IMG/VR virus record: IMGVR_UViG_2529292920_000011
Coordinates: 1 to 12,932 of that record
Source of the DNA: a virus
Taxonomy: Duplodnaviria > Heunggongvirae > Uroviricota > Caudoviricetes
Length of the DNA: 12,932 nucleotides
Direction: 5' to 3' (one strand)
The position numbers and the translations under genes are program-made. Shown piece after piece: positions 1-12,932 of this stretch (positions within the stretch are counted from its first letter, which is position 1; each line of letters starts with the position of its first letter). A model generated the notes under the pieces. That model saw only the letters and a list, made by a program, of their open reading frames with translations, was not told the origin of the DNA and did not search any database.

Positions 1-11
1 GTTTGGGGGAA
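1..11. other. Partial invertase crossover site 1 (right half only; centre dinucleotide lies 1-2 nt upstream of the window)
   Basis: Window opens with GTTTGGGGGAA, the reverse complement of the left half of site 3 (TTCCCCCAAACC) minus one base. It sits at the 5' boundary of cassette A, as sites 2-5 sit at the other cassette boundaries. Confidence 0.5.
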
Positions 12-536
12 GGCTCTGCACTGCCCGTTGGTGTACCTGTTCCGTGGCCCTCAGCCACTCCACCAACGGGCTGGCTGAAATGCAACGGCGCAGCATTTTC
101 TTCTGAAGATTACCCCAAATTGGCACAGGCTTACCCCGCGAACAAATTACCGGATCTACGGGGTGAATTTATCCGTGGCTGGGATGATGGACGTGGCTTG
201 GATGCTGGGCGTGCCTTGCTAAGTCTTCAGGATGACTCTTTTGAAGCGCACAGGCATGAGTCCTTTTTTTATGCGGGTATTTCACGTAATGAGACCCCAT
301 TAAAAAATCTTCCAAGTTCAGACGAGATGCTGACTTTAAGTTCCACAACTAATGCCTTGTCCCCGGACAGTATTGATGCCACCAACTCGTTAATTGGTAA
401 TGACGATTACAACTGTCTTATCGAAGGGAATAAAAATAACAAACGAACAGCGACAGGACTGAGTACCAGTATTGTCGGCACAGCAGAAACACGCCCCCGC
501 AACGTTGCATTCAATTACATCGTAAGAGCTGCATGA
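3..536 (+). CDS. Tail-fibre C-terminal receptor-binding cassette A (tail-collar type), 5'-partial; the constant N-terminal part of the fibre gene must lie upstream of the window
   Basis: Frame is open from the window edge, so the 'M' in the track is an internal TTG (Leu). Conserved N-terminal block GEGSALPVGVPVPWPSATPPTGWLKCNGAAFSSE..LPDLRGEFIRGWDDGRG, an HxH motif (HRHES) and the C-terminal ETRPRNVAFNYIVRAA are shared with the other cassettes. Motif pattern matches phage tail-collar / MdpB-like fibre tips. Confidence 0.8.
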   Translation: MGEGSALPVGVPVPWPSATPPTGWLKCNGAAFSSEDYPKLAQAYPANKLPDLRGEFIRGWDDGRGLDAGRALLSLQDDSFEAHRHESFFYAGISRNETPLKNLPSSDEMLTLSSTTNALSPDSIDATNSLIGNDDYNCLIEGNKNNKRTATGLSTSIVGTAETRPRNVAFNYIVRAA

Positions 537-555
537 AAACGTTGGTTTAGGGGAA
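530..555. other. Crossover site 2 (gix/hix-like, 12+2+12)
   Basis: TGCATGAAAACG-TT-GGTTTAGGGGAA. The AAAAC..GTTT core resembles Gin/Hin sites (AAACC-NN-GGTTT). Overlaps the TGA stop of cassette A and begins the conserved leader of cassette B. Site 4 is its exact reverse complement. Confidence 0.6.
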
Positions 556-576
556 GGCTCTGCACTGCCCGTTGGT

Positions 577-1023
577 GTGCCCGTTCCGTGGCCCTTAGCA
601 ACACCACCAACGGGCTGGCTGAAATGTAACGGTGCAGCATTTTCTTCTGAAATGTACCCCAATCTGGCAAAAGCCTACCCCACCAATAAATTACCGGATT
701 TACGGGGCGAATTTATTCGTGGCTGGGATGATGGGCGAGGAATTGATGCAGCACGCGCTTTATTGAGCATTCAAACCGGGATGTTGGAAAAACACCGCCA
801 TATTGTTGTAGCTAACGATGGATATGACACAAAGGATGAATGGGAGTTGGCCACGATTTTCAAAAAAACATATACACAAGGCAGGGGGCTTGATGCCACA
901 AATACAGGAGGGAGTTTGATTCCATCACCAACGCTTCATTCACGAGGAAGTATTGGTAACACAGGTGGTAGTGAAACCCGCCCCCGCAATATTGCATTTA
1001 ACTATATCGTGAGGGCGGCTTAG
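577..1023 (+). CDS. Tail-fibre C-terminal cassette B (silent alternative cassette; frame is open from 526, through site 2)
   Basis: Same conserved N-terminal block (PVPWPLATPPTGWLKCNGAAFSSEMYP...LRGEFIRGWDDGRG), HxH (HRH) and C-terminal ETRPRNIAFNYIVRAA, with a different middle segment. No promoter or constant region is attached, so it is expressed only after rearrangement. Confidence 0.7.
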   Translation: MPVPWPLATPPTGWLKCNGAAFSSEMYPNLAKAYPTNKLPDLRGEFIRGWDDGRGIDAARALLSIQTGMLEKHRHIVVANDGYDTKDEWELATIFKKTYTQGRGLDATNTGGSLIPSPTLHSRGSIGNTGGSETRPRNIAFNYIVRAA

Positions 1024-1209
1024 TTATATTCAACTGGCTGCTGCCAGTGGTATTTCCGGCAAGTTGATATCTGGTGCCATGTTTATATCCATTGCGTTCA
1101 GCGCGTCTATATAATCCAGCACGGCGTTAAGCCGGGTGGTTTCTGCCTGCGTCAACTTCCGCCGGCCTGCAACTTCAACTGAATCAGACTTATGGAAGCC
1201 ATTGCCGCA

Positions 1210-1641
1210 TCAGCCAGTGACTGGCGCTTGGTTTCTGCCCGCTTCTACTGCGGCACTATGTTGTGCCTCAGTATCTGTCACCCATTTTTCACCATCCCAT
1301 TTATCGTATGGCGTCGACGGGGAGATAGTGGTTGTATTTTTCGGGTAGTCACCTAGCGTCGTGATTTCTTCGGTGTTTCCCGTGTCAGTGTTATAGACGG
1401 TTTCACCACGATGATCTGGCGTATACTCCCATGAATTTAAATTCTCCGAACGGCGGATAGCATAGCCCGCTTTATGTGCGCCCGGGGCATCTAAACAGGA
1501 ATTTGCCGGAATACCGACACCCGCAGCAAGATATTCAGTTGATTCGGAAATATATTCCCGTGTCTCACCATCATAGTTATAAACGACGATGTTTCCTGCC
1601 TGTACGGCAATAAGGTCATCATTTAATATCGCGTTATTCAT
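1210..1641 (-). CDS. Tail-fibre assembly chaperone (Tfa, lambda Tfa / Mu U family), N-terminal 143 codons ending at an in-frame TGA; probable pseudogene whose remnant extends to about 1030
   Basis: Recalled lambda Tfa pattern is matched (VYN.., G.PANS, W...DHRGETVY, Y.KW.G..WV.DTEA). Start ATG overlaps the stop of cassette C (TAATG coupling). Beyond the TGA at 1210-1212 the same frame still encodes a Tfa-like C-terminus (KLTQAETTRLNAVLDYIDALNAMDINMAPDINLPEIP) down to a stop at 1030-1032. Confidence 0.6.
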   Translation of the reverse strand: MNNAILNDDLIAVQAGNIVVYNYDGETREYISESTEYLAAGVGIPANSCLDAPGAHKAGYAIRRSENLNSWEYTPDHRGETVYNTDTGNTEEITTLGDYPKNTTTISPSTPYDKWDGEKWVTDTEAQHSAAVEAGRNQAPVTG

Positions 1642-2099
1642 TATGCGGTTCTCACAATATAATTGAAGGCAATATTGCGTGGGCGGGTTTCATTCCCCTC
1701 TGAGGATTCCGTTCTGTATTGACTGGTAAATCTACCGTTAATTGCACCTTGCCGGACGGCGTTATCTGTCGACAACAGACTATCCCCGCCTTTGTCATTT
1801 GGCACCAGTACCGTGTTATCCCACGCATCCCATGACCGAATATTATGATAATGACTTCCTGTTAACCACCCCTGCATGCTTAAGATGACCCTTCCGGCAT
1901 CCACCCCGCGCCCATCATCCCAGCCACGGATAAATTCACCGCGTAAGTCTGGTAATTTATTGGTGGGGTAAGCCATTGCCAGTCTGGGATACATTTCAGA
2001 AGAAAATGCTGCGCCGTTACATTTCAGCCACCCCGTTGGCGGCGTGGCTGAGGGCCATGGAACAGGTACACCAACGGGCAGTGCAGAGCCTTCCCCCAA
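1641..2099 (-). CDS. Tail-fibre C-terminal cassette C (the only cassette followed by a tfa gene)
   Basis: Conserved leader GEGSALPVGVPVPWPSATPPTGWLKCNGAAFSSEMYP..LRGEFIRGWDDGRG, HxH (HYH), C-terminal ETRPRNIAFNYIVRTA. The 'M' is an internal TTG; the frame opens inside site 3. Confidence 0.75.
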   Translation of the reverse strand: MGEGSALPVGVPVPWPSATPPTGWLKCNGAAFSSEMYPRLAMAYPTNKLPDLRGEFIRGWDDGRGVDAGRVILSMQGWLTGSHYHNIRSWDAWDNTVLVPNDKGGDSLLSTDNAVRQGAINGRFTSQYRTESSEGNETRPRNIAFNYIVRTA

Positions 2100-2116
2100 A
2101 CCAACGTTTTCATGCG
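2091..2116. other. Crossover site 3 (inverted relative to sites 1 and 2)
   Basis: TTCCCCCAAACC-AA-CGTTTTCATGCG. Central AA on the plus strand, against TT in site 2. Lies at the D/C cassette junction and overlaps the stop of cassette D. Confidence 0.6.
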
Positions 2117-2583
2117 GCTCTTACGATGTAATTAAATGCAACGTTGCGAGGGCGAGTTTCTGTACCTACATTTCCACTAATTTCACCAAACCGTTTTACA
2201 TTACGAGAGCTAATGGCTCGTAGTGAGGAAGGCACATTTAAACCGGGTTCGTCTGTTTTAACTATTCCCCCGTCCCCGTATGTAGCCAGTATTCCAGGGT
2301 CTACTCCTTCCCGTGTACTTCCCGCGGCAAGTCCACCCCCGGTCCATAATTCCATATAGTGTGCATGATCCAAAATTGTGTGTGGCTGCCAATTAAGCAG
2401 AGCGCGGCCAGCATCCACCCCGCGCCCATCATCCCAGCCGCGAATAAATTCGCCCCGTAAATCCGGTAATTTATTGGCGGGGTAGGCCTTTGCCAGATTG
2501 GGGTACATTTCAGAAGAAAATGCTGCACCGTTACATTTCAGCCAGCCCGTTGGCGGCGTGGCTGAAGGCCATGGAACGGGCAC
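2110..2583 (-). CDS. Tail-fibre C-terminal cassette D
   Basis: Conserved leader, HxH (HAH), C-terminal ETRPRNVAFNYIVRAA. Its first 63 residues are near-identical to cassette B, matching the inverted-repeat geometry. Confidence 0.75.
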   Translation of the reverse strand: MPVPWPSATPPTGWLKCNGAAFSSEMYPNLAKAYPANKLPDLRGEFIRGWDDGRGVDAGRALLNWQPHTILDHAHYMELWTGGGLAAGSTREGVDPGILATYGDGGIVKTDEPGLNVPSSLRAISSRNVKRFGEISGNVGTETRPRNVAFNYIVRAA

Positions 2584-2604
2584 ACCAACGGGCAGCGCCG
2601 AGCC

Positions 2605-2630
2605 TTCCCCTAAACCAACGTTTTCATGCA
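2605..2630. other. Crossover site 4
   Basis: TTCCCCTAAACC-AA-CGTTTTCATGCA, the exact reverse complement of site 2. Lies at the E/D cassette junction and overlaps the stop of cassette E. Confidence 0.6.
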
Positions 2631-3214
2631 GCTCTTACGATGTAATTGAATGCAACGTTGCGGGGGCGTGTTTCTGCTGTGCCGACAATACTGGTACTCA
2701 GTCCTGTCGCTGTTCGTTTGTTATTTTTATTCCCTTCGATAAGACAGTTGTAATCGTCATTACCAATTAACGAGTTGGTGGCATCAATACTGTCCGGGGA
2801 CAAGGCATTAGTTGTGGAACTTAAAGTCAGCATCTCGTCTGAACTTGGAAGATTTTTTAATGGGGTCTCATTACGTGAAATACCCGCATAAAAAAAGGAC
2901 TCATGCCTGTGCGCTTCAAAAGAGTCATCCTGAAGACTTAGCAAGGCACGCCCAGCATCCAAGCCACGTCCATCATCCCAGCCACGGATAAATTCACCCC
3001 GTAGATCCGGTAATTTGTTCGCGGGGTAAGCCTGTGCCAATTTGGGGTAATCTTCAGAAGAAAATGCTGCGCCGTTGCATTTCAGCCAGCCCGTTGGTGG
3101 AGTGGCTGAGGGCCACGGAACAGGCACACCAACGGGCAGTGCAGAGCCTTCTCCTAAACCAACGTTTTCGTCTTTATCCCTACCTATACCAACTATGTAT
3201 TTTTCACGAAACAA
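2624..3214 (-). CDS. Tail-fibre C-terminal cassette E (inverted duplicate of cassette A; silent here)
   Basis: Residues 20-196 are identical to cassette A. The frame opens only at 3226, immediately after a stop, so no constant fibre N-terminus is attached in this orientation. Confidence 0.75.
   Translation of the reverse strand: MFREKYIVGIGRDKDENVGLGEGSALPVGVPVPWPSATPPTGWLKCNGAAFSSEDYPKLAQAYPANKLPDLRGEFIRGWDDGRGLDAGRALLSLQDDSFEAHRHESFFYAGISRNETPLKNLPSSDEMLTLSSTTNALSPDSIDATNSLIGNDDYNCLIEGNKNNKRTATGLSTSIVGTAETRPRNVAFNYIVRAA
3149..3174. other. Crossover site 5 (outermost site, adjacent to the invertase gene)
   Basis: TTCTCCTAAACC-AA-CGTTTTCGTCTT. The inner half is conserved with sites 3 and 4; the outer half diverges, as expected for a site bordering non-invertible DNA. 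It lies 55 bp upstream of the invertase ATG, as gixR/cixR lie next to gin/cin. Confidence 0.6.
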
Positions 3215-3228
3215 AGAGGATGTTTTTT

Positions 3229-3828
3229 ATGCAAATTGGCTATATTCGTGTGTCAACAAATGACCAGAACACGGATTTACAACGCAATGCACTGAACTGC
3301 GCAGGATGTGAACTGATTTTTGAAGATAAAATCAGCGGAACGAAATCAGCCAGACCGGGATTGAAAAAACTGCTCAGAACGCTATCAGAAGGAGATACGC
3401 TGGTTGTCTGGAAGCTGGACAGACTGGGCAGAAGTATGAAACACCTGATCACGCTTATTGAGGAATTGCGGAAAAAAGGTGTTAATTTCCGTAGTCTGAC
3501 GGACAGCATTGACACATCAACACCCATGGGGCGTTTCTTTTTTCACGTCATGGGGGCTTTAGCCGAAATGGAACGTGAATTAATTGTAGAGCGTACACTG
3601 GCCGGGCTGGCAGCAGCACGCGCACAAGGACGCATTGGCGGACGTCGCCCGAAGTTGACAAAAGAACAACACGAGCAAATAGCGAGGCTGATTAAATACG
3701 GTCATGACAGGAAACAACTGGCGATCATTTACGACATCGGCATATCGACGATTTATCGTTATCACCCTGTAGGCGATATACAGGCTGAAGAAACAACCAG
3801 GCAGACTCAGGAAAATGAAAACCGCTAA
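3229..3828 (+). CDS. Site-specific DNA invertase, serine recombinase of the Gin/Pin/Hin/Cin family
   Basis: N-terminus MQIGYIRVSTNDQNTDLQRNAL with the catalytic Ser in the YIRVSTNDQ motif; central VVWKLDRLGRSMKHLI and GRFFFHVMGALAEMERELI; C-terminal HTH (GISTIYRY). AGAGGA Shine-Dalgarno 8 nt upstream of the ATG at 3229. The track ORF 3034-3828 is an upstream in-frame extension running through site 5 and is unlikely to be real. Confidence 0.93.
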   Translation: MQIGYIRVSTNDQNTDLQRNALNCAGCELIFEDKISGTKSARPGLKKLLRTLSEGDTLVVWKLDRLGRSMKHLITLIEELRKKGVNFRSLTDSIDTSTPMGRFFFHVMGALAEMERELIVERTLAGLAAARAQGRIGGRRPKLTKEQHEQIARLIKYGHDRKQLAIIYDIGISTIYRYHPVGDIQAEETTRQTQENENR

Positions 3829-3847
3829 TCTGACCATTAGCGGTTTT
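3818..3847. terminator. Bidirectional intrinsic terminator between the convergent invertase and gpU genes
   Basis: Perfect 12-bp stem AAAACCGCTAAT / ATTAGCGGTTTT with a 6-nt loop (CTGACC). The invertase TAA stop lies inside the stem. T-run on the plus strand; TTTTCATTTTCC follows on the minus strand. Confidence 0.6.
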
Positions 3848-3854
3848 GCGTTAA

Positions 3855-4349
3855 TCAAAACAGCCCTTTAACGGAGCTGGCCGCGCTGTTAAGAGATGAT
3901 GTCACCTTGTCTTTGAAGCCGGACAGCATATCACTGAACGATGAGGATTGCAGGCGCTCCCGCAAATCCTCATCACAGCGTTCAAGAGTCAGTGAAAATT
4001 CTATCTTTTTCGCCTTACCGTAGCGATCAAACTCGGAGCGGGTCGTATTCGTTTCAGTCAGTACATACATGCCGTAAATCTGCCCGACACCATCAATCAG
4101 AGGCCAGGGGCGTCCTGTATATGCCTGCGTGGTCAGCAGCGAAAGCGACACTTCGCCACCTGTAATTTCAGGATAAAGCACGCCAGAAAGCACGATGCGA
4201 TCATCACCTGCACCGATATACTGCCAGCTTGCTGAGCGGTTTACGCGCTCATTTTTCACATGCCGCCAGCTTTTGTTTTGCTGTAACTGCTGATGCGGCA
4301 ATGTGCGCAGCTCAAAAACAAACATGCCGTAGATCATCATCATGGCCAT
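3855..4349 (-). CDS. Tail protein gpU-like (P2 U family)
   Basis: 164-aa ORF directly downstream of the tape measure gene on the same strand, the usual gpU position. Contains WRHVKNERV and LSGVLYPEITGG segments that I recall from gpU proteins. True start may be an internal Met. Confidence 0.75.
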   Translation of the reverse strand: MAMMMIYGMFVFELRTLPHQQLQQNKSWRHVKNERVNRSASWQYIGAGDDRIVLSGVLYPEITGGEVSLSLLTTQAYTGRPWPLIDGVGQIYGMYVLTETNTTRSEFDRYGKAKKIEFSLTLERCDEDLRERLQSSSFSDMLSGFKDKVTSSLNSAASSVKGLF

Positions 4350-4355
4350 GACTCC

Positions 4356-7199
4356 TCAATCTTTATCGTAAAAACTGCCACGCCCGGCACGGGCGCGCCG
4401 TTCCATCTCTGCCCTGACCATTTCGCCGACCAGTTTCGCCAGTTCGCGGGGATTCTGTGTAACAACGTTATGCAGATGAACATGAATTTCACCACCAAAT
4501 CCGGAGGCAACAGGCTCCCGGTTACGGGAAGTTGCAGGAACTGATGCCACTGGCGATCGTATGGCCTCCGCCACCGGGCGGGAGCTGGCCGCAACAACAG
4601 GGACCAGCGCCGGAGGCAGCGGAGCCGGAACCACGGGTGTGATATTAATTGCGGGGGCAGGCTTACTGACCTGCGCAATCTTCCGCTCCTGCCACTCCCC
4701 ACGAACAGCAAGTGCGCGGGGCAGGTTCTTAAAGACAATATCGCCGGGGCCAATGCGTTTTTTCGTCTCATCAACCAGCTTACCTGTGTTATCAGCAATT
4801 TTGCTGAGTCTGCGTAGCGTGCCGGTATTGCTGTCTGTGAGCGGTTTGTTGTCTTTGGGGTTATCGCCTCCGGTGCCATTGCCATTTTCCACAGGCTTCG
4901 GCGGATTGATTTTCGCAATGTCTCCCTGAAACAGAGCAACCTTGTCCTGAAGAATGGCCGCACGCTGTGCGTCTTCGATTTTCTTTCTCGCCCTTTCCGC
5001 TTCATCCGGAAGCACACCGAGTTTTTCAAGTATCCACGCCAGCGTATCCAGCAACATTTTTGCAGGCGTCAGAACAAGCTGTAGCGCGCCACCAAGAACG
5101 TTACCGAATATCTCGCCAGCACTGGTACATTTATCCAGCGTTTCCTTGCTGGACTCCATCGGTGACAACAGCGATTTAAACCAGTTAAACACCTGGCTGA
5201 TCCCGCTTCCGATTGCGTCAAAAACAGGGCCAAACCGTTCAAAGGTTTCGCGCAACGGGGTCAGCCTTTCCATAATCCCGCTGAACACCCCGGCAAAAAA
5301 TGCCCTGATGGGATCCCAGTATTTCCAGATGAGAACGGCAGCTCCGGCAAGCGCAGCCACGATAAGACCGACCGGACTGAACAACGCCCCGATAGCGCCT
5401 CCCAGTAAAGAAACGGACCACGTCACCATTCCCCATAACGCAGGCAACACTCTGACAACATTCATTGACCGGGTAAGAATGTCGAAACCAAGACGCAGGG
5501 TGGCCAGCTTCCCGTAAAGCACCCCAATAACCAGTGACAACGAGCCAATCGTTGCAGTCATTGCCAGCAACGCACCGCCTGCTATCAGTAGCTGGCGCGT
5601 CAGTACCGGATGGGCCTGCGCCAGCGAGGTGATTTTTTCAAGCACCCGCGTGAACCACTGCGTGACAGAACGCAGCGGACCGTCAACCAGATCACTGATG
5701 CGAATACGAAGACCTTCCCATGCGCTGTCGAGATTTTTCAGGTCCCCATCAAGATTATCGGCCATTACTTTTGCGACGCGATCGGCCTCTCCCCTTGCCC
5801 CCTGCAATTCTCTGGTCAGTTTTTGCAGCTCTCCTGAACCAGCCGCCGCAACAAGCGTCTGCAAACCAACGAACGCCTCTTCTCCGGCGATGTCCTTGAA
5901 GAAGGAAACCTGGTCCACCTGTCCGTATTTTTGTGTCGCCTTATAGAGATCAAGCAGCACATCCTCCATCGGGCGCATTTTGCCTCTGGCGTCAGCAACT
6001 GACACTCCCAGCTCTTTCAGCGCATCAGCCGCAGCTTTTGGCGGTGATGCAAGGCGGGACAGACTTGCGCGCATGGCCGTACCAGCATCGCTTCCGCGAA
6101 GACCATTATTGGCAAGCATCCCGGCCATGGCCGCCGCTTCTTCAAGACTGATACCAAGTTTTGCGGCAACCGGACCGGTATACTTCATGGTTTCGCCCAG
6201 CGCGCGTAAATCAGTATTGGTCCGGGTGAATGCTGCTGTCAGCGTATCGCCAACCCGGTCCATTTGATCGGCTGTCAGGTTGAACTGTGTGAGGATATTG
6301 GAGCCTATATCAGCCGTCTCGCCGAGTTCGACGCCACCTGCCAGCGCCATATTAAGAACACCGGGCAATGCGGCCTGAATGGCCTGCGGAGTAAAACCAG
6401 CCATTGCCAGAAAGCTCTGCCCACTGGCGGCATCACTCGCAGTAAACTGTGTTTCAGAGCCAAGTTTTAACGCCTGCTCACGCAGCGCCTTAAACTGCGG
6501 GCTGTTTTTGTCGATTCGCGTCAGTGCCTGAACGCGGGACATCTCTTTGCCGAACCCGATCGCAGGCTGCAAAAAACGCCCGGCAGCATAGCCGCCCGCC
6601 GCTGCCGCACCAATTGCCAGCGCACCACCTGTTTTCAGTTTTCCCGCAGTTTCCTGCGCGCGCGAATACCGCTCACGCGCCCTCGTTACACGCGCAAGCG
6701 CCTGCCGTTCGCGTTCAAGCTGGTTGTTGTACTGTTCGGTGCGTCTGATGGCCTGCTGAATGGTGTTATCGCTGCCTGTCAGTGAAATGCCGTGGCGTTT
6801 CAGCTCTCCGCCAAGCTCCCGCATTTTCTGAATTTCCCGTGTGCGCGATTCATTCAGGCGTTCAAGCCGGGTGCTTAACTGCTGCATCAGCTTTTGTTGT
6901 TTTTCGCTGAGCACTGTACCCGTGCGTTGTAACTGATTAAGGGCGTTAAGCTGGCGTCGTGCTTTCACGATGCCCGCATCCGCTTTACTGACAGCGTCAC
7001 GGGCGCGCTCAAATGATCGCGCCTGACGCTCGAGATTTTTGATCGCCCCCTGCGTTCGCTGGATGGAGTCACCAAACTGCCCCATCAGGCGGCGGGCATT
7101 TTCGGCAGGCCGGGTCAGCCTGTCAACGGCGCTGAAAGCGACCCGGATATCAAGAGTCTTCATTGTCTGCATTCCCGCTGCGAAGTGCCGCCCGCTCAC
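4356..7199 (-). CDS. Tail tape measure protein (P2 gpT-like)
   Basis: Roughly 940-aa ORF with a coiled-coil N-terminal third, a Gly/Ala-rich central hydrophobic stretch (GALAIGAAAAGGYAAG) and a long helical/hydrophobic C-terminal half. Sits between the E/E' and U genes. True start is probably ATG 7172 (MQTMKTLDIR) or 7163, overlapping the E' stop. Confidence 0.9.
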   Translation of the reverse strand: MSGRHFAAGMQTMKTLDIRVAFSAVDRLTRPAENARRLMGQFGDSIQRTQGAIKNLERQARSFERARDAVSKADAGIVKARRQLNALNQLQRTGTVLSEKQQKLMQQLSTRLERLNESRTREIQKMRELGGELKRHGISLTGSDNTIQQAIRRTEQYNNQLERERQALARVTRARERYSRAQETAGKLKTGGALAIGAAAAGGYAAGRFLQPAIGFGKEMSRVQALTRIDKNSPQFKALREQALKLGSETQFTASDAASGQSFLAMAGFTPQAIQAALPGVLNMALAGGVELGETADIGSNILTQFNLTADQMDRVGDTLTAAFTRTNTDLRALGETMKYTGPVAAKLGISLEEAAAMAGMLANNGLRGSDAGTAMRASLSRLASPPKAAADALKELGVSVADARGKMRPMEDVLLDLYKATQKYGQVDQVSFFKDIAGEEAFVGLQTLVAAAGSGELQKLTRELQGARGEADRVAKVMADNLDGDLKNLDSAWEGLRIRISDLVDGPLRSVTQWFTRVLEKITSLAQAHPVLTRQLLIAGGALLAMTATIGSLSLVIGVLYGKLATLRLGFDILTRSMNVVRVLPALWGMVTWSVSLLGGAIGALFSPVGLIVAALAGAAVLIWKYWDPIRAFFAGVFSGIMERLTPLRETFERFGPVFDAIGSGISQVFNWFKSLLSPMESSKETLDKCTSAGEIFGNVLGGALQLVLTPAKMLLDTLAWILEKLGVLPDEAERARKKIEDAQRAAILQDKVALFQGDIAKINPPKPVENGNGTGGDNPKDNKPLTDSNTGTLRRLSKIADNTGKLVDETKKRIGPGDIVFKNLPRALAVRGEWQERKIAQVSKPAPAINITPVVPAPLPPALVPVVAASSRPVAEAIRSPVASVPATSRNREPVASGFGGEIHVHLHNVVTQNPRELAKLVGEMVRAEMERRARAGRGSFYDKD

Positions 7200-7416
7200 G
7201 CCAGCTAACCACTTCGCCGGGCGTCATCATGAAGATTTCGGCGGGCGACCAGTTAAAAATGGCGGCAATATCCGCCACCAGATCTTCGATGTGCTCAAAG
7301 CACACCAGGGTGATTACGCTGCCGTCTCCTGCACGCTCTTCGCGCCAGAGTCTGGCTCGCTCATAAAATTTACAGCCACAGCGCACAGCTGAATAAAATC
7401 GCGTGACGACATTTTT
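7150..7416 (-). CDS. E' extension frame (-1 relative to gpE); expressed only as an E+E' fusion by programmed -1 frameshift
   Basis: The -1 frame is open from 7416 to a stop at 7150-7152 and overlaps the 3' end of gpE (7314-7416). Slippery candidates lie in the overlap. Same arrangement as P2 E/E' and lambda G/GT. Confidence 0.6.
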   Translation of the reverse strand, partial: KNVVTRFYSAVRCGCKFYERARLWREERAGDGSVITLVCFEHIEDLVADIAAIFNWSPAEIFMMTPGEVVSWRERAALRSGNADNEDS

Positions 7417-7688
7417 TTAATCATCACTTCATCCAGTCGTGGCGAGGTCACGCGAGGCAACAGCGTAAACATGGTATCCGCTTTCAGATTCAGCACATCA
7501 GACAGCGACAGACCACGCAGGGATCCAGCCTGCTCAATAGCCCCGGTGATCTCCACATACGTGATTTTTTCGCCACCACGCTCAATTTGTCGGGTCAGTT
7601 TTACGCCACGTTCGACAGCCATATCCTCACCTGCCGTCACATCATCCGCCACGGTGTTATTCCGGGTTTCAGTATCGATGTCTTTCAT
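7314..7688 (-). CDS. Tail assembly chaperone gpE-like
   Basis: 124-aa ORF between the tube and tape measure genes. AGGAGA Shine-Dalgarno 6 nt upstream of the ATG at 7688. A -1 frame (E') overlaps its 3' end. Confidence 0.75.
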   Translation of the reverse strand: MKDIDTETRNNTVADDVTAGEDMAVERGVKLTRQIERGGEKITYVEITGAIEQAGSLRGLSLSDVLNLKADTMFTLLPRVTSPRLDEVMIKKMSSRDFIQLCAVAVNFMSEPDSGAKSVQETAA

Positions 7689-7743
7689 CAGTTGTCTCCT
7701 TTTCAGTCAGAGGCGACGCACTGCGCCGCCTGCATATTACTTA

Positions 7744-8256
7744 TCAGCCAAGCCCAAGCGCGGAACGGATACGGTCAGGCACAATGTCCTTGCCGTCCTT
7801 CCGGTAGATGTGGTTCAACAGGTCGATTTCCCACAGCGGGCGATCGTTAACGCTCAGCTTGTAGTAGGTGTTTTTGACAGCGTAAGTGTGTGATGTGGCT
7901 TCGCCCTGTTTGGCTTCCCCCATATCAATTTCCGTCACACGCCCGCGCATCTCGATTTCATACAGATCGCTTTCTGCATCGGTGTAGTATTCACCCGCAA
8001 AACGCAGCAGCGTGCCGTCAATCGTGCCGCCATATTTAAGGAACAGCGCACGAACAGCTCCCCCCATGACAAAACTCGCATCAAGCGCGGAGTCGTCCAG
8101 ACCGAGATCAATACTTACCGCCCCCATCATGCCACCCCCCCGGTAGCTGTCGGTTTTGCGCGTCAGTTTGGGCGGCGTGACGGATGTCACTTTACCCACT
8201 TCGTTTTCACCATCCACAAACAACGTAAAAAAGCGAAGATGTTTTGGTACAGCCAT
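7744..8256 (-). CDS. Tail tube protein (P2 FII-like)
   Basis: 170-aa ORF immediately downstream of the sheath gene, with a 1-nt stop/start overlap (TGATG). Size and position are typical of the FII tube family. Confidence 0.88.
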   Translation of the reverse strand: MAVPKHLRFFTLFVDGENEVGKVTSVTPPKLTRKTDSYRGGGMMGAVSIDLGLDDSALDASFVMGGAVRALFLKYGGTIDGTLLRFAGEYYTDAESDLYEIEMRGRVTEIDMGEAKQGEATSHTYAVKNTYYKLSVNDRPLWEIDLLNHIYRKDGKDIVPDRIRSALGLG

Positions 8257-9440
8257 CAGGCACCTCCCAGCACCGCAAATGCGGGACCAAAGAATTCATC
8301 AGTAAACGTCTGGTAAAGCTCCATGTCTTCCAGTGGCGGAACGGGCGTATATTTGTAGCGAATACGCACACGTCCCTGACGTAAATTCGTGGTGCCGTTA
8401 TCCACCACGTCATACCAGCACTCCGCGCCAATCAGTTTCCCGGCAGTAACCAGCGAATCCAGTTTTGCCCTGATGGCACTGATAACATCCTTCACGTTCG
8501 CAGGCGTCAGTGGACTGTCGATGGTTTCAAATTGCGCTTCCGCAATTGAATCAGCCAGCACCTGTGCGGCTCGGGTATACACCTCAAAGATGTAGGCGTT
8601 CGTTTCCGGTGTGCGGTTGCCCCAGAAGCGGAATCCGTTGCGACGAATAATGGTCGTGATTTCTTTGTTATTGAGGCTGTTGGCATCACTGTCTTCGGCC
8701 TGCAACGACCAGAACACATGCCTGGACATTCCCAGCACATTTTTAACCGGAACGTTGGACAGCGATTTGTGCCAGCCCTGCTCATGGTCAATGTACGCAC
8801 GAAGGCCGCACGCATAAGCAGGCGCGGGGAACGTTTCGTTTTTTCCACTTTTCGGGTTGTAGGCGATGAAGTCCGGCCATAAGAGCATCACCTCACGTTC
8901 GTTGAATTTCTGGCGGTAGGTAATCGCCTCAGCCATCGTGTTACAACCATGACATGTGGCATACACAAACGCGCGCAGTTTACCCGCAATCACGCACAGG
9001 GATTTCGTTACCGCCTCCGTGTCCAGCTCCGGCGCGGCCAGAATACGCGGACGGTATCCGATGCTTTCATCCTGCTCTGCAACAAGCAGCGCATACATCC
9101 CCGTATAGCTGCCGTCATCCTCAGAACCACCGATAACCAGTTGATCCTGCGTCTTACCGTCTTCTTCTTTGTGTTCAGCCACGCGAACGACGATCACCTT
9201 TGTGCTCACCTGGTCTGCGATGGCCTTAAGCGCACGATAAAGCGTCCCCGTTGTCCCGCATTTTCCCAGCACGTCATTGACGCGGGTCAGCAGTGTGGGC
9301 TTGTTCAGCGGGAACAGCTTCGCGTCCGCATCATCCGCCGTTGCCACGATACCGATAACGCTGGAATCAACATCGTTAATCGCTGTTACCAGGTCGGTAT
9401 TTTCCGTAACACGGGCACCATGAAAACGAGTTTCACTCAT
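8256..9440 (-). CDS. Contractile tail sheath protein (P2 FI-like)
   Basis: 394-aa ORF (MSETRFHGARVTENTDLVTAINDVDSSVIG...) of the size and position expected for a P2-type sheath, first gene of the sheath-tube-E-T-U block. Confidence 0.9.
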   Translation of the reverse strand: MSETRFHGARVTENTDLVTAINDVDSSVIGIVATADDADAKLFPLNKPTLLTRVNDVLGKCGTTGTLYRALKAIADQVSTKVIVVRVAEHKEEDGKTQDQLVIGGSEDDGSYTGMYALLVAEQDESIGYRPRILAAPELDTEAVTKSLCVIAGKLRAFVYATCHGCNTMAEAITYRQKFNEREVMLLWPDFIAYNPKSGKNETFPAPAYACGLRAYIDHEQGWHKSLSNVPVKNVLGMSRHVFWSLQAEDSDANSLNNKEITTIIRRNGFRFWGNRTPETNAYIFEVYTRAAQVLADSIAEAQFETIDSPLTPANVKDVISAIRAKLDSLVTAGKLIGAECWYDVVDNGTTNLRQGRVRIRYKYTPVPPLEDMELYQTFTDEFFGPAFAVLGGA

Positions 9441-9597
9441 AGCTTCAGCCCCTTGTATCCGTTAAATGATTCGGCAACAATCATCACCCACCACGCGCGT
9501 AATCTCACCCCTGCGCCGTTCTCCCGCCACGGCGACAACAAAAAGCAGTCCCCCCCTCCGCACGCACATGCGACCATGCCGCACAGGGAGGGAACAG

Positions 9598-10338
9598 ATG
9601 ACCGACACCACCATGCAATTGCTCAGTCAGGGCACAGACCCCGTAAAAATGCCGGATTTTGATATTCTCGCGGAGGGGAAAAGGCTGTCCGGCGTGGCAG
9701 AGCGCCTGATGAGTCTGTCACTGACCGACAACCGGGGATTTGAAGCAGACCAGCTCACCATCACGCTGGATGATGCGGATGGTCAGTTGCAGCTACCGCC
9801 ACGGGGCGCGCGTCTGACGGTTCTCATTGGCTGGAAAGGCGAACCGCTGACAGAAAAAGGTTCTTACATTGTTGATGAAATCGCACACGAAGGACCGCCG
9901 GACAGGCTGACGGTTTCAGCCAGAAGCGCAGATTTTCGGGATGAATTTAACGTTAAACGTGAGGTGTCCTGGCATGATGTGACCGTTGAGCGTGTGGTAT
10001 CCGCCATCGCTCATCGGTACGGCCTGAAACCGCAAATCAGCGAAATGCTGATGGATATCGAAATCGACCACGCCGACCAGACCGAAGAAAGCGACATGTC
10101 CTTCCTTACGCGCATGGCGGAAATGCTGGGCGCAATCACCACGGTAAAAAGCGGTAATCTGTTATTCATCATGCCAGGCGGTGGCGTGAACGCACAGGGC
10201 CAGCCGTTGCCATCGTTCGCCATCACACGCAGCAGCGGCGATCGCCATCAGTTCCGCATTGCTGACCGCGAGGCGTATACGGGGGTACGCGCCTACTGGC
10301 TTGATCTTAATTACGGGAAAAAGAAAAAGTCAGCGTGA
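9598..10338 (+). CDS. gpD-like tail protein (P2 late control gene D family), N-terminal 246 codons, ended prematurely by a frame change
   Basis: ATG at 9598 preceded by GGGAGGG (the track start 9466 is an upstream extension). Sequence ...LTVLIGWKGEPL...LTVSARSADFRDEF...SFLTRMAEMLGA...YTGVRAYWLDLNYGKKKKSA* stops inside an A-rich tract. Confidence 0.75.
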   Translation: MTDTTMQLLSQGTDPVKMPDFDILAEGKRLSGVAERLMSLSLTDNRGFEADQLTITLDDADGQLQLPPRGARLTVLIGWKGEPLTEKGSYIVDEIAHEGPPDRLTVSARSADFRDEFNVKREVSWHDVTVERVVSAIAHRYGLKPQISEMLMDIEIDHADQTEESDMSFLTRMAEMLGAITTVKSGNLLFIMPGGGVNAQGQPLPSFAITRSSGDRHQFRIADREAYTGVRAYWLDLNYGKKKKSA

Positions 10339-10706
10339 AACGCCGCAAACCGCCCAAGCTCAAAAAGGAGAAAAGCAGCAGCCGTGAAGGTGATTATATG
10401 GAAGGCGCGGAAGGCAATGTTTTTGTGTTACGCAAGACTTATCAGAACGAGCAGGCAGCAAGACGCGCAGCGGCGGCAAAGTGGCAGCAGCTACAACGCG
10501 GAGCCGCATCATTCTCCATCACGCTGGCGCGTGGACGTGCAGAACTCTACCCCGAAATGCATGGCACGGTAACAGGATTTAAAAGCGAGATTGATAATCA
10601 GGACTGGATTATTGCAAAAGCCGAGCACACCATTGATAACAGCGGCTTTACCACACAGCTTGAGCTTGAAGCAAAAATCCCGGAATGGATAGCAGAAACA
10701 GAATAA
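10335..10706 (+). CDS. gpD-like tail protein, C-terminal part in the -1 frame (frame open from 10311)
   Basis: ...AAAKWQQLQRGAASFSITLARGRAELYPEMHGTVTGFKSEID...GFTTQLELEAKIPEWIAETE is the continuation of a single gpD. Together the two parts give about 370 aa, the normal gpD size. Confidence 0.7.
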   Translation: MKRRKPPKLKKEKSSSREGDYMEGAEGNVFVLRKTYQNEQAARRAAAAKWQQLQRGAASFSITLARGRAELYPEMHGTVTGFKSEIDNQDWIIAKAEHTIDNSGFTTQLELEAKIPEWIAETE

Positions 10707-10834
10707 ATCTCTTAAAAATATTATTTTTGAGATGTGCTTCTACACTGACAGTAAGAACAAAAGATAATGTATCAGCCCACTAGATGTCAGAGGTTGGGGC
10801 ATCAACCAGATGCTAACAATAATACGGATGTTTT

Positions 10835-10864
10835 TCCCACATGACAGAGGAAGTCAAGTATAAT
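10835..10864 (+). promoter_or_regulatory. Candidate sigma70 promoter for the AT-rich island genes
   Basis: -35 ATGACA (10835-10840), 18-bp spacer, -10 TATAAT (10859-10864), about 90 bp upstream of the ATG at 10955. Found by eye only. Confidence 0.3.
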
Positions 10865-10954
10865 CTTCACAGTCCCTCCCGTCCAAGGGAATATGACTCA
10901 ATAGTAAAAGTTCCAGTTTAGTTAGTAGACCCACACTTTATAGAAGAGTAAATC

Positions 10955-11902
10955 ATGATTGGACAATTTTTAAGTGCAACAGAGATTTTAGCAAAGAACT
11001 ATGTTCGTAATAAAATGGTTAAAAATCCATTTTATTCGAATTTAAAATGGAATTTTGTTGAAAAAAACATCATAAGATTAACATCCTCACCGGTTAAATC
11101 AGTACTTTGCATATCAGCTTTTTCATTTGTACTACTTTATGTTGGATATTTAAACGAATTATTTATAAAAAAGAATCTTTTACATTATTTCCCGTTTAGG
11201 CATTCATTAACCGAATGGCAAACAACCATTTTAAGTGGCCAATTGACAATTATTGGTATTGTATACCCCCTTGTTATAGGTTTAGTAAGTGTCTTATTCC
11301 AAAAAAAAGCAGATAGAAAAATAGCCCAAACTGCTTATCAGCGTTACTCAGGATTCATGCTTGCTGGACTCAGCGGGCTTTTCTTATCAGGATTTATACT
11401 TCTCAGTGTACTAATTAAAACTGTCTTTGGAAGTTATCTTTATGGTATAGCCTGTCTAATCAGCATATTATGGCTTTTGATAAACATAGTTCTTTCTATT
11501 TGGTTCTTTATCGTGAGCCTTGAAATTCTTGATGATGTAAAACGGCAAATAATTATAAAGCGATACATTGCCTTCGAAATAGTAATGCCCCATATTTGTA
11601 ACAAAATCTCAGCCAATCTTAGGTTATACCCTATCTATCAAAAACATAACTATTCAAATTTAGAAATCAAGCAAGCCGATTACAAAGGAGAATACATATC
11701 TGTGGCTAGCAGTTATTCTAAGGAAGATGAGTTAAGTTTATATCACCGTCCTTTTCAACTTATTCTTAATCTTATTAATTACCAACTAAAAAAAAGAATC
11801 ATTTTGCGTCATTTGTCATTGGTGATAATCGTGCAAAAGAAACAGAATCCACGGGTAAGATACTTTTTAGCGTTAAAAATATCAAACCAGACAGCTTATT
11901 AA
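10955..11902 (+). CDS. Multi-pass membrane protein of unknown function (4-5 predicted TM helices), first part of a probable larger gene
   Basis: 315-codon open frame in about 30% GC DNA, where stops are frequent. Hydrophobic segments: VLCISAFSFVLLYVGYL, LTIIGIVYPLVIGLVSVLF, GFMLAGLSGLFLSGFILLSVLI, YLYGIACLISILWLLINIVLSIWFFIVSL. No family recognised. Confidence 0.65.
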   Translation: MIGQFLSATEILAKNYVRNKMVKNPFYSNLKWNFVEKNIIRLTSSPVKSVLCISAFSFVLLYVGYLNELFIKKNLLHYFPFRHSLTEWQTTILSGQLTIIGIVYPLVIGLVSVLFQKKADRKIAQTAYQRYSGFMLAGLSGLFLSGFILLSVLIKTVFGSYLYGIACLISILWLLINIVLSIWFFIVSLEILDDVKRQIIIKRYIAFEIVMPHICNKISANLRLYPIYQKHNYSNLEIKQADYKGEYISVASSYSKEDELSLYHRPFQLILNLINYQLKKRIILRHLSLVIIVQKKQNPRVRYFLALKISNQTAY

Positions 11903-12932
11903 TAAAAATACTTAAGCAATGTTTTTATAGGGCTCCGATTAAAGGAGGAGATTTTTCCGTAAGTCTTACAATGCAGGCTATAACAGCAGATACGTATATG
12001 TATCTGCGGGATTCTGATCTCTTTAGTTTTGACGATGCTATCTCTGCATTAATTAATAACTTTAATAATCTCTGCGATTTGTATTTTTTTCAAGATGACA
12101 ATACCAACAATAATTTCTTACTGATCACTACAGAATTATTTGAACGGAGTTTTCAATATGAGTTTTCAGATGAAGTTTATAAAATATCAAATAATTCCAT
12201 GGATAAAATTAATCTTTCTGAAAGATTTTTTGAATTATGTCTTTGGAGCGGAGTGCGTATTCTTAATAATAGAAAACATCTTATCAGCAATGAACTTTGT
12301 ATCTATATGGGAATTACTCGTTCACAATGGTCAATATTAACAGAATGGTTCCGAAACAACCAATCACTCTTAAATGCCTCGCTTCGTTCACGTTATAATC
12401 GTATATTAAGAACCTATGCCACTGTTTGGGAGCAATATCAAGAAAGCATCAACTTTCGTTTCTGCAATACAGAGAATTCAGATTTATTTGAATTATTTTG
12501 CAAAACGCAACTACAAGAACTTCCATCGATCATTATTGATGCAACACAGACTCGCGATCCTTCTACTATTGATACAGCCGTCGATCTTATTAACCGATGG
12601 CAGCACTCAATGAATATTGACAGCCATTCGGTAGAAAAATACAGTTACCAAGGCCAGCTTTTTAACCCGGGTTTTTTCATCTCCAAAAAACTAAACTTCA
12701 ATTCAGACAGAGAGTGGTTCAATATTGCCATCATAAATGCGTTGACTGACATGCGTATATGCACATGTCTTTATCTGACATCAAGAATCAATACTTCTGA
12801 CAAACTAATGACACATTACATTAAACTTATTTTAGAGGGTAAACTTATTGACCAAACCGGTGGATATGAAACTCCCACTGAAGAAATTGATAATGCAAGC
12901 CAACTAATCAAGATATTAGTTAGAATCTGCCT
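11779..12932 (+). CDS. Long ORF of unknown function, 3'-partial (runs off the window); probable continuation of the membrane-protein gene in the -1 frame
   Basis: I translated this frame by hand; it has no stop from 11779 to the window end (about 384 codons) in AT-rich DNA. First ATG is at 11971; AGGAGG at 11944-11949 is too far from it to be a convincing RBS. It is not in the ORF track, presumably because it has no stop in the window. Confidence 0.6.

Follow-up and report, generated by a model that had tools for sequence, protein, structure and literature searches.

The recombination sites of Din-family invertases are 26 bp long and consist of two imperfect 12-bp inverted half-sites flanking a 2-bp core, and partner sites have an identical core and inverted orientation. 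A Fis-dependent recombinational enhancer is located in the 5′ part of the gin, cin and hin genes. The Min system of plasmid p15B, reportedly described by Iida in 1990 and by Sandmeier, Iida and Arber in 1992, has six sites and 240 isomers, a number that is reproduced by a breadth-first search (which yields 4, 48 and 240 isomers for 3, 5 and 6 sites, respectively). The R64 shufflon depends on the tyrosine recombinase Rci and 19-bp sfx sites, and its target is the PilV pilus adhesin. Simpler modules include the e14 P segment, which has two sites (CTCTCGAAAACC TT GGTTTGGGAGAA and TTCTCCCAAACC AA CGTTTATGAAAA) and a separate tail-fibre assembly gene (tfa) for each alternative tip, the G segment of Mu and D108 and the fibre module of P88, which have a GA core, two states and a chaperone gene for each variable part. 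In a P2-like prophage of EPEC O127:H6 E2348/69 with three sites and three tips, shuffling has been shown by sequencing and PCR, and four variants coexist (Goldberg et al., 2014; PMC4272514); the computed number of isomers for three sites is the same as this published count. The EC958 prophage Phi2 has a constant 5′ fibre part and an invertible 3′ Tail Collar part, and PacBio reads reveal switching between two states at two 26-bp sites (...ACC TT GGTTTAGGAGAA and ...AACG TT GGTTTGGGGGAA) (Forde et al., 2014; PMC4134206).

The window (the whole stretch of 12,932 nucleotides analysed here, which is one entire draft contig, AIEZ01000017.1) carries a larger member of this kind of system, which has already proved functional in closely related prophages and plasmids. 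The locus forms the invertible host-range module of a chromosomal P2-like E. coli prophage, which has a P88/Xuanwuvirus backbone and adjoins ihfA. We place at roughly 85% the probability that the module is a Min-type multiple-inversion tail-fibre switch. The preliminary description had proposed such a switch, operated by a Gin/Pin-family serine invertase on gix/pix-like sites, and domains, sites and inversion in a homologue all agree with it. The likeness to Min that it drew also holds, in that both Min (in p15B and P1-like phage-plasmids) and the present locus combine a Din-family serine invertase, more than two 26-bp sites in both orientations and alternative 3′ fibre segments. However, Min of p15B resides on a P1-like plasmid, whereas this locus lies on the chromosome in a P2-like prophage with the P88 backbone, and it shows five sites rather than six. 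The EPEC E2348/69 locus has the same backbone, invertase family and site type, and the same central unit (a cassette of the type here called B, tfa and a cassette of the type here called C), but in the window there are at least five sites, the distinct tips number four and one cassette is duplicated. The constant 5′ part and invertible collar part of EC958 Phi2 would likewise recur here, with the same site types, in an array that exceeds the two sites of Phi2 and e14. As in the R64 shufflon, multiple inversions among several sites would choose the C-terminus of a receptor-recognition protein; unlike R64, the window encodes a single recombinase, which is of the serine class, and no tyrosine recombinase of the Rci type.

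The anatomy of the array, its domain content, and the identity and orientation of its sites can be read directly from the DNA. Five cassettes encode tail-collar fibre tips: A (type T4; 1–536, + strand; 178 aa from its GLGEG head), B (type T1; 544–1023, + strand; 159 aa), C (type T2; 1641–2102, − strand; 153 aa), D (type T3; 2110–2616, − strand; 168 aa) and E (type T4; 2624–3160, − strand). Each matches Pfam Collar (PF07484) with an E-value of about 1e-14 (1.9e-14 for A), and the tip of A is also matched to the collar domains of phage T4 gp37 and gp12. All five have in common the leader (GLGEGSALPVGVPVPWP...) and the tail (ETRPRN[VI]AFNYIVR[AT]A) that were noticed at the outset. The five alternative tips counted at that time amount to only four, because E is a duplicate of A: window positions 36–560 are the exact reverse complement of 2600–3124 (100% identity over 525 nt), and three leader positions (5, 8 and 35) are the only ones at which the two copies differ. 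The predicted receptor specificities therefore number four, and not up to five. Nor can it be said from the window that only cassette A is joined to the constant fibre region, since that region and the core of the first site lie outside the contig. In related loci, the T4-type cassette is fused to the constant part in one case (L001) and stands second, behind another cassette, in a different one (L002).

Four complete 26-bp sites are present in the window, plus one half-site at the contig end: s2 (530–555, + strand; TGCATGAAAACG TT GGTTTAGGGGAA; core 542–543), s3 (2091–2116, − strand; reading TTCCCCCAAACC AA CGTTTTCATGCG on the + strand; core 2103–2104), s4 (2605–2630, − strand; the exact reverse complement of s2; core 2617–2618) and s5 (3149–3174, − strand; TTCTCCTAAACC AA CGTTTTCGTCTT; core 3161–3162). 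At s1 (1–11, + strand), 11 of the 12 nt of the right half-site (GTTTGGGGGAA) are present, and the TT core and left half lie beyond the contig end; the complete equivalent in L001 reads TTCTTGATTACC TT GGTTTGGGGGAA and is located at the junction of the constant region and the cassette. The earlier statement that a site occupies every junction, with TT at the centre of the first two and AA at that of the other three, consequently stands for s2 to s5 but not for s1. With the s1 half-site counted, two sites have + and three have − orientation. Chance matches to the 26-mer averaged 0.00 in 200 shuffles, and TT forms the core in 133 of 133 sites of the family, found with a search pattern that itself contained TT. 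Alignment to gix and pix identifies s2–s5 as pix/gix-like sites with an AA/TT core; they have the core and a near-identical cassette-side half-site in common with e14 pix, in contrast to the GA core of Mu, D108 and P88. The outer half of s5 is non-coding and faces the invertase gene, and in an alignment with D108 gixR it is in register, with the start of the invertase gene equally far away in both.

The serine DNA invertase (3229–3828, + strand; 199 aa) contains the Resolvase (PF00239; E 6.7e-52) and HTH_7 (PF02796) domains. It lies directly outside s5, as first described, with its ATG 67 bp from the s5 core. The protein matches the Gin structures 4m6f and 3uj3 with a Phmmer E-value of 1.5e-90, and identity is about 71–75% to Gin, 81.5% to PinE and 94.7% to the enzyme of L092, a P1-like phage-plasmid. 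The catalytic serine, which had been thought intact, is present as Ser9 in RVSTNDQ (the aligned position of the 3uj3 chain is Ala), and the invertase has the wild-type Met where the aligned 4m6f Gin chain has Val. Two Fis sites had been anticipated in the 5′ end of the gene, and two G-N13-C boxes are indeed found there, at 3250–3264 (box 1, GTGTCAACAAATGAC) and 3299–3313 (box 2, GCGCAGGATGTGAAC). Both are conserved, with equal spacing, in D108 gin and P1 cin, and nowhere in the invertase gene is synonymous codon entropy lower than in these boxes (ranks 1–3 of 157 offsets). The segment 3250–3313 is thus a probable Fis-dependent enhancer, with the part played by Fis predicted from this conservation. 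Hin contacts Fis through Gln151, Arg154 and Leu155 (PMC3798978), and in our own alignment the corresponding residues of the window invertase are Q, R and L in EQIARL.

A switch of this kind would work as follows. The fibre gene has its constant 5′ part on another contig, where it would end in ...DYL, with the last two bases of the Leu codon provided by the TT core, and each cassette opens with the right half-site, GGTTT[A/G]GG[A/G]GAA, read in one register. All five heads stand in one register relative to the core, so any head placed beside the constant part would give an in-frame fibre with a different collar tip. The crossover site that follows a cassette includes its stop codon, as is seen for cassette A, whose TGA (534–536) lies within s2; because the left half-sites within the array hold the TGA of the preceding cassette, only the first cassette would be translated in the fibre. 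The invertase would bind the sites, probably be activated by Fis on the enhancer within the 5′ part of its own coding sequence, and carry out strand exchange at the AA/TT core of any pair of + and − sites. Five sites would give 48 isomers, and among these each of the five heads can be brought to the constant part; with A and E being one and the same cassette, four fibre proteins would result, and the duplicated tip would be displayed in half of the isomers. The single generic Tfa chaperone gene in the centre would flip along with the array.

The duplication bears on the most serious alternative, that the assembly created cassette A at the start of the contig: the strain would have one copy of this cassette, reads of two coexisting isomers would have been threaded together so that it was passed twice, and the real array on this contig would have four cassettes. 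The identity of A and E over 525 nt and the end of the contig 1 nt from a crossover core are compatible with this, as are homopolymer errors of a 454-like kind in the assembly, and Forde et al. caution that contigs of alternative isomers can yield artefactual duplications in phage regions (PMC4134206). However, the three differences between A and E lie on the cassette side of the core, which site-specific exchange cannot alter, and the 64-nt head of A is the usual head of its cassette type in three other contigs. An invertase-adjacent copy together with a second copy in + orientation is also found in records deposited as complete (L001 and plasmid L092). We therefore regard an artefact as unlikely, and keep to the five-cassette switch, although duplicated cassettes may be real or artefactual.

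The array contains a single tfa gene (1030–1641, − strand), located downstream of cassette C and convergent at its 3′ end with cassette B. The preliminary description does not mention this gene. A tfa gene follows the type T2 cassette in 13 of 13 loci, and 21 of 23 related loci have one central tfa, regardless of how many cassettes they contain. Here the gene is interrupted by an additional G at 1240 and a missing G at 1164, which lead to an in-frame TGA at 1210–1212, and PF02413 is matched on both pieces. In this assembly, gpD and a 1039-aa ORF are also frameshifted in comparison with a 99.9% identical relative. If the tfa and gpD changes are real, no infective particles would be formed, and the switch would operate without an effect on host range; the module would then be the fossil of a defective prophage whose DNA may still flip. 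We consider this improbable, in that each of the four frame-breaking changes adds or removes one base in a run of G or A, a typical signature of sequencing error (which the indels in the G runs of tfa probably are), and the invertase is intact, as is every cassette, every site and each tail gene from FI to U.

Beyond a specificity switch as set out above, the array could exert tfa-coupled control, favour a default tip, or both, which we judge to be doubtful. Enumeration of the isomers places the sole tfa antisense to the fibre operon in half of them, so the choice of cassette could be coupled to on/off or dosage control of fibre maturation via the orientation of tfa. When antisense, tfa points towards the convergent tail operon (FI to U) beyond the invertase gene, and Tfa could be supplied by read-through from this opposite late operon; a promoter for tfa was looked for in the window and not found. 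The recurrent second cassette copy beside the invertase could bias the population to a default tip, displayed in 50% of isomers.

Switching by site-specific inversion is best seen in relatives. The EPEC E2348/69 locus (L006) has cassette types B and C, tfa and the invertase in common with the window, and a further locus, L013, is L006 with a 1998-bp segment between two cores inverted (99.95% identity when inverted, 56% when direct); the assemblies are independent, the flanks are 100% identical, and the switch occurs exactly at the core dinucleotide. Every common cassette type is seen behind all three classes of left half-site (constant-region, cassette-end and invertase-side), with the break at the core, and a cassette is fused in frame to the constant segment in L001, L002, L003 and L006. 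By analogy with these relatives, the DNA of this strain would invert as well. RecA-dependent homologous recombination between the long inverted repeats (220–759 nt, of which one of 759 nt has 97% identity and others of 230–290 nt have about 85%) is very improbable as the main driver in place of the invertase, given that the exchange falls at the core in these comparisons and that published inversions in homologues have been assigned to 26-bp sites (PMC4272514, PMC4134206). Homologous exchange may add to the process, and may account for mosaic leaders and cassette duplications. Equally remote is a service to the host in the lysogen, in which an inversion product or free collar protein masks a receptor and blocks other phages: PinQ and StfE2 of e14, whose P segment is related, are reported to act in this way (PMC12529663) and the cassette E ORF can be extended to a possible TTG start of its own (2624–3214; 196 aa), but no sequence feature points that way, no promoter was found for it in the window, and the layout is that of a standard virion fibre module.

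As a tail-fibre switch, the locus is a clean and compact case of combinatorial host-range programming, with at least five sites, 48 isomers and four tips. Current understanding is unchanged by it, because multiple-inversion fibre switches of this family have already been described and shown experimentally. Nor is it exceptional, because many public E. coli prophage and plasmid sequences contain systems of 5 to 13 cassettes. The cassettes form one pool common to chromosomal P2-like prophages and P1-like phage-plasmids: 2–13 are present per system, the 92-kb plasmid L092 carries 13 from the pool of the window, and 228 plasmids match the region with about 87–90% identity.

The practical value of the locus lies in annotation and assembly. 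Annotations treat the silent cassettes as "phage tail proteins" in their own right. A terminator-like hairpin (3818–3847) lies between the convergent invertase gene and gpU. Arrays of this kind break draft assemblies exactly at the crossover core; short exact repeats can also produce such breaks, without heterogeneity in the population. Among the 38 related draft contigs, four, this one included, start 0–2 nt from a core.

The preliminary description had proposed a multiple-inversion tail-fibre switch resembling Min; the feature is real and that account is correct in outline. The system falls within a kind that has been described before and has experimental support, namely Min-type multiple inversion and the shufflon of P2-like prophages; larger arrays exist, and this one is not unusual. 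The five cassettes, A (1–536, + strand), B (544–1023, +), C (1641–2102, −), D (2110–2616, −), and E (2624–3160, −), all match the Phage Tail Collar family PF07484 (E about 1e-14), and the common leader and tail described for them are present as the head GLGEGSALPVGVPVPWP and the tail ETRPRN[VI]AFNYIVR[AT]A. In the PDB, the cassettes match the collar regions of the T4 gp37 and gp12 fibre tips. Cassette E, itself silent, has a 196-aa reading frame (2624–3214, −) if translation starts from a TTG at 3214 in the pre-invertase spacer. In RefSeq, ORFs equivalent to cassette E and all other silent cassettes are annotated as separate "phage tail protein" genes, a problem already raised by Forde et al. 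(PMC4134206).

The number of tips differs from that proposed. Positions 36–560 are the exact reverse complement of 2600–3124, and cassettes A and E differ only at head positions 5, 8, and 35. A and E are therefore the same cassette, and the array offers four tips rather than the claimed five specificities. That the strain has a single copy, with the duplicate created in assembly, is unlikely, even though a crossover core marks the contig end, homopolymer errors are present in the assembly, and exactly such artefacts were warned of by Forde et al. (PMC4134206): the three head differences sit cassette-side of the core, in a stretch that site-specific exchange leaves unaltered, and the head of A is the usual head of its type in three other contigs. 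Moreover, an identical second copy, with one of the pair adjoining the invertase, is found in four related loci, namely L001 (a record deposited as a complete genome), plasmid L092, L012, and L075. The duplicated copies are at 1–560/2600–3160 in the window, 6000–6536/8588–9124 in L001, and 4000–4536/7057–7593 in L092; in these three independent replicons the same cassette type is doubled, one copy is always adjacent to the invertase in the − orientation, and the bodies are identical, with differences, if any, confined to the head. Given this recurrence in relatives and head differences beyond the reach of site-specific exchange, we think that the A/E duplication is real and the single-copy reading less likely. 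A duplicated cassette could have arisen by unequal homologous exchange between conserved heads and tails, followed by inversion.

Four complete 26-bp crossover sites were located, each at a cassette head: s2 (530–555, +), s3 (2091–2116, −), s4 (2605–2630, −), and s5 (3149–3174, −); the chance expectation for the 26-mer is 0.00. Central dinucleotides of TT at sites 1 and 2 and AA at sites 3–5 had been described for the + strand. This holds for s2 (TT) and s3–s5 (AA), but the TT of s1 is not visible, as the contig starts one base past the s1 core and only GTTTGGGGGAA of this site is within the window. The e14 pix sites (CTCTCGAAAACC TT GGTTTGGGAGAA and TTCTCCCAAACC AA CGTTTATGAAAA) are the closest to those of the window, with the same AA/TT core and an almost identical cassette-side half-site, whereas in D108 and P88 the gix core is GA. 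The alignment of s5 with D108 gixR keeps the register, and both sites are equally far from the start of the invertase gene.

In relatives, the constant part of the fibre ends ...GAT TAC CTT / GGT TTG GGG GAA (D Y L / G L G E), with the Leu codon at the junction completed by the core TT as its second and third bases. All cassette heads are in one register relative to the core, and thus any head can be placed at the constant part in frame. Within the array, the left half-site is GCATGAAAACG, which includes the TGA stop of the preceding cassette. A left flank of s1 ending in ...GATTACCTT would belong to the constant region and one ending in ...CATGAAAACGTT to another cassette. The assertion that only cassette A is joined to the constant region cannot be upheld, because that region is off the contig; in the complete genome L001 the constant part carries a cassette of A's type fused to it, whereas in the related locus L002 this type stands second, behind another cassette. 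The window array may have more than five sites.

A single tail-fibre assembly gene (tfa; 1030–1641, −; PF02413), absent from the first account, occupies the centre of the array. One central tfa is present in 21 of 23 loci, whose arrays range from 2 to 13 cassettes, and cassette type C followed by tfa was found in 13/13 loci. Arrays of the window type share one central tfa irrespective of cassette number, whereas in Mu, P88, and e14 each tip comes with a chaperone gene of its own. By breadth-first search, half of the isomers carry tfa antisense to the fibre operon. A promoter and terminator scan of 1–4000 yielded no separate tfa promoter, and its sole signal above chance was a hairpin after the invertase gene. 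The tfa product may be a generic chaperone that recognizes the conserved cassette tail.

The invertase gene (3229–3828, +; 199 aa; Resolvase and HTH_7 domains) starts 67 bp from the s5 core. Its product, which has Ser9, matches the Gin structures 4m6f and 3uj3 over its full length (E 1.5e-90), in agreement with the earlier assignment of a Gin/Pin-family serine invertase that lies immediately outside site 5 and has an apparently intact catalytic Ser. Identity to D108 Gin is 75.4% by tblastn and 70.6% by global alignment; global identities to PinE of e14, the P88 invertase, and the counterpart in a P1-like phage-plasmid are 81.5, 80.5, and 94.7%, respectively. Two candidate enhancer boxes, GTGTCAACAAATGAC (3250–3264) and GCGCAGGATGTGAAC (3299–3313), lie inside the invertase gene and are kept in D108 gin and P1 cin with the intervening sequence ungapped; in the hin, gin, and cin enhancers, Fis sites lie at these positions. 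A strict Fis consensus scan was uninformative alone, and the gin/cin comparison and a test of synonymous variation were used instead. When the two-box geometry was applied over 157 possible offsets in 60 distinct invertase genes from related loci, codon offsets 8–10 had the lowest synonymous codon entropy of all 157 (0.35–0.45 versus a gene mean of 0.94), which points to a second constraint on the bases of the two boxes.

Relatives provide evidence of shuffling. The three-site locus of EPEC E2348/69 (L006) consists of the constant part with tip type T6, then T1, tfa, and T2, then the invertase, and four coexisting variants and three alternative C-termini have been demonstrated for this homologue (Goldberg et al., PMC4272514). 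L013, an independent assembly, has flanks 100% identical to those of L006, and its 1998-bp inter-core segment is 99.95% identical to that of L006 when inverted and 56% identical when compared directly. Read-level switching of collar cassettes has been described in EC958 Phi2 (Forde et al., PMC4134206), which has the same two site types as the sampled relatives. In the sampled related loci, each of the common cassette types was found behind all three left flanks: the end of the constant region, the end of a cassette, and the invertase side. In an Enterobacter phage, a fibre shufflon with three isoforms has been studied together with gin and locked variants (PMC13418256). Four of 38 related draft contigs (the window, L030, L075, and L077) start 0–2 nt from a crossover core, and several further ones start inside the conserved cassette head; such breaks at the recombination point could stem either from mixed isomers in culture or from short exact head repeats.

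Arrays contain 2 to 8 cassettes in the sampled relatives and 13 in a 92-kb plasmid, the latter exceeding the five of the window, and about 50 cassette types were counted. Of 5,426 complete E. coli genomes, 2,444 have matches to 1–4400, many of them partial. Plasmids with matches (87–90% identity) number 228, and most of these are about 95 kb and non-mobilizable. Counting by breadth-first search over the permitted inversions yields 4, 48, and 240 isomers at three, five, and six sites, respectively. Min of p15B, with six sites, reportedly has 240 isomers, equal to the computed value. If the 48 isomers of the window were equally likely, half would display the duplicated tip and a quarter D, with an eighth each for B and C. 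The 4 isomers at three sites agree with the EPEC study (PMC4272514).

Exact k-mer scans of viral, genome, and metagenome contigs gave no hit, whereas exact protein matching showed the 12,932-bp window to be the entire contig AIEZ01000017.1 of NCBI assembly GCA_000249135.2, so that this record lacks the sequence upstream. The backbone is that of a P2-like prophage of the P88/Xuanwuvirus type: the block of invertase, gpU, and tape measure is 87–89% identical to P88-like phages, and 9400–12932 is 99.9% identical to the prophage adjoining ihfA in E. coli RIVM_C040348. The order is fibre module and invertase (+), gpU to FI (−), then gpD (+). A large inversion or misassembly relative to P2 was suspected from the − strand tail operon (gpU to FI, 3855–9440) facing the + strand gpD, but was dropped, as this layout is standard in P88-like prophages and many complete E. 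coli genomes. The gene order is normal for the P88-like group, with no rearrangement.

Single-base length differences from close relatives occur in G or A runs at 1164, 1240, 10323, and 11787. In tfa, a +1 change in one G run and a −1 change in another, separated by 76 nt, produce an internal TGA, and gpD and a 1039-aa ORF are each short of one A in an A run versus the 99.9% identical relative; all other genes of the window are intact. This pattern of four homopolymer-length changes in 12.9 kb suggests sequencing error rather than decay or true pseudogenes.

The RIVM_C040348 prophage (L089, 8936–12374) has neither invertase nor cassette array, and its fibre is 911 aa, with its own tfa plus a tfa remnant. 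Since the prophages are otherwise 98–99.9% identical, the whole host-range module has been swapped between them. Between gpD and ogr, an AT-rich ORF (10955–12932, +; GC 0.33 versus ~0.5 elsewhere) continues past the contig end and is complete at 1039 aa in the same 99.9% identical relative (L089, 19557–22676). Pfam and PADLOC searches with this ORF returned zero matches, and visual inspection suggests a hydrophobic N-terminus. The ORF may represent uncharacterised cargo or a defence gene, located at one of the variable slots in P2-like phages.

Follow-up and report, generated by a model that had tools for sequence, protein, structure and literature searches.

Inversion Systems for Tail Fibers

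The Gin-controlled G segment of phage Mu and the Cin-controlled C segment of phage P1 each contain two crossover sites, and inversion exchanges the C terminus of a tail fiber together with an assembly gene, each of the two alternatives having its own. More than two sites are found in the Min region of plasmid p15B, a multiple-inversion region reportedly described by Sandmeier, Iida and Arber in 1990–1992, and in its P1-like phage-plasmid relatives, in which a Din-group serine invertase selects among alternative 3′ ends of one tail-fiber gene. Min is said to occur as 240 isomers; in a state-space model, six sites yield the same number of states. The R64 “shufflon” likewise uses multiple inversions to pick the C-terminal segment of one adhesin gene (the PilV tips), but its recombinase, Rci, is a tyrosine recombinase and its sfx sites are asymmetric. 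In the “shufflon” of a P2-like prophage of EPEC E2348/69, coexisting isomers have been demonstrated by sequencing and PCR, with four isomers validated by PCR (Goldberg et al. 2014, PMC4272514). The EPEC locus in our comparison (L175; related loci are denoted by L and a number), with three sites and three alternative C-termini, matches the published one.

The stretch of DNA analyzed here (the “window”) is the entire 12,932-nt draft contig AIEZ01000017.1 and contains the invertible end of the tail-fiber gene of a P2-like E. coli prophage, organized as a Gin/Min-type multiple-inversion switch. It shares with L175 the prophage family, the site sequences, the invertase, and the cassette architecture. 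L175, however, is limited to three sites and three tips, none of them duplicated; the window shows five sites or more, and one of its tips occurs twice. The invertase family and the exchange of fiber ends by inversion are common to the Mu and P1 systems, from which the window differs in that its short tips form an array with just one assembly gene, attached to cassette C only. It differs from Min in its host element, a P2-like prophage on the chromosome, in its five sites, and in having one cassette twice. The repetition is not unique, as a P1-like plasmid (L010) that holds the window's cassette types T1, B, C, and D, plus T5 and others, also has repeats. A switch of the R64 type, with Rci and sfx sites, is excluded, as the recombinase of the window is a serine recombinase.

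Anatomy of the Switch

The switch comprises five tip cassettes, each beginning at a 26-bp crossover site, one assembly gene, and one serine invertase. Cassette A (1–536, plus strand; ORF 3–536, 177 aa) is a type T1 tip, composed of a collar domain (Pfam Collar, PF07484, E = 1.9e-14) and a variable receptor-binding end; its first base falls outside the contig. Its stop codon (534–536) lies inside the left half of crossover site s2 (530–555, plus strand; core 542–543), which reads TGCATGAAAACG TT GGTTTAGGGGAA. Cassette B (544–1023, plus strand) was defined by its ORF and by Pfam and encodes a 159-aa tip of a type other than T1 that occurs also in L001, L002, and L004–L009. Cassette C (1641–2102, minus strand; 153 aa), delimited by ORF, Pfam, and comparison of related loci, is followed downstream by the tail-fiber assembly (chaperone) gene (1024–1641, minus strand), which was recognized from Pfam Caudo_TAP and by aligning it to the unbroken versions in L001, L002, and L004. 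The window copy of this gene is broken, with a +1/−1 pair of homopolymer indels (near 1238–1240 and near 1161–1163) and an in-frame TGA at 1210–1212. Cassettes B and C are always joined tail-to-tail via the assembly gene, forming a central two-faced unit.

The remaining cassettes lie on the minus strand. Site s3 (2091–2116, core 2103–2104) is followed by cassette D (2110–2616; ORF and Pfam, 168 aa), site s4 (2605–2630, core 2617–2618), and cassette E (2624–3160), identified as a second T1 copy by its ORF and by base-by-base and leader comparisons. Site s5 (3149–3174, core 3161–3162) is the outer boundary, adjoining the invertase. Sites s2 to s5, all four located by sequence and site scan, are complete; with the one cut site, two of the five are on the plus and three on the minus strand. 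They have imperfect dyad symmetry around a 2-bp core and are present in inverted orientations. Each cassette start bears a site of the form ..AAAACG TT GGTTTRGGRGAAGG, and the site at the junction with the constant fiber part in relatives is TTCTTGATTACC TT GGTTTGGGGGAA. The window sites resemble the hix/gix consensus.

The invertase gene (3229–3828, plus strand) encodes a member of the Gin/Hin/Cin/Pin/Min group of serine DNA invertases, with an N-terminal resolvase domain (Resolvase, PF00239, E = 6.7e-52) and a C-terminal helix-turn-helix (HTH_7, PF02796, E = 1.2e-11). Its residues 1–185 match the Gin structures 3UJ3 and 4M6F with E values of about 1e-90, and the structure of the Hin DNA-binding domain (1HCR) is matched as well. 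Din-group switches have a Fis-dependent recombinational enhancer within the invertase gene, toward its 5′ end; by eye, 3229–3330 resembles the 5′ region of hin.

In the relatives, the constant fiber part reads in frame into whatever cassette adjoins it, and among L002, L005, L006, L009, and L176–L185 the same cassette sets are permuted, the breakpoints lying at the cores. Sites, Collar cassettes, serine invertase, and these permutations together bear out the multi-site inversion switch proposed in the initial annotation. As judged from sequence, the presence of more than two sites is expected to give one tail-fiber gene several alternative 3′ ends.

Extent of the Inverted Repeat

A repeat search within the window found inverted arms at 1–759 and 2401–3159 with 97% complementarity. 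When the arms are compared base by base, position x being paired with 3160−x, the only exact stretch pairs 36–560 (left arm) with 2600–3124 (right arm), 525 bp in each case. An exact inverted repeat of this length within 13 kb is far beyond chance. The initial description gave about 660 bp of exact inverted duplication; the inverted repeat is there, but exactness holds over 525 bp only, and the arms 1–662 and 2498–3159 contain 11 mismatches (98.3% identity). Those at 5, 8, and 35 are third-codon-position, synonymous changes, and cassettes A and E encode the same tip throughout (177 of 177 aa), just as had been claimed. Past 560, mismatches occur at 561, 564, 588, 594, 596, 600, 603, and 606 and become denser from 738. 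Extension of the duplication beyond 560 was rejected: the similarity there is that of the conserved collar-domain leaders of cassettes B and D, which are 0.89–0.93 identical in every related locus examined. Positions 3160–3174 stay unpaired, as the contig stops 2 nt past the core of the partner site.

This left end also bears on which tip is made. As the contig begins 2 nt after a crossover core, the designation of A as the expressed cassette finds no support: a T1 cassette at this position is joined to the constant fiber part in L001 but has another cassette ahead of it in L002.

Leaders of the Two T1 Copies

The two copies differ only at relative positions (rel) 6, 9, and 36, and at all three copy E has the B-type state. 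Its leader is chimeric. The first 38 nt (3123–3160) are of the cassette-B type and the remainder is T1, with the junction between 3122 and 3125; rel 1–38 are identical to the B-type leader in eight other loci. The match is not to the cassette B of the window itself, which has G at rel 9, where copy E has A. Independent point mutation was rejected as the source of the three differences, all of which are B-type and clustered in the first 36 nt. The leader of copy A is identical to those of single-copy T1 cassettes in L004, L007, and eight of L176–L185; it is the “native” T1 leader, found on all ten single-copy T1 cassettes adjoining the invertase. Mosaic leaders occur in several loci; in L001, a comparable patch at rel 36–60 matches the downstream neighbor, with rel 21 T1-like.

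Duplicated Cassettes in Related Loci

Duplicated cassettes are found in several related loci, including those of complete genomes: E. coli 160-11H1 (two prophages), strain 23CRST001, and a P1-like plasmid. T1 stands at both ends in L001 and L007, L008 has a T10 pair, L122 a T9 pair, and L010 has pairs of T1, T5, and T10; a duplicate is present in 2 of 17 invertase-anchored loci. Full-text literature searches, the range of which did not include the classical Min papers, returned no account of duplicated cassettes in such switches.

The T1 copies of one locus show no difference over 477 body positions; between genomes, T1 cassettes show 2–45 differences, save a few identical ones. The two window copies share private substitutions at rel 121 and rel 531 relative to eight single-copy relatives. 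These patterns point to a recent origin of the window duplication within the genome. A duplication ancestral with that of L001 and L007 was judged unlikely, given that the leader junctions differ, that T1 is single-copy in the close relative L004 and in ten loci sharing the invertase-proximal ORF, and that the L010 pair is 23 differences away. Recombination in switches of this type yields such duplicates as an ordinary and recurring by-product, and no new machinery is involved.

Origin of the Duplicate

From the chimeric leader of copy E, recent homologous exchange, which the initial annotation had put forward as gene conversion, is likely to lie behind the duplicate. The reading favored here, at a probability of about 0.45, is that homologous recombination took place out of register (unequally) in the conserved leaders and that the invertase then shuffled the cassettes. 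The Gin/Min-type serine invertase would recombine pairs of oppositely oriented 26-bp sites, one at the start of each tip cassette of about 0.5 kb, so that the constant part of the fiber gene could be followed by any cassette. Unequal exchange between the 215-nt conserved leaders of T1 and a cassette B then lying downstream of it, on sister chromosomes or on related prophage copies, would yield a tandem T1–T1′–B in which the leader of T1′ is B-type over its first 38 nt. By two ordinary inversions, T1′ could then have reached the invertase-side arm, giving the present inverted layout. By reasoning under the site rules, that layout is reachable from T1–T1′–B in two inversions.

We infer the crossover step and the order of events, and likewise the presence of both copies in one locus as the contig has it; this co-location rests on the assembler, the contig being a short draft one with a crossover site at its end. 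Several details sit uneasily with unequal crossing over. The mismatch at rel 9 means that the donor was not the present B leader unless one further change occurred, and the units of L007, L008, and L010, exact from core to core, are not predicted unless later conversion or shuffling erased the junction. The L001 leader is a patch with no clean 5′ replacement (rel 21 being T1-like) and looks more like gene conversion. The number of cassettes among relatives ranges from 3 to 12, so that a unit added is indistinguishable from a unit replaced.

Another reading is gene conversion, in which a different resident cassette would have been overwritten by T1 through non-reciprocal homologous recombination, with the leader and the 3′ end and site as arms and the cassette number unchanged. 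Homologous exchange among cassettes is evident from the mosaic leaders, the rel 36–60 patch of L001 resembles a conversion tract, and the identity of the four T1 copies in 160-11H1 suggests homogenization between prophages; a replaced fifth cassette is conceivable in view of L002 and L176, which have five distinct cassettes including T1, B, C, and D. Such an event, however, would need two exchanges flanking about 300 nt of complete heterology, between arms of which one, the leader, is no more than about 85% identical and the other, the 3′ end, is very short, and a single unequal crossover yields the same junction. Gene conversion is judged unlikely as the source of copy E.

An assembly artifact, in which a single T1 unit was used twice from mixed inversion isomers or the T1 copies of two prophages were stitched together, is about as improbable. 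That regions of this kind break draft assemblies, as had been suspected, is evident from the window contig and from the many other draft contigs that end at a crossover site, the equivalent of s5 being a frequent end point in other genomes. The window is itself a complete draft contig whose left end is 2 nt from a crossover core, and it contains homopolymer indels typical of error-prone reads. By reasoning, L179-like and L180-like isomers, if mixed, together provide all junctions of the contig and would stop the walk exactly there; several such prophages per genome, moreover, are common in E. coli (median 2 places). Against this, the differences at 5, 8, and 35 lie inside the block moved by inversion, so one unit in two orientations cannot give both leaders. 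Nor does the leader of E agree at rel 9 with that of the window's own B, as a consensus mix of local reads would, and the switch between rel 36 and rel 39 is too sharp for a column-majority artifact. The same layout occurs in complete genomes (L001, L007, L008, and L010). The two-prophage chimera is a variant that these arguments do not reach.

Duplication by the invertase itself is highly improbable. It would involve rare intermolecular recombination at same-oriented sites between sister genomes in different isomers and would be exact from core to core. Identity in the pairs of L007, L008, and L010 (T1 and T5) does begin at the core and end 5–17 nt past the next, but in the window it starts 37 nt inside the unit, and later shuffling after any duplication would also leave core-to-core limits. 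Gin/Hin-type invertases, furthermore, strongly disfavor both intermolecular and direct-site reactions. A recent inversion that copied a tip, also suggested initially, is mechanistically impossible for a conservative serine invertase.

Consequences of Duplication

With unequal recombination between leaders as the preferred reading, homologous recombination would act atop site-specific shuffling and alter what the array contains, with tips being duplicated and presumably also lost, which would be why relatives hold 3 to 12 cassettes. Rearrangement of the locus through its long repeats by a RecA-dependent route is plausible as well. Under a simple model in which every pair of sites recombines equally, duplication raises the T1 share of expressed states from 1/3 to 1/2, or from 1/4 to 2/5 if a further cassette precedes A.

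A more speculative idea, and one we consider quite doubtful, is that a stochastic switch with many states might use the copy number of a cassette as a “weight” open to selection. If so, a duplicated tip on opposite arms or in the outermost positions, as in L001, L007, and possibly the window, would raise the fraction of particles with that tip, and the largest inversion would leave the phenotype unchanged. The arrays would then undergo birth-and-death evolution, in which units come and go under selection on host availability, and duplicates would be more than neutral leftovers of recombination. In practical terms, such regions systematically break and may scramble draft assemblies, and statements about the “expressed cassette” or the “number of tips” are therefore unsafe when drawn from short contigs.

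Prophage Context

Among 5,426 complete E. coli genomes, none matches the invertase-bearing part of the window at ≥99%. The two genes downstream of gpD gave no match by Pfam or PADLOC. The P2-like assignment is reflected in the tail genes of the window (Pfam Phage_P2_GpU and Phage_GPD). Gene calls in L013 include PhageMin_Tail, Phage_P2_GpE, Phage_tube, and Phage_sheath, and relatives carry the baseplate genes V, W, J, and I upstream.

Anatomy and Identity of the Switch

Five reading frames that begin with a phage tail collar domain, cassettes A (1-536, + strand), B (544-1023, +), C (1641-2102, -), D (2110-2616, -), and E (2624-3160, -), are arranged around a reading frame for a tail-fibre assembly protein, or chaperone (1024-1641, -). 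These are followed by an invertase (3229-3828, +) with resolvase and HTH_7 domains that matches the Gin structures 3UJ3 and 4M6F at E values of about 1e-90, and by P2-type gpU, tape measure, gpE, tube, sheath, and gpD genes. Each cassette starts at a 26-bp site, xxCATGAAAACG TT GGTTTRGGRGAA, and the constant part of the fibre gene in related complete genomes terminates in TTCTTGATTACC TT GGTTTGGGGGAA, in frame with whichever cassette comes next. The region is 92-97% identical to E. coli P2-like prophages and 86-90% identical to P1-like phage-plasmids. The same cassette types recur in related loci in varied order and orientation, with breakpoints at the site cores, and in all of these loci cassettes change orientation across the assembly gene, those between it and the constant part lying opposite to those between it and the invertase. 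EPEC E2348/69 has a homologous locus with three sites and as many tips, which matches the P2-like prophage “shufflon” for which four isomers have been demonstrated by sequencing and PCR (PMC4272514). On the strength of its cassettes, sites, invertase, permuted relatives, and the EPEC match, the region is identified from its sequence as a Gin/Min-type multiple-inversion tail-fibre switch, and is thus of a known kind. Cassette C alone is followed by the assembly gene, in the window as in every relative examined; the other tips would have none downstream when expressed, and may fold unaided or draw on it in trans.

Extent of the Duplication

The initial annotation described cassettes A and E, both of type T1, as an exact inverted duplicate of about 660 bp. 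A repeat search of the window returned inverted arms at 1-759 and 2401-3159 with 97% complementarity. Compared base by base, with position x paired with 3160-x, these arms contain a single exact run of 525 bp (36-560 with 2600-3124), so that the original description was too generous. Mismatches between the arms fall, toward the 5' end, at positions 5, 8, and 35; eight more lie within 561-606, followed by 672, 682, and 720, with dense divergence from 738. Beyond 560, the repeat consists of the conserved leader (the 5' collar-domain part) of the neighbouring cassettes B and D, and it lies outside the duplication because the identity between B-type and D-type leaders is 0.89-0.93 in all related loci compared. 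As the three 5' mismatches occupy third codon positions (TTG/TTA, GGG/GGA, and GTA/GTG), both reading frames encode the same 177 residues, and the identity of the two tips was correctly recognized.

Origin of the Second T1 Copy

Serine invertases exchange strands conservatively at a 2-bp core without copying DNA and move a unit from core to core as a block, which eliminates the earlier suggestion of an inversion that copied a tip. The differences at 5, 8, and 35 lie within that block. The leader of A is that of all ten single-copy T1 cassettes that adjoin an invertase, as well as of L004, L007, and the L001 copy at 7588 (related loci). Cassette E has the state typical of B at all three differing positions; its first 38 positions are identical to the B-type leader in eight other loci, and from position 39 of the cassette it is T1. 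This makes cassette E a B/T1 chimera whose parts meet between 3122 and 3125 of the window, and this chimeric leader, together with T1 bodies identical within the locus, supports the proposal of a recent homologous event as the likely origin.

The simplest route to this pair would begin with misaligned sister or homologous arrays, in which an unequal crossover between a B leader and a T1 leader would yield T1-T1'-B; two inversions within the site rules would then produce T1-B-assembly gene-C-D-T1'-invertase, the layout of the window. A comparable leader patch in L001 (cassette positions 36-60) matches its downstream neighbour. The weak points of this route are that cassette position 9 is A in E and G in the window's own B, that the L001 leader pattern is patchy in a way that resembles gene conversion, and that the copies in three other loci (L007, L008, and L010) are exact from core to core. 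Such exactness would also follow if the copies had been shuffled later or converted over their full length, or if the invertase had, rarely, acted between molecules.

Contig Boundary and the Question of an Artefact

The window is the entire 12,932-nt draft contig AIEZ01000017.1 of assembly GCA_000249135.2, and it opens at position 1 on the second G of GGTTTGGGGGAA, 2 nt past the crossover core; whatever precedes A therefore lies outside it, and the label of A as the expressed cassette in the initial annotation is unsupported. Among relatives, L001 has a T1 cassette joined to the constant part, and L002 has one with another cassette ahead of it. Draft contigs of many Enterobacterales, this one included, stop at or within ~30 nt of such a site, bearing out the assembly hazard raised in the initial annotation, and among the 37 closest genome loci, 14 have a contig that stops <400 nt upstream of the invertase. 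In L020, L021, L022, L025, L027, L037, L038, and L096, the invertase-adjoining crossover site lies exactly at the contig end or within a few tens of nt of it (in the first 1-40 nt); the break at position 1 joins this pattern of systematic assembly breaks at these switches.

That the duplicate is itself an assembly artefact, with one T1 unit used twice or two prophages of the same strain joined in a chimera, is unlikely. A mix of isomers of a four-cassette locus, in states like those of the related loci L179 and L180, provides all junctions of the contig and would halt an assembler at the T1 start, and homopolymer indels in the assembly gene and gpD indicate either a draft with errors or decayed genes. 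A single T1 unit used twice is nevertheless difficult to reconcile with two distinct leaders on A and E, an E leader unlike the local B leader, and the abrupt switch between cassette positions 36 and 39; a chimera of two prophages may still account for the pair.

The assembly-gene indels, +1 and -1 in short G/C runs near 1238-1240 and 1161-1163, are ~76 nt apart, and the frame-shifted sequence between them contains a stop codon at 1210-1212; L001, L002, and L004 have intact copies of the gene, and the indels represent either draft sequencing error or an inactivated chaperone. In gpD (9598-10706), an A6 run reads A5 at about 10323, producing two reading frames; its L011 counterpart, 99.9% identical apart from this, is uninterrupted.

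Duplicates in Other Loci

Typing of all cassettes in the fetched loci revealed further duplicates. E. coli 160-11H1 has two P2-like prophages, in each of which T1 occupies the two outermost positions (L001, 5000-5536 and 7588-8124; L007, 5776-6312 and 7886-8422), one copy joined to the constant part and the other adjoining the invertase; all four bodies are identical. This placement may be non-random, as uniform shuffling gives it probabilities of 1/6 and 1/3, in a sample too small to judge. Strain 23CRST001 (L008) has an inverted T10 pair, a P1-like plasmid (L010) has an inverted T1 pair with direct T5 and T10 pairs, and a viral-contig collection contributes a direct T9 pair (L122) and a 3-kb quasi-palindrome of the central unit (L098). 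In the less biased, invertase-anchored sample, duplicates occur in 2 of 17 multi-cassette loci; none was found in 10 further loci with an identical invertase-proximal T1 reading frame.

T1 bodies of one locus show no difference over 477 positions; between genomes, T1 cassettes show 2-45 differences, apart from a few identical ones, and both window copies share two private substitutions relative to eight single-copy relatives. Each duplicate thus either arose recently within its genome or is being kept identical there. As judged from these comparisons, duplicated cassettes have arisen more than once. A full-text literature search, with the classical Min papers outside its coverage, found no description of such duplicates; an earlier one is possible.

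In the L098 quasi-palindrome (4901-7941, 98.9% self-complementary), a B-assembly gene-C unit meets a second one, in the order C-assembly gene-B, head-to-head inside truncated C leaders; the structure is either a genuine inverted duplication or a product of the assembly. At 7723-9672 of L008, an IS4-like ISVsa5 insertion splits the tail-fibre assembly gene.

Consequences for Expression

In a model of single units flanking a two-faced centre, with equal rates for every site pair, all arrangements can be reached: the present array has 48 labelled states, and one with six sites has 240. With the second copy, T1 accounts for 1/2 of the expressed states instead of 1/3; with a further cassette ahead of A, its share would be 2/5 instead of 1/4. 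These values are modelled rather than measured. The outermost inversion, previously taken to change nothing, would be phenotypically silent only with A joined directly to the constant part. The duplicate is a structural variant that recurs and is probably neutral.

Genes beyond gpD

At 10955-11902 and 11971-12932 of the window are two genes that in relatives sit between gpD and ogr, neither of which has a match in Pfam or PADLOC. One encodes 315 residues; its neighbour runs off the contig end and has 700 in the related locus L012. Both could be cargo in a P2-type variable spot.

Follow-up and report, generated by a model that had tools for sequence, protein, structure and literature searches.

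Two Single-Base Indels Interrupt the tfa Gene

The tail fibre assembly (tfa) gene in a draft contig of Escherichia coli DEC1E is interrupted by two single-base indels in short G runs, which occur in this contig only, and undoing both of them restores a widespread allele. The privacy of the two indels to one contig, their nature as ±1 changes in G runs and the presence of a further private indel in the tail gene gpD suggest that the disruption is a sequencing error rather than a mutation. The window analyzed here was the whole contig AIEZ01000017.1 (12,932 bp; assembly GCA_000249135.2), which carries the tail module of a P2-like prophage (gpU, tape measure, gpE, tube, sheath and gpD) and, to the left of a serine DNA invertase gene, five tip cassettes with a Pfam Collar domain and one tfa.

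As deposited, tfa is a 143-codon ORF on the minus strand (1210–1641, with its ATG at 1641), annotated as EHU27475.1 and named "tail fiber assembly protein [Escherichia coli DEC1E]" in GenBank. The first-pass annotation, made from the sequence, had described it as translationally coupled to cassette C, and the TAATG at 1641, in which the TAA stop of the cassette overlaps the tfa ATG, is indeed real. It had also placed the end of the frame at an in-frame TGA (1210–1212), with the C-terminal Tfa signature continuing in the ATG frame down to 1030 and the middle of the gene better conserved in another frame. Three-frame translation agreed with each of these points. The TGA at 1210–1212 (minus strand) is read in a shifted frame nine codons past the first indel, and the last nine residues of the 143-aa product (GRNQAPVTG) are out-of-frame sequence. 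From 1164 to 1237 (minus strand), Tfa residues from approximately 135 to 160 (AETKRQSLADAAMASISLIQLKLQAG) are found in the neighbouring frame only, where the translation reads KRAETKRQSLADAAMASISLIQLKLQAGG; the DNA of this segment is 100% identical to that of intact alleles. The conserved Tfa C-terminus (1030–1161, minus strand; RKLTQAETTRLNAVLDYIDAL...PLAAAS*) lies again in the ATG frame, which past the stop reads ...GRRKLTQAETTRLNAVLDYIDALNAMDINMAPDINLPEIPLAAAS* to 1030 and closes with the TGA at 1030–1032. In GenBank, the last 41 codons (1030–1155) are annotated as a separate Caudo_TAP ORF.

The indels were placed by an alignment across 1030–1641, and exactly two 1-nt differences in length from intact relatives were detected; in related E. 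coli genomes, the intact tail fibre assembly gene has 612 nt, which is the length of 1030–1641. At 1238–1240, the gene strand (minus) reads GGG (CCC on the plus strand), one G above every intact relative (GCGGCAG to GCGGGCAG), which produces a +1 frameshift after codon 134. At a spacing of 77 nt, the gene strand reads GG at 1162–1163, one G below the intact relatives (GCCGGGCGG to GCCGGCGG), and this −1 change restores the original frame. The 26 codons between the two sites are out of frame, and the total length stays at 612 nt.

The unique block between the B and C crossover sites (553–2115; 1.56 kb) was compared with three other loci, from which it differed by the two indels and two synonymous substitutions (1312 and 1315) only. 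Both substitutions, A-to-G changes in tfa codons 109–110 (TCAACA to TCGACG), were missing from a set of 5,426 complete E. coli genomes, in which the best match reached 98.7%. No more than 153 nt separate them from either indel, so that the four private differences of the 1.56-kb block are clustered in tfa.

Analysis with the Caudo_TAP profile (PF02413; cut-off 22.1 bits) gave a corresponding picture. The 143-aa product covers positions 1–68 of 131 (39.5 bits) and retains the fibre-binding N-terminus together with the first half of the profile, while the repaired 203-aa product covers positions 1–130 (111.8 bits, E = 3e-32). Precomputed domain matches for tfa comprised Caudo_TAP_N and Caudo_TAP. 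A complete two-domain Tfa in one frame is thus absent from the sequence as written and present only when both 1-nt indels are undone. Further, a promoter scan of positions 1–3900 found no credible independent tfa promoter, with one weak site compared to 5.8 expected by chance.

The Intact Allele Is Widespread and the Interrupted One Private

The repaired 203-aa product is identical, residue for residue, to a protein on 515 public contigs, and the 143-aa product was found on AIEZ01000017.1 only in a collection of 15 billion proteins. The tfa segment is present in 76 of the 5,426 complete E. coli genomes, none of which carries either indel; the best identity among them (98.7%) corresponds to the two indels alone. 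In IMG/VR, neither indel-bearing 26-mer had any match, and the intact form of the first site was found at 21 loci. All 10 loci retrieved with the exact 203-aa product are in frame, as are, at both sites, five aligned intact relatives that include those of the lambdoid phage HK106 and a P1-like phage. The Tfa proteins of these two phages are 75–82% identical to the repaired protein. At the far end of the family, T4 gp38 shares 27% identity with it, and phage homologues from 82% down to about 27% identity have approximately 175–200 residues and span nearly all of the 203. The possibility that the 143-aa product is a conserved short Tfa, which had been named as the observation that would overturn the disruption, was pursued with these relatives, and they turned out to be about 200 aa long and in frame.

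Two further sources of the indels were considered and rejected. Recombination with a paralogous allele does not account for them, since the DNA between and around the indels is identical to the intact allele and the divergent alleles of TUM1880, HK106 and 813R1 keep the frame. Neither did we find, reading the sequence by eye, a GATC or CCWGG at either site that would point to an artefact of Dam or Dcm motifs.

Both the gene and the kind of system to which it belongs are known. As in the family of lambda Tfa, Mu U and P2 G (PF02413), the repaired gene fits nearly the whole Caudo_TAP profile and is located directly downstream of a fibre tip, here with a stop-codon overlap. In Mu Tfa and Pam3 gp25, fibre binding is described as the task of a variable N-terminal domain, and trimerisation and assembly as that of a conserved helical domain at the C-terminus (PMC9608196). 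The repaired Tfa shares this two-part layout with Mu Tfa, whereas the gene as written loses the conserved C-terminal half to the shifted frame and the stop. Non-invertible sister prophages have a somewhat shorter Tfa of 175 aa, compared to the 203 aa of the repaired protein. A search of solved structures with the repaired Tfa gave no significant match.

Other Homopolymer Differences in the Contig

Compared to the closest complete genome (99.1% identity), the contig has four single-base homopolymer deletions, at 3844, 3855, 10324 and 11788. The first two, at 3844 and 3855, fall between genes, and an assembly made independently from run SRR094159 has them too. That at 11788 (A9 to A8), by which a gene of 1,039 aa is divided into products of 315 and about 700 aa, is also present in three other independent assemblies, and the length of this tract is a genuine polymorphism. 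With three of the four differences real or reproducible, the contig is therefore not simply riddled with errors.

The deletion at 10324 (A6 to A5; GGAAAAAGAAAAAAGTC to GGAAAAAGAAAAAGTC, window positions 10318–10328) is private to the contig. As a result, gpD, an essential tail gene that encodes 369 aa in relatives, is broken into products of 246 and 123 aa, encoded by ORFs at 9466–10338 and 10335–10706. The A6 tract is kept in relatives that differ by only one or two substitutions over 3–5 kb, and at two related loci (L019 and L025) the gene call for gpD is uninterrupted, with 369 aa.

The SRR094159 assembly is identical to the window over 3086–10321 except for 4 nt inside the shufflon, and it contains a tape-measure allele found nowhere else. 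Its contig ends at 10321, inside the A tract of gpD. Since clonal reads that agree on the length of a run would give no graph break at such a point, we infer that the SRR094159 reads disagree on the length of this homopolymer. Neither the 143-aa nor the 41-aa product was recovered from the SRR094159 assembly, which is suggestive only, and look-ups of these two products and of the cassette D product returned the GenBank contig only. A look-up of the annotated 164-aa product of cassette B gave no match, probably owing to its non-ATG start, and of ten hypothetical truncated products that would end at one or the other indel, none was in the collection, bar one unrelated NCBI fragment. As a separate observation, the SRR094159 contig (L017) is, beyond the crossover site on the invertase side, like cassette B and not E at positions 3101, 3104, 3108 and 3122, which could reflect another isomer in the culture or an artefact of the k-mer path.

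Origin of the Interrupted Frame

The reading that we favour, and consider probable on the sequence comparisons, is that the additional and the missing G are homopolymer errors of the draft assembly; if so, the real gene would be intact and the C fibre normal. The minus strand of 1030–1641 would then hold an ordinary 203-residue Tfa gene directly after tip cassette C. The draft assembly would have read GG as GGG at 1238–1240 and GGG as GG at 1162–1163, and these misread run lengths would have put 26 codons out of frame and exposed the TGA. The ratio of two indels to two substitutions greatly exceeds that expected from natural divergence. Like known homopolymer errors in drafts, the changes are private, of ±1 and in mononucleotide runs, they break an otherwise perfectly conserved gene, and at one run of the same contig, that of gpD, the SRR094159 assembly, built independently from matching reads, is interrupted. 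Against this reading, consensus homopolymer errors are usually met in longer runs than these G runs of only 2–3 nt, prophage gene decay does occur in nature, two homopolymer errors 77 nt apart require locally poor coverage, and the homopolymer differences at 3844, 3855 and 11788 proved to be real or reproducible. The drafts of the DEC collection were presumably produced by pyrosequencing, although no argument made here depends on this.

A possible but less probable origin is that both indels are real and that the tfa of DEC1E is a pseudogene private to this strain, located in a P2-like prophage that is decaying and whose gpD is broken as well. The indels are, after all, present in the deposited sequence, natural slippage likewise favours runs, the broken gpD fits a defective prophage, and at least one other homopolymer change of the contig, that at 11788, is a genuine allele. 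The consequences would also be plain: positions 69–131 of the Caudo_TAP profile are lost, and the product would keep the fibre-binding N-terminal domain without the C-terminal helical domain, and would presumably be unable to drive trimerisation. As this C-terminal domain is described as mediating trimerisation and assembly (PMC9608196), a genuine 143-aa product would most likely be inactive, and the C-type fibre, possibly together with any other tip that needs this Tfa, would not assemble. However, the second indel is downstream of the new stop and so under no selection, and two independent neutral indels within 77 nt are improbable next to two substitutions in 1.56 kb. Moreover, the allele is unseen in the 5,426 complete genomes, IMG/VR and the protein collection, and the SRR094159 assembly, which breaks at the A run of gpD, lacks the 143-aa product. 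It has also been considered that the 143-aa product is a complete and functional short Tfa and the similarity downstream a remnant, given that its start properly overlaps the stop of cassette C and that it passes the Pfam threshold for Caudo_TAP (39.5 bits). This is highly improbable, and is refuted by the sequence comparisons: only the first 68 of 131 profile positions are covered, the nine C-terminal residues come from the wrong frame, the DNA past the stop shows no decay relative to intact alleles, every homologue, even at 27–37% identity, has approximately 175–200 aa, and the 143-aa form occurs in no other genome. Least credible of all is programmed +1/−1 recoding, or the use of the G runs as a phase-variable switch of the chaperone. 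Both changes do fall in G runs and conserve the net length, but the runs have just 2–3 nt, no slippery heptamer or stimulatory element is evident, and the relatives are all in frame with invariant length at both sites.

The original description of tfa as disrupted consequently stands as far as the frame is concerned, while the break itself is private to one draft contig and more likely an error than biology. Until reads have been checked, a chaperone gene that looks disrupted in a draft contig should not be taken for biology. Should the DEC1E indels be real, they would provide a natural tfa knock-out in which the need of the tips for the chaperone could be tested.

Invertible Tip Cassettes

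The serine DNA invertase gene (3229–3828, plus strand) is intact and encodes 199 aa with Resolvase (E = 7e-52) and HTH_7 (E = 1e-11) domains according to Pfam. Cassette B (577–1023, plus strand; 148 aa) is convergent with tfa, and cassettes C (1641–2099; 152 aa), D (2110–2583; 157 aa) and E (2624–3159; 177 aa from its crossover site) follow on the minus strand, all four with a Collar domain. The extension of the cassette E ORF to 3214 is non-coding DNA beside the invertase gene. Each of these cassettes has a crossover site at its 5′ edge: that of B is a 26-bp sequence at 530–555 on the plus strand (TGCATGAAAACG-TT-GGTTTAGGGGAA), and those of C (2091–2116), D (2605–2630) and E (3149–3174, beside the invertase gene) are on the minus strand. 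The AAAACGTTGGTTT cores are located at 536–548 on the plus strand and at 2110–2098, 2624–2612 and 3168–3156 on the minus strand, and the contig starts inside a further crossover site. By comparison with gix and hix, we take the 26-bp sites to be of the Hin/Gin type.

The leftmost cassette, A (3–536, plus strand), is not distinct from E. Positions 36–560 are 100% identical over 525 bp to inverted E (3124–2600), whereas the conserved 5′ parts of the other cassettes share only 85–91% identity with each other. The layout is that of an isomer with the order B, tfa, C, D, E and invertase, to which the E-then-B junction of another isomer is added on the left; this left extension ends at the site at which a junction with the constant fibre gene would be expected. 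The contig is therefore probably a chimera of two coexisting inversion isomers, with A being E and four distinct tips rather than five, although A and E might instead represent a true duplication. For inversion itself, the evidence from the sequences is indirect, namely that related genomes hold different isomers and that the contig has E twice in opposite orientation and ends in a site. More generally, caution is called for with contigs that extend across invertible segments, since a cassette can be duplicated in them.

A similar arrangement is known from enteropathogenic E. coli E2348/69, in which a P2-like prophage carries a multi-inversion tail-fibre module (Goldberg et al. 2014, PMC4272514) whose coexisting isomers in culture were shown by experiment, for this strain only (PMC4272514). 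As in DEC1E, a serine invertase adjoins several alternative 3′ fibre cassettes with inverted crossover sites, and the tfa segment is present at 97.4% identity; the apparent fifth cassette of the contig, A, which duplicates E exactly, sets it apart from that module. The multi-inversion module is related to the Mu G, P1 C, e14 P and p15B Min segments, and shares with segments of the Hin/Gin/Cin/Pin/Min type a Resolvase plus HTH_7 recombinase and inverted sites of approximately 26 bp at the 5′ boundaries of the cassettes.

One tfa among Several Tips

In line with the initial observation that only cassette C carries a tfa, no adjacent tfa was found at any of the other cassettes. The tips A, B, D and E had been listed as lacking a neighbouring chaperone gene, and this is true of all of them, except that A and E are the same cassette. 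The one-tfa layout is nothing peculiar to DEC1E but a conserved design of the family. Each of 14 related shufflon loci, which have 4–6 cassettes, contains exactly one tfa, and in every case this gene follows directly on the same cassette C of 152 aa. The order and orientation of the cassettes vary widely among related loci, with the constant fibre gene facing tfa in about half of the 14 loci and running with it in the other half. Cassette C and tfa nevertheless stay together in every related locus examined, that is, in the 14 shufflon loci and TUM1880. In the two-tip pinE segment of TUM1880, C plus tfa appear as a module and the other tip has a tfa of its own. Each alternative tip likewise has its own tfa in Mu, P1 and e14, in contrast with one of 4–6 tips here.

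The tips all share a conserved collar N-terminus and the ETRPRNIAFNYIVRAA C-terminus and have unrelated centres in between. In HK106 and the P1-like phage, similarly built tips with yet different centres are each paired with a Tfa that is 75–82% identical to the repaired protein. This indicates that the type of Tfa is not tied to the variable centre of C, and chaperone independence of the non-C tips is no more than a possibility. The proposal that the locus mixes chaperone-dependent and chaperone-independent tips was drawn from gene order only, and the comparisons do not support it.

It is conceivable, although we consider it rather unlikely, that the non-C collar tips fold without a dedicated chaperone or that one Tfa serves all tips. 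The former would mean that the module does mix chaperone-dependent and chaperone-independent receptor-binding tips. If, on the other hand, one Tfa recognised the conserved collar and C-terminal frame of every tip, inversion would also toggle the supply of the chaperone. How one Tfa relates to several collar-type tips is thus a question for the whole widespread family of P2-like shufflons rather than for the DEC1E locus.

Prophage Context

The prophage is a mosaic. From about 3770 rightwards, the tail module is 99.1% identical to that of three prophages (L003, L025 and L026) that have a classical non-invertible long fibre and a 175-aa Tfa and are without an invertase. Near-identity to them is restricted to 7955–12932 (two substitutions), most of the 75 mismatches being located in 3770–7955. 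The invertase and cassette block is 95–99% similar to other prophages, and among the near-identical relatives of the tail module no sibling genome was found for positions 1–3770, which include the tfa region.

Between gpD and ogr lies the AT-rich cargo gene of 1,039 codons mentioned above (10955–12932), which runs past the end of the contig and is present in full in a sister prophage (L003:13189–16308). Comparison with Pfam and PADLOC assigned it to no family, and it could be an uncharacterised moron or a defence candidate. Its N-terminal part looks hydrophobic, as judged by eye, and the GC content over 11001–12000, within this gene, is 0.32 compared to approximately 0.54 in the tail genes.

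Follow-up and report, generated by a model that had tools for sequence, protein, structure and literature searches.

The closest described relatives of the locus are Escherichia phage P88 (Xuanwuvirus P88, NC_026014), Xuanwuvirus P884B11 and Escherichia phage 500465-2, together with the Citrobacter rodentium phage PhiSM (Shae_phiSM, OR565851). P88 is mitomycin-inducible and plaque-forming, yields myovirus particles and has a burst size of about 65 (PMC5285337), while PhiSM, which has a different host, is released spontaneously, forms plaques and lysogenises, and is an active temperate phage (PMC6456863). In the canonical P2-type operon, as represented by P2, 186, Fels-2 and Cartapus, the invertase or Z/fun slot is followed by P_F-FI-FII-E-E'-T-U-D-ogr, with all genes co-directional and with an overlap of U and D that suggests translational coupling. 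The window analysed here, i.e. the whole stretch of 12,932 nucleotides forming positions 1 to 12,932 of IMG/VR record IMGVR_UViG_2529292920_000011, belongs to a lineage with the same eight genes, and this lineage shares with the canonical operon the E/E' frameshift, an Ogr/Delta gene after gpD and an Ogr-type box 80–90 nt upstream of the FI start, whereas FI to U are inverted, a ribosome-binding site and a promoter-like element belong to gpD itself, and protein identity to the canonical counterparts is only 42–54%.

The three phages of the P88 group exhibit the same gene order and orientation as the window from the invertase through gpD, and PhiSM has the same architecture at 93.5% identity; each of the four aligns with window positions 3000–10800 as one collinear BLAST piece at 92–94% identity, which for the P88 group extends over 96% of that interval, with the FI, FII, U and D proteins 97–99% identical. 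The nucleotide identity to P88 refers to the 7.8 kb compared within 12.9 kb of prophage and is not a genome-wide figure; the ICTV genus criterion is about 70% identity over the whole genome. The window differs from P88 in containing several alternative fibre cassettes instead of one pair, and in its broken gpD and a 3-kb low-GC insert before ogr, where P88 has an intact gpD directly followed by ogr. PhiSM carries a different cargo (a TagO-like gene) downstream of gpD, and its GenBank product names are off by one gene in the tail region.

Layout of the tail block

The ORF listing and the PHROG and Pfam scans of the window placed the tail genes from FI to U on the minus strand at 3855–9440. The tail protein gpU occupies 3855–4349 (phrog_76, 5e-75; Pfam Phage_P2_GpU, 5.5e-39), followed by the tape measure gpT at 4356–7199, as bounded by its longest ORF (phrog_28, 2e-219), whose P88 homologue is 94.6% identical and whose true start probably lies slightly downstream of 7199. 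The gpE gene at 7314–7688 is overlapped by the −1 frame ORF of E' at 7150–7386, the pair matching phrog_103 and phrog_1756 (the latter for E'), and reading-frame analysis located a slippery heptamer, A_AAT_TTT, at 7365–7371 in the zero frame of E, so that E and E' are read from the sequence as a programmed −1 frameshift pair of tail chaperones. The tail tube protein FII lies at 7744–8256 (phrog_55, 1e-58) and the tail sheath FI at 8256–9440 (phrog_23, 8e-124); phrog_55 is labelled head closure, yet FII here is the counterpart of the P2 FII tube protein, and the RefSeq name of its homologue is major tail tube protein. On the plus strand, the baseplate hub gpD spans 9598–10706, where phrog_52 and phrog_12925 match two ORF halves. 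The P2-family (Peduoviridae) set of tail homologues is complete, with PHROG and Pfam matches for each of FI, FII, E, E', T, U and D, whereas the family trait of a single co-directional FI-to-D operon behind one P_F is absent, FI to U being on the minus and D on the plus strand, which represents a clade-specific departure from the P2-family tail module.

An earlier note on this DNA had set the sheath-to-U block on the minus strand against gpD on the plus strand from 9598 across a 157-bp spacer, and the gap at 9441–9597 is indeed 157 bp. It had also described the fibre gene and the invertase as converging on gpU; the gap at 3829–3854 is 26 bp as it said, with the invertase ending at 3828, but the invertase alone converges, the fibre cassettes lying further left (1–3214). 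This junction harbors a perfect 12-bp hairpin at 3818–3847, AAAACCGCTAAT-N6-ATTAGCGGTTTT, which is flanked on either side by A/T runs, extends over the stop codon of the invertase gene, matched in the terminator scan and is also present in close relatives. Folding yields −16.9 kcal/mol (z −4.3) for one strand and −15.6 kcal/mol (z −3.2) for the other, and none of 200 shuffles folded as well. Placed between the convergent genes of the invertase and gpU, the hairpin is a candidate for a bidirectional terminator that would end both the invertase transcript and the FI-U transcript. The Rfam scan of the whole window gave no match.

Fibre cassettes and the invertible region

The gene abutting the tail block on the left encodes a DNA invertase of the Gin/Cin/Hin/Pin kind, a serine recombinase on the plus strand at 3229–3828 (phrog_125, 8e-99; Pfam Resolvase, 7e-52, and HTH_7), which is listed as an ORF at 3034–3828, with the start at 3229 chosen by comparison with P88, and shares 80–90% identity with the Fels-2 invertase and with that of a P2-like phage. 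Four Din-type crossover sites with the pattern TTCYCCNAAACCAACGTTTTC were observed at 535–555 (−), 2091–2111 (+), 2605–2625 (+) and 3149–3169 (+), against zero matches expected by chance and none elsewhere in the window. These sites bound tail-fibre C-terminal cassettes, which match tail-fibre PHROGs, and a 759-nt inverted repeat, 97% complementary, lies in the same region. The true invertible region is the set of fibre cassettes at 535–3169, to the left of the tail block, and the invertase and crossover sites plausibly switch the fibre cassettes at 1–3214.

The Din-family invertible segments (Mu G, P1 C, e14 P and p15B Min) likewise combine a serine invertase with 26-bp-type crossover sites, which here adjoin the tail block, and it could be supposed that the block itself is a programmed invertible segment caught in one state, flipped by the adjoining Din invertase or by another recombinase, particularly as an active-looking invertase gene abuts it and the four crossover sites lie just to its left. 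Against this, no crossover-like site within 3 mismatches of the consensus was found at either block junction (3829–3854 and 9441–9597), and no inverted repeat bridges the two; the short inverted repeats that the earlier note proposed to look for at both junctions were sought and were not found. The other state occurs in none of 5,426 complete E. coli genomes, in which the two constructed co-directional junctions gave half-matches only and none of full length, and a flipped FI operon would read into gpD without the canonical U/D overlap. Programmed flipping is accordingly judged very improbable, and the 5.6-kb tail block, which unlike the Din-family segments lacks flanking crossover sites and occurs in one orientation only in nature, is not a Din-type invertible segment.

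Conservation and origin of the gene order

The order of the P88-like lineage, invertase (+) | U T E' E FII FI (−) | D (+) ogr (+), is present here, with ogr assigned through the E. coli M21816 locus. The same order was observed in 1,102 of the 5,426 complete E. coli genomes (1,104 E. coli records), counted where at least 80% of window 3000–10800 was found in one place; in 80 of 80 IMG/VR loci; in the genomes of Reginaelenavirus and Reipivirus; and, as U− T− E− FII− FI− | D+ Ogr+, in all genome contig loci that keep their upstream context (about 40 of 47, from about 20 Enterobacterales genera). The synteny comparison recommended by the earlier note returned an identical order in P88, PhiSM, the E. 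coli records and every diverged relative examined, and the agreement of the viable phages P88 and PhiSM with the window is the outcome that the note itself had named as refuting its favoured reading. Of the alternatives the note had offered, an unusual native architecture proved to be the correct reading, as the order is fixed in the P88-like group, and a mis-oriented contig join was excluded by the same shared order. The block orientation is ordinary, neither a recent flip nor an assembly error, because it is the fixed working order of the common P88/Xuanwuvirus group. A search of the accessible literature gave no published description of the FI-U inversion.

An assembly artefact, i.e. a mis-oriented join at 3829–3854 and 9441–9597, might be suspected from the single-base homopolymer indels at 10323 and 11787, which suggest an error-prone read technology, but more than 1,100 independent complete genomes, as well as phage genomes, carry the same junctions without interruption, and the chimeric alternative junctions are without any full-length match, so that its probability is close to nil. 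The first of these indels is the break in gpD, which is split into ORFs at 9466–10338 and 10335–10706 by the loss of one nucleotide from a run of A (A6 to A5, near 10323) in comparison with the gpD of P88 and of M21816; the intact homologue has 369 aa and matches Pfam Phage_GPD. The second is an A9-to-A8 deletion at about 11787, which breaks the cargo gene relative to M21816. The gpD deletion is unrelated to the orientation of the block, and this prophage may be defective if the frameshift in this copy is real.

A recent in-place inversion of about 5.6 kb in this genome, leaving gpD stranded, would explain why the block is reversed relative to P2-type phages that also bear a fibre invertase, and the frameshifted gpD might seem to accompany it. 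However, the identical order is shared by inducible phages, by the 1,104 E. coli records and by relatives whose gpD is as little as 65% identical; the junctions hold a conserved terminator-like hairpin and conserved promoter elements; and a genome that is 99.9% identical lacks the gpD frameshift, which is an indel in a homopolymer. A recent event carries hardly any probability and was rejected on the conserved synteny. As for the in-place inversion favoured by the earlier note, FI to U are indeed inverted relative to P2, Fels-2 and other outgroups, but this is not peculiar to the present sequence, the same order being found in P88, PhiSM and the E. coli records.

The note's statement that P2 relatives are co-directional holds in the seven genera examined, where Fels-2, Peduovirus magyaro, Elveevirus, Kapieceevirus, Citexvirus, Baylorvirus and Tigrvirus all show co-directional genes with U and D overlapping. 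In the phage collection the distribution of gpD identity is bimodal, with 42–54% for these outgroups and at least 65% inside the clade. As the seven outgroup genera keep FI to D co-directional, the inversion is real but ancient, and it defines a clade including Xuanwuvirus, Reginaelenavirus and Reipivirus. In the proposed history, a single inversion reaching from the FI promoter to the stop codon of gpU would have taken place, in the ancestor shared by the clade, within an originally co-directional FI-FII-E-E'-T-U-D-ogr operon, and the inverted arrangement would then have become fixed and fully functional. Comparison of the N-terminus of gpD and the C-terminus of gpU, made to locate the breakpoints, revealed no readable scar, both ends being variable in every lineage and the intergenic DNA too diverged. 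Since the breakpoints cannot be mapped and P2-like phages are mosaic, acquisition of a foreign FI-U module in reverse keeps some probability, though a low one, as against an inversion in situ; the identity to Fels-2 and P2-like homologues is similar within the block (FI 46–48%, FII 42–45%, U 46%) and outside it (J 50–55%, I 53–58%, D 49–54%), and this like divergence fits a single shared history. The window is thus very probably an ordinary P88-like P2-family prophage, in whose clade ancestor one inversion, from the FI promoter to the gpU stop, became fixed and functional, with the spacer between FI and gpD as a putative bidirectional late control region. For members of the P88-like clade, which is carried by roughly one complete E. 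coli genome in five, a departure from P2 synteny is not by itself evidence of rearrangement or misassembly.

Predicted control region between FI and gpD

The 157-bp FI|D spacer (9441–9597) was aligned with its relatives as 107 distinct spacers with a median identity of 40% to the window, and no consensus sigma-70 promoter was found in it by the promoter and terminator scan, in keeping with the weak −35 of Ogr/Delta-dependent late promoters, in which the dyad lies upstream. The elements predicted from conservation and geometry are a leftward −10, GATGAT, at 9485 to 9480 (−); an Ogr-type box, TCT-N12-ACA, at 9520–9537, followed by a conserved ACAAA; and a rightward extended −10 on the plus strand, with TG at 9569–9570 and GACCAT at 9572–9577. 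A ribosome-binding site for gpD, GGGAGGG, is located at 9586–9592 (+). The N12 spacing of the box is conserved in 107 of 107 spacers and the half-sites T(C/G)T...ACA in 104, the exact TGT half-site appearing in 36 and TCT in 68 relatives and in the window itself. The gap from box to hexamer is 34 nt leftward in 101 and rightward in 98 of the 107, whereas leader lengths vary. The box and each candidate −10 hexamer are 46 nt apart, centre to centre, which would place the box at about −55.5 from the predicted start on either side; its distance from the FI ATG is 88.5 nt, as compared with 81.5 nt for the exact TGT-N12-ACA box of Fels-2 P_F.

The Ogr boxes of P2, from the work of the Christie and Calendar groups, are reportedly centred at about −55 from the transcription start, and the Ogr of the present lineage is a Pfam Ogr_Delta zinc-finger protein. 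TGT-N12-ACA is the consensus of the four P2 late promoters, and in phage Smp131 one shared TGT-N12-ACA site has been proposed for P and O (PMC3931495). The P_P and P_O promoters of P2-like phages are back-to-back late promoters in an intergenic region of about 155 bp, resembling FI|D here, except that the P|O divergence dates back to the ancestor of the whole family and the FI|D divergence is specific to the clade of the window. In one 25.7-kb prophage P|O and FI|D are the only intergenic places with the extended motif. In three genera the P|O region of this lineage shows the FI|D arrangement of hexamer, 34 nt, box, 34–35 nt and TGn plus hexamer. Diverged P|O sequences were taken from three Klebsiella phage genomes, the gpO scan of IMG/VR having returned uninformative relatives with an identity of 99% or more. 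In the P2-like phage magyaro P|O displayed no clear layout, and for that reason no claim is made on P2 itself.

From this conservation we infer that the FI|D spacer acts as a bidirectional late promoter, serving FI-U leftward and D-ogr rightward. A single dyad-symmetric Ogr-type box, T(G/C)T-N12-ACA, centred at 9528.5, would precede each of two back-to-back promoters by about 55 nt, their transcription starts being predicted near 9473 (−) and near 9584 (+). With the box shared at this distance from both promoters, a joint switch-on is proposed, in which Ogr would turn on FI-FII-E-T-U to the left and D-(cargo)-ogr to the right at the same time; the co-regulation lost with the inversion would thereby be regained, and late transcription would still read through into ogr, as it does from P_F in P2. 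The earlier note had held that gpD is uncoupled from the sheath promoter, and it is true that gpD is no longer co-transcribed with the sheath gene, but it is not orphaned, as a conserved promoter-like element and its own ribosome-binding site precede it.

The two sides could instead be regulated separately within a native order, the box serving P_F only, as in P2, and gpD-ogr being read from a constitutive or differently controlled promoter. With its TGn and a hexamer in which A2 and T6 are conserved, the rightward extended −10 could dispense with an activator, and ogr carries its own conserved −10-like TAGAAT. Nevertheless, the rightward hexamer stays at its fixed 34 nt from the box across diverged sequences, mirroring the left side and P|O, which is hard to explain if the box were irrelevant to it, and gpD is a structural late protein; separate regulation is therefore considered unlikely, though a serious alternative. 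Beyond the joint switch-on of FI|D, a broader proposal from the sequence comparisons, on which confidence is evenly balanced, is that two mirror-symmetric bidirectional regions, P|O and FI|D, may control the whole late regulon of the clade, each with one dyad-symmetric Ogr box about 55 nt from back-to-back promoters. The ancient inversion would then have given rise to a second copy of the P|O design instead of breaking the regulation, with one bound activator firing both FI-U and D-ogr and with a cargo-insertion hotspot left inside the D-ogr transcript. If the joint switch-on holds, the conserved symmetric spacer would be a clean natural example of an inversion-split operon re-coupled through a palindromic activator site, and it offers precise coordinates for predicted Ogr-dependent promoters in this lineage.

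Downstream of gpD, the composition profile and the M21816 annotation delimit a low-GC (about 31%) cargo on the plus strand between gpD and ogr, at 10707–12932. It had no PHROG, Pfam or PADLOC match and comprises two-thirds, from the 5' end, of a gene whose product in M21816 has 1,039 aa, running off the end of the window; ogr lies beyond that end, and in the M21816 locus, which is 99.9% identical, it comes after the same cargo gene. The gap between gpD and ogr is a hotspot for cargo, occupied here by this uncharacterised gene.

Tail gene order in the window and in active phages

ORF listing and family scans placed a serine DNA invertase on the plus strand (~3229–3828, its start set by comparison with P88), followed on the minus strand by gpU (3855–4349), the tape measure T (4356–7199), the E' (7150–7386) and E (7314–7688) chaperones, which share a slippery heptamer A_AAT_TTT at 7365–7371, the FII tube (7744–8256) and the FI sheath (8256–9440), with gpD starting at 9598 on the plus strand. 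The gene map of the earlier note, a minus-strand block between plus-strand invertase and gpD, was thereby confirmed, as were its two spacers, which measure exactly 26 bp between invertase and gpU (3829–3854) and exactly 157 bp between FI and gpD (9441–9597). A terminator scan and folding detected a hairpin with a perfect 12-bp stem and A and T runs on its flanks (3818–3847), where invertase and gpU converge. It folds at −16.9 and −15.6 kcal/mol on the two strands, more stably than every shuffled sequence, is kept in close relatives, and plausibly functions as a bidirectional terminator.

Positions 3000–10800 gave a single collinear match (92–94% identity, 96% coverage) to each of P88, P884B11, 500465-2 and Citrobacter phage Shae_phiSM (PhiSM), all of the genus Xuanwuvirus, whose annotations exhibit the same order and strands as the window. 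P88 is induced by mitomycin C, forms plaques and myovirus particles and has a measured burst size (PMC5285337), while PhiSM is released spontaneously, forms plaques and lysogenises K-12 (PMC6456863). The earlier note had taken an in-place inversion as the simplest explanation for this DNA and had proposed a synteny comparison with related phages; that comparison finds the same order in active, plaque-forming phages, the very outcome that the note had set as counting against the inversion, and the order is no anomaly. The gene order is real but ordinary: public, annotated genomes of ICTV-classified phages with experimentally shown activity already contain it. A search of the available literature found no paper commenting on the FI–U/gpD arrangement. 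The locus belongs with the P2-family tail modules and works like them, departing only from the feature of a single co-directional operon, a departure common to the whole named group of phages and not peculiar to the window. In the Shae_phiSM record (OR565851, 11024–13475) the sheath is mislabelled as 'late control gene D protein' and gpD as 'ogr/Delta-like zinc finger', and in RefSeq P88 (NC_026014, 13494–13751) the ogr after gpD is unannotated (tblastn match, 95% identity).

Of the 5,426 complete E. coli genomes searched, 1,102 hold 80% or more of positions 3000–10800 at one site in collinear form. Two hypothetical co-directional junctions were built (invertase end with FI promoter, gpU end with gpD start), and the same genomes yielded 0 matches across either one, with ~1,400–1,500 genomes matching one or other half. 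The invertase crossover site TTCYCCNAAACCAACGTTTTC is present in four copies, all inside 535–3169; a pattern search of the window found no similar site at either block junction, and the search for short inverted repeats at both junctions, also proposed earlier, found none bridging them. Because the junction searches were empty and crossover sites and inverted repeats are absent at the junctions, the block is not a switching segment, Din-type or other, and the mis-oriented contig join offered as an alternative was rejected, as none of the 5,426 genomes spans the alternative junctions. Left of the invertase, positions 1–3214 hold tail-fibre C-terminal cassettes on both strands (plus, 3–536 and 577–1023; minus, 1641–2099, 2110–2583 and 2624–3214), the only full assembly-protein gene of that region (1210–1641, minus) and a 759-nt inverted repeat, 97% complementary, alongside the four crossover sites. 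This fibre-switching region is unusually elaborate, with five cassettes for one full assembly-protein gene, whereas P88 has one alternative fibre pair only.

Distribution and origin of the inverted block

A gpD scan of one genome per bacterial species returned 47 loci from ~20 Enterobacterales genera, including Salmonella, Edwardsiella, Serratia, Erwinia, Pantoea, Klebsiella, Kosakonia, Brenneria and Symbiopectobacterium, and every locus keeping upstream context exhibits minus-strand U, T, E, FII and FI followed by plus-strand D and Ogr, at gpD identities from 65% to 98%. The same FI–D divergence was observed in 80 of 80 IMG/VR loci found by gpD profile and in complete Klebsiella phages of Reginaelenavirus and Reipivirus. 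The gpD identities found in the phage collection form a bimodal distribution, 48 records at 60% or above and 369 lower than that; every phage inspected from the second group (Fels-2, Peduovirus magyaro, Elveevirus Cartapus, a Kapieceevirus, Citexvirus Dobby, Mannheimia Baylorvirus and Tigrvirus phiX216) has a co-directional FI-FII-E-E'-T-U-D with U and D overlapping, so that the co-directional late operon ascribed to P2 relatives in the earlier note holds in all seven. As these phages are all co-directional, that order is ancestral, and the FI–U inversion arose once, as a derived character of one deep clade. Divergence from canonical P2-type phages is about equal for proteins inside and outside the block, which favours in situ inversion over import of a foreign module; import, to whose side belongs the fact that the block breakpoints are no longer readable, is the less favoured origin.

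In a 32-kb record of the same clade (CP052639.1, 'Klebsiella pneumoniae plasmid unnamed') the sheath gene is in two parts, the N-terminal part diverging from gpD as usual and the C-terminal part lying with tube-to-U on the plus strand after D–ogr, which reflects an additional rearrangement that broke within FI, or else a misassembly. The Vagococcus sp. WN89Y contig and the Planococcaceae MAG UBA3378, both filed under Firmicutes, carry the enterobacterial prophage with gpD 98–99% identical to the E. coli type, most likely by contamination or mis-binning in those assemblies.

Putative late promoters in the FI–D and P–O regions

An alignment of 107 distinct FI–D spacers (median identity to the window 40%) retains three islands. 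The strongest, G.T.T-N12-ACAACAAA, or T(G/C)T-N12-ACA, at 9520–9537, has the N12 spacing in 107/107 spacers and its half-sites in 104/107, and fits the P2 Ogr-dependent late promoter consensus TGT-N12-ACA (PMC3931495). The left island is a hexamer GAnnAT read leftward (9485 to 9480), exactly 34 nt from the box in 101/107, and the right island is TGn plus a hexamer with conserved A2 and T6 (TG 9569–9570, GACCAT 9572–9577), the hexamer lying 34 nt from the box in 98 spacers; leader lengths outside these elements vary (left 31–40 nt, right 10–26 nt). Each hexamer is centred 46 nt from the middle of the box, which would place the dyad at about −55 relative to both of two predicted back-to-back promoters. 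P2 Ogr boxes occupy a position of about −55. The left half is probably the old FI promoter (P_F), since 88.5 nt separate box and FI start, close to the 81.5 nt between the exact box of Fels-2 P_F and its FI start. The right half would provide gpD with its own promoter-like element and Shine-Dalgarno sequence (GGGAGGG, 9586–9592, plus strand), replacing the U/D overlap destroyed by the inversion.

One predicted Ogr box would fire FI–U and D–ogr together, and this proposed shared-box bidirectional late promoter is the only part of the locus that is modestly new. In the main rival reading, P_F alone would depend on the box, and gpD would be read from an extended −10 promoter of its own; the fixed spacing between box and rightward hexamer makes this less likely. 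The layout proposed for the shared box recurs in the intergenic region between genes P and O of the lineage (hexamer, 34 nt, box with ACAA, 34–35 nt, TGn-hexamer; three genera), and in one 25.7-kb prophage the extended motif is intergenic only at P–O and FI–D. Pfam assigns the lineage Ogr to Ogr_Delta. At the S–V position P2 carries a P_V promoter of its own upstream of V, whereas the S–V junction of the E. coli M21816 prophage locus (8350–8560) contains no Ogr-type box and leaves just 11 nt between S and V, so the lineage may use only the two predicted bidirectional regions, P–O and FI–D. In related loci the median gpD-to-ogr distance is 50 nt and no terminator is obvious between the two genes; a −10-like TAGAAT is kept ~30 nt upstream of ogr in the D–ogr gaps of 81 distinct relatives (24700–24770 in the M21816 locus).

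The gpD frameshift and cargo before ogr

The gpD gene is split in the window by the loss of a single A (A6 to A5) in AAAAAGAAAAAAG at ~10323, relative to P88 and to E. coli M21816, whose locus is 99.9% identical to the window. The only other indel in 3.5 kb against M21816, A9 to A8 at ~11787, breaks the cargo gene as the first breaks gpD. Both resemble sequencing errors in homopolymers, in a pattern typical of long reads, or slippage in the very recent past; real pseudogenisation is possible, and both are unrelated to block orientation. The composition profile drops to ~31% GC right of gpD, where the cargo gene (GC ~31%; window 10955–12932, full gene 21516–24635 in the M21816 locus) lies between gpD and ogr. 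Its 1,039-aa product is predicted to have membrane segments at the N-terminus and has no match in PHROG, Pfam or PADLOC, and the gene may be an uncharacterised defence or accessory gene. Because 11 of 77 related loci carry inserts of 0.7–4 kb there, the D–ogr gap is a cargo hotspot, and the TAGAAT element retained downstream of the insert in the M21816 locus suggests an insertion point for cargo after the gpD stop codon and ahead of the ogr promoter.

Follow-up and report, generated by a model that had tools for sequence, protein, structure and literature searches.

The gene for the baseplate hub protein gpD ('late control D') of a P2-family prophage appears, in a draft genome of Escherichia coli, as two open reading frames rather than one. 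This raises the question of whether the gene has been broken by mutation, is decoded by an unusual route, or has been misread. The window analysed here, a stretch of 12,932 nt, is the complete contig AIEZ01000017.1 of assembly GCA_000249135.2; the AIEZ accession belongs to the drafts of the E. coli DECA collection (Hazen et al. 2012, PMC3558956). The prophage on this contig, of which the tail end is covered, is of the P88 type (Xuanwuvirus). The biological weight of the question is small, bearing at most on whether the prophage of one DECA strain still builds tails, and the explanation is ordinary whether it is an artefact or a mutation, with nothing new in either. The locus does carry a caution, in that a 'frameshifted gpD' in a draft sequence of a P88-like prophage should not be read as decay or as recoding without the support of reads.

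A gpD gene split at a compound adenine tract

The whole of gpD occupies positions 9598-10706 of the window, on the plus strand, and falls into two open reading frames owing to a shortfall of a single nucleotide. The N-terminal frame (9598-10338) runs from an ATG at 9598 to a TGA at 10336-10338, comprising 246 codons and the stop, and ends in the residues DLNYGKKKKSA. The C-terminal one (10335-10706), lying in the -1 frame, encodes 123 aa from a GTG at 10335, which overlaps the upstream stop codon as GTGA, to a stop at 10704-10706. The -1 frame opens after a TAA at 10308-10310, such that the only stretch across which both frames are open is 10311-10335, and this overlap falls inside GGGAAAAAGAAAAAG. 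Here lies a compound tract (10318-10328), in which GGG is followed by five adenines (10318-10322), a G (10323), five further adenines (10324-10328) and another G; it is the sole site in the window at which two runs of at least five adenines are found one base apart.

In relatives the tract reads GGGAAAAAGAAAAAAG, equivalent to A5-G-A6, and alignment places the missing A of the window in the second run. With one A inserted within 10324-10328, the gene encodes 369 aa that match, residue for residue, gpD of the relative H1, that of L007 (Logan assembly SRR25118670) and the E. coli protein WP_049143930.1; the window differs in having A5 rather than A6, hence the split. A single uninterrupted reading frame is present in the relatives, as against the 246 and 123 codons of the window. 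The initial annotation had described these two fragments as offset by -1 and jointly open over 10311-10335 only, and had held that one extra A would restore a protein of about 370 aa; a deterministic reading of the sequence agrees with the former statement, and the repaired protein, being the same as the gpD of the nearest relatives, bears out the latter.

Both fragments can be placed on the Pfam profile Phage_GPD (PF05954), with the N-terminal half matching profile positions 48-207 at 29.6 bits and the C-terminal half positions 218-304 of 305 at 28.0 bits, against a cut-off of 30.1 bits. The corresponding protein of a relative in which the gene is in one piece, identical to the repaired product of the window, matches positions 48-304 at 63.6 bits. 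This relative's gpD is also homologous to a baseplate protein of the R2 pyocin, 6U5H_C (E = 9.4e-41, residues 18-356 aligned), and is 48% identical, by tblastn, to the gpD of P2, which is of the same family and fold class. Compared with P2 gpD and 6U5H_C, the type of gpD found in the window has a longer lysine-rich insertion at approximately residues 240-262, which is the site of the tract. The break thus sits in a lysine-rich stretch, where there are gaps in the alignment to the pyocin hub; the alignments of several distant homologues end near residues 236-240.

In many genomes, including those at loci L002 (3507-4307) and L003 (3508-4308), PGAP has called an intact gpD as a 266 aa 'contractile injection system protein, VgrG/Pvc8 family', accompanied by a short antisense pseudo 'hypothetical protein'. 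These calls were considered as a sign that the split is widespread, but were rejected as such: they reflect the choice of start site, with the full reading frame open and the tract at A6.

Layout of the tail cluster

The setting of gpD is a P2-type tail module, composed of sheath, tube, E/E', tape measure and U genes, with ogr downstream. Positions 1-3828 are occupied by tail fibre cassettes together with a DNA invertase of the resolvase type (3229-3828, plus strand), with ORFs encoding Collar domains on both strands. This region has multiple cassettes and fragments of tail fibre assembly genes, and is similar to the switch by which P88 and its relatives change host range through inversion. 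The Collar-domain ORFs at 1-3214 were rejected as further frameshift fragments, as an invertible region of several fibre cassettes, invertase included, is likewise found in relatives and in P88.

The remaining tail genes, from U to the tube gene FII (3855-8256), are all intact and lie on the minus strand, in the order and orientation seen in P88. They comprise U (3855-4343; 162 aa, against 164 aa in P88), the tape measure gene (4356-7163), the small GpE-family ORF E' (7150-7305; 51 aa), E (7314-7688; 124 aa, against 121 aa in P88) and FII (7744-8256). The tail sheath gene FI (8256-9440), on the same strand and divergent from gpD, is likewise intact at 394 aa, and the assembly collection lists 420 blocks with an identical protein. 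Apart from gpD, the lengths of the tail genes equal those of the closest relatives, and only E and U differ slightly from P88. The E ORF and the small GpE-family ORF, at 7150-7688 on the minus strand, overlap the start of the tape measure gene; the conserved -1 frameshift of P2-type tail chaperones (E/E+E') would be expected here.

In P2 itself, the block from FI to U is oriented in the same way as D. The opposed strands of these genes in the window are also found in the isolated phage P88 and in every relative examined, in the order of fibre cassettes and invertase on the plus strand, U, T, E', E, FII and FI on the minus strand, and D on the plus strand. DNA identity to Xuanwuvirus records is 95-97%. 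The gpD region of P88 itself (YP_009113094.1) is approximately 97% identical, and there too the gene diverges from that of the sheath and is followed by a cargo slot and ogr. In the window, the cargo slot is filled by an AT-rich gene that begins at 10955, after gpD, and continues beyond the end of the contig (12932).

The 'inversion' of the tail block is hence the normal layout of the genus and not a rearrangement, which corrects the idea that opposed orientations of this block and gpD mark one. It had been suggested, from the inversion and the broken gpD taken together, that the tail cluster is decaying and non-inducible; this suggestion falls, given that the layout is standard for P88 and its relatives and that every other tail gene is intact.

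Decoding across the tract

Were the A5 tract real, the hub could conceivably still be made from the split gene, through a -1 slip of the ribosome on A_AAG, through transcriptional slippage, or through termination and reinitiation at GTGA to give a hub in two pieces. The overlap of the two frames contains two in-frame A_AAG tetramers; were the ribosome to slip by -1 on the latter of these (codon 10327-10329), the product would be exactly the wild-type protein. The juxtaposition of the N-terminal stop and the downstream GTG is of the kind that reinitiation would use, and the position of the break, in a gap-prone stretch close to where distant homologues cease to align, also speaks for a division that might be borne.

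However, the frame 0 codons across the tract are GGG AAA AAG AAA AAG, giving G_AAA_AAG twice, and no X_XXY_YYZ heptamer is found in this frame; the remark in the initial annotation that a canonical in-frame slippery heptamer is absent therefore stands, as there are only A_AAG tetramers. Nor does the sequence downstream appear structured: the 91 nt at 10330-10420 fold at -17.9 kcal/mol, compared with a mean of -21.05 kcal/mol for shuffled sequences (z = +1.07), and 177 of the 200 shuffles were as good. In E. coli, tetramers that lack a stimulator give around 0.15% frameshifting, relative to a background of 0.11% (PMC4066793). The arrangement in two frames is, moreover, not conserved, with one ORF in the relatives and gpD aligning as a single continuous stretch in 451 of the 525 phage records that have a homologue. 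Transcriptional slippage requires a long run of A or T, of approximately eight to nine nucleotides or more. By this general threshold the runs in the window, at just 5 nt, are too short for appreciable slippage.

There is some likeness to known sites of programmed -1 frameshifting in E. coli and its phages, such as those of dnaX and IS911 (both A_AAA_AAG), lambda G/GT (G_GGA_AAG) and P2 E/E+E', in the A/G-rich lysine codons, the -1 overlap and the in-frame A_AAG. Unlike these, the gpD locus has neither a heptamer in register, nor a stimulatory structure, nor two conserved frames, and falls outside this class. Programmed recoding as a designed feature is excluded, since the slippery heptamer and the downstream structure are missing and the split is not conserved. 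A gpD that functions as a recoded or divided gene is very improbable, and it is equally hard to credit that a real A5 allele is tolerated, with the hub still produced by -1 slippage or as two polypeptides parted in a poorly conserved, lysine-rich linker. The initial annotation preferred the loss of one nucleotide, or an error in sequencing the homopolymer, to programmed recoding, and rightly so, the tract being one A shorter than in essentially all relatives, the split unconserved and a frameshift signal lacking.

Deletion or miscall

The choice between these two depends on how widely the shorter tract is found and on what the reads of the strain indicate. A 60-nt probe carrying the A5 form of the tract was matched to 1126 E. 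coli chromosome and plasmid records from complete genomes, the length of the tract being judged from the span of the match. The length seen in the window occurred in only one of them, that of strain KSC9; in a sample of 60 rows taken across the ranking, the tract was one base longer than in the window in all 59 others. A pattern search permitting variable run lengths, in IMG/VR and the GTDB species representatives, retrieved 122 loci, with run lengths of (5,6) in 118 and (5,5) in four, and no other combination. The comparison of tract length between homologues that had been proposed as a check thus finds A6 to be nearly universal, and a conserved split was not found among the 1126 records and 122 loci.

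Two of the sequences retrieved, in DEQA01000038.1 (a metagenome-assembled genome named 'Planococcaceae bacterium UBA3378') and in 'Vagococcus sp. WN89Y', have the exact gpD tract of E. coli phages in contigs assigned to Firmicutes, which is probably the result of contamination or mis-binning.

The nearest relatives of the window were picked through a common allele of the cargo gene. Over 7956-12932, L007 and L008 (GCA_048001485.1) differ from the window by two SNPs and the one A, and over 9913-12932 L010 (Logan SRR22078033) differs by one SNP and the one A. All three have A6, and in L007 the 369 aa gpD has been called. Conversely, products of 246 aa and 123 aa are recorded solely on AIEZ01000017.1. 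The missing A is thus the only private indel against these relatives in about 5 kb, and the AIEZ contig is not grossly error-ridden. These observations bear in two directions on the possibility that the prophage has suffered a very recent, genuine loss of one A from A6 by strand slippage, leaving gpD null and the hub truncated after residue 244. The frameshift is, after all, present in the deposited sequence; short runs of A are classic sites of replication slippage, and a contig otherwise clean in comparison with L007 and L008 is what such a loss would leave. Against this, the A5 allele is private to one draft from 2012.

Five other examples of A5-G-A5 were found, in L052, L078, L081 and L125 (IMG/VR UViGs 2526164634, 2526164666, 2529292922 and 2534681936, respectively) and in KSC9. 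They represent independent lineages with 91-97% identity to the window. The alignment of KSC9 to the window, at 92% identity, has 46 gaps over 7.5 kb, and in this genome the genes for the sheath, gpD, a methyltransferase, flk and a transporter are all flagged as 'frameshifted'. When L078 is compared with a relative of 99.85% identity, there are five gaps, each of which is a 1-nt homopolymer deletion; L052, compared with a relative of 98.5% identity, has four further 1-nt indels, mostly in or beside short runs of one base. Hence at least three of the five assemblies carry other homopolymer indels, and the A5-G-A6 tract looks like a site of recurrent miscalling.

That the only A5 allele among the 1126 complete-genome records lies in an assembly as rich in indels as KSC9 counts against a mutation, as it implies that genuine loss at the tract is rare in nature, at no more than approximately 0.1%. 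The frequency of A5 also varies with the collection, being 1 in 1126 in complete genomes and 4 in 119 among the IMG/VR loci (Fisher p = 3.7e-4), most of which are, judging from their identifiers, draft genomes of isolates. Such variation fits an artefact of technology, whereas a mutational hotspot should be independent of the collection.

A second view of the locus comes from the Logan assembly of SRR094159, which must derive from reads of the same strain: its contig SRR094159_220 corresponds to 3123-10321 of the window with zero differences, both of the private SNPs included. This contig ends in GGGAAAA at 10321, within the tract, and the sequence resumes at AAAAAGTC. A second contig, SRR094159_556, was located through a product beginning at 10326, whilst look-up of one beginning at 10329 gave no match; it starts with AAAAAGTCAGC (10324) and extends to 12505, such that only 10322-10323 are left unassembled between the two. 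Both of the contig ends that do not fall in repeats (10321 and 12505) lie in A runs, and the assembly crosses 68 other runs of five or more identical bases unbroken. The break at the tract indicates, through the de Bruijn graph, that the reads disagree on the lengths of the runs on either side of the central G. It is a sign of ambiguity and not of the true length, as a true A5-G-A5 sequenced with noise would break the graph alike. At 11061-11067 the same assembly has A6, as against A7 in the AIEZ contig and in all relatives, and its shorter run throws the cargo gene out of frame at that point. For a real deletion, then, it is unfavourable both that the strain's own reads fail to assemble across the tract and that the length of another A run nearby is wrong.

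With a probability of roughly 0.7, the split in gpD arose because the length of a homopolymer was miscalled in the 2012 draft contig. The reads would have come from a platform prone to homopolymer errors, perhaps similar to 454, and the consensus would have under-called the second A run; the real prophage most likely has the A5-G-A6 tract and an intact 369 aa gpD. Such an event would resemble the homopolymer indel artefacts of flow-based and long-read assemblies, in which the undercall of one base in an A run likewise produces an apparent frameshift and recurs in unrelated assemblies, with the difference that the sequencing platform in the present case is only presumed. Error is favoured over deletion by the rarity of A5 and its occurrence in indel-ridden assemblies, by the dependence of its frequency on the collection, and by the break of the Logan contigs at the tract. 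A genuine null mutation is the less likely account, though one that retains most of the remaining probability.

Were the mutation real, the truncated gpD would lack positions 218-304 of Phage_GPD, which make up the last third of the hub at its C-terminus. In P2 the tail cannot do without this gene, so a prophage with a real A5 tract could not build tails; with the cluster otherwise intact, this would be an ordinary first step in the inactivation of a prophage.

One further A run lends the mutation some weight. At 11788-11795, in the poly-A of the cargo gene 1.5 kb downstream, the window has A8 where some relatives, such as H1, have A9. This was considered as a second sequencing error and rejected, as A8 is common to four independent assemblies; frameshifts in A runs therefore do really occur in this lineage of prophages. 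The A8 allele splits the cargo gene into ORFs of 315 aa and 700 aa. The gene, located between gpD and ogr, has a GC content of approximately 0.33, compared with approximately 0.54 in the tail genes; in relatives it encodes a 1039 aa orphan protein, for which no match was obtained in Pfam, PADLOC or NCBIfam. Of the 5426 complete genomes of E. coli, only five carry the gene, all of them with A9.

Follow-up and report, generated by a model that had tools for sequence, protein, structure and literature searches.

What is the AT-rich DNA that directly follows the tail genes of a P2-type prophage in E. coli, and what does it encode? The window analysed here, a stretch of 12,932 nt from E. coli contig AIEZ01000017.1, carries a P88-like (Xuanwuvirus, P2-type) prophage, in which gpD (late control D/tail protein; 9598..10706, + strand, assigned by DNA identity to P88-like phages) is the final conserved phage gene ahead of the AT-rich part. 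Measured over 300 nt at a time, the GC content was 0.52–0.59 at positions 8000–10699 and 0.27–0.39 from 10700 to the end of the window, and the switch, a fall from 0.52–0.56 to 0.27–0.39, coincides with the gpD stop codon (TAA, 10704–10706), which bears out the abrupt compositional boundary reported right after this stop codon in a preliminary description of the same sequence. Similarity to P88-like phages (97–98% DNA identity) has its last position at 10702, and that to the reference phage P88_4B11 stops 1–4 nt short of the gpD stop. No Rfam families were found in the window. The gpD gene is itself disrupted: an A run near 10324 has lost 1 nt, which leaves two ORFs, 9466–10338 and 10335–10706, while gpD is intact (369 aa) in the RefSeq sequence L001. 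Comparison with sister assemblies located this indel in the assembly of the window only, and such a lesion, unique to a 2012-era draft, may be a sequencing error.

Complete genomes allowed us to define the island at its full length. It measures 3466 bp, lies inserted between gpD and ogr, consists of one 3120-bp gene and a terminator, and runs from the gpD stop to the ribosome-binding region of ogr (L001:13997–17462, compared with the empty site of P88_4B11, where ogr starts 42 nt after gpD). The GC content of the island is 0.33, versus 0.54 for the phage part, and the terminator 3′ of the cargo gene is strong (dG −16.4, z −5.2). The window holds the left 2230 bp of the insertion (10703..12932, + strand, GC about 0.33, delimited by composition and by the empty P88_4B11 site), which encode residues 1–659 of 1039, and the island is indeed cut off by the window end as the preliminary description had stated. 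Extension downstream, which had been recommended there, showed the gpD-ogr insertion to be followed by the phage genes ogr and hok and then by host ihfA. That the island is simply AT-rich DNA of the core genome next to the prophage, the finding that would have spoken against cargo, has next to no probability: ogr and hok intervene between the island and ihfA, the island was found in only 5/5426 complete E. coli genomes, and 73 of 74 sister phage contigs lack it at the same site. The same cassette is present in viral contig L019. A tRNA or att-site repeats had been suggested as features to look for; no tRNA was found around the island and no att repeat belongs to it. Together, these data support the view that the P2-type prophage acquired the island horizontally, as accessory cargo.

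The position of the island was compared among 74 related phage contigs having both gpD and ogr. The gap between the two genes is only 44–46 nt in 42 of these, and 32 have AT-rich inserts of 1.0–4.0 kb (GC 0.32–0.43) belonging to at least 19 types, with a single contig holding the 1039-aa cargo gene. The cargo thus lies between conserved core genes, where close relatives have either no insert or another one, as is characteristic of prophage hotspots. Since the inserts include SIR2 (3e-155) with HerA (8e-253), a PifA-like gene (1e-64, in sister phage L037), PDC-S06 (2e-277) and PDC-S31 (4e-27), we consider the gpD-ogr site a defence hotspot, and several further cassettes are without defence annotation, for example one with an alpha/beta-hydrolase-like ORF. 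The two P2 hotspots described in PMC9122126 and PMC9519451 are located between gpA and gpQ (tin/old) and at the fun(Z) locus, and the gpD-ogr site differs from both; a 2026 preprint gives hotspots only as 'within the late genes' (10.64898/2026.02.27.708500). Like the gpD-ogr site, the tin/old and fun(Z) hotspots contain AT-rich, quickly swapped cassettes of one to three genes between core genes, many of unknown function and some of them validated defences, whereas the gpD-ogr site differs in its position and in belonging to P88-like Xuanwuvirus phages, and the cargo protein is unrelated to Tin, Old and Fun. The earlier suggestion of a known position for morons and anti-phage genes is therefore correct for a cargo slot with recognised defence systems, but the slot lies outside the gpA-gpQ and fun hotspots. 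The same description regarded the island as a likely place for an undescribed system, and this gains support from a cargo that matches nothing known at a variable site which carries defence systems elsewhere.

Two small elements precede the cargo gene. Positions 10707..10796 (+ strand) are a diverged copy of a semi-conserved left flank common to all hotspot cassettes, as seen in a left-flank alignment of 19 cassette types, and hold an A/T hairpin. The hairpin previously placed at 10707–10733 does exist, as a 10-bp A/T stem at 10710–10732 (dG −5.9 kcal/mol), but is not significant, with z = −1.67 and 11/200 shuffles matching its folding. A candidate promoter had likewise been proposed at 10835–10864, of which a perfect TATAAT hexamer, read from the sequence, stands as candidate −10 element (10859..10864, + strand, 91 nt upstream of the start codon). 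No acceptable −35 was found at 16–18 nt from this hexamer, the best being TTCCCA at 19 nt, and the site is absent from the output of a consensus scan. The promoter is therefore, like the hairpin, not statistically supported.

The long coding frames noted earlier in the island are present, but both belong to the same gene, which a 1-nt deletion in a poly-A run has divided into two pieces. The first piece (10955..11902, + strand, 315 codons), defined by the ORF list, translation and comparison with the intact ORF, agrees with the intact protein for residues 1–277 and continues in a frameshifted tail ending in TAA-TAA. The second piece (11779..12932, + strand, by translation) is read in another frame and has no stop before the window ends. 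Its first ATG is at 11971, and it comprises residues about 276–659, in which the domain limits of the structural model place the small alpha/beta domain and the beginning of the helical solenoid. The intact 1039-aa ORF is located at L001:14249–17368. Comparison with intact alleles located the frameshift in an A8 homopolymer (11788..11795, + strand), where the intact alleles have either A9 (CTA AAA AAA AAG) or the interrupted form AAAAAAGAAG; all five complete genomes carrying the island have an intact allele, and one intact A9 allele is that of E. coli RIVM_C040348 (NZ_CP134716, 2410654–2413773). Three other datasets (SRR25118670, GCA_048001485.1 and SRR22078033) have the A8 allele as well, and this recurrence excludes sequencing error as the sole cause of the frameshift. 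The allele occurs on prophages with a different tail-fibre module as well, and among the sister contigs the A8 alleles lead to gene calls of 315 aa and 691–700 aa in four datasets.

Since the cargo gene and gpD are both frameshifted in the window, the prophage may be decaying and its cargo gene inactive in this strain. We give a substantial chance, somewhat short of even, to the island of the window being a dead remnant, in which A8 truncates the protein after the membrane module; this would apply to the window's copy alone, and the family as a whole could still be functional. The 1-nt deletions in A runs of both genes, the split gene calls in four datasets and the intact alleles in all five complete genomes agree with a remnant. 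Against it, the gpD lesion may be a sequencing error of one draft, and besides the A run the gene of the window differs from the intact alleles by a single substitution, which indicates that the A8 lesion is recent or reversible. Furthermore, the A8 site reads C UAA AAA AAA G, and a −1 slip here would restore the exact intact ...QLKKKNHF... sequence. A runs are known to slip, both in the frameshifting of dnaX and during transcription, and in the strain of the window full-length protein (about 120 kDa) would be made from A8 only via −1 ribosomal or transcriptional slippage on the A run. As intact A9 and interrupted alleles exist, a plain mutation is a simpler reading of A8 than programmed slippage. 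In the tentative capsid-mimic reading taken up below, the A run of the E. coli/Shigella allele could moreover serve as on/off switch for a costly gene.

The intact 1039-aa protein had no match at E ≤ 1 among the families of Pfam, NCBIfam and PADLOC-DB v2.0.0, the last of which dates from 2023 and does not cover newer systems. These profile searches, which had been advised for the completed proteins, agree with the initial suggestion of an undescribed system. PHROGs gave one chance-level match only (E 0.014), Pfam searches with eight distant family members gave sub-threshold noise and 0 relevant matches, a search of PDB sequences with the family profile gave no match at E ≤ 10, and the protein shows neither a catalytic nor a nucleotide-binding motif. 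Literature searches found no mention of the RefSeq accessions of the protein, nor any account of a defence protein with a membrane anchor and an HK97 fold. Homologues are widespread, with 186 at 90% clustering and 501 cluster representatives at 50% identity, almost all of 1030–1150 aa and of uniform architecture, from Enterobacterales, Shewanella, Psychrobacter and metagenomes, and with hundreds of E. coli and Shigella copies. Members with alternative N-terminal modules, which would point to a modular sensor, were sought, but P0225, P0194, P0215, P0224 and P0145 all retain the same membrane module; P0254 is an apparently truncated family member. Judged from sequence comparison, the family is under purifying selection, with a dN/dS of 0.20 versus a 71%-identical homologue, and of 0.13–0.30 per domain.

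The intact gene product is predicted to be a 1039-residue inner-membrane protein. Four transmembrane helices are predicted from hydropathy, charge and AlphaFold helices at residues about 46–66, 90–114, 133–155 and 160–190 (11090..11524, + strand), and the positive-inside charges of these four hydrophobic helices predict an N-in/C-in membrane module, with all later parts facing the cytoplasm. This module is followed by a small alpha/beta domain (residues 236–330), an alpha-helical solenoid of ~480 residues and a C-terminal HK97-fold domain. TM2–TM4 are the most conserved part of the family (column conservation 0.74–0.88, versus 0.44–0.55 elsewhere and 0.44 in the HK97 domain), a pattern which fits a conserved effector combined with a variable sensor. 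Q96, Y104, P105, S132 and G133 are invariant residues of the membrane part, and a loop with SGR-Y at 691–694 is conserved as well. In RefSeq, the product of some copies is named 'MFS transporter' (WP_264716223.1). We find this label unsupported, as no MFS profile (Pfam MFS_1 and relatives, NCBIfam) matched the protein, and its four hydrophobic segments all lie within residues 46–190 rather than forming twelve helices in two six-helix bundles. MFS transporters share with the cargo protein that they are integral membrane proteins, but have twelve helices instead of four and lack its 850-residue cytoplasmic extension. The label is spreading in RefSeq and needs correction.

The last fifth of the protein, which lies beyond the window, is predicted to have an HK97 capsid-like fold. 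The AlphaFold model of the full-length protein has a pLDDT of 77, and the C-terminal 244 aa modelled alone reach a pLDDT of 88.6 and a pTM of 0.85. The similarity of the predicted domain in 3D extends across the HK97 core and includes encapsulins and capsids among the matches, at only 5–12% sequence identity to capsids, and no match was found to the capsid and encapsulin sequence families (Pfam Phage_capsid and Linocin_M18; PHROGs capsid). The lack of likeness to phage structural proteins noted from the window alone thus holds for sequence, but not for the predicted fold of the C-terminal part. Full-length fold searches gave generic alpha-solenoid matches for the central region, without functional clue. 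Encapsulins are soluble HK97-fold shells of bacteria and archaea with cargo-loading partners, whereas here the fold ends a membrane protein, and no encapsulin-type cargo gene is present. In Ccm of SaPIbov5 (PDB 7rwz), an HK97-fold homologue of capsid proteins is used by a satellite to interfere with the head assembly of its helper phage, where it co-assembles into small capsids. Ccm is soluble (a 260-residue chain in the PDB), while the cargo protein is membrane-anchored, four times larger and without sequence similarity to capsids. The HK97 fold could also serve only self-assembly.

Genes neighbouring family members were examined in seven contexts on plasmids and islands. On contigs of 120–157 kb with colicin M and its immunity gene, which are probably plasmids and contain the largest clade of the family, an AAA_15/21 ATPase and a RES toxin are located beside family members. 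Other neighbours were HNH, FRG and DUF3800 genes in an element with a P4-type primase, a CAP12-PCTIR TIR protein, a KAP NTPase with an integrase and SIR2_2, and in Serratia DUF3800, HNH_2 and TIR_2. These neighbourhoods are of defence type, and have no conserved partner gene. The clade on probable plasmids, the 'MFS transporter' name and the gpD-ogr cassettes without defence annotation, such as that with the alpha/beta-hydrolase-like ORF, are what would be expected of a non-defence accessory gene: a lysogenic-conversion or fitness factor, a transporter, a membrane stress or envelope factor, or an anti-plasmid or plasmid-competition factor. We think such a role improbable, as there is no MFS or other Pfam/NCBIfam match at E ≤ 1, there are four transmembrane helices and not twelve, defence-type genes recur as neighbours, and four recognised defence systems occur at the gpD-ogr hotspot.

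With these data, we propose the cargo gene as a candidate single-gene, membrane-anchored anti-phage system, and consider a defence role somewhat probable on balance. Against a defence function, the protein has no homology to validated defence proteins (0 matches in PADLOC) and no catalytic or nucleotide-binding motif, the evidence for a promoter is weak, and the association with defence-type neighbours was judged from seven contexts. A one-protein system of this kind would be expressed from the lysogen, and its variable cytoplasmic part, above all the capsid-fold domain, would engage the capsid assembly of the invader via the major capsid protein, scaffold, protease or portal. Sensing or mimicry of capsids by the cargo protein is the more speculative part of this proposal, and we hold it rather doubtful. 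The invariant membrane module, to which we infer an effector activity, would then act through ion leakage or membrane disruption, such that the infection would be aborted, or the assembling heads trapped at the membrane.

The cargo protein could instead be an entry blocker that acts by superinfection exclusion, a reading we find improbable. Here, a homo-oligomeric inner-membrane complex would plug the route of DNA injection, such that incoming genomes are kept out and the cell survives. Its HK97-fold domain would allow pentamer/hexamer-type self-assembly, with the conserved helices occupying the route. In favour of this, the gene is carried by a prophage and by probable plasmids, where exclusion genes are typically found, conservation within the protein peaks in the membrane module, HK97-fold proteins such as encapsulins and capsids naturally oligomerise, and no enzymatic domain was found in Pfam, NCBIfam or PADLOC. 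Against exclusion, the known proteins of this type are, to our knowledge, small, but selection acts on about 850 cytoplasmic residues of the cargo protein. In addition, injection is met in the periplasm while the bulk of this protein is cytoplasmic, and the variation of the cytoplasmic domain fits recognition of a target.

Two known systems resemble the anti-phage system proposed here. The abortive-infection pair RexAB of phage lambda consists of the four-helix membrane channel RexB and the cytoplasmic sensor RexA, and is our working model for the cargo protein, as both are prophage-borne and combine a four-helix inner-membrane module with a cytoplasmic sensing part. The four conserved helices and cytoplasmic domain of the modelled protein would be compatible with a Rex-like abortive-infection effector. 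RexAB consists of two small proteins and the cargo is a single 1039-aa polypeptide, with no sequence relation detected, and its HK97-fold domain is without counterpart in Rex. The F-plasmid protein PifA, a membrane-associated KAP-type NTPase, is triggered by the T7 capsid protein gp10 and by gp1.2. It can be likened to the cargo protein as a single large protein of a mobile element with membrane-linked abortive infection and a capsid trigger, the latter being proposed for the cargo protein. The cargo protein lacks a P-loop or KAP domain and has an integral four-helix anchor, and whereas PifA binds a capsid protein, the cargo protein itself carries a predicted capsid-like fold.

The gpD-ogr junction of P88-like phages is thus a further defence hotspot, with many of its cassettes unannotated. 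If the cargo gene is a defence gene, it would add a widespread single-gene system that is missed by current defence catalogues. The fusion of a capsid fold to a membrane module is unusual, and suggests immunity by mimicking a viral structural protein. That the family represents a membrane-tethered capsid mimic, and hence a new kind of bacterial immune protein, is a tentative idea to which we assign a low probability. The HK97-fold domain would then co-assemble with the major capsid protein of the invader or be processed like it, acting as decoy in the formation of capsomers, in scaffold binding or for the prohead protease, and in consequence the invariant four-helix module would open, or nascent heads would be retained at the membrane. 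If true, bacteria would have a defence in which an imitation of the tailed phages' most conserved protein fold serves to sense the assembly of virions.

The base composition of the window changes abruptly at the distal end of the tail genes, as sliding windows gave a GC content of 0.52–0.59 over the tail genes up to position 10699 and of 0.27–0.39 from 10700 to the window end, with the break at the gpD stop codon (TAA, 10704–10706). DNA similarity to P88-like phages (genus Xuanwuvirus), at 96–98% identity up to there, ends at 10702, and since the composition break coincides with both the gpD stop and the end of phage similarity, the boundary claimed in the preliminary description is real and sharp. 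In the reference phage P88_4B11, ogr follows 42 nt after gpD, and alignment with this phage showed a 3466 bp insertion in the intact sister prophage L001 (L001:13997–17462) in place of a few bases. Among 5426 complete E. coli genomes, only 5 contain the island, in each case on the chromosome and with the gene order tail sheath, tube, E, T and U (minus strand), gpD (plus strand), a 3120 bp ORF, ogr, hok and the host genes ihfA-pheT-pheS. The phage genes ogr and hok located between the island and host ihfA place the island inside the prophage rather than at its edge and rule out core-genome DNA, which supports the earlier reading as undescribed accessory cargo. The hok/gef-family toxin gene (L001:17955–18095), between ogr and the prophage end at ihfA, is conserved in P88-like phages. 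A tRNA scan around the island found no tRNA gene, and an RNA family search of the window found no Rfam family.

At the other end of the window (1–3828) lies a multi-cassette invertible tail-fibre region, with five Collar-domain fibre C-terminal cassettes in both orientations (3–536 and 577–1023 on the plus strand, 1641–2099, 2110–2583 and 2624–3214 on the minus strand), a tail-fibre assembly chaperone (1210–1641, minus strand) and a serine invertase (3229–3828, plus strand; Resolvase, E 7e-52). It contains a 759 nt inverted repeat of 97% identity (1–759 and 2401–3159) and further repeats of 230–290 nt. In sister prophages that share the cargo gene, one 911 aa fibre takes the place of these invertible cassettes.

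Comparison with L001 showed that one A is missing in each of two poly-A runs of the window. The first deletion (A6 to A5, near 10324) splits gpD into ORFs 9466–10338 and 10335–10706, and was seen only in this draft assembly (GCA_000249135.2), in which the window is contig AIEZ01000017.1, as identified through the 315 aa ORF of the island. The deletion may thus be either a sequencing error in a homopolymer or an indication that the prophage is decaying. The second (A9 to A8, 11788–11795) explains the long coding frames noted previously as two halves of one frameshifted gene rather than separate frames (ORF 10955–11902 and a second frame that stays open from 11779 up to the end of the window). 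The A8 allele was also found in the Logan assemblies SRR25118670 and SRR22078033 and in GCA_048001485.1, all with an intact gpD, and two of these carriers (prophages L015 and L016) have a different tail-fibre module; A8 is therefore a real polymorphism. A third allele (L002) has a synonymous substitution that interrupts the A run, AAAAAAGAAG. With a −1 slip on C UAA AAA AAA G, translation would regain the intact ...QLKKKNHF... sequence exactly; the simpler reading takes A8 as a mutation that recently inactivated the gene, in a run prone to slippage. That the window's own copy is inactive through this frameshift, a matter separate from the function of the intact protein, is a tentative reading that we place somewhat below even. 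Upstream of the gene, the candidate promoter noted before has a perfect TATAAT (10859–10864), but lacks an acceptable −35 element at normal spacing and was absent from the output of a consensus promoter scan, while a strong intrinsic terminator is located 3′ of the ORF (L001:17376–17399, dG −16.4, z −5.2).

The gpD–ogr junction was compared in 80 viral contigs with a gpD at least 98% identical, 74 of which also contain ogr. The two genes are 44–46 nt apart in 42/74 contigs and 1.0–4.0 kb apart in the other 32/74, with inserts of at least 19 unrelated types, all AT-rich (GC 0.32–0.43) and with one to three ORFs each; the cargo gene studied here was present in only one contig of the set (L019). 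PADLOC profiles matched SIR2 (E 3e-155) and HerA (E 8e-253) in one insert (L067), a PifA-like KAP NTPase (L037, E 1e-64), PDC-S06 (L098, E 2e-277), PDC-S31 (L095, E 4e-27) and two radical-SAM proteins with weak viperin similarity (L084, E 3e-07). The island is thus a foreign single-gene cassette in a prophage defence hotspot. At least 12 other AT-rich cassettes at this junction (loci L022–L098) are without a PADLOC match and are further defence candidates, with ORFs of, for example, 932, 527, 500, 495, 478, 389, 379, 356 and 340 aa. All cassettes share semi-conserved flanks (window 10707–10796; L001:17400–17462; loci L019–L098) containing partly inverted-repeat elements, the left flank reading GCAACTTAGATGTATTAGCTCAGAC... 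and the right flank ...GTCAGTTGGAATCTGAGC.AGTACAACTTAGAATAGC.... Filled sites are bounded by two copies of a short direct repeat, CAACTTAGA, of which empty sites have a single copy, and this pattern suggests a defined swapping or deletion mechanism. The boundary hairpin described earlier (10707–10733) falls inside the diverged copy of the left flank; its A/T stem is present but weak (dG −5.9 kcal/mol, z −1.67), with 11 of 200 shuffles folding equally well, and neither this hairpin nor the candidate promoter is supported statistically. The P2 hotspots described previously are gpA–gpQ (tin/old) and the fun locus (PMC9122126, PMC9519451), and a 2026 preprint reports minor hotspots "within the late genes" (10.64898/2026.02.27.708500); the gpD–ogr junction is not named in these three sources.

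The intact product (1039 aa, WP_049143931.1) gave zero matches at E ≤ 1 in Pfam, NCBIfam and PADLOC; PHROGs gave nothing beyond one chance-level match, a family-profile search of PDB sequences gave zero matches, and no mention of the accession was found in the literature searched. Its homologues form 186 clusters at 90% identity, all of approximately 1030–1069 aa and without Pfam domains, in three tiers: 98% identity (692 sequences in one cluster, largely from Shigella and E. coli), 51–71% identity (Erwinia, Pantoea and metagenomes), and 26–29% identity (a large 1069 aa clade, including one sequence seen on 462 contigs). Clustered at 50%, the matches of an exhaustive profile search comprised 501 representatives, of which 150 had E ≤ 1e-30; almost all are 1030–1150 aa long and match from end to end, and Shewanella and Psychrobacter are among the sources. 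Against the 71%-identical homologue, dN/dS was 0.20 overall (TM 0.17, alpha/beta 0.13, helical 0.18, C-terminal 0.30), indicating purifying selection on each domain of the gene. The family is large, constrained and uniform in architecture, and is linked to mobile elements and defence neighbourhoods. The 1069 aa paralogue clade is indexed in 996 blocks of the collection; on contigs of 120–157 kb, probably plasmids (L003–L007), its genes stand in a constant arrangement beside an AAA_15/AAA_21 ATPase, a RES-domain toxin, an integrase, and colicin M plus the cognate immunity gene. Other contexts contain HNH, FRG and DUF3800 genes on an element with a P4-type primase; a CAP12-PCTIR TIR protein with an Rpn recombinase; a KAP NTPase, an integrase fragment and SIR2_2; SymE, CbtA/CbeA and RadC; or DUF3800, HNH_2 and TIR_2 in a Serratia chromosomal islet. 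Genes of defence type or of mobile elements recur among the neighbours, an association drawn from seven contexts rather than from a statistical test. No neighbouring gene was conserved with the family across all contexts compared, and the protein therefore appears to act alone.

An AlphaFold2 model of the intact protein from 29 family members (mean pLDDT 77, pTM 0.63) consists of an all-helical N-terminal region (residues 1–224), a small alpha/beta domain (236–330), a long helical region (336–820) and an alpha/beta C-terminal domain (830–1035). Hydropathy indicated four membrane segments (approximately 46–66, 90–114, 133–155 and 160–190), and the K/R-rich stretches before TM1, between TM2 and TM3, and after TM4 imply an N-in/C-in topology, with the remaining ~850 residues predicted to be cytoplasmic. 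Annotation of the complete genomes names the ORF "hypothetical protein" or "MFS transporter"; the latter label is rejected on both its defining features, as there is no MFS profile match in Pfam or NCBIfam at E ≤ 1 and only four membrane segments, and this speaks against a non-defence accessory function, which we consider improbable. TM2–TM4 are by far the best conserved part (mean column conservation 0.74–0.88 versus 0.44–0.55 elsewhere), with QLTIIGIVYPLVxGLxSxxFQxK...YSGFMxAGLSGL almost invariant among proteins only 25% identical overall. Such conservation exceeds the need of a mere membrane anchor, and the protein's activity probably resides in the membrane module. The model has only one long low-confidence loop (residues 685–700, pLDDT below 50; L001:16301–16348, beyond the window), which lies between helical subdomains and carries an invariant SGR-Y motif (691–694), which might be a binding or cleavage site.

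The last 244 residues, modelled alone from a 19-sequence alignment (pLDDT 88.6, pTM 0.85), are confidently predicted to have the HK97 fold. Structural comparison scored 10.9 with P. furiosus encapsulin, 10.8 with a Family 2B encapsulin, 10.5 with the YSD1 major capsid protein, 10.4 with both lambda gpE and T4 gp24, and 10.0 with both HK97 gp5 and SaPIbov5 Ccm, aligning 151–214 of the 244 residues at 5–12% identity, while at the sequence level the domain is no member of capsid families in Pfam, PHROGs or PDB sequences. The protein hence combines a conserved membrane module, a cytoplasmic region that varies within the family and, by prediction, a capsid fold. SaPIbov5 Ccm (PDB 7rwz), an HK97-fold homologue used to interfere with the phage capsid, is a precedent for capsid-fold interference; no membrane-anchored HK97-fold protein in a defence context was found in the literature searched. 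An exclusion complex, in which the capsid fold would serve only oligomerisation, seems distinctly unlikely to us.

We infer, by a narrow preference, that the gene encodes a one-protein anti-phage system. The pattern of conservation fits a division in which the membrane part would be the effector and the variable cytoplasmic domains the sensor. Analogy with lambda RexAB and F PifA suggests that activation would compromise the membrane. The signal for the capsid-fold domain could be head assembly, perceived through co-assembly with, or mimicry of, the capsid protein of the invader, although this proposal is rather doubtful. The finding lies between yet another uncharacterised gene at a phage hotspot and a possible novel kind of immune protein. 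Its weight comes from a family that is large, coherent and missing from current defence catalogues, and from the unexpected capsid fold, and is lessened by the frameshifted, truncated state of the window copy.

Follow-up and report, generated by a model that had tools for sequence, protein, structure and literature searches.

A stop-free frame at the end of a contig

The window analysed here is the whole stretch of 12,932 nucleotides, which is the entire contig AIEZ01000017.1 (12,932 bp) of assembly GCA_000249135.2. Its right end raises the question whether a long, stop-free frame that runs to the last nucleotide is a gene in its own right and, if it is not, to what protein it belongs and what that protein does. 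A first-pass annotation, made from the letters alone, had described this frame (11779-12932), noted that it was missing from the ORF track and attributed it to an uncharacterised cargo protein.

Independent translation of 11779-12932 gave 384 sense codons and no stop. Given the local base composition (A 0.34, T 0.32), 7.2% of the codons should be stops, and the probability that an opening of 384 codons arises by chance is approximately 3e-13, which makes a chance origin very unlikely, as had been argued. None of 20,000 shuffled versions of the segment was stop-free (longest opening 190 codons), and the remaining five frames of 10701-12932 contain 22-88 stops each. The two track ORFs at 12140-12340 and 12416-12613 do exist, in another frame within the open stretch, and the description of them as shadows was correct. 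The frame is indeed absent from the track, because the track omits ORFs that run past the sequence end and the window comprises the whole contig; since the contig ends here, the gene runs off its end.

The frame is directly preceded by a TAA (11776-11778), and its earliest ATG is at 11971, with no start codon before it. The first three codons from 11779 are an out-of-frame reading, and the true correspondence to a protein starts at K279 (nucleotide 11788). The earlier reading was thus sound as regards real coding, the shadow ORFs, the unnamed family and the cargo character (see below), but not as regards an independent gene beginning at 11779: the frame corresponds to residues 279-659 of a protein of 1,039 residues.

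Structure of the split gene

The downstream sequence, which the first-pass annotation had asked for, was obtained from intact copies and gave the full length of 1,039 amino acids; the gene is solitary and has no operon partner. The intact CDS is L001:12256-15375 (3,120 nt, 1,039 aa). Residues 660-1039 lie outside the window, at approximately L001:14233-15372, followed by the stop codon at 15373-15375, and the 3' part of the gene is also found in L012, L013 and L015. The region is present in five complete E. coli chromosomes, and in all five it is a single 3,120-nt CDS. The intact product is named 'hypothetical protein' (WP_049143931.1) or 'MFS transporter' (WP_264716223.1). The features of the window that bear on the split gene, all on the + strand, are the following.

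9597-10706, +: gpD (late control D), a P2-type tail gene forming the left flank; Pfam Phage_GPD matches both halves, and L001 has an intact 369-aa CDS
10739-10768, +: promoter-like site TCTACA-18 nt-GATAAT (L001 12040-12069), found by consensus scan, a consensus match only
10943-10948, +: GAAGAG, a Shine-Dalgarno-like motif 6 nt ahead of the ATG at 10955
10955-11794, +: residues 1-280 of the 1,039-aa protein from ATG 10955, in the frame of the listed ORF 10955-11902
11093-11515, +: four predicted transmembrane helices (hydropathy, positive-inside counts, model helices)
11788-11795, +: A8 homopolymer, the frameshift site; A9 (codons K279-K281) in intact alleles, or AAAAAAGAAG in the ~99% allele
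11795-11902, +: out-of-frame tail of 35 codons, RIILRH...NQTAY, ending in TAA, recognised by comparison with the intact protein
11788-12932, +: the stop-free frame, residues 279-659, comprising the last part of a small alpha/beta domain and roughly two thirds of a helical region, cut at the contig end

The listed ORF 10955-11902 (315 aa, ATG start) and the open frame share 124 nt, read in different frames, and the A8 run lies inside this overlap. The product of the ORF matches the intact protein exactly up to and including residue 280, after which 35 wrong codons lead to the stop. Compared with NZ_CP134716, the window shows just two differences between 9910 and its last nucleotide, both of them single-A deletions, one in gpD at about 10324 (A5 for A6) and one in the cargo gene (A8 for A9, codons K279-K281). 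That the stop-free frame forms the middle of a single gene, interrupted by a 1-nt homopolymer deletion, is close to certain. In the strain of origin the A9 run has lost one A, and translation from ATG 10955 therefore stops at 11902, giving 280 native residues (the four-helix membrane domain and some 90 more) followed by 35 wrong ones; the downstream remainder has no start codon nearby. The gene is most likely inactive in this strain. For the window itself this is an unremarkable result, a piece of a frameshifted hypothetical gene at the contig edge, and it is a correction, in that an apparently new ORF turns out to be the tail of a frameshifted gene.

The A8 deletion is a real allele

A missing A in a 2012-era draft could be a homopolymer undercall in a strain that truly carries the intact A9 gene, and the contig does seem error-prone: it has a second 1-nt deletion in an A run, in gpD, that is unique among the assemblies. 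This second deletion, in GAAAAAAG near 10324, splits gpD into ORFs of 290 and 123 aa. The homopolymer is A6 in L001, L002, L012, L013 and L015 and A5 in the window only, and the gpD deletion, being private to this assembly, is probably a sequencing error. For the cargo gene the same explanation is improbable, because the exact 315-aa truncated product was found, together with the A8 DNA, in three further independent assemblies (Logan SRR25118670, GCA_048001485.1 and Logan SRR22078033), and in these gpD has its normal run. The A8 deletion is therefore a real allele, common to several isolates on one haplotype.

The A8 copies are 0-4 SNPs per 4.8 kb away from the intact L001 allele. As all of them are on one haplotype, one mutational event suffices, and independent recurrence of the deletion is unsupported. 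In many bacteria, runs of nine A slip readily and are hypermutable; eight A, too, can allow productive slippage, which restores the frame in part of the transcripts (PMC1088944). Since A8 and A9 are both found in nature on one haplotype, the run could be a phase-variation tract, or RNA polymerase could slip on A8 and yield some full-length protein; a small fraction of full-length product may arise through transcriptional slippage on A8. As an account of the split, a switchable or leaky gene is nevertheless not probable, though somewhat less remote than the undercall. Lysines K279-K281 are encoded as AAAAAAGAAG in the ~99% allele, which has the identical KKK, and the residues vary across the family, so the A9 run is a recent accident rather than a conserved switch. 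A contingency gene shows repeated independent changes of length, and here the two lengths coexist but A8 is confined to its single haplotype. Further broken copies in complete genomes of Shigella and E. coli, with products of 391 and 98 aa, point to ordinary decay. A conserved slippery site or programmed frameshift was rejected, since the relatives read in a single frame, the ~99% allele has an interrupted run and the residues are variable.

The copies in Oceanisphaera (L033 5941-9137) and Psychrobacter (L037 5986-9276) also appear as two ORFs each, of 578 + 494 aa and 428 + 559 aa, respectively, which suggests more independent inactivations of family members.

The gpD-ogr slot of a P2-like prophage

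The element that carries the gene is a complete P2-like prophage with integrase, replication gene, portal, terminase, capsid, tail genes and ogr. It is integrated between btuC and ihfA, and the cargo gene lies at its right end between gpD and ogr. At the end of gpD the GC content drops from about 55% to 31%. The spacer of 248 nt between gpD and the cargo gene is AT-rich and contains the promoter-like site (see above), and a terminator-like hairpin lies 8 nt past the stop codon of the cargo gene; both, from sigma-70 and terminator scans, match a consensus only and are as such weak evidence. ogr of this type occurs in 1,127 of 5,426 E. coli genomes. The 1,039-aa gene was found in the gpD-ogr slot of only five genomes. 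In four sampled prophages the gpD-ogr interval was 42 bp in two and held other genes in the other two, namely a 500-aa PIN-domain protein (L040 3255-4757, O111:NM strain FWSEC0005) and a 379-aa YecA-family (SEC-C motif) protein (L042 3572-4711). Because the interval is empty or differently filled in other prophages, gpD-ogr is a genuine variable cargo slot. The earlier proposal that the frame encodes cargo is borne out by these observations, a 31% GC insert within a 55% GC prophage at a site that varies between prophages. The slot is probably the one reported in P2-like phages as a third hotspot between a tail protein and CI (10.1101/2024.10.15.618418); the cargo of P2-like prophages has also been surveyed by hotspot (10.64898/2026.02.27.708500). 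The cargo region gave no megablast match among 50,697 phage records, and no RNA family was found in the whole window with Rfam.

Several other features of this prophage type were observed. Other prophage-borne functions might be sought in the PIN-domain and YecA-family genes of the slot. ParM, a partition/stability protein and two pseudogenes occupy the classical P2 hotspot, which lies between the replication and portal genes (L038 10097-12485), and no known defence system was recognised there. At the right end, ogr is invariably followed by a gene for a hok/gef-family toxin (L001 15962-16102; L039-L042 5452-5592), independently of the integration site, be it ihfA, flk, raiA or a tRNA cluster. 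The sheath-tube-E-tape measure-gpU operon (3855-9440) is on the strand opposite to gpD (9597-10706), from which it is separated by a divergent spacer of about 160 bp, and this arrangement is found throughout the prophage lineage (window, L001, L039-L042). In P2 itself the sheath-tube-E-tape measure-gpU genes are co-oriented with D.

A large family outside the domain and defence catalogues

The first-pass annotation could name no match for the protein, and this holds for the searches with profiles and structures that it had suggested: there was no match to a named family in Pfam, NCBIfam, PADLOC, PHROGs or PDB sequences, and the C-terminal end is predicted to match a capsid fold (see below). 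The full protein matched no Pfam, NCBIfam or PADLOC profile, and in PADLOC-DB 2.0 no defence family was found at E<=1. PHROGs gave a non-significant match only (E 0.014), the family profile matched no PDB sequence, and nine distant members searched against Pfam gave sub-threshold matches only.

A word-indexed search recovered 186 relatives, almost all full length. An exhaustive profile search yielded 503 representatives at 50% identity, of which 151 scored E<1e-30; nearly all of these proteins measure 1,030-1,150 aa and align from one end to the other. The family thus comprises at least 503 clusters at 50% identity, a lower bound. Counted with one genome per species, it is present in Enterobacterales, Vibrio, Shewanella, Pseudoalteromonas, Alteromonas, Psychromonas, Psychrobacter, Oceanisphaera, Aliikangiella, Bermanella and a Desulforhopalus, a patchy, transfer-driven distribution.

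These relatives also bear on the split allele. Gene callers predict both halves of the gene in L012, L013 and L015, and a 315-aa membrane fragment acting jointly with a soluble fragment of 691-700 aa (ATG 11971 or later) might be imagined as two working genes. We regard this as very improbable: among the 186 and 503 relatives the protein is almost always one full-length chain, the ATG at 11971 is preceded by TTTTCCGTAAGTCTTACA, in which no ribosome-binding context was found, and the split is limited to one shallow lineage.

Some members are annotated as transporters. Like MFS transporters, the protein is an integral membrane protein with several hydrophobic helices. Unlike them, it has four predicted helices instead of twelve (two six-helix bundles), 80% of it is cytoplasmic, and no MFS profile of Pfam or NCBIfam matched at E<=1. 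Helix number and the absent profile match speak against MFS identity, and the name 'MFS transporter', which hundreds of public copies bear, is unsupported. This is a large family, absent from the domain and defence catalogues and mislabelled as a transporter.

Predicted architecture

Hydropathy predicts membrane helices at residues 47-66, 97-115, 136-154 and 165-187, and the long helices of the structural model are at 46-66, 85-114, 134-158 and 160-190. By positive-inside counts the positive charges are on the N-terminal side and in the loop 116-131. Both termini of the four-helix domain are therefore predicted to be in the cytoplasm, and with them the remainder of about 850 residues. Across the whole family, conservation peaks in TM2-TM3, with a mean column identity of 87% for residues 101-150. 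Invariant columns are dense between Q89 and D194, and the invariant polar residues include Q89, Q96, T98, Y104, P105, S112, Q116, Q129, Y131 and S132. Conservation is lowest in the final 240 residues (41-48%).

An AlphaFold model of the 98%-identical protein P0001, made with an alignment of 35 sequences, had a pLDDT of 80.7 and a pTM of 0.67. From the N-terminus it shows the membrane helices, a small alpha/beta domain (~230-330), helices at ~334-830 and a beta-rich end. Some 500 residues of helical repeats are thus predicted behind the alpha/beta domain. The poorly conserved C-terminal ~210 residues (~831-1038) are predicted to have the HK97 major-capsid-protein fold. Foldseek against predicted viral structures gave 146 matches at E<=0.001 (best 1.1e-8, probability 1.00), and the named ones were almost all capsid or head proteins. 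Two methods and two libraries were concordant, and the match rests on a predicted structure. By structure comparison the modelled domain appears to contain the hallmarks of the fold, an E-loop hairpin, a long spine helix, a P-domain sheet and an A-domain. This domain lies beyond the contig end and was hence invisible to the first-pass annotation.

At the sequence level no membership in Phage_capsid, Linocin_M18 or the P2-family capsid proteins was found in Pfam, NCBIfam, PHROGs or PDB sequences, and hhalign against the P2-family capsid protein of the resident prophage gave a probability of 0.7%. A recent duplication of the resident capsid gene was rejected, as there is no significant similarity. 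The missing sequence link to capsid families indicates that the domain is an old acquisition, not a recent copy.

Gene neighbourhoods

In every context examined the family gene stands alone, among neighbours that change from one context to the next. Apart from the P2 slot, the following contexts were found.

Colicin-type plasmids: gene adjoining an AAA_15/21 ATPase and a RES-domain protein
P4-like satellite: gene with DUF3800, FRG and HNH genes
Integrase/KAP-NTPase islet: SIR2_2-domain gene ~7.7 kb downstream, at the locus edge
Serratia islet: gene with DUF3800, HNH and TIR
Pantoea P4-like element: gene with an AAA_15/21 ATPase
Aliikangiella and Psychromonas: gene between hsdM-hsdS and hsdR of a type I restriction operon
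Four other distant loci: housekeeping or uncharacterised neighbour genes

The setting is that of mobile elements or defence genes in 7 contexts (the P2 slot, two P4-like satellites, the Serratia TIR island, the KAP NTPase islet, the colicin plasmids and, twice, type I restriction operons) and neutral in 4. Among these contexts the association with defence genes and mobile elements is frequent, not universal. A conserved partner gene was rejected overall, as the neighbours change. In the Pectobacterium / Pantoea stewartii subfamily an ORF of 200 aa with a Phage_integrase domain lies ~280 nt upstream (L011 7122-7724; L019 7122-7724; L020 2296-2898); it could be a mobility remnant or a partner gene.

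Possible function

We infer that the family is a single-gene system directed against phages or other mobile elements. A defence role appears to us somewhat more probable than not, and the entire explanation, composed of the split cargo gene, the membrane protein with a capsid fold and the single-gene anti-phage or anti-mobile-element system, is about evenly balanced between right and wrong. How such a protein might act is more tentative. Most likely among the possible mechanisms, the cytoplasmic capsid-fold domain would engage the capsid-assembly machinery of an infecting phage, be it the capsomers of the capsid protein, the scaffold, the protease or the portal. As one outcome, assembly would be trapped or poisoned at the membrane; as another, a signal would pass via the helical region to the conserved membrane domain, membrane integrity would collapse and the infection would be aborted. 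The conserved membrane domain would then be the anchor or the effector, and the variable capsid-fold domain the engaging part. This specific mechanism, with the capsid fold as bait, is possible but doubtful.

The nearest precedent is Ccm of the staphylococcal phage satellite SaPIbov5 (PDB 7rwz_A), a homolog of the capsid protein that the satellite encodes; it enters the capsids of the helper and suppresses this phage (PMC8569155). Ccm is a free capsid-protein homolog of 260 residues whose sequence similarity to its target is recognisable and which serves the satellite's own packaging. In contrast, the predicted capsid fold described here is the last fifth of an inner-membrane protein of 1,039 residues, and the family has no detectable sequence similarity to capsid families and is also found in non-packaging elements (plasmids, restriction operons). 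Interference with assembly as a means of defence is known from the Tai systems, which act on tails (PMC11364771). Tai is thus a precedent for the blocking of virion assembly, but it targets tails and is without a capsid fold.

prrC, which encodes the anticodon nuclease of the EcoprrI locus, occupies the position between hsdS and hsdR. Like it, the family gene is embedded in type I restriction operons, after hsdS and before hsdR, in two genera. PrrC is genetically linked to a type I enzyme, which silences it, and its trigger is an anti-restriction factor of a phage (PMC2610378). Unlike PrrC, the present protein is a membrane protein without an ABC-ATPase or nuclease domain, and most members are unlinked to restriction genes.

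Anti-phage cargo is known to occupy hotspots of P2-like prophages and P4-like satellites (PMC9122126; 10.64898/2026.02.27.708500). The gene resembles such cargo in being a single AT-rich gene with promoter-like and terminator-like sites, found both in P4-like satellites and in a P2-like prophage, there in a slot of variable content. It differs in that the gpD-ogr slot is not one of the two classical P2 hotspots and in having no match to a catalogued system.

The family might instead have nothing to do with immunity and act in superinfection exclusion by blocking DNA entry at the inner membrane, as a transporter, or as a membrane-tethered assembly of the encapsulin type. As an inner-membrane protein of prophages and plasmids it is like many exclusion proteins, some members lie among housekeeping genes, and encapsulins include HK97-fold fusions with extra domains and even with predicted transmembrane helices (PMC8346489). 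We consider this group of explanations unlikely, each for its own reason. Blocking DNA entry does not need a cytoplasmic region of 850 residues with a terminal capsid fold and leaves the insertion inside type I restriction operons unexplained, and the MFS form of a transporter is opposed by the helix number and the profile search (see above). Encapsulins (families 1-3 and fusion encapsulins) are shell proteins whose operons contain a conserved partner, either cargo or enzyme, whereas this family is solitary, with no conserved cargo or enzyme partner and with neighbours that differ in all contexts; it also has ~760 extra residues, including the conserved four-helix membrane domain, and no match to Linocin_M18 or Phage_capsid.

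If the preferred explanation, defence, is correct in its specific form, the protein would represent a new type of immune protein, in which an ancient, exapted capsid fold is tethered to the inner membrane as bait or poison and coupled to a four-helix effector, a proposal that we put forward with considerable reserve. No defence protein before it would have had a capsid-fold domain at its core, and it would give the HK97 fold a fourth cellular fate after capsids, gene-transfer agents and encapsulins; no description of a capsid-fold defence protein or of a membrane protein of this architecture was found in the open-access literature. Should the family be an immune system, bacteria would have turned the capsid fold itself into a means of detecting or sabotaging capsid assembly, and the gpD-ogr slot would be a further P2 cargo site to mine. 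The intact allele has a length that permits direct cloning and testing.

Tail-fibre inversion region

The left part of the window (1-3828) is a multiple-inversion region of the tail fibre with the following genes.

3034/3229-3828, +: serine recombinase (Resolvase + HTH_7)
3-536 and 577-1023, +; 1641-2099, 2110-2583 and 2624-3214, -: five alternative Collar-domain tail-fibre C-terminal cassettes
1210-1641, -: tail-fibre assembly ORF

L001 is without an invertase at the corresponding place. Inverted repeats in the region reach 759 nt at 97% (1-759 versus 2401-3159), and the extension of this repeat to position 1 may be the reason why the contig starts there.
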